64,000 nucleotides of DNA from the human T2T-CHM13v2.0 reference genome, Homo sapiens: assembly GCF_009914755.1 (NCBI RefSeq), contig NC_060946.1. The stretch is one strand, 5' to 3'. Under the pieces are notes generated by a model, which searched no databases, was not told where the DNA came from, and saw nothing but the letters and a program-made list of their open reading frames with translations. Below are positions 1 through 64,000 of the stretch, in pieces. The position numbers and the translations under genes are program-made. How positions within the stretch are numbered: position 1 is the stretch's first letter; each line of letters opens with the position of its first letter.

Positions 1-1755
<1,755 letters not shown>

Positions 1756-2221
1756 TTCCTTCAAGCCACCAGCCACCTCACGCCCACAATCACCTGTGTC
1801 CCTGTTGGATCTGGGCTCCCCAAGGGCAGGGCTAGGCCCGCCTCCATCCCTGCTATGTCCCCAGTGCCTAGAACAAGGCCTGAGACACCTGAATTCCAAC
1901 ATGCATTAGCACTTACTCTAACTTGGGCATGGGAAACAGCCATTCTTGTGAAAAATGGTCAAACCTCCATTTCATCGGGTCCGCCCTAACTTGCATGAGG
2001 CACACCACGCAGAAGCTTACCCAGAGGACCTCGCCCCTCCGAACAACAGTCTGTGCAGAACAAGCCACCCTCAAACCCACTTTACAGACAAGAAACCAAG
2101 GCCCGGATAGGTGAATGAAGTCCCCATAGTCACACCTACATTTGCACGTAGGTGTCCCTGCCCCAAGGTGGGAGTCACCAGGAAGCCATTTCAGGATTTG
2201 CTGTTGAAATCCTGAAATACA

Positions 2222-2523
2222 GACCAGGCATGGTGGTTCACACCTGTAATCCCAGCACTTTGGGAGGCTGAGGAGAGTGGATCACCTGAGGTCAGGAGTT
2301 CAAGACCAGCCTGGCCAACATGGCGAAACCCCGTCTCTACTAAAAATACAAAACTAGCCAGGCATGGTGGCGGACACCTGTAGTCCCAGATACTCAGGAG
2401 GCTGAGACACGAGAATCGCTGGAACCAGGGAAACAGAGGCTGCAGTGAGACAAGATGGCACCACTGCACTCTAGCCTGGACAACAGAATTAGACCCTGTC
2501 TCAAAAAAAGAAGAAAAAAAAAA
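2222..2523 (+). mobile_element. AluS with a 16-bp TSD
   Basis: GAAATCCTGAAATACA at 2206-2221 and 2524-2539. Confidence 0.92.
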
Positions 2524-3700
2524 GAAATCCTGAAATACACCTAAACCAATGGTAACTAGTCTCTGCTTCAGGCCTCCCAAATGCCCCTCGCACTGCCCGG
2601 ACCCTCCAGAGCCCCCAGGCCTCCTCATGAACCAGTAACTAGTGGTCAGTGCTTGTGGCAACAGGGGCTCCCCAGGCCACCCGATTGGTCAGCACCAGCC
2701 CTGCTGGGTGGAAAATGCTCTCCCCTGTTCTGGCCCACAGTAGGCACTCAGTGGGCATAGCGGGCTGGAAAAGTGATGACTCAGCCTCACTCTTTGCTCC
2801 CCACCGCAGACCCCATGAGGGAATGGCACCTCAGCACTACAGGCTGTGCCCCCCTTCCTCTGGGGCCAGTGGATGTGAGGGGACTGTAGGGTGCAGAACA
2901 AGAGGGCTTTGAGGCAGCCCTATCTCCGGAGGGAAGTGGAGGAGATAGCACAGCTTCTCACTTTCCCAGCCTGTCCCAGAGCAGAGATAACCTGGAGGAG
3001 ACGGGGTGCCTGGAGCCCTGTGAGCAATAGGGCCACCCACCTGCCCCCCAGGTCTCCCACAGTCCCTGCTATCGCAGACTCCAGGCTGAAACCCGAGGAA
3101 CCGCTCGGAAGAGTGGCCCAAGACAGGCAGGTGATAAGCTGGGCCAGTCAGCATCCCCTGGAAAAAGGCCTGCAGGCTGCAACTGCCCCTTCCGCAAGCC
3201 TGGTGCCACCCGAACCTGCCCCGGGGAGCCCACCATCACCTGCCCCATGCTCCCCAGAGCTGCCCTAAGACATGGCCTCAGCCTAGCTGCCTTCAAAAGC
3301 GCCCGGTCCAGCCCTCTTGCTGACCAATGAAGAAGCTGAAAACAGAGAGGCTGGGGGTCTTGCCCAAGTCACACAGCATTTTGATGGCTGAGGGAGGACT
3401 TGAACCCACATCTCCTGGCTGCTGCAGGGAACACACCAGACTGCTGTTCTCAAATACGGCTCAAATATTAAGAGAAGGGGGCAGGGGGCTGGAAAGCACT
3501 AGGTCTAAACTCCAGAGGGGTGGGTTGGGGAGTGCAGAGAAAGAGGCAGAATCATGTGGAGAGTCTGGAGCTGGGAACCAGACAGCAGGTTTCTGTCTCC
3601 AGCTCTGCAACTAACCCACCGTGACACCTTGACCCAGTCTCTGCTCCTCTCTGAGCCTCAGTTTCCCAATATATGAAAAGGAGATAAGAATGGTTTTATC

Positions 3701-4243
<543 letters not shown>

Positions 4244-5359
4244 TTACCATAAGAGTTGCATAGTGGATTAAACGACTTAATTTGATTAAGGGACTTGGGG
4301 GAGTGGCTGGTCCCTAGCAGAGACTCTAAGGCGCTGCCGTTGTTACTCCATCTGTCCCTCCTCCTCCGCCAAGAATGCGGTGAAGGCAGGGGCTGGAGGT
4401 ATTTGACTCTCAACACGGGTCCCACGCTCATGGTGTCCACTCCTTCAGCAAGTTTCCTGAGGAATGGCTGCATTGCAGTCAGCGCTTCCATCAGGAAAGC
4501 ATGGGGGCCACGAGAGGCCAGCACACACGGCTGGATGAATGAGTGAGTGAGTGAGTGAATGAATGAGTGAATGAATCCATCTGCCCAGTTTCTCCCCAGT
4601 GGAGGCGCTCTCAGCCTAGTTTCCTCCTAGCCCTCCCCCGCCTCTGCTCCCTTGATAACTCTATGCCCCGCACCCACCCTGGCCCCAGGTAGAAGCAGCA
4701 GGTGGCCGGGGCTGCAGGTGGCCAGTGCAGAAGAGGCTCTTGCTCAGGGACAAATGTGCTGCTTCCCACAGACTAGCAGCCCAGACACTGCCTGCGTGTT
4801 GTCTGCCCAGCCCCAGCCTGAGCAAGCCTTCCTTGCAGGCCCAGAACTCTTAGTGCTTGGTGGCCAAGAGTGCTGGCTGGCCTGAGACCCAGAGCAGAGG
4901 CCTCACCCACAGCCAGCCCTGGAGGGCCAGCGACTGGAGGGTGAGTGATTCCCAGGTCTGGAACCACCAGGGCCCTGCTCTGGCCTTCAGTACATTCACA
5001 TGTAGCACCAAATCTGATTCCCATGGCAGGATGAAGGCATTGTTAGCTGGGGAAACTGAGGCTCAGGGTAGGAAGTGTCTTGCCCAAGGTCCCAGAGTAA
5101 GACAGAGGCAGAGAGGAATAGGAATCAGGGCTCAGTTCTTCCAGCCTGCAGTGCTGAGGGGGTCCTCATATCTCCTTGTTTCCCCCATCACCCACACCCC
5201 GCCCCCCAGGCGCAGTGTCCCAGCACGGGGCTCCTGTCTCCACTATCTCTCAAGAGTTCCTCGGAACCCCAGTTTCCTCATCATCGGTGTGACTGACCAT
5301 AGTTCCAGTTTCCTCCAACCGTGTGGTTGTGAGGATTCAATGACAGGCTGTCATTTGCA

Positions 5360-6210
5360 TAGACATTTCTCCAAAAGAGATCTACAAATGGCTAATAAGT
5401 GCATGAAAAGATGCTCAACATGACTGCTGATTACGGAAATGAAAATGGAAACCTGTCCCTTCAGTGGTGGGACCATGTCACACCCACTAGCATCGCTGTG
5501 ATCAAAAAGACAGGGTCCAGCGTTGGTGAGGATGTGGGGAAACTGGAGTCCTCCCAGGTTGCTGGTGGGAATGCAAAATGATTCAGCCGCTCTGGAAACC
5601 AGTTTGGCAGTTCCTCAAAATGTTAAACATGGAGCTGCCACGTGACCCAGCAATTTTCCTCCTAGATATTTACAAAGGAGAAATGAAAACATACGTCCAC
5701 ACAAAGGCATGTACAAGAATGCTCACGGAAATATTATTTTTAATAGTCAAAAGGTGAAAACAACCCAAATGTACATCAACGGATAAGTGGACACACAAAT
5801 TGTGGTATGTCCTTACAATGGAATATTACTTGGCCATGAAAAGGAATGTTCTTTCCAGCTGCTCTAGTGGAAGAACTAGCAACAAACAACAAGGAATGGA
5901 GGAGTGACACATGCCACAACATGATGCTCACTGAAAGAAGCCAGTCACAAAAGGCTACACATTGTAGGATTCCATTTATACGAAATGTCCAGAACAGAGA
6001 ACTCTCTAGAGACAGAAAGCAGAGGAGCGTTCCAGGGGCTGGAGGAGGGGAACAGGGAGTGGCTGCTGATGGGTGTTGCGTTTCTTTGCGGGATGATGTA
6101 AATGTTCTAGAATTAGATTGTGGTCATGGTTGTACAACTCTGTAAATATACTCAAAACCACTGACTCATATACTTTAAGTGGGTAAATTTTAGGGTATGT
6201 AAATTATCTC
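5360..6210 (+). mobile_element. Old L1 (L1MB/ME-type) ORF2 end and 3'UTR
   Basis: AGACATTTCTCCAAAAGAGA...GAAAAGATGCTCAACA; GACCCAGCAAT; GTGAAAGAAGCCAGTCACAAAAGG-like motif. Confidence 0.85.
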
Positions 6211-7355
6211 CCAAGAAAGTGCTGTAAAAAATGGGCTCGTCCAAGTCCAGGCTGGACAGCCTGCAGTTCAAGCCCAGGAGGCAGGAGCTACCGTGGATCT
6301 TATTCTTGCTATCTGCACTCTCATCTCTTTGACTCCTCACAACCACCCTGTAAGGTGGGCACTTGGCAGAGGAGGCAATTCAAGTTTTGGAGAAGGAGGA
6401 GACCCACTACTTCCCTGGTCTTCTGGACAGACAACAGCAGGGTGAGACTGGCTGGGGGCTCAGTGAGCTTCAATTCCACATGCCGGGGCTCTGTAGTAGA
6501 CTTGGGGAGGGGGGACTCTAAGGTCTCCAGGCCTCTGACCCTCCTACCCCCCCAACTGCAGGCCTCTGTTTTCCCATCTAGCAAAAGGGCTCCATCAGTG
6601 GTTTTCAAACTGTGCTCCAAGGCACCCTGGGGCCAAGAAGAGTTTGCAACCACCCTGAAGAGAGGATGTCCCCAAGGTCCTCCTGGGATCCCACCCACCT
6701 CCCTGCCTCCCCTTCAGTCCTGGTCCACCCCTGAAAGGCAGGATGTGGCTGCCAAAGGTAGGTAGGGAAAAGGAAGGCGTGGGGGGCTGTGCGCAGGAAT
6801 CTACATCCTGGGGACCCGGAGATGGGAACTCCAGGTGCCTGGAGCCTGGCTTCCGGCTCCATCCTAGGGAAGAAGCCTCGGCCGCCGCCTCCCGGGATGA
6901 AACCGCCTGGCTTGCAGCCCAGAGCTCTTCCCGGACACGGTGCCGGCATCTCAGCTTCCCTTCTGGTGGAGGAGACACTCTGGAGCCGCTTGCTCAGGGC
7001 TTGGGTTTCCAAGACTGGATCATCCATGGCTGTGGCTACTGAGTCCCAGATACCCCAAGTATCCAGCAAGAGAGTGAGGCTGGGCCTGTGCCGAGCGCTG
7101 GGGACCCTGCCCATTCTGTTTGCATGAATTTAACCCCAGCACTCCCTTCTGCGGAGGAGGACTACCAGGTTGGGGGATGTCCGTGAGCAACAGGACGCGG
7201 TGAGGCCTGAGGCCAAATGGAGCACCCCTGGCCCTTCCAAAGCGGGCAGTGGCTACTTGGCTCCAGCCTGCAATGGCCAGACTTTTGATTTTTCAAGAGA
7301 AGCCAGAAATCTGGGTTATAATTTGAAATCTCCAGAGTTTGGAAAAGTTTTATGA

Positions 7356-8080
<725 letters not shown>

Positions 8081-9457
8081 AAGCAGCATCTTGCAGATGA
8101 GAACACTGAGGCTCAGGGGAAGCAACACGTGCAGTCCCCGAGAGGCAAGTAGCCCAGCTCAGACTCAAGCCCGTCTCCGAATTCCAGATTCCAGGAAGGA
8201 CGCTTCCATGAAGCTATTCCTTTGCTTTGAAAAAAAAACAACCTTCCCTTTACAGCCTCGTCAAATAACAATGGAACACCCACCCATACACCGCAGCTCA
8301 AGGAAGCTGTTTCTGTGCTGATGCCTGCCATTCTCCAAGAAAAAACTCCGCCATTCACAGGGTGTGTTTAAGGCGGAGAAGAGAATACAAATGCATCTCC
8401 CCGCGTACCCGCCTAGGGCATCTCTGGGAAAATATACTCAAATACTCAAGAAACGGTGGGGGAACGGGGTGGGAGGAGGACTTCTCTCTCACTGCATATC
8501 CTTTGAGTATTTTGATGATTTGGACATGTGAACATATTCGCTCTTCAGCAAGTAAATGGTTGTTTTGTTTGTTTTTCATTGTTCCCTCAATTCATTCTGA
8601 GCCTGGGACAGGAAGGGGCATTTCCAGGTGTCTCTGGGGCCCAGAGCCAACTCCCTGGGAGCTGGAGAGAATTGGGGAGGGGAATTAAGCCTGGATGGGA
8701 CCCCCCGTGTGCCAACCACCCTGCAAATCCCCACCCACCCCTGTGTGCACAAGTACACTTGGTCCTCACAACCACCCCAGAATGGGAAAAAGTTACAATC
8801 CCTGTCTACACATGAGGAAACTGAGTCACACAACCAGAAGTTATGGAAGCCTGTTTGGAGCTTGGGGGTCAGGTCCTAGGCCCACCCCTGCTCCTCCCCA
8901 GGCCCTCCCGTTTCTCAGCTGAGGATCCACAGCCTGGGATCTGTCACAGCCCAACCCAGGCCCCAGGCCCCAGGCTCATTCTCCAGTTCCCTCTGGTGAG
9001 CTAGTGGGGCGGTTCTGGCCCCAATGGCACCACCACACTCCTGCCTACCCAGCTGGGCTTGGAGCAGCTGGATTCCTTCTGGGAATGGTCCCATCCCAGG
9101 TCCAAAGACCATCTGGGCTCCATCCAGAGTCATTTCCACCCCTGAACCTCCGGTGCAGCTGGGGGCTACACATACACCCCCGCCCGCCCCATGGAGCCTG
9201 TGCCTGGGAGTCCCTCGGTACTTCCTGCCCAAGGTAAGATTCGCAGGCAGGATACCCAGAGAACACAAGGTGTCCCCTTGGGCATCTCACAGCATCGCCA
9301 GGAAGAGTTTGGCACCCCATTGACTCCTCCTGTGAAGAGACCAGAGAGATTAGACCATTAGGTTAAAGTCACGCAGCCAATGGGCAGGAAGATAAACTGT
9401 GCTGTTATTCAGAGTCACCTAGACCTGCTTTGGGTTATAGAAGAAATATGCCAATAG

Positions 9458-9943
<486 letters not shown>

Positions 9944-10164
9944 AAGAAATATGCAAATATGGCAAATCCATTCTCATTGGAAAGGAGTCATACTATGCAG
10001 ATGAGGCTCCCCACTGCTCTCCATCCCCCTCCTCTGCTTCACTTTGCTCCCCAGCATCTACCCTTCCAGACGTGTCACAGGGCTACATGTGAATTACTGT
10101 CTGTCTCCCACGAGACAAGGACTGTGTCTGTTGTGTTACCCACTGTGTTGTGTTCCCAGCACCT

Positions 10165-10525
10165 TGAACATAAAATAAGGAGATCATCCTGGATGATTTG
10201 GGTGGGCCCAGCACAATCACAAGAATCCCTGGATGTGCAAGAGGGAGGCGGAAGAGCAAGTGTCAGGGTCAGAGGGAGTGGAAGACGCTGTGCTGCTGGC
10301 TTTGAGGGGAGGAAGGAACTGCAGGCCAAGGAATGCGAGCGGCCTCTAGGAGCTGCAAAGCCAAAGGAGAGCCCATGAAGGCACAGGCCCTGCCCGCACC
10401 TTGACTTTAGCCCACAAGACCCACTTCAGACTTCCGACCTCCAGAGCTGTAAGAGCTCACATCCCTATTATTTTAAACCGCTACATTTGTGGTCATTCCT
10501 CACAGCAGCAATAGGAAACTGATAG
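10165..10525 (+). mobile_element. MLT1 (ERVL-MaLR) LTR
   Basis: GGAGATCATCCTGGAT...CCAAGGAATGC...CAGCAATAGGAAACTGATA. Confidence 0.8.
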
Positions 10526-10579
10526 GAAACTAACGCAGTTACAGTGTGGGCTCAAAAACACTTTCCTCTGAATGTACAT

Positions 10580-11039
<460 letters not shown>

Positions 11040-12689
11040 TGAAGTGTTGGAAAGTGTGCTTCTTCATTGGTATGGAGCCCCACCTGGTCAGCACGGATCC
11101 AGCCCCCTCTTGCGTGTCCCTTTGTGCGGAGGGTGCTCACAGAGTACTGGCAGGCGTCCAGGGCCATTTTTCCTCTTTCACTATGACACACAGTGCCACG
11201 AGCGTGTCCATGAGCACGAGGGGGTGTTTCCTAAGACCTGCCTAGGCCGTTCCTCACTGTGGGACCTCGGGGACATCACATCCCCTCTCTGAGCCTCAGT
11301 GTCCTCATCTGTTAAATGGAGCATCTGATGGTCCCTCCCTCACAACGCGCTCTCCCTATGCCAAGCTGGTGCCCTCTCCTCTCCTCTTGGCAGGGCCCTG
11401 CAGGGGGGCAAAGGACACAGCGGGAGACTCCACCCTGACGCTCAGCTGTGATCAGCGTGTCAGGCCCTGCCTGGCTTGCCCTGTGGAGCTGAGCTCCAGG
11501 GAAGGCCCAGCCCAAGCTGCACACGCACCAGGCTCACAGAATGAAAAATCAGTCATGGGTGCTTGGGCTGGGTCATCAGAGCCTCTGAGGTCAGGGGCTC
11601 CAGGAGGAAGGATCACAGTGGCACAGTGATGGGGAAAGCAGGACATCCGGGAACAGCCTCCACACTGGCCACCCCTTGGCTGGGGACTGTGAGCCAGTCA
11701 CCATCCATGCCAGGCCTCAGAGTCCTCCCCTGTAAAGGAAGACAACAATGACCCCTCCTGGGCTGTGCTGGGGACCCAGCGAGGGAGCAAGATGTAAACA
11801 GAGATGGAAATGACACACTTCCTGGCCCTTAAGAAGCTCAGGTCTGGACACGAGTAAACAGGCTTTGACTTTGTAGAGAGAGGGGCTCCAAGAGGGAGCT
11901 GGGATCTCAGAGCCCCACCCCCACTCCATCCAGCCTGGGGAAGCAGGGAGGACTTCCCGAGGAAGGGGCATATGGAACCCTTGGGGCCGTGTAGCTAAGC
12001 CTGGAAATGCCCTTCTGCAGGGGTGGCCATCAGCCCTCCTGAGGCCCAGCAATGACCAGGCCAGGGCAGGAAGCCAGCCAGGGGACTCCAGAGGGGCTTT
12101 CTGGGCGGAAGTGGAGGTGGGGTTCCTCAAGGTGGAGAATGAGGTCAGGGCTTGGCCGACCCGGCAGGTGATTCCTCCTGGCCAGCCCCTGGCCTGTCCA
12201 GGGAGGCGGTCCCACCCCCAGGCCTGCCCCATCACCAGCCAGTGGTCAGGCCCGGGCTGCCTGATGCCCCCTGTGCTGACTCATGTCCGCCCGGCTGTCC
12301 CTGGCCGGAGGGAGGGGGCGGACCCTACTCCACACTTGACCTTATCAGGCCTTGCTGGTGTCCAGCCGCTGGAACGTGGGCAGGGCCTCGGCCTAGCAGG
12401 CACGACTCTGGACCTCCCAACCCCCTCCCTGACCTGGTTGGGAAGGGTGTGCATGAGCTCATGGGAGCCCCAGGCAGGGCAGGGCAGGGCAGGGCAGGCA
12501 GCGCGTCGGCCCAAGAAGGGATGAGGCCAACAGCCTGGCTGGGGTGCCCCCGTGGAGCTTGCCCGCGGCCCCCTGCCCGGCGGGACAGGGCTGGGCATGG
12601 GCTATTCTTAGTTCCCGAGTGGGCCCCAGATGTAGCAGCTGGTACCCTACATTCCTACCATACAGCCCAGCCTGGCACACAGGGCACGC

Positions 12690-12930
12690 ACCAGTATGAA
12701 GGCACACACATGTGGACACACCCATGCACAAGAACACTCCTACAACTGCACGAGCATACACATGAGCGTGAATGTGCAGTGGTGTGCACATGAGCATGTG
12801 CCTACATCTGTGTACAGAGACACGCTCACTCCACCTGCCTTTACGCAGACACACCAACTGCTATTCACATGTGTACAAACATGTGCACACCCACCTCCCA
12901 CAGGCACGCCAACATACACAGAGGCCTGCA
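12690..12930. repeat. Degenerate (CA)/(TG) purine-pyrimidine low-complexity tract
   Basis: CACACACATGTGGACACA...CATGTGCACAC. Confidence 0.7.
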
Positions 12931-13567
12931 TATAAGGCCCACCCAGGTGTACACTTCGGGGACACCAGCTGGCTGAGCGTCACTCAGCAACATAAGCAGC
13001 CCCGGGTCCCCGCCTATGTGTGCACACATCGAGTGCCAGCTTTAGAGAATTCCATTCCTTGCTGGCTCTGCTAATGATGCCCTCAGGGATGTCCCATTCT
13101 GGCAGCTGTAAACAGGCAACGAGCACAATGGGACTCTTGTTCTTTCAGGTGTAGCACAGAGGGCTGGAGGTGCACAGAGGAGTGGCGGCCCAGTGTAGGG
13201 TGGTCAGGGAAGGCTTCCTGGAGGAGGGGGTCTTCGAAGGAGCAAGCAGGGAAGGACATGCCTGTTTGAATGAACCCAGCCTAGACTGAGTAATTTTCTC
13301 TGCTTAGGGAAATAACAACCATGGCGGTAAACCCTTGTCACGCTCCTATTTACCACACACTTCCTCGGCACCAGACTCCATGTGTGTCATCTCATTTCAT
13401 CCTCATGACAACCTTATGAGGCGAGTCCTACTACGGTCACCATGTGCAGATGAAGCCCTTGAGGCAAAGACGGGCCTTGACATATGGCTGGTGAGTCTGA
13501 TCCCAAAGCCCGTGTTCTTAACCCAGCCTGCAGGCACTGGTGGCGACTTTGTTGGTCATGGAGGGTG

Positions 13568-14035
13568 TTCCAGTTATCCATTGCTATGCTGCAAATGATC
13601 CCAAAATTTAGTGGCTTAAAACAAGAGCAATCATTTGTTTCTCTCACAGATCTGCAAGTCAAGCCAGATGCCGCAAGAAGGCACAGCACTGCTCTATGAG
13701 GCATCAGCTGGGGCAACTTGAGTGGGAGCTGGAGGTCCCATTGGCTCTACTGGGGCTGACAGCTGGCAGGGGTAGAGGGTCCTCTGTTCCTTCCCACACC
13801 GGCCTTTCCATGGGGCTGTTGAGCTTCCTCACAGCATGGTGGCTGAGTCCCAAGAGGTGGGAAGTAGAAGTTGCAGTTTTTTATGGCCTGGGTCCAGAAA
13901 CTGACACAGCCTCACTGGCAACATATTGATCAAGCATCCACGGAGCCCAGATTCAAGGAAAAAGGACATAGACTCCCATCTTTCAAGAAGAGGAGTGTCA
14001 AATAATTGGGGGAAGAGCATGTTCTAAAACCACCA
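13568..14035. mobile_element. Old MLT1 LTR
   Basis: CCCAAAATTTAGTGGCTTAAAACAA; GCCCAGATTCAAGG. Confidence 0.7.
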
Positions 14036-14189
14036 GAATAAGAATGGAGGGGACTCCAAGGCAGACGACCAGTATCTAATGCAGAGCCTCCTGCCCTGTT
14101 CCAGACCTCAGAACTCCAGCCAGGGCCACAAGTCAGCCTAGTGCAGACCATAGACCACCCCACCCACCCCTGCTCATTTCCTTTACATT

Positions 14190-15610
<1,421 letters not shown>

Positions 15611-16039
15611 TCTCTCCTTCTTAAGATTCTGAGTTTCTGTTTTGACTCTATTTGACAGCATCAGTCAAATTGCAAACGGGCTTACCCTTTGACCCAGCAA
15701 TTCTCCTTCTAAGGAATCTTCCAGCCTCCAGAAGTCATCAAGCATGTGCAGAAGAGACAAGGCAAAAGTGTTCACAGTGGCTTCTTGTGTAACCAAGGAA
15801 AACTGGGAGCTGCCCCCATCTGCACCAATGGCCAGAGCAATTTATGGAACGTTTACGGAACACCGCGTCTGGTATGTGCCTATGAAACTTCTGCATTCAA
15901 CAGACAAAACTTCTGCATTCAAAACACCACATTTCAAAACAAAACTTCTGCATTCAGCATGCCACAGTCATGTGTGGAGAGCAGAGAGGAACCCTGGAGG
16001 GAGGAGCTGCAGACGGAGCAGGGCCGTGGGGCAGGTGTC

Positions 16040-16470
16040 TACTGGTTTCCTGTAATAAATTACCATACACTTGGTGGTGGAAATAACAGACATTTATTCT
16101 CATAGCTCTGGAGGCTAGAAGTCCAAAATCAAGGTGTCTACAGGGCCATGCTGCCTCCACAGCTCCAGGGGGCAATCTTTCAGCTTCTGGGGACTCCCGG
16201 GTTCCTTGGCCTGTGACCGCACTGTTCAATCCCTGCCTCTGACTTCACAGGGCCCTTTCCTCTCCTGAGTCTCTGTTTGCAAATCTCCCATCCCTTTCTC
16301 TTGTAAGAACACTCTAACTGGATTTAGGATCCACCCCAACCCAGGATGACCTCATTCTGAGATCCATACTCTAATTACATCTGCAAAAATCCTTATTCCA
16401 AATAAGGTCACGTTCTGAGGTGCAGAATAGACATGAATTTTGGGGAGATCCTTTTCAACCCACAACAATG
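16040..16470. mobile_element. MLT1A/B-type LTR
   Basis: CATTTATTCTCATAGCTCTGGAGGCTAGAAGTCCAAAATCAAGGTG; AATTACATCTGCAAA; CCAAATAAGGTCAC. Confidence 0.82.
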
Positions 16471-16671
16471 TGGAAGGCCAATGTGTCTTCTCCATCATTT
16501 GGTCCTGCTGCAAGGAGGGTGTGTTTCTGGACCTGTGTATTATTTGTGTATCATTTCATTTATGCCTAGTGTTCCATTATTGGGAATTATTTCTGTCCTC
16601 CTTCTCAAGGTCATTGCCAAGGTCTGATTGCAAAAGTTTTAAAAATTGCAACTTAAGGCATAAATGGGTTA

Positions 16672-17976
<1,305 letters not shown>

Positions 17977-20900
17977 TAGGGCAGCCCCAGTGCCTCTGCC
18001 AGAGTGGCTCTTCATTCTCCCCAGCTCACCCTGAGAGGAGAGCGGGAAATGACCAGCCCTGTGCACAGATGAGGGAAACTGAGACTCAGACTGGCGGAGG
18101 GGCAGAGGGGGTCAGAACCAGTCAGCAGACACTGGGCTCAGATCCCCCCGCCAGTGCCCCAAGGACACAGAGACACCAGACCCCCCAGTGTGCCGCGGCA
18201 GGGTCCACTGGGGCTGGGAGGAGCCCTCCTAGCCCCGCCTGGCCTCTGGGGTTCTGTCTTCTTTCCTGACCGTGCCTTGCCTGTCTCCTGCAGGCTGTGC
18301 TGTGGCCCAGGGCCCAGGACAGAGCAGGGTTTGCTGGACCGGTGACAGTCGCATCCTTGCCTGTGTCTGTGAGTTTGGCGGGCCTCGTCTGTGTTTCTCC
18401 TTGCTCTCATCAGGGGCTGGGAGACCGGGGTACTGCAGAGAGGGTGCCCTGGTCGCAGATACCAGGGGCACTCAACCAAGTCCCTGTGGGTCTTGGGTAA
18501 TTAATTAATCATTGGGCCGTTTAAAGATTAACAGCAGGACGGTGGGAGAATGGCTTAACTCATGATAGGGGCACGGAAGGGGAGCTTTCCCTGTCCCTGT
18601 CGACCCCTGGACTCTGTGATATGAGTTAGGGGGTATGGAGGCTGGCTCTGCACCCCCACCCCTTCCTTCCTGTCTGCCCACCATCCCCAGCCTCTCCTGG
18701 TCCCCAAGGAGGGGGGTTCTGAGCTCACAGTGAGGGGCTTGAGGCGTATAAGATGGGGCCAGAAAGTTCCAGGAGCAAGAACCAGCCGCAGTTGGGCTTC
18801 CCTCCACAGGCACTGGCTGGGCTGTGTGGCCTTAGGCGAGTCACTGCCCACTCTGAACCTCGTTTCAGAGGAGGGCACTCACAGCAGGTGGTTGCAGATG
18901 GGAAGAGAGGACGTCCACACTGTCCACGAGCTCAGCGCACAGTAGGTGCTCAGGACTTCCTCCCAGAGACTCGACACCCCAAGTCTTCGCGTTGTGCCCC
19001 CTCGTGTCAGAGCCACTCTCCTCTGAGAATAATAGTCAAGTTCATTCTAACCCCCAGGCAAGGGAAAGGGTCCCTTTCTCCAGGGCCAGGTGGGGAAGGT
19101 GAGTCAGCTTCCTCACCTGGGCTGATTCACACCTGTGTGGAGTGCGGGTGGGGAGGAGACAGAGACTATTCCTCCCTTCGCTCTGGGGCAGCCCATTCCA
19201 GCAGGCCTGAGCTGGAAGGGGGAGGGATTCAAGATGAACCAATACCCCCAGAAGGGGTGATATGGTCCCGAGGCCCAGAGAGGGGCGAAGATGCCTGCCC
19301 TCACACAGCACCTCAGAGGCAACACCACGGGCAGGGAGCCATGACCCTGCTCCTTTCCCCAGCTGCTCCTCCACTGTTAGGTAACAGAGCCCAGCCCCAC
19401 CTCCCACCAGCCCACCCAGCTGAGCCGGCCATCGCCCCTCCCTCCAAAGGTACCCAAGGGGTCAGTGAGCCCCTGTGACTCAGGGCGGGAAAGACCCGTG
19501 AAGTCATCCAGCGGCCGGGGCCACCTCCTGAGGCTGTCCTGGCCTCTGGTCTCACCGGCCTGGGAGTTCCCCAGCTGTCTGCTCCCCTGGCTGCAGGACA
19601 GAGGCAGCCGCCGGTGTGGATGGAGCATGACCTCAGAGGCTCCCAGCCCTTGGCTCAATGCCGTCGGCCCCAACTGCAGGCCTCAGAGGAGCAGGCCCCG
19701 GGCCCGCCCAGCGCCTTCCTCGTGGCCCCACCACGGAGAAGAGTGAAGGAGACACCTCGAACACAGTGTTGGCGCAGGGCCCAGGGCTTGGCTGGAGAGG
19801 GAGTCAGGGAACACTGTGATCATTTGTATGATCTGCGGGGCACCCACCTGAGCAGCCAAAGCTTCATCACTGTGCTCATCAGAAAGGCGACAAATGGTGT
19901 TGCCCAGGACCCAAGGCCCCAGACACTGGAGGAACAGGGACACAGGCTCAAATCTGACCTTCCCCAGCCTTGAGGCTTGGACCCCTTCACGCCCCCTCTC
20001 TGGACCCCTTCACGCCCCCTCTCTGGGCCTCAGTTTTCTCATCTGTCAAAGGAGCTGGTGACAGCTGCCTGGCCTGGTGGCTGGGAGGACAAAATCAGTG
20101 TCCCAGCAGGAAACAGACAAGGGGTATGCGAGGAAAAGATCTTAGAGACCTGGCTGAGGGGACTAGATCCAAGCTGTGCTAATGGCAGGAGCTATTTCCA
20201 ACCCGGAGCCGAGGGCTCTGACAGCCAGTGAGAGCTGGAGGCAGAAAGAGGGCTGAGAGACAGGAGCTACAGCTGTAGGGGCCGGCTGGGATGAGGAGGG
20301 AGCAGGGGTCACCCCACTTCTCCCCATGGCCCCCCTGTCTGCAGCGCCTCCCCCTGGCCAACCCCACTGCCCAGAGAGCCCAGTTCAGGGCACAGCCCGC
20401 GGGGAGGGGCCTGATGAAAATGGCTTCACAGCCACCTCTTACTGAGCACAGCCACGGCCAAGCTTCGTCCTGGGCCCTGGGGACACAGTGGTGCGCAAGA
20501 CAGCCCAAGACCCCATTCCACGAGGAGAGAAAGAGGGAGAGTGAAGGAGGTGAATTGGGCAGCAAGAGATGTTTTAATCCAAGGAAAACCCTACAGGGCG
20601 ATCAGAGACCCCTTACACAGACGAGGCCCCGACGGTTGGTGGCACAGGGAACCGACGCCTGCCCCCATCACTCTTCCAAGGCCCCACAGAGGTTGCTCAG
20701 GCTTGCAGGGGGTGGGGACCCAGGAAGGCTCGGTCAGCCAGCGCCTCCCTGGGCCATTCCAGGCTCTGAGCTGCCGTGTGGCGGGGTGGGCAGGCTGCCA
20801 GCCGAGGGAGCCCACCACAGGGGAGCCGTGTGCATTCCCAGACGGGCACATTCCCGGGCACATTCCTGCCGGGGAGCCACTCTGCCACCCGCACCGCCCC

Positions 20901-21744
20901 GCCCGCTCCCCGCACACAGTGCCCATTGTCTGCCCAGACACTTTGAGCTGCCGCCGCCCCCGGCCTCTGCCACATCCCCACGCCTCCCTTTCCCGGGTGG
21001 GGCTCCACAAGCCCAAGCACCCCTCTCCTGGTCCCCAGCCCTGAAGGGCACCTGCCATTTTTCTTGGAACCAAGGAAGGATTAGAGGAGGGAAGTGACTT
21101 GCCCCAAGTCACACAGGCCAAATCCAAATCCAAATCCCTGGACCCCCAGTGAATTACTCTTCCCTAAGAACCCTTCCTCCTCCCAACCCTACACCCCTGG
21201 GCTGCGGGGCACCCTGGCTCAACAGCTTAGACCCTGCCTCCTGAGCACCTGCTGTGGGCCAGGCCCTGTGCCGGCCCCTACAACCCTGCCTCCCTCACGG
21301 GGCCCAGCAGCCCTGCTGGGTGTGAATTTCCCCAATATCACACAGGACCAGGAAGCTGACTCAGGGCGGGGAGGAGTTTGCCAAGGCCACCCAGCGAGGA
21401 AGCCAGTGAGCCGAGATCCAGCCCGGCCCACGCGCTTTCCACCTCCTGCAGGGAACAGTACAGGGCAGAGCCTGCTGGGGTGGGAGGGACTGTGGGAGTG
21501 TCCAGGGGAGAAAGTGGTGTCCAAACAAAGCCTTGAGGGGAAGGGCCCTGCTCCACAAAGGCGGGCTGGTTTGCTGAAGCCGGGTAGGCCTTTGTTTGCT
21601 CATTCACCCAGCATGTGGATCCAAGCCCTAGACGAGGCACCGGGCTAGGATACAGGTGAGATACAGGGTGAGGAGTCAGGACAGCCTGACTTCAGGCAGA
21701 TGGGTCAGATAATATGCACTCCCCAGGTGATAAAACCAGGGGGT

Positions 21745-22071
<327 letters not shown>

Positions 22072-23984
22072 TCAAGCCCCCCTTCCTTCCCACTCCCTAC
22101 CCCTGGTTTCCATCTCTCCTTAGCGCTCATGGGGCTGGTTCTAACCCACTTCCATGCCCATCAGTAGAGAGTCACTCTACTGAACTTCCCGGCTAAGAGG
22201 TTTTGCAGGCGCTGTTCCCTCCCACTGCTGACACCCTTCCCCAGGGAGCCTCAGGGCTTCTCCCTCGCTTCCTTCAGGGCCCTGTTCAAACAAGACCACC
22301 CTATAAAAATAGCAACTCCACGCCCACCCCCGCATGCAGTACGCATCTCCCCCTGACCCTGCACCCTTATTCTGGCTCTTCCCATGATCTGGTTTCCCAC
22401 TTATTTACTTGCTTTTCATGTTTAATGTCTGCCCTCCCATCACCCCCACTAGAATGGAAGGTGTATGAGAGCTGGGATTTTTATCTGTTTTGCTGTATGA
22501 AGTAGATGAGGGAAGAATCAAGACTGATGATAAGATTATTTCAACTCAACATACCAGTAAAACCGGCTCCAAGATCAAGACAGAGAATATTTCCAGCCCC
22601 GAGAAGCTGCCCTGGCTCTCCTTCTGGTCAGTACCCACCCCTGCCCCCAAGGGTAACCACTCTCCTGTCACCAGGAGCCCACCCGGTCTGGACCTTCCTG
22701 TCAGTGAGACCAGCGTGTGATTTTTTGCAGGCGTGGGCTTTCTGCACTCGGCATGAGCTCCGCCCCTGCTGCTGCCTGTAGCCAGGGTGACCAGTGGGCT
22801 TTTACCTTAAGCAGCAGGTAGACAGTGGGGCTGGTGACAGCTGCGGGGATCCAGAGTTCTGGGAGGTGTGGCGGACCAGCTGGGCCCAGGACTGGGGTTG
22901 GAGGTGAAAGTCAGGCAACGTCAGCTCATCGACAGCATTTCAAGCCGTGGAATTTGAGTACTATTGAGCTGGCCGTGCCACTGATGGAATCGTTTCTTGC
23001 TGCTGCAAAATTGAGAGCCACATGCTACAGGTCAGGCCTTCTGCCCCCCTATCCGCTGTGAGGTGCTTGAAGGACTGGTTTGGAAACAGACCCCTATTTC
23101 AGAAGCAGAGTTGAGGCTTAGCAAGGGAGAATGACTGGCCCAAAGTCACTCGGCTGGTAGGTTTGGGCCAGGACTCCTCGCTCCGCACTGGACACCCCTG
23201 CACTGCCTTCTGGGTGTGCCAGGTTGGCATGGGGAGGCTGGGCTCACACCCAAATCAGGACATAGCCTATCGTGAGGGTCTGGGTGAGCTGGGAGGTGTT
23301 CAGAATAGAAGAGCAACCCATGAAGGCTCCCCGGAGGAAGCAGGCCTGGCGCTGAGTCACAGGAGCCTGGGGCAGGGTAACCCCCACCTGAAGTCACTGT
23401 CTCCCCAGCAGTGACATCATTAGCAAGCCAGAATGCGCAGGGCATACAGCTGGAGGACCAGGCAAGCTGAGGCGGGGGCCAAGTGGGTAGTTCGGGGCCA
23501 ACCCCCATCAGCGGCCAATGGCCTCTAGAAGATGGCTGGGCCTCACACGCCTTGGAAACCAGAGCGAGAGGCCATCAGGGTGGGGAAGGCAGCCCATCAC
23601 CTCCTGTCCAAGTGCCTCATTTTACAGGTAGAGGAACTGAGGCCTGAGGCAGGTCATGACTATCCCAGGATTACACGGCAAGTGAGGGGCGGATGCAGGA
23701 GAGGGGCCCAGGCCTCCTCCCTCCCAACAGTGTTCTGTCTACCCTCCAAGTTCTGTCTCGCCCAGCCAAGGGCCACTCTGCTCCCGCACTGCTGGGCTGG
23801 GGTGGTGGAAGAGATGGGAAAGTGGAAGAAGGCAGGGGCTGTGTTCAGAAGGGGCCCCTGAGGCTATGAGGATGGTCCATGCCCTCAGGGAGTCAGGCTG
23901 GTGGAGGGGGAGGGAGCACAACTCAGAACTCATCTTCCTCCCCAACACGCTCCTCCCACAGTCCTATCTCCTCACCAGGCCCAG

Positions 23985-25015
<1,031 letters not shown>

Positions 25016-27501
25016 ATGCTGCGCCTGGCTTCAAAGTCCTGCCCTCTCCCATCCCGCAGCTACAGGGGGTCCTGGCTGATCTGTCTTCCTCCAGGCCAGT
25101 TCCAGCCTCTCCCCTTCTCCTTGGCCTCTCATTACGCAAGCCTCCGCTAAGACAGCTCCTCCAAGAGACCCTCCAGATCTCCCCAACCCCCCATCTCCCT
25201 GTAGAAGCAGCCCAGCCACTCGCTGACCCAGCACCCACTGGATTTGTGTCTTTGCACAAACCTCTCTGCGCTAATCTTCCAGATTGTGTCTGTCCTCACG
25301 CTAGACTGGAAGCCCTGTGTGGTGTGGGCAGGACTTCTCTCTGTCCCACTCATGATGTCTCTCCAGCACCTAGGGCAGTGCCTGGCATATAGTAGATGCT
25401 CAGTAAATACTTGAGCGAATGAGTCCATAGGAGGGCACAGGACTCTAAACTTGTTATCTATCATCTGTGCCCATGCAAGGAAAAGAAGTGTTGGGGGCAT
25501 GGTCAGAACCCATCCCCCGTTCTCCCCCAGCCCACCCCAGCCTGTTCTGCCAGCCCCAGGCCGGGGCTCCCTCCCCAACTCTCCCTCAGTCCAGACTTCC
25601 AGCATGTGCTTGGTCCTTCCCACAGCAACCCCTTCCCTTGGGGCTGGTGGGGAACAGGCGGGAGGAATTCCTGGCCCCGAGTCAGAGGAGGTGCCCCGGC
25701 AGGCAGGCGGGAGGCAGCGCACACACGCCAGGGACTGCTCCAAATTCCAGCTCCCACGGGCCGCTGGGAGCCCGCCAGGCAGGGCTGGGGAAGGGCAGGG
25801 AGCCCCTCCTCGCAGGAGCCAGGAGGGCACGGGAAGCCTACCGCAGGACAAGGGAAGAAGTCAGCGTGGAGACAGGGCGGGAGGGCCGGCCTGATGGCCC
25901 ACCACTCCCAGCACCCAGATGGGAAGACTGAGGCCTCCTGACAGCAAACTCTGAGCTCCTGACTCCTCCCAGGCCAAAGACCTGAAGCGGCCAGTAGTGC
26001 ATGGGGAGAGGGTTGGCTGTGACCAGAGACCAAACATTCAGGGATGAAGCAGGGGCGTCTGAGGGCCGATTAACAGGAGACCCATGGAAAGAGCCCCAGA
26101 CTGGCTGTGGGGAGTCCTGGGCTACCCCAGCTCTCAGTCAGACCAGGAGGAGGCCCTGCCCCTGGCTGCAGGGCCTGGACGCCCCACTTGCCCAAGGCAG
26201 CCCCAGCACGTTCTGCCACTGGGAGTTCAGTGGGGCAACAGGAGAGGAGTCTCAGGGGAGGGCAGGGGAGGGCAGGGGAGGGCAGAGCTCCCGGGAGGCT
26301 CTCAGCCAGGCCTCTTCTGAGTCCTCTTCCTGTCCCTGCCCCCTCCCCTTCCTGGGTCAGGGCCAGGTGCGATGGGCTCAGGCAGCAGTCCCTCCCCAGC
26401 TGTCAGCGCTGGAGCTGCCGCCAACACCCACACCGGCACACCTGGCCTGCCCTGTGCCACACTGCCACCCGGCCACCACCCCTTTCCCAGCTCCTCCCTG
26501 GGCCCCACCAGCTCTTACGGCGCCCTCGGCCCACAGTGTGGTATCTGAACTCTGGACAGCTGGATCCAGACTTCCAGAACCACAGTGCCTTTGAACTAGA
26601 GAATCCTAGAACAACACATTCTTACAACCAGAAAATTCCGGGACCATCGACTACTGGGATATTTTCCATTCTAGTCCCAAGAATTCGTAGAACTAAATAA
26701 TTTCAGGAATGCGTATCTTACAAACGAAGATCAGACCATGGAAACTAGGACTTCTAATTTCAGGAGCGAGGGCTCTTAATTCTCAAGTAACAATCCCATT
26801 GTCCCAGAGGATAGAAGCCCCATGTTCTTCACACCACCCAGACTAACAGACACCCAGGAGCAGAGCACGGCGCTTTGGTTGGGGGCCATTCACAAGGCCT
26901 GTACCTTGTGAGCCTGCGCCTGGAACAGAGAAGGCAGGAAGGGACAGGGGAAGAGAGAGGGCACCTCTGAGCAAACTGGAGGCGCTGAGGGCCTCTCCTC
27001 CAGGCCCAGGGAGGCTCCCTCCACCTTGGCCAAGAGAGGGGAAACGAAGAGAAAAAACGCAGTTGATGCCACAGGGTTTGGGCGGCGGGTGTGTGGTCAC
27101 CGGGGGTGGCAGGAGCTCTCTCCTTCCTGGCGGGAGTTTGGAATTTTCTCCTGGCAGGAAGGGCCCACCCTCCCAGGAATGGAAAACACTCCTTGGCAGC
27201 TGGCCCCTGAGGCTTGCAAGGTCTTTGACAATCAAAGGCGATTGTCCTCCCTGCCTGACCCCCAGCACAGTGCAGGGGGGAGACCGAGGCAGATTCTCCG
27301 TCTAAATCAAGAATCTGAATCTGCCTCTGGCGGATTCCATTCTTGCCCATCTGTGATCGTGGAATGTCAGAGCCCAAGAGAGACACAGGGGTGGGGCCAG
27401 GTGAGTCCCTGCCAGGGCAGGTGGGAGCTGAGACCAGAGAGGGCAGTGGTTTGCCTGAAGTCACTCAGCAGGCTGAGGAGGTCTCTTATTGGCTCCACTG
27501 A

Positions 27502-27890
<389 letters not shown>

Positions 27891-29448
27891 CTGGCCCTGT
27901 TTTCTAAGTGTTTGGTATGAGTGTCTCACCTTCCTGACCTGGGCTGTGATGGTGCCTCCCCATCAGCCTGGAACCAGATGGAAACCATGAGCTGAGGCCT
28001 CCGAGCCCCTGCTCAAAAACCTCCCATGGCTCTGCACGGCTCCAGGACAAAGTCCAATGCAGCCTGGCACTTGGGGGAGGTGGAACATGTGGCTGCACTC
28101 CAGCCCCATCCCTTGGTCCCACTGGGCATGGGTATCCCCGAGTTTCTCACAGCCCTCACCCATCCATCTCTCCCCCTGCAGGCTTGACCCTTGCTGCCCT
28201 GTCCCTGTGGCCACTTTCTCTTCTTCCTCTTTCCTGGCCTGTTCAGCCTCCCCTGAGACCGCCTTCCTCCGGGCTCCCTGCCTGGGGTGGGACCCCTCCC
28301 CAGCTTGCCTCCCCAGCTTGCCTCCCCAGCCCTCACACCACTGCACAGCACTGGCGGCCTCTCCCTCTGCCTGGCGCCCCCTCCCTGAGGCTGGCCTGGG
28401 TCTCGCTCACACTGGATCTTAGACTGACGCCCGTGGTGAATGTGAGCTGACGGCCAAATGTGGGTCTCAGCCGCTCACACGCCTTCATTCATCAAATCCT
28501 GGCAACAACAGGAGGTGGCCTGTTAATTAAAATTAGCCAAGCATGGCGGCAGGAGCCTCAGCATGTCCATTTCTCAGATGATGAGACTGAGGCACAGTGT
28601 GGTTAAATCACTTCCTCAAGGTCACGCAGGAAGTGGTGCAGCTGGGAATGGAACCCTGAAAGTCCGCTCCAGAGTTTACACGCATCTTGTCCTCTTAGGT
28701 CACTCTGCCCCAGGGGAAAAGGACAGAAGCACCCAGCCCCACAGCTCTGCGGAACCAGAACCCCTGTCTGGAACCCCTGGGCCAGAGACCACCTAGCTCT
28801 GCCCCCTGAGGCTCTGAGAGGTCCCTGGTTCCAGAATCCACTGCCCCCCACCCCACAATATACACTCACACAGACAGACATGCAGACACACAAGTCACAC
28901 ACAGACCCAGACACATGCCCTGGGCTCCGGACCGGCTGCAGGAAGCACGCAGCTGCCCGAGCCTTTTTCACTTCAGCTTTTCCTAAATTTGCTTTGAGGA
29001 AGTTGCTGCACCTTGGAGTTCTCCCCGGTCTCTCACGCGCTCCAGACCACATCTCCCCCGCCCTCCCTTCTCTGGAAGCCTGGAGAACAGAGACCCAAAT
29101 AAAGGGCCCTGCCCTAGTGGGACTCGGGGAGACACGCAGTGACCATGACACAGAAGTGCATCCTGCTGCCGGTGGCAGGCGACAGTGCCTGGAACAGAGG
29201 AGGCAGAGTGGGGTGCGGGGTCAGGAGCCCTGGGGCAGCAAGGTTGCAGCTGAGAAAGTGGCCTCTGCAAATTTCCAGGGACGAGCATTCCAAGAATCGG
29301 GGAGAGCCAGTGCAAAGGCGCCCGAGGCGGTGGCCAGCCTGCTGCATTGCAGGAACAGAGAGGAGACCTGTGTGGCCATGAGGCCTGGGAGGAGCGGGTC
29401 CTGGGCACTGTGGTGGCCTGAGCTCTCACTCTGCATCCAGCAGAGCTA

Positions 29449-29955
<507 letters not shown>

Positions 29956-30708
29956 TCACCTCATTCATTCTTAGTTTATGCGTGCGTGCCTTCAGGCAAT
30001 GGGTCTTTCAACAAACGTTCATTGAACTCCTACGATGTGCTCAGCACTGTGCTGGGTGCAGAGGGTACAAAAAAGGCAAGACAGACACAACCCGGGACCC
30101 AAGGAGGTCCCCGCTTGGCTGGGAAGATGGACGTGGAGCACAAAGTGGGGAGGGAGAAGCAGAGAGTGCAAAAGAGCAAACATCAGGCAACCCCGATGCA
30201 GGTGGGGGTCAGGGAAGGCTTCCAGGAGGAGGTGACATTGGAGCCAAGCCCGGAAGGGCAAGTTGGGGTTCCCACCACAGACAAGAGGGAATGGCATTCT
30301 GGGCAGGAAGAATGGCCACACAGGAGCTCTGAGCATTGGCCTCCTGCTTCCCCAAGGGGCTTCCTCTCCTCTACCTCCCCAGGTAGACGAGCCCAGAGGA
30401 GCCTGGCTGTGGAGCCCAGTTTCTTCTCCTGTGAAATGGGGGTGACCTTTGTGCCTGCCGCCCCCTTCCTCAGGTGTGAGGAGCAAATGGACCATGCATG
30501 ACAAGAGCAGGTGCAATGCCTGGCTCATGGGGCACAACGAGCCATGAGATCCACTTCCCACGCCCACCCACCCATCCAGGATGGAGAAGTGAGTACCCTG
30601 GGATGAGGTCCAATGGAAGATCTCAGGGAAGGCCTCCCACAGCCCACCCGCAAGTATCTCCCTAACTCACTGCCTGCTGTGCCTGAAGTCTCTCTCACAA
30701 ACTCATTC

Positions 30709-31197
30709 CGAGGTAGGAGGTCGGACTTGACTCCAGAGGCACAGCTCAGACACTGGACCAAATTGAGGACTAGCTAAAACAGGTCGGTGAAGCACCTCCC
30801 CCTAAGACACGCCCACCAGTGTGCCATATCAGTTTACCATTGCCATGGCAACTCCCTGAAATTGCCAACCTCTTCTATAGCATTGACCTAACAACTCAGA
30901 AGTTGCCCCCTTGTCCTGTAAATTTCTGCATAACCCGCCCCTTCATTTGCATATAATTAAAGTAGGTATAAATATGAGGGCAACCCTGCTTCTGAGCTGC
31001 TGGTCTGGGCCCACTGCCTATGGGGTACCCCTGCTCCAGGAAGAGCGAGACCTCTGCTGCTACTGTACACTGTCACTTCAGTGAAAGGTGCTGTTTAACA
31101 CCATCTGCTCGCCCTTGAATTCTTTCCTGGGAGAAGCCAAGAACCCTCCAAGGCTAAGCCCTAATTTGGCCAGCCCTTTCTTGTCCTGCATCAATCA
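30709..31197 (+). mobile_element. Solo ERV1 LTR (LTR19/MER41-group)
   Basis: (T/C)GAGGTAGGAGG...GACTAGCTAAAACAGG...GCCAAGAACCCT...CA, with 4-bp TSD ATTC (30705-30708 and 31198-31201) and TATAAATA at 30967. Confidence 0.78.
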
Positions 31198-31434
31198 ATT
31201 CCTTGGCATCATGAATGCCCACCCTTCCTGTTCAGGTTAACCCTGGCAGGGCATTGCTCAGCCTTCACAGCTCAGCTCAAGCCCCCTCTTTCAGGAAGCC
31301 TTCCCTGATTGCTAGAGCCCACAGCATCTCTCTGTCAGTCTTTTCACTCTGTACTTCCTTTGAGCTTTGGAGTCCCAGCCTCACAGCTGAAAGGGCTCTG
31401 AGAAATTGTGCAACCCTGCCCTCCCTCAGCCTGA

Positions 31435-32820
<1,386 letters not shown>

Positions 32821-33418
32821 TCAAAGTCTGCCAACTCCTGAATTCAAGGCCTCGTGTAAAACAAGCTCACCCAAACAGGGGTTTCATAGGAGCGGCTGGT
32901 AGGCGCTTCATTCGTCCCTCTGTCCCAGTCTCTTCCACCTCCCAGTTCTTCACTGAGCACCTACTGTGTGCTGGACCCTGCTGGCTGCCAGGCCTGCAGA
33001 GGTAACCCTGAGACAGAGGCTGGGGAGGGCCATGGTGGGAGGGCAGCAGCTTTGCAGCTCCAGCCTGTTGCCGCCAGATCACCCTATTGCCTAAAGAAGC
33101 TGGAAATGTGAGTTCTGCGTGAAAGCAAAGGTCAGTACCCTTTAATTTTCTTTTGCAACTCTGAGGACCAAACAAAGCATAACTGCGAGCTGGGCTGGCC
33201 CTTGAGCTGCCAATTGCCAGCCCAGGCAGCTCTTTTCCACGCACCACACCAGGATTGTAGACAGGGACACCGAGGCACAGGTGGAAGGGCGACTCTGGTG
33301 GTCTCGCACGGCTGAGGCACAGCAGCCTGGGATGAGCTGGCAGGCTGCAGCCGCCTAGTGAAGAGCCTTGAATGCCTGTTGGTGCCTAATAAAGGTTGGT
33401 AACGGTGACATATGAATA

Positions 33419-34916
<1,498 letters not shown>

Positions 34917-36242
34917 TAAATGAATGTGCAATGTGGAGCCAGGGAAGCTGCTGAGGCGGGAGGTCCTGCCTCTGATTAAATGTATATGAGAAACGCTGGG
35001 AATAGTGGTTCCCAGGAAGCAAGAGGGAAGCACTGGGCATTGGGCTGGATCTTGTGTCTGTCACTCCAGATCCTCAAGCCGCCCTTTCACCCACTTCTCT
35101 GTGCCCCAGGATGCTGACTTCTGGGGACTATATCAACTAAACTCCCTTGCCACTTCCAGCTGGGTTCAGCCATTGGTGTCACCAGCAGAACAGAAGGTTG
35201 GGGTCAGTGCTGTGCTGGTAAATGTCTAACAAGCAGCTCCCTGGAGGAATGGCCCTGATCTCTAGTGTCTGCCTGTTTCCCTGATGTAAATATTCCTGCT
35301 GCGGGTGGAGATGGTGTCACAGATGGATGGGGGATGACATGGTGTCTTCATCATAGGCTCTGGTGTTGCCAAGCCAGTGTGTCCATAGGCCCTGGGCCAT
35401 GGGGGAAGATGGCGTGGCGTGTCAATGTCCAGGTGTGTTCCCAGCTGCTGGCATGAGGATGAGCTGGGGCTTTCACACCAGCTGGTCCTCCTCTGTGCTT
35501 GGATCCCCATCTATCAAGTGGGGGTGACAGGCAGCTCCTTGCTGCCCCCTGTTGAGGGGTTTCTGTGCAGTAAGGCACACAGTCCTGCCTGGCCCAGTGC
35601 CTGGGGCCCGTGAGTCTTCAGTAACAGCGGCCATGGTGGTGACCATCGCCTGGGTCCCTGCTTATGCCCCGGGCTGGCTGACCAGGCTCAAGGATGGCCT
35701 GGGGTGGAGGTCTGCTGGAGAAGCCCACTGGGGAGGAGACAGCGGCCAGTAGGATGGGGAAGTTGGCGAGGCAGCTATCTTTAGTGCCTTCCCTCACAGC
35801 CGTTTTCCTCTGCCGGGCTAAGCAGGACTCTGGTGGGGACCGGGTGGGGAGGGGTCACTTCTCCATAGTCACATGAAGCCCAGTGACCTGAAGACCAGCT
35901 GTGCAGGCTCAGGGCCCAGCAAGGGTGGGGCTGGCTGTGGTACCGGGCTCCAGGAGACCTCATCCGTAAAGAAGCAGGGGCCCACTGTAGGAGCCTGGGA
36001 GAGGGTAGGGGGCCAAGGAGCATTGGGGGTCGCAGTGGCTGCTGGGAAACAGTGTCCCTCCAGTCCTCACCCAGAGCTTTCGCAGCCCTCCTGCACCAGG
36101 ACAGCGTGGTGTGATGGTTGTGCGCTCGTGTCTGGAGCCTGGATTTTATATCCCCGCCTCGCCACTCCAAGAGTCTGACCTCGGAGACTGTGACTTAACC
36201 TTGCTGAGCCTCAATTTCCTCCCTGTGAAAACAGAAGTGATG

Positions 36243-36990
<748 letters not shown>

Positions 36991-37442
36991 AGGTAACTCT
37001 GAAAAGAGTTGAGTACAAACCTTGGCACACCGTAGGTGCTCAACAAATGAGCCCTCTCCTTCACCCTTGAGGCAGCATTCATTGGCTTTACCGACCCCTG
37101 GTAGCCTAGAGTGAGGGTGAAGAGATGCCTGGGCTCACGTCCCAACCCCACCAATCATACAGCATCCCTGGGCAAGTTATTCATCCACAAGCCCCAGTTT
37201 CTTACTGTAAAATGTGATCATAACAGAACCTGCCTCAAGGAGTGAGCCTGATGACTTTTTCTCTGTGTGAAATGCTCAGTGCCTAATACAGAGCAAGATG
37301 CTCACAATGATTGCCGCCTGCTGTCCCGCGCACTGCCTTGACCTGTGAGTGCTGCTGATTGTGGGTGAGCGGCTGGTGAGGTTGGGCTCTGGATGGTTCC
37401 TGGATGCTCCCTTCCTCCCTCACTCTCAGGCCCGTGGAGTTA

Positions 37443-37767
37443 CCGCAGCGCCCCCATTATCTGTGGTTTCACTTTCCTTAGTTGCAGTTTCCAGCAGTCA
37501 GCCACAGCCTGAAAATATTAAAGAGAAAATTTCAGAAATAATTCATAATTTGACATTGCATGCCATTCTGAGCAGGGTGATGAAATCATGCAGCGATGAT
37601 CGTGACTCATTCCTCTGTCCAGCGTCTCCGCGCTGCAGGCGTTCCCGCCCGTGAGTCACTTTGTAGCCCTCTTGGTGATCAGAGAGAAAAAGCCTAATCC
37701 ACAGAGGGTTCCGTACTATCCGCGGTTTCAGGAATCCACGGGGGGTGTTGGAGGGTAGGGGCTACTG
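37443..37767. mobile_element. MER44A-like (Tigger7) MITE
   Basis: CCCCCATTATCTGTGGTTTC...GAAAATATTAAA...ACTATCCGCGGTTTCAGG...CTACTG with TA flanks. Confidence 0.75.
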
Positions 37768-38769
37768 TAATTTCCTGCCTCCCGTGAGGTTTGCATCAGG
37801 CAGTCTCCTGTCGGTGGCCTGGCCCGGGCTCCTGAGACTGCTCCTGAAAGGGAAAGGGACTTTGGGCTCCTGGGAACTGCCCAGGAGGCAGGGCAGAGGG
37901 ACCCCCAGAAGTTGCAGCAAGTAGCTGCATTATCAGCTACGAGGTTGAGAACCAAGGGGAGGAAGGTGAGCTGCCAGCTGCATGGGGCTACATCTGGGTG
38001 GGGGGACAGAGACAGAGCAGCACAGCCCCTGCCAGCAAGGCTGTCAACGAAGATCTAGGCAGAGAGCAATTTGGGGTGAGCCCACAAGGTGGCGGCCAGC
38101 CACTCACCCCTCTACACCCCGTGGCCATCCCCAGGTGAGCTGAGCGAAGTCCCTGGCTCCGTCACACCTTTTAAGGCAAAGGCAGCTCCCGCCACCACCT
38201 CCCTGTTCCCACTTGCTCAGAAATTCCCAGCAGGTATTTTTTCTTTTTTTCAGGAGGAATGGAATGGGACTTCTTGTTCTGTCACCGCAGGATTCCGGCG
38301 AGGCCTGTCTAGGGGTTCTGGTGAGAGAAAAGCGTGACAGGAAGCGCATGCCAGCAGGCACTTGGAGATGTACCCTTGGTGACATGCACAGGCACGGCAG
38401 CCGCCCCACCCACCACAGGCCTCCGCTCGGGACAGCGGGGCACACGCACAATACAGACGAGGCCCAGAGATGCAGAGACCCCCAACAAACCTTCTCCATG
38501 CTAGGGAGACAGGAGATCCAGCTGGGAATGAGCCCATATCATGAAGCCCCTCCCTCAGGAGCTCATACCGGAGCCCAGGAGCCTTGTCCCACCCCAGGGC
38601 CTTCGCACTCACCATTCCCTGGCGGGAGTCAGTGTTCCAGCACAGGGCTCCACAGGCAGGACCCTTGATACCTTTCAAATCTCAGAGAGGCCTCCCCGAC
38701 CCCACCCACATGACTCCATCCCAGTGACCTGTTTTATTTCCTCACAGCCGTCTTCACTTCTAAACTGCC

Positions 38770-40245
<1,476 letters not shown>

Positions 40246-41549
40246 GACTTCAAGATATTTTAGTGCTTCACCCTGCACCCTCAGGTCCACAGGGAGACAG
40301 TGACAACTTGGGCATCTCCACAACTGTTCTCCCGCAGTCCCACACACGCCCCGAGCCCACAGGTGCACCCTGCACGCTGATCCTCAGATCCCAGCTATTG
40401 CCAATCCATCCGAATAAACAGAGACTCAGACACACAGTTAGGGTCCCGGTGACTAGCAGGCCTGCCAGACACTGCTGGGTGGACAGTCAGCTGGCGCAGC
40501 TGGGGACTCTATCCACAAGTAACTCAGCGAGGGATGGAGTACAGCACAGCGCCTGCTCACAGCCACAGCACCTTGAGTCTGAGGGAGCAGCTTCGACAGC
40601 ATCAGGGGACCTGCATTCCACACCCCGTCCTGGTAGAGCCTAGGTGCAGCTTGAGCAAAGACGGGGAGTCAGCAAGTGGGTCCAAGCACCAGGGTCTGTG
40701 CTGGGCTTCACCGAGATCACCGGGCTCCAGGCCAGGTCACAGGGGTCAGTCCAGAGCCTGGGGGCTTCCTTCAGCTTACAGCAGCAGCTGCACCCCAGCA
40801 TCCTGGGCTCCAGGGACTGAGGGCAGCAGGCACTCAACGTGCAAGTCAAGAAAGCACATAAGTCCCATGCCCGAGGGGGCTGGGGTACAGGGGCCATCTC
40901 CAGTGGGAACAGGGACTGCACCAGCCAAGTCCCAGAAGGTAGACCCCAGCCCAGAGGGGACACAGCCCTCTGCCACACGTTCCAACTAGGCTTCCAGCTG
41001 CCGAGCCGGGGAAGTCCCTTAACCTCTGTGCCTGTGTTCATGTTCTCCCAGTACCAGACTTGGGGTGCAGATTACAAAAGAACCTGAACAAGCCTTAACT
41101 GGAAGCCACCCTTCCCTGGATTAATTTAAAACCAAATGAACTTTTTAAACAAGTAACAAACCCACGGTCTGCCTGCACACCAGCATCAAACGCGCCAGGG
41201 AACATCCAGGCCTCCCTGTCTCCTTCTCGTCTCCACAGCACTGGCATCACCCAAGCTGTGCAAACAGCAGAGACCCAGCTGCCTCACCCTGGTGACAAAC
41301 ATTTGCACAATGCCCACTGCTCCAGGCTGGATTTCTACAGCTCAGCTGCAGAACCAGGCCCAGCTTTTACCTCCCTCCAGGGACTGAGGGTGGGGGACAG
41401 AGTGGGAGGCCAGAAGGCAAACCCAGCGAAGCTACAGAAAGGAGGGCAGTGGCCTTGGGGAGCACAAGGCACCTCAAGGGCCCCCATCTGCCTCCCCAGT
41501 CCCAGCCTCTCTCCTGAAGAAAGAGGCAAGATGTCAGTGGAAAATAACT

Positions 41550-41555
41550 TTTATT
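41550..41555 (-). terminator. RPL3 polyadenylation signal AATAAA
   Basis: TTTATT on the + strand, ~35 nt after the stop codon. Confidence 0.9.
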
Positions 41556-41589
41556 GAGACCCCACCAACTGCAAAATCTGTTCCTGGCA

Positions 41590-41960
<371 letters not shown>

Positions 41961-42283
41961 CTATGGGCCAAGAGGGGAAGGGATTTAGGATTACGAGGAG
42001 CCAGGCTTTCCTCAGCACTGTTCACAGCGCCCCTGCATCTGGGAAGCCACACGATCAATTCAGCCTCCCCCACCATCCGGCAGATGAGGACACACTCAAA
42101 GCAGCAAACAGCCCAGCAAGGCCAGACTGGGAATTTCCTCATCTCAGGACTTCAAAGCCAGTGTGAAAGGACTGCCAACACCCTCTCCTTCCTTTCCTCT
42201 CCCACCACAGGGCCACCAGCGTCTGTGGCCTTGGATCCTCCCTCTACAAGAGCCCCCCCATGACAAGTCAGGACCTGCCTCAC

Positions 42284-42379
42284 CTTGCGGAGGGTGAGCA
42301 CCCGCTTCTTGGTTCCCACCACACAGCCTTTCAGCATGACAAAGTCATTGGTCACTTCACCATAGTGGACAAAGCCACC
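42284..42379 (-). CDS. RPL3: RPL3 exon 8 (GGFVHYGEV...LTLRK)
   Basis: ttccag|GGTGGC...AAG|gtgagg, 96 nt. Confidence 0.97.
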
Positions 42380-42468
42380 CTGGAAAACGAGCATCGGATC
42401 AGCACAGGCCCAGGAGGGGACTGTCGTGCAGATGACCCCTCCAGGTTCAGGCCCTCCCTGACCACAGG

Positions 42469-42561
42469 GCTGTTCTCAGAAGGAAGGCAACAAGGAACGG
42501 TTCCGCAGTCTGTCTCGGGCGCTGTGCCCAGCGCACATTCCAGGCCTCATCACTGAACAGC
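42469..42561 (-). ncRNA. SNORD83B: Box C/D snoRNA U83B in RPL3 intron 7
   Basis: Paralogue of U83A with the same terminal stem, box C GTGATGA and box D CTGA; 93 nt; ends ~89 nt before the 3' splice site. Confidence 0.93.
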
Positions 42562-42732
42562 TGAGCCTGAGACCCCACTTCTCACCAGCCAACCCCGACG
42601 AGTGGACTCAGATGACAACATGCCACTTACAAGGGACACAGCTAGGTGTTGTGTTGGCTTCAGTTAACGATCCTGCTAGCAGCCCCTAGGAAGCAGCCTA
42701 TCCCCAAAAGCACGAGGCCTGGGATGGCCTCA

Positions 42733-42891
<159 letters not shown>

Positions 42892-43326
42892 TTAGGGACA
42901 AATAACCCAGACATGCCAGTGTGCTGACCTGCAAAGCACGCTAGAAGGCAGCTGAGGCCTCAGTCCCAGTCACAGCGTATCCCAAGGTCAGAGCAAAAAG
43001 CTGGCTGGCCCTCCAGGTTCCTTTCTGTAAGGCGGCTGGGCTAAAACTAAAGATCCTGCTGTACAACACAGGCCTGTCACCCCCCTGGTGGTGGCATCAG
43101 GGACCAATAAGACTAGTATCCCCAGCCACACCAGTCAGCCCCACCACAGCCACTCTACAGGATGGCACCTTACAAATCATCAAGATGGGCCAGAACTGAC
43201 CATGAGAAGCAAGCCACTGATGTCCACGTGATGCATAAGCTACAGTCAGTGAAGCAGCACTGACAGGCACAGAAACCCCACTCCCCATCACGGGGGCCTC
43301 TTCCCACCCCCAGGGAGCCACTCTCA

Positions 43327-43512
<186 letters not shown>

Positions 43513-43862
43513 TTACTTCACCTCAGCGCCCAGCACCTCCCACTGACCCCTTCCTGCTACTCAGCAATTACCAACCATGGCTGGGTCATCTGAGGGAGTG
43601 ATAAGATTATTTCATGTGCATTACCCACAGGTCTCCCCTGTCAAGCTGGATAGGCTCTGGGGGTGTCACCCTGAACTCAATTCTGAATGGGTGCTTTTTA
43701 AGGCATCCATTAGTTTAAGCTCCCCCATTCACAGGGACTGACTAACATAATTCCAAGCTCCCCTTTGCAGTTATCAGTAGGCTACAAAGAGCAAAGGGTC
43801 CAGGAACGTGTTAAGAAGTTGTCCCCTGGCCCTCCGCTATCCCAGCCACTTCTGACCACAAG

Positions 43863-44205
<343 letters not shown>

Positions 44206-44609
44206 CTAGGAGAAGGTAGACACAGCTCAGCTCCAGCTGCCAGCGCTCCTCCCACAGCAGAGGAACTGCAGCTCCATGCGGCCTGATTGATGTCAAGCAC
44301 ACGGCAAAAAGCCAGTAACTCTGAACAAGTCACTGAACCTCACCAAGAGGAAGGAACTTTCATTTTTGCCAACAGCAACAACTTAACTTTGGATACTGGT
44401 GCCTGAGTTACTGTCAGGATGAGCGGACAAGACCCACACCACAGGCAAACAACCAGATCCCAGCCCCTACCAGCCCAATGTTCCTGTGGCTGTCCTTTGG
44501 GTCAGTTCCTTTTGGGGTACTGCAGTGGTTTTACCTCAGCCACCTACACTTGCCCTAGTGACAAGCCTGCTTTTGAGAGAGCACAAGCTCTAAGTAAGAA
44601 AATGCATCA

Positions 44610-44929
<320 letters not shown>

Positions 44930-45357
44930 TCAAGGACAGCCTGGCAATGTCCTGACAAAACTTCAACGGTGGACATGCACCCTCATCCGTGGTGGCCCTC
45001 ACCACATGGGGTTGTACTCAGCACTTGAGATCAGCCAGGATAACCAGTAACAGGACAGCAAGAGGCACCCACTCTAACCAAGTCAATAAAAAGCCTGCTC
45101 AGCTCATCAACTAGGTTTCCAGGAGAGCAGCCAGTACCTCACAACCGACTTTCAGGCAGGCATTTCAGTGTTACTGGTGAGTCACCAGTTGAATTTTAAA
45201 GGGGAATGGTTCCCTTGCTAAGGGCCAGTAAGGACACAGTGCCCTCTGCTGGCAAGGGAGAAGCCTACCCATAAGCGTGCGGGCACGGGACCCCCATGAT
45301 CACATAGGTCACTTCTACTAAGTGGCAGGCCAAGCCACCCCGGGGCACTGGGCTCAC

Positions 45358-45493
45358 CTGGGTGTGGGCAATGACACGGATGACTTGGCAGTACTTCTTC
45401 ATGCTGCTGAAGTCCTTCTCCAGCTGCTTCTTGCCATCCTCATCCTGCCATTTCTTGCAGTACTTGGTAAAGGCCTTCTTCTTAGATTTATGC
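45358..45493 (-). CDS. RPL3: RPL3 exon 4 ([11 protein letters not shown]...IAHTQ)
   Basis: cctgaag|GCATAAA...CCCAG|gtgagc, 136 nt. Confidence 0.97.
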
Positions 45494-45548
45494 CTTCAGG
45501 AGCAGAGCAGAGTTGGGGAGGGGACCAGGTGCAGGCCTTCATCACCCC
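45494..45548 (-). ncRNA. SNORD139: Box C/D snoRNA SNORD139 (RNU86/U86) at the extreme 3' end of RPL3 intron 3
   Basis: GGGGTGATGA...CCTGAAG: box C GTGATGA and box D CTGA immediately before the acceptor AG. Name from recall of RPL3-hosted snoRNAs. Confidence 0.75.
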
Positions 45549-46111
45549 TCCGAGGGGTGAGCGGAAGGCACACTGGCACCGCGTGGGGATGGAGCTCATT
45601 GCCGGCTTCTAAGGAGCCTTTTCCACCGGCAAGCGGAGCCTGGATGGAGCTCATCGGGCAGAGCCGAGCGGAGCTGAGCAGAGGTCCACAAGGTTAATTT
45701 AAGTTACACGCATTCAAACAAAATTCTTGCTCCGGGACAAACCTTTCTGCCTTGGGGAAGCCCACTCAGTGATGAAGGAAATGGGACATTCCACCCAGGG
45801 CCAGAGGCCCTTGCCACCCCTATAGGGGTTTAATTATTCTGCTACCTCTCCTGGTTTCTAGTTGGACTCCTCAACCAACTGGGTCCTCAGCCACCACCCA
45901 CTAGCCTGGACTCAGAATGAGGGTGTTAGCTTCCGGCTGAAACCAGATGGCTGGCCAAGTCTGATCCCAGGTATTTTTCTGTTCGAGAGGCAAACTAAAC
46001 CCAAGACAGCAGCTCCCTGCCTGCTACAGAGCTGAGAAACCATGCACACGCTGCTCCCTGCTCTCCAGCTCCCAAGCTCCCAAGCTAGGGACTGCATGGC
46101 CTCCTCCCTTA

Positions 46112-46435
<324 letters not shown>

Positions 46436-46995
46436 TCATTCAAAGCACATTTATGTTATTCAAACAAAAAATATCAGGACCCTAGACAGCCAAATACCTG
46501 TCCAGCTTCAATTCTCTTCTACAGAAACCTCTGGAGGCAGACAAGATTGCTATTTATCTGGAAAATTCAGTGCCCTAACAATAGCTCTGAGCTCAGAGAT
46601 TAGTCAGTATCAACTGCCTAACATTAATGTCTCCATGGCTCAGCAACCAGTGCTGTTAGACATCTCTAAGTAGAACACACACAGGTAAGTGGCCATTATT
46701 CAAGCTTTCAGGTGAAAAAAACATGAATGAGGCAGTTCTTATGCCAGCCTCAGCAGCTCCAACCCCCCACACTAGTGTTAACTTCTCTTTGCTAAGGTTC
46801 CTGGCAAATTTACTATGCTCTGAAATCAATACCCCACACCGCACCTAAAGCAAACAGTGCTGACCATCTGTAGCCTTGGAATATTAGTTTTCAAGTTAAG
46901 CATTCCCATTCTGCTGTCGCAGCAGTTCTGACAACGTGTAACTCCTGCTTAAAAAAAAAAGTCTGCCCTCTGCTAACAGCTTGACTCCATCTCTA

Positions 46996-47244
<249 letters not shown>

Positions 47245-47703
47245 CTAGGTGGGAAAAAAATCACCGTCAGCACCCAAACCAAAGCAGTGCCCCCTTCTCT
47301 AGTTCCCAGCTGCTTAAGTTCCAAATCTCAGCAATACTGAAGAATCCTGACCAGACACCCAGCAAGCCGAATAAAAAGGTCATTATCTCTTCCAGGCTCG
47401 CACGTGTCAAGAATGCTTTTGTATTCGACAAAATTTAAGCTGAATCTTATTTCAAATCCTCTCAACCTGTAAGAAAACGACCCATTTTTTTTATCTAACC
47501 ACACAAAAATACACTAAGTAGTGGCACTAAAAACTGCTTAACAGGCAGCTTTATGTGCCAATTAGCAAGGTTTTGACCGCTAAAGAAAGGGACTCCCGGG
47601 ACAAACGCTGGGTAGCAGCTAGCAATGTTAAGCTATAGGCTGCCTCCGGTGCCCGGACACTAATTACACTGATACACACAGGCCAAAGAACTCCGCAGAG
47701 CCA

Positions 47704-47765
47704 AATCAGAACGTGACAATCAGCACACAGTTTCTGTCCGCCCGTCAATAAGTTCATCATCTGTG
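47704..47765 (-). ncRNA. SNORD43: Box C/D snoRNA U43 in RPL3 intron 1
   Basis: Box C ATGATGA (47760-47754) and box D CTGA (47709-47706). Guide GACGGGCGG before D' CAGA is complementary to 18S CCGCCCGUC (Cm1703). Confidence 0.93.
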
Positions 47766-47849
47766 GTTTCTGCGAGCTCCAGAGGCTTTCGGAGTGCACC
47801 AGCGGCCCCAGATATTCAGGAGGACTCCACAACACTCCCCTCCCCCAAG

Positions 47850-48900
47850 CTTCTTTACCTCCCAATGAGAACGGCGCCGAGAACCTCCACCCAAGGTCCT
47901 TCTACCCAGACAAGCAGGTTATGGGCCCTAATCCCAACTAATGATAGAATTGGTGAGGTCGAAACTTAGAAATGACTCATGGCTTTAAAAACGCCGGGCC
48001 TCCAAGCCTGCTCCCACCCTTACGGCCTCTCTCTGGCCGACCTGCAGGCCCAAAGCCAGTCCTCCAAGCGCTCTTCACAAGCCTCTCGACTTTCCAGAAA
48101 ATAGGCCAGACTGAAGTCCCCGCTGGGTCGCCCGTGCCCCTAAAGCAAACCCCCGGCGCCGGCCAAGACGGGATGGCGGCGATGCGTCGCGGATTCAGCC
48201 GTGCCGACGCCGGTGACAATGAAACGGCCGCCATTACAACACATACCATCACGCCATCAAATCCCGCCGGTAGAGGCCGGTCGGCCTTACGGGTCCGCTA
48301 TATAAAGCCAAATCTGGCCCCGCCCCTTCCGGCGTGCGAGCGCGCCCCCGCGGCAGACGACAGGTCGGGGGCACGTACCGAGCGCCATTTCCACGCACGC
48401 TCTTCCGCTCCTAGCTTTCGTTCAGAAGTTGACGTCAGCTTCGGAGACAGAAATTACACACTCTACGGCGAGGGGTCGGGTTCAAACTTAGTGAAAAGCC
48501 GCGGAGAGGTGGGCTAAGGGTGGGTGAGCCACAAATCTACGGCGTCCGGCAGCAGCCAAATTTGATAATAACGAAGAAAAATGGCTGCGTCGCTTCTCCT
48601 CCTGTGATATGCAGCTATCTCTGGAATTAGCGAAGAAAGACTGAAACTCTCGTTTCCTGGCTCCCACGCTGGTTTTGCGGCGACACCAATTTACCTTTAA
48701 TACCTTTAATCTCGGGCATCCCTCCCTCAAGCCCTATCTCTGCCATTTCTCCCATGCTAATGCAGTGGCCCGCGCTTGATTCTGAGGGTCAGGAGCGTCC
48801 CAAGCCTGCGGAACGGCCTCACGACCTCTGGTCATGCCGAGTCCAGCTGCTCAGCCTCCCGGAGCCCCACGCCTTCCAGACCTATGCATCAGCGAGGGCT
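47850..48900. promoter_or_regulatory. RPL3 CpG-island promoter
   Basis: Dense CpG. TCT-like initiator CCTCTAC at ~48276-48270; TATA-like TTTATATA ~25-30 nt upstream (48306-48299); YY1-like GCCGCCATT at 48227-48235; ETS/GABP CTTCCGG at ~48326; perfect CRE TGACGTCA at 48430-48437. Confidence 0.85.
48247..48275 (-). CDS. RPL3: RPL3 exon 1 (5'UTR plus ATG at 48249-48247)
   Basis: Minus strand reads CTCTACCGGCGGGATTTGATGGCGTGATG|gtatgt; only the ATG is coding. TSS inferred from the TCT-like initiator. Confidence 0.92.
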
Positions 48901-48979
48901 TTCGCTGATCTCTGCCTGGGCTCCAGGGTGACTCGGATCCTGACCGATTCCCTGCTTCCAGGCTGGTCCCTTACAAATC

Positions 48980-51072
<2,093 letters not shown>

Positions 51073-51501
51073 ATTGCCCCGTTTTTACATAGAAAACTAA
51101 ACTTCCAGCCAAGAGGTTAATAACTTGACAAAGTCACATAATTAGTGAAGGACAGAGCTCAAGTCTATCTGACTCCAGGTTGGTTTTTCACGGCATTAGA
51201 CTCAGGGATCAATAATCCCCTTATCGGAAAAGGAGCTTTGGAATCCTGAGCAAGAAGAAATTCTTACTGGAGGCCTGCTCTGTGCCGGGTCCTGCACCAG
51301 GCTGCAGGAATATAGAGAACAAGATGGCCACTGTCACAGACCAAATAAGACAATTTAAAATTGTAATGAAGGTTCAAAAGAAAAGTGCCACTAAGGGTCC
51401 TGGGCAAACTATTCTCCCTCAAGAATTCCCTTTCCAGTCAAGAAAGAAAAGAGCATCAGTAGACCTGAACTGCCTTGCCAGCATACAGATAGCTCACTAG
51501 G

Positions 51502-52970
<1,469 letters not shown>

Positions 52971-53450
52971 TTGGATTAGGCCTCAGTTTCCTTATCTGTC
53001 AAATGAGGAATTCATTCATTTATTCAACAAATATGTACCGAGCCTGCTTTGCCTAGCCCCATGCAGGGCTCTGAAACACGGAATAAAACAGAGGTGGGGT
53101 TGGGACCCCTGCCCTGGAAGAGATCAGTCTACCTACATCATAGCTATGAAACAGAGGCCTGTGCAAAAAGAACTGGTGAATTCCCCAATTTATGGGCAGG
53201 GTCATCAGGGAAGCCTCAACCACAGAGATGTCATTTGAACTGGGCTTCAAAGGATTCTTATTTGTCCAGCAAAAAGGGCAGCTCTCCAGGCAGTAGGAAC
53301 CTGTGCAAAGGCAGAAAGGATAAAAGACAGTGGCCTGCAGAACTAGCTGTGATTTGGCACAGCCAGACTAGAAGACAGTGGCAGGAGGCCAGTTTAGGAA
53401 GATAGGTAGGGTTCAGACCTAAAGTTTCCAGCTGGAAAACATCATCCTGA

Positions 53451-53672
<222 letters not shown>

Positions 53673-53772
53673 TAGGAGAGGATGGAAGGAGTTTTCACTG
53701 TTCTGTGTAAGCCACCAACATAGGCACCTGGCAAAGGGCACTGAAGGTGAATATACAGAAGAAAGGGATGAG

Positions 53773-54353
<581 letters not shown>

Positions 54354-54580
54354 CTATTTGTATGAGTCAGGGTGGGTGGGACAGGAAGTAGCGAGTATGG
54401 GAATCAGGATGCCCATTTTGGATATTGGGTATGTGTTGTTATTTTAGAAGGAAGAGTTTGATTTATATGTGTAGGGATGGATTCATTTATGGGGTTAACT
54501 ATATCCTTTCTCCTTTCAAGTACAGATGTAAGGCTACATATCAAGACATATGTAATTCATCAGGGTAAAAGTAAGGACAT

Positions 54581-56380
<1,800 letters not shown>

Positions 56381-56517
56381 TACAGCTGCATTCTCAATGG
56401 CTGCCTGCATTGCCCATTATGGACAAAGCAATTATGCCCTCTCTTTGACATAAGTTCATATCCTGATCTTTTGTGCTGTCATTGATCACTGCAAAACTAC
56501 CCTGCCCAGGTGACAGG

Positions 56518-57616
56518 ATGTTTGGTCCAGAGGGTCAGCTAATATGAGCTTGGGGCGTGAGTGCAGCCTCATGTCCCTGGGGCAGGAGCCTGGGTACACA
56601 GCCTTTGGGTCGTGAAGGCCCCTTGCTGTGCTTCTCCACGAGGAGCTGTGGGGGAAATGCCCCACAGAATGGGAGCTGGCTGGGCAGGGAGGTCTGGCAG
56701 ATCCTGCTTCCGTTCCTGCTGCTGTGTGGCCTAGGCCTGGTGAACTTCTGTGCATCCCTGCTGGGGCTGCAGGCGGAGATGGCAAATCCAGCCTCCCACT
56801 GGCTCTCGGTCTCCATGCTGGGCGCCTGCATCCTGTGGTGCAGCAGCCTGCCAGTGGGTGGAGGTCTCATCCTCATCCTGTCCTGGAGACTGTGCATGGA
56901 GGTGATGCTGGCTGGCCAGCGGGCCTTGTGGCAGCAGCTGACTGTTGTGCGGATCTGGAACCTACAGCTGTTCATCACCCTGATCCATGGAGCCTGCCGC
57001 TGCATCTCACGACTCCTGCAACACCTGTGGTGGGAGGCCGGCCTAGCCGTGTTCTCCATGGCCCATTGGGCCTACTACAGCCTGGTGGGCTTCCGCCACG
57101 ATAACAGCAAGGTGTTGGAGCTGCTGCTGCAGGCCGTGCTATAGCACATGGCCATGTCCCTGCTGGCCTGCTGCCTGGACAGGCTGTGGGTGGCCATGGG
57201 ACGGGTGGCCTAGGCCATGCGGGGCTGTGGCCTTCAACCCCTGGAGAGGGCCAGGCTGTGCCGGGCAGCCTCCACAGACCTGGATGCAGTCACCACTATC
57301 CTCCCAGCGACCACCATCCCTTTCAGCCAGCACTTCCCCGGACCTGACCTGGCCACCATGAGTAGGCTCTCACCAGCCTCCATGAGCCTGTGCATAGTGG
57401 TTGGGGTCAAGGATGCCAGCGAGGGAGAAGAAGGCTGTGGCTATGGGGCCACCAACATATCTCTTAGCACCAGGTTCTGGAGCAGTAGGACAAGCAAGGT
57501 GGCCTTGAAATCTTCATCCAAGCAGGCCCTCGCACAGCAGCTCAAGACGACCTGTCTCCTCATCATTTTTCTGTATATCTGTGCCGTGTCTCTCTTCATG
57601 CAGAGCTTAAAATAAA
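56518..57616 (+). pseudogene. Putative disabled gene for a hydrophobic/membrane protein, possibly TMEM270/WBSCR28-related
   Basis: One frame runs from ATG 56518 to TAA 57613-57615 with only 3 internal stops (56545, 57142, 57211). Codons are CTG/GCC/GTG-rich, the sequence is non-repetitive, and AATAAA lies at 57611-57616. Confidence 0.55.
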
Positions 57617-57914
57617 GCGATTAACTGTGGGCCGGCCCCCGGTATGTTCCCTGCCTAGCTTTGTCAGGGGGAGATAGAATGGCGACAGATCTGTCCACTT
57701 AGGCCTTTACTGGGCTGGTGGGTGGTTCCCAGTATGCAAGACACATGCATACCAGGGGCTGGGCTGGGGGACCTAGTCTCAGCCCTGTCACTACTGTGTA
57801 TCCTTGCGGAGGTTCCTTTACCCTTCTCAGCCTCAGTTCCCTTTCCTGCAAAATATAGATAATAGGACTCTGAGGAGAGGGGATCTATAAAAAGGTGTCG
57901 TTTATGAATTGTAG

Positions 57915-60302
<2,388 letters not shown>

Positions 60303-60309
60303 TCATCAC

Positions 60310-61765
<1,456 letters not shown>

Positions 61766-61767
61766 TC

Positions 61768-62435
<668 letters not shown>

Positions 62436-62469
62436 CATGTTTCTAATCCAACCAGAACCTCCTGCTATG

Positions 62470-64000
<1,531 letters not shown>

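What the first reader, a model, noticed from the sequence alone, without database searches (positions are those of the whole stretch)
56518..57616. Candidate unannotated dead gene: 366-codon hydrophobic frame with TMEM270/WBSCR28-like motifs
Seen: track ORFs 56557..57144 and 57217..57615 are in the same frame. Extending 5' reaches an in-frame ATG at 56518 (AGGATGT, A at -3). Only three stops (TGA 56545, TAG 57142, TAG 57211) interrupt the frame, each one substitution from a sense codon. Codons are GC3-rich (CTG CTG CTG CAG GCC GTG), there are several TM-like Leu/Trp/Cys stretches, and the final TAA overlaps AATAAA. No poly-A tail or TSD is visible, which argues against a simple recent retrocopy. 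Inference from my recollection of human TMEM270: collinear motifs SAASCPWGRSL ~ GAAACPLGQAL, ILSWRLC ~ VVTWRVC, WW-x10-HWAY ~ WW-x10-HLAY, and LLLQAVL*H ~ HLLQAAFEH. This could be a unitary pseudogene of a TMEM270 paralogue that is still intact in other mammals between RPL3 and SYNGR1.
Basis: partly seen in the sequence, partly recalled or inferred. Interest (0 to 1): 0.8.

Follow-up and report, generated by a model that had tools for sequence, protein, structure and literature searches.

The report
Dead membrane-protein gene beside RPL3
About 9 kb upstream of RPL3 lies a single-copy, unannotated stretch of about 1 kb that still carries the codon signature of a membrane-protein gene but is broken by two or three stop codons; its family could not be named, and the proposed kinship with TMEM270 was not shown.

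Summary
Window 56518-57615 (+) is one 366-codon frame with internal stops at 56545, 57142 and 57211, ending in a TAA inside AATAAA. The stop count alone is weak evidence: P = 0.04 for any of six frames. The frame does carry a strong coding signature. GC at codon positions 1/2/3 is 0.56/0.50/0.75. Period-3 chi-square over 56620-57612 is 87.2, against a null maximum of 26.4, and is the highest in the window. Codon-usage score is the best of six frames and of 420 windows. The DNA is unmasked, single-copy, has no paralogue in the human genome, no poly-A tail and no tandem repeat. I read it as the disabled terminal coding exon of a multi-helix membrane protein with a hydrophobic C-terminal tail, probably a unitary pseudogene.

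The TMEM270 reading is not supported by standard tests. Pfam gives no hit, hhalign gives 2% probability, and composition-adjusted BLASTP gives E = 0.046 at best. A weak collinear resemblance remains, at p about 0.01-0.03 against shuffles. No other mammal could be examined here.

The parts
56620..57612 (+). Core of the coding-like frame, about 331 codons in the frame of 56518: a disabled terminal coding exon
   Evidence: Period-3 chi-square 87.2, first of 316 windows. GC3 is 0.8-0.9 in constant phase. Codon-usage score is +0.152 bits per codon, the best of 6 frames and of 420 windows; the RPL3 CDS control scores 0.303.
56518..56619 (+). Proposed 5' part, holding ATG 56518 and in-frame TGA 56545-56547; coding status unsupported
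   Evidence: ATG and TGA read. Chi-square 3.4 and negative codon score. Searches show no other in-frame ATG before 56779. No convincing splice acceptor: 56510 scores below the 10th percentile of 135 real acceptors, and 56643 scores 5.5, which is weak.
57142..57144 (+). In-frame TAG, first stop inside the coding-like core
   Evidence: The period-3 signal runs through it unchanged.
57211..57213 (+). In-frame TAG, second stop inside the coding-like core
57611..57616 (+). AATAAA overlapping the terminal TAA (57613-57615); a likely native polyadenylation signal with no A-tail after it
   Evidence: The period-3 signal ends here.
56713..56910 (+). Hydrophobic helices of the N-terminal half: KD peaks at 56713-56769 and 56803-56910
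   Evidence: Kyte-Doolittle 19-residue means of 1.6-2.2. A low-confidence AlphaFold2 model (pLDDT 50) shows five helices in residues 43-197 of the 198-aa piece.
57121..57177 (+). Hydrophobic segment that spans the TAG at 57142
   Evidence: KD mean 1.97.
57532..57609 (+). C-terminal hydrophobic tail, the last 26 residues before the stop, which looks like a tail anchor
   Evidence: KD mean 2.35 for residues 346-364 of 365.
57217..57615 (+). Intact ATG-initiated 132-codon ORF, the C-terminal third of the frame, ending in the hydrophobic tail
   Evidence: GC3 periodicity persists at 0.62-0.73 but the codon score is near zero after 57358.
56754..57048 (.). RefSeq functional element ('silencer', reporter-assay tile, HepG2 repressive, chromatin state Ctcf) lying inside the frame
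   Evidence: Annotation table. No match to a CTCF core consensus at 1 mismatch or fewer inside the locus.

Best explanation
Window about 56620-57615 (+) is the remnant of the last, and possibly only, coding exon of a gene for a membrane protein of roughly 330-366 residues.

The encoded protein has several hydrophobic helices in the first half, a polar stretch of about 120 residues, and a hydrophobic C-terminal tail. The stop codon sits inside the polyadenylation signal.

In this reference genome the frame is disabled by two in-frame TAG codons (57142, 57211). A third stop, TGA 56545, counts as well if translation once began at ATG 56518. There are no frameshifts. Selection on the protein therefore appears to have ended fairly recently, roughly tens of millions of years ago with a very wide error.

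No parent or paralogue exists elsewhere in the human genome and no retrocopy hallmarks are present, so it is best called an unannotated unitary pseudogene of unknown family.

Shown: the coding signature, the stops, single-copy status and the absence of detectable relatives.
Inferred: former function as a membrane protein, the unitary status and the age.
For: - Period-3 composition. GC1/2/3 is 0.56/0.50/0.75. The phase is the same in every 180-base window from 56560 to 57580 and there is no signal in the flanks. Chi-square is 87.2 against a null maximum of 26.4, first of 316 windows. In 240-base windows it forms the longest top-2% run, alongside RPL3 exons as positive controls.
- Codon usage, trained on 10,948 codons of 20 chr22 genes. 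Frame +0 scores 0.152 bits per codon; the next best, an antisense frame, scores 0.072. It is the highest of 420 windows x 6 frames.
- The frame ends exactly at TAA inside AATAAA.
- Not repeat-masked, no tandem repeat, no Rfam family.
- Single copy at DNA level. Six-frame protein searches of the genome with the 198-aa and 133-aa pieces give only self-matches below E = 0.26.
- Hydrophobic segments and the C-terminal tail.
- 3.4% of neutral substitutions in this frame would create a stop. Two to three stops therefore imply about 0.055-0.08 substitutions per site, 95% interval 0.007-0.24.
Against: - No homologue was found anywhere. The word search of named proteins found none for the 198-aa piece (reach 109-346 aa) or the 133-aa piece (reach 73-233 aa). 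Pfam found none. PDB sequences gave none, or E = 0.7. The Atlas found nothing usable.
- A gene alive until recently should have annotated orthologues. The same search found 69 TMEM270 clusters of 171-321 aa as a positive control. The blank is therefore only partly excused by the length limit.
- The 5' end is unresolved. There is no coding signal before about 56620, no in-frame ATG between 56518 and 56779, and no good acceptor.
- The codon score is near zero over 57358-57600.
- The structure model is of low confidence, pLDDT 50.
- No other species, expression data or population data could be consulted.
Confidence: 0.6

Rival explanations
1. One reading: the frame is a dead paralogue of TMEM270 (WBSCR28, Pfam WBS28), diverged beyond ordinary detection, possibly retroposed because it has no introns.
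For: - The recalled motifs exist in TMEM270.
- They align collinearly with the frame: candidate residues about 35-203 against TMEM270 73-221, including WRLC, WW-x10-H-x-AY and LLQA-x3-H.
- The mean Smith-Waterman score over 38 orthologues is 62.2. Reversed orthologues give 44.7, and forward exceeds reversed in 35 of 38.
- That mean is reached by 0 of 300 global shuffles, 3 of 300 block shuffles and 9 of 300 block-order permutations.
- 22 windows of real proteins, 10 of them whole multi-pass membrane proteins, score a mean of 34.7 and a maximum of 41.8.
- Several near-invariant family residues are matched in that alignment: W150, R151, A201, Y202, L215, Q216, A217, H221 (my reading).
Against: - Pfam: 0 hits at E <= 10.
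- PF15164 and my 38-sequence profile do not find the locus in the genome, while both find chr7 and a 34-40-codon chr1 fragment.
- hhalign: probability 2.1% for the 198-aa piece and 0.09% for the 133-aa piece. A local re-run on the whole frame gives 1.5%.
- HMMER --max gives -0.6 bits. Without the composition correction it gives 11.7 bits, reached by 4% of block shuffles and 40% of order permutations.
- Composition-adjusted BLASTP gives E = 0.077 against human exon 2, 0.046 against the best orthologue and 1.5 against the next.
- Human TMEM270 alone: SW score 58, p = 0.035 by global shuffle and 0.23 by block shuffle.
- The best alignments under different methods contradict each other.
- The invariant N-terminal block (N28 R29 H31 L32 K39 F43 W46 L50 A54) has no counterpart. 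Most C-terminal invariants are not matched: L200, T205, W206, C209, S212, T222.
- TMEM270 was not among the 18 candidates of the six-frame genome search with the frame itself.
Confidence: 0.12
2. Chance open frame in GC-rich regulatory DNA. The locus would be a CTCF or silencer element and the ORF would follow from its composition.
For: - GC is 0.60-0.65, against 0.45-0.52 in the flanks.
- Other frames also hold long open runs of 162 and 178 codons.
- P(any of six frames has 3 or fewer stops) = 0.04 and P(an open run of 198 or more codons) = 0.10.
- A RefSeq silencer tile lies at 56754-57048.
- No homologue was found.
Against: - Composition alone does not produce a phase-constant GC3 of 0.8-0.9 over 1 kb. 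Chi-square is 87.2 against a maximum of 26.4 in 2000 simulations.
- The codon-usage score is the highest in the window.
- The signal ends exactly at a stop codon inside AATAAA.
- The regulatory tile covers only 295 of about 1000 bases.
Confidence: 0.05
3. An old processed pseudogene (retrocopy) of a gene whose parent has been lost or has diverged beyond recognition.
For: - One uninterrupted frame of about 1 kb with no introns.
- The coding signal begins abruptly near 56620, as a 5'-truncated copy would.
Against: - No parent at DNA level: only a self-match at E <= 0.001.
- No parent at protein level.
- No A-rich tail after AATAAA, although only 2-3 stops have accumulated.
- Target-site duplications were not sought.
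Confidence: 0.08
4. Not wholly dead. The stops may be polymorphic in people, or a shortened product is still made, for example the intact 132-codon ATG ORF 57217-57615 ending in the hydrophobic tail.
For: - The ATG ORF 57217..57615 is intact, begins 3 bases after the second TAG and ends at the TAA inside AATAAA.
- GC3 periodicity persists through it.
- There is no frameshift anywhere in the frame.
Against: - No RefSeq transcript lies here (finding's annotation).
- The codon score is near zero over 57358-57600.
- No homologue was found for the 133-aa piece.
Confidence: 0.1

Closest known systems
Unitary pseudogenes of the human lineage (genes lost in place, with no functional copy left; GULOP is the textbook case, named from my own knowledge)
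   Same: A disabled frame that keeps its coding signature. It is single-copy, has no parent or paralogue in the genome, no poly-A tail and its own polyadenylation signal.
   Different: The defining evidence, an intact orthologue at the syntenic site in other species, could not be examined. No living family member of any kind was found.
TMEM270 / WBSCR28 (Pfam PF15164, WBS28), chr7
   Same: A Leu/Trp/Cys-rich multi-helix membrane protein. There is a collinear chain of short matches (WRLC, WW-x10-H-x-AY, LLQA-x3-H) with pairwise scores above shuffled, reversed and natural controls.
   Different: No profile hit. The invariant N-terminal block is missing. One exon against three coding exons. The frame is about 100 residues longer and ends in a hydrophobic tail, whereas TMEM270 ends in an acidic, Ser-rich tail.
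Tail-anchored membrane proteins (a general class, named from my own knowledge)
   Same: The last roughly 20 residues form the most hydrophobic segment of the frame, KD 2.35, followed by 1-2 residues and the stop.
   Different: Classical tail-anchored proteins have a single membrane segment. This frame also has several hydrophobic helices in its N-terminal half. This is a resemblance only, with no sequence relation.

Membership tests
TMEM270 / WBS28 (PF15164) | Scores above the Pfam gathering cut-off (27 bits) against the WBS28 profile | tested here: not met
   0 families at E <= 10 for all 3 pieces. The genome-wide scan with PF15164 lists 5 places, none on chr22. My own 38-orthologue profile lists 3 places, none on chr22. 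HMMER --max gives -0.6 bits.
TMEM270 / WBS28 (PF15164) | Invariant N-terminal block of the family (N28 R29 H31 L32 K39 F43 W46 L50 A54 in 38 orthologues) | tested here: not met
   In the collinear alignments the frame begins opposite TMEM270 residue about 73-82, and no upstream match was found. The alternative alignment matches L32 and L50 but not N28, R29, H31, K39, F43 or W46.
TMEM270 / WBS28 (PF15164) | Conserved C-terminal half (W150 R151; Y202 T205 W206 C209 L210 S212 L215 A218 E220 T222) | tested here: inconclusive
   In the alignments, W150, R151, A201, Y202, L215, Q216, A217 and H221 are matched. L200, T205, W206, C209, S212 and T222 are not. E220 falls on the TAG. Shuffle tests give p of 0.01-0.03. 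hhalign gives probability 2.1%.
TMEM270 / WBS28 (PF15164) | Gene structure of three coding exons | tested here: not met
   TMEM270 has coding exons of 72, 429 and 294 bases. The chr22 frame is one uninterrupted phase-constant stretch.
Unitary pseudogene | Formerly coding sequence now disabled by stops or frameshifts | tested here: met
   Coding signature. Two stops lie inside it and one lies upstream.
Unitary pseudogene | No functional parent or paralogue in the same genome | tested here: met
   DNA search gives self only. Protein searches give a best non-self E of 0.26 and 0.36. Caveat: matches in closed regions are not shown, and short diverged exons could be missed.
Unitary pseudogene | Intact orthologue at the syntenic position in other species | not testable with these tools
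   No mammalian genomes are on hand. The named-protein word search found none within 109-346 aa and 73-233 aa. A full-length orthologue of about 356-366 aa or longer lies outside that reach.
Processed pseudogene (retrocopy) | Parent gene elsewhere, poly-A tail, target-site duplications | tested here: not met
   No parent. No A-run after AATAAA. Target-site duplications were not sought.

The most novel reading that the evidence does not exclude
The frame is the last trace in humans of a mammalian membrane-protein gene family that has no annotated living member in the sources searched. At most it is a very distant sister of TMEM270. It was lost in the primate lineage recently enough to keep its codon signature. 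It may still yield a 132-residue protein with a hydrophobic C-terminal tail from the intact ATG ORF 57217-57615, or be a polymorphic pseudogene.
Probability: 0.2. Interest if true: 0.6.

Novelty: new member of a known kind. Interest (0 to 1): 0.38.

Why it matters
If confirmed across species, this would add an unannotated gene loss to the human catalogue at a well-studied locus, between RPL3 and SYNGR1. It would also mark sequence under a reporter-assay 'silencer' tile as ex-coding rather than purely regulatory, which matters when conservation or variants there are interpreted.

If orthologues are intact elsewhere, they would define a membrane-protein family missing from Pfam. They would also settle whether TMEM270, itself of unknown function, has a relative.

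It is also a useful caution for this scan. The ORF and the stop count were weak evidence. The period-3 and codon-usage signals carried the case. A collinear motif chain recalled from memory turned out to be real but did not reach significance.

Tried and rejected
- Pfam on the three pieces: nothing.
- PDB sequence search: none for the 198-aa piece, and E = 0.73 (Tai4, chance level) for the 133-aa piece.
- Atlas. It holds both pieces only as ORFs with a non-ATG first residue read as M. There were no usable relatives: the best score was 0.80, a level that a third of shuffled proteins reach.
- Word search of named proteins: none for either piece.
- AlphaFold2 on the 198-aa piece without an alignment: mean pLDDT 50.1, pTM 0.29. 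This is too poor for a fold search, so none was run.
- hhalign in global mode: meaningless, 5 columns. A decoy series with hhalign timed out and was dropped.
- Upstream exons. ORFs of 70 aa or more in 48276-56520 are Alu-derived or unremarkable. A short ATG ORF in the RPL3 promoter region was read, but I could not link it to the frame.
- Acceptor weight matrix from 135 annotated chr22 acceptors: no convincing site before the coding signal. 56643 scores 5.5, and 56773 scores 9.0 but lies inside the signal.
- An intron removing the two TAGs. I considered and rejected this by reading: the periodicity continues through 57142-57213, and the only GT...AG pair I saw would shift the frame.
- CTCF core consensus: 2 matches in the window, against 1.37 expected, and none in the locus.
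- Tandem repeats and Rfam: none.
- Weak period-3 signal at 23.7-24.2 kb: no clean ORF.
- Papers. Four full-text searches: 'unitary pseudogene' + SYNGR1 gave 0 papers; RPL3 + SYNGR1 + pseudogene + intergenic gave 3; TMEM270 gave 30, of which 15 were listed; PDGFB + RPL3 + SYNGR1 + synteny gave 0. I saw only the listings and abstract starts, none bore on this locus, and I read no paper. Supplementary tables of pseudogene or PhyloCSF surveys, which might list this locus, were closed.
- Recalled rather than taken from a call: the rate figures behind 'tens of millions of years', the low indel-to-substitution ratio in pseudogenes, GULOP as an example, and the idea that RPL3's promoter might be bidirectional.
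Full report
**1. The observation**

- An ATG lies at 56518 with A at -3.
- The two listed ORFs, 56557..57144 (195 aa, GTG start) and 57217..57615 (132 aa, ATG start), lie in the frame of that ATG.
- Read from 56518, the frame has 366 codons. Internal stops are TGA 56545, TAG 57142 and TAG 57211. The terminal TAA at 57613 sits inside AATAAA 57611-57616.
- No A-run follows.
- The translation is rich in Leu (16.9%), Cys (5.0%) and Trp (3.9%).

**2. Is it more than chance?**

The stop count alone is not convincing.
- The region is 60% G+C, against 45-52% in the flanks.
- The other five frames hold only 6-13 stops, with open runs of up to 178 codons.
- In 5000 first-order Markov simulations, 0.8% had 3 or fewer stops in a given frame, 3.9% in any of six frames, and 10% had an open run of 198 or more codons.

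The codon-position signal decides the matter.
- GC at positions 1/2/3 is 0.56/0.50/0.75 overall.
- In 180-base windows between 56620 and 57220, GC3 is 0.78-0.92 and GC2 is 0.38-0.57. The maximum stays in the same phase from 56560 to 57580, and the flanks show nothing comparable.
- A 3x4 chi-square over 56620-57612 gives 87.2 (p 1e-16). The largest of 2000 simulated values is 26.4. The locus ranks first of 316 windows across the 64 kb.
- In 240-base windows it forms the longest run above the 98th percentile, alongside three RPL3 exon regions that serve as positive controls.
- A codon-usage log-likelihood was trained on 10,948 codons of 20 chr22 genes against their non-coding DNA, with stops scored as zero. 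Frame +0 gets +0.152 bits per codon. The next best frame, an antisense one, gets 0.072 and the others are negative. This is the highest best-frame value of 420 windows. The joined RPL3 coding sequence scores 0.303.
- There is no tandem repeat that could mimic periodicity.

**3. Extent**

- The signal starts near 56620-56640, is strongest from 56700 to 57350, is weaker but in phase up to 57600, and stops at the TAA.
- There is no other in-frame ATG before 56779.
- A rough acceptor matrix from 135 annotated chr22 acceptors finds no good site. The site ending at 56509 scores below the 10th percentile of real sites. 56643 scores 5.5, which is weak. 56773 scores 9.0 but lies inside the signal.
- The 5' end is therefore open: either ATG 56518, with TGA 56545 as a third lesion, or an upstream exon that I could not find.

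**4. What it is not**

- Not a repeat. 56388-57955 is unmasked between Alu-sized masked blocks.
- Not multi-copy. DNA search of the whole genome returns only the locus itself.
- Not a copy of a human gene. Six-frame searches with the 198-aa and 133-aa pieces return self plus chance-level rows, with best E of 0.26 and 0.36.
- Not an evident retrocopy. It has no parent and no poly-A tail.
- Not an Rfam RNA.

RefSeq places a reporter-assay 'silencer' tile (HepG2, chromatin state Ctcf) at 56754-57048. A CTCF core consensus has no match with 1 mismatch or fewer inside the locus. In any case a 295-base element would not explain 1 kb of phase-constant periodicity.

**5. What the frame encodes**

- Kyte-Doolittle peaks of 1.5 or more fall at residues 66-84, 96-131, 202-220 (spanning the first TAG) and 339-364 of 365. 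The last is the strongest, at 2.35.
- An AlphaFold2 model of the 198-aa piece without an alignment has mean pLDDT 50.1. It shows a disordered first 42 residues and then five helices. That is too weak for fold comparison.
- I read this as a multi-helix membrane protein with a polar stretch of about 120 residues and a hydrophobic C-terminal tail. This is an inference from sequence only.

**6. Relatives**

- None were found: Pfam, PDB sequences, the Atlas, and the word search of named proteins for either piece.
- The word search reaches only 109-346 aa and 73-233 aa, so a full-length orthologue of about 356-366 aa or more would be missed.
- The same tool returned 69 TMEM270 clusters from therian mammals, spanning 171-321 aa for a 265-aa protein. 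A widely annotated family would probably have left some shorter entries within reach.
- I take the blank as moderate evidence that no well-annotated family exists, not as proof.

**7. The TMEM270 claim**

Standard tests are negative.
- Pfam WBS28 does not hit the pieces.
- In a genome-wide scan, PF15164 finds the three chr7 exons and a chr1 fragment but not chr22. A profile of 38 orthologues (A1) behaves the same way.
- hhalign gives probability 2.1% over 21 columns around the WRLC motif, and 0.09% for the C-terminal piece.
- Unfiltered HMMER gives -0.6 bits, reached by 9% of global shuffles and 1% of block shuffles.
- Without the composition correction HMMER gives 11.7 bits, reached by 0.7% of global shuffles, 4% of block shuffles and 40% of order permutations.
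- Composition-adjusted BLASTP gives E = 0.077 against human exon 2, 0.046 against the best-scoring orthologue and 1.5 against the next.
- Against human TMEM270 the Smith-Waterman score is 58, with p = 0.035 by global shuffle and 0.23 by block shuffle. That alignment contradicts the register found by hhalign.

Some observations point the other way.
- With several non-primate orthologues, ordinary gap penalties recover one long collinear alignment: candidate about 35-203 against TMEM270 73-221.
- The mean score over 38 orthologues is 62.2, against 44.7 for reversed orthologues. Forward is higher in 35 of 38.
- That mean is reached by 0 of 300 global shuffles, 3 of 300 block shuffles and 9 of 300 permutations of intact 30-residue blocks.
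- 22 windows of real proteins give a mean of 34.7 and a maximum of 41.8. Ten of them are whole multi-pass membrane proteins with 9-19% Leu.

The family's invariant N-terminal block is absent, most C-terminal invariants are unmatched, and the gene structure differs. My verdict is that this is a lead at p about 0.01-0.03 and not a family assignment.

**8. Age**

- With a 2:1 transition bias and a tenfold CpG transition rate, 3.4% of substitutions in this frame would create a stop.
- Two to three stops then correspond to 0.055-0.08 substitutions per site, with a 95% interval of 0.007-0.24.
- The phase never shifts, so no frameshift has accumulated, which favours the lower part of that range.
- Using primate neutral rates that I recall rather than computed here, this means roughly tens of millions of years, with an error spanning more than an order of magnitude.

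**9. Conclusion**

The locus is best explained as the disabled terminal coding exon of a membrane-protein gene with no surviving copy in the human genome, that is, an unannotated unitary pseudogene of unknown family.
- Shown: the coding ancestry and single-copy status.
- Inferred: unitary status, function and age.
- Unproven: kinship with TMEM270.

The decisive evidence is cross-species alignment, a search without a length limit, and expression and population data.

Noticed in passing
L022:1501-1602 (-), i.e. G000 chr1:7978404-7978505, inside an intron of RERE: A 34-40-codon copy of the start of TMEM270 exon 2, including the residues encoded just upstream of its splice acceptor and most of the family's invariant N-terminal block. 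E = 2e-6 with PF15164 and 2.4e-8 with my profile. It is flanked by stops. It looks like a genomic fragment duplicate of TMEM270, unrelated to the chr22 locus.
   Followed up: partly
window 56754-57048: A RefSeq 'silencer' tile (reporter assay, HepG2 repressive, chromatin state Ctcf) lies wholly inside the coding-like frame. No CTCF core consensus match with 1 mismatch or fewer falls in the locus.
   Followed up: partly
window 23701-24210: A weak period-3 composition signal (chi-square 19-26) in unmasked DNA annotated as an hESC enhancer, just downstream of lncRNA LOC124905119. No clean ORF and no constant phase. Probably noise.
   Followed up: partly
window 56605-57141 and 57217-57612: The protein Atlas already holds both open pieces, each starting at a residue read as M. 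For the first piece that residue is a TTG codon. These look like prokaryote-style ORF calls on human DNA, so human sequence may be present in sample-derived protein sets.
   Followed up: no
window 45238-45252 (-): An exact match to the CTCF core consensus inside RPL3, next to the exon at 45358-45493. Two matches in the window against 1.37 expected, so it is not significant by itself.
   Followed up: no
window 48582-48608 (+): A short ATG-initiated frame (8 codons, hydrophobic) with A at -3 and G at +4 lies about 300 bases beyond the RPL3 start on the opposite strand, inside 'active region_19044'. It could not be linked to the frame at 56.6 kb.
   Followed up: no
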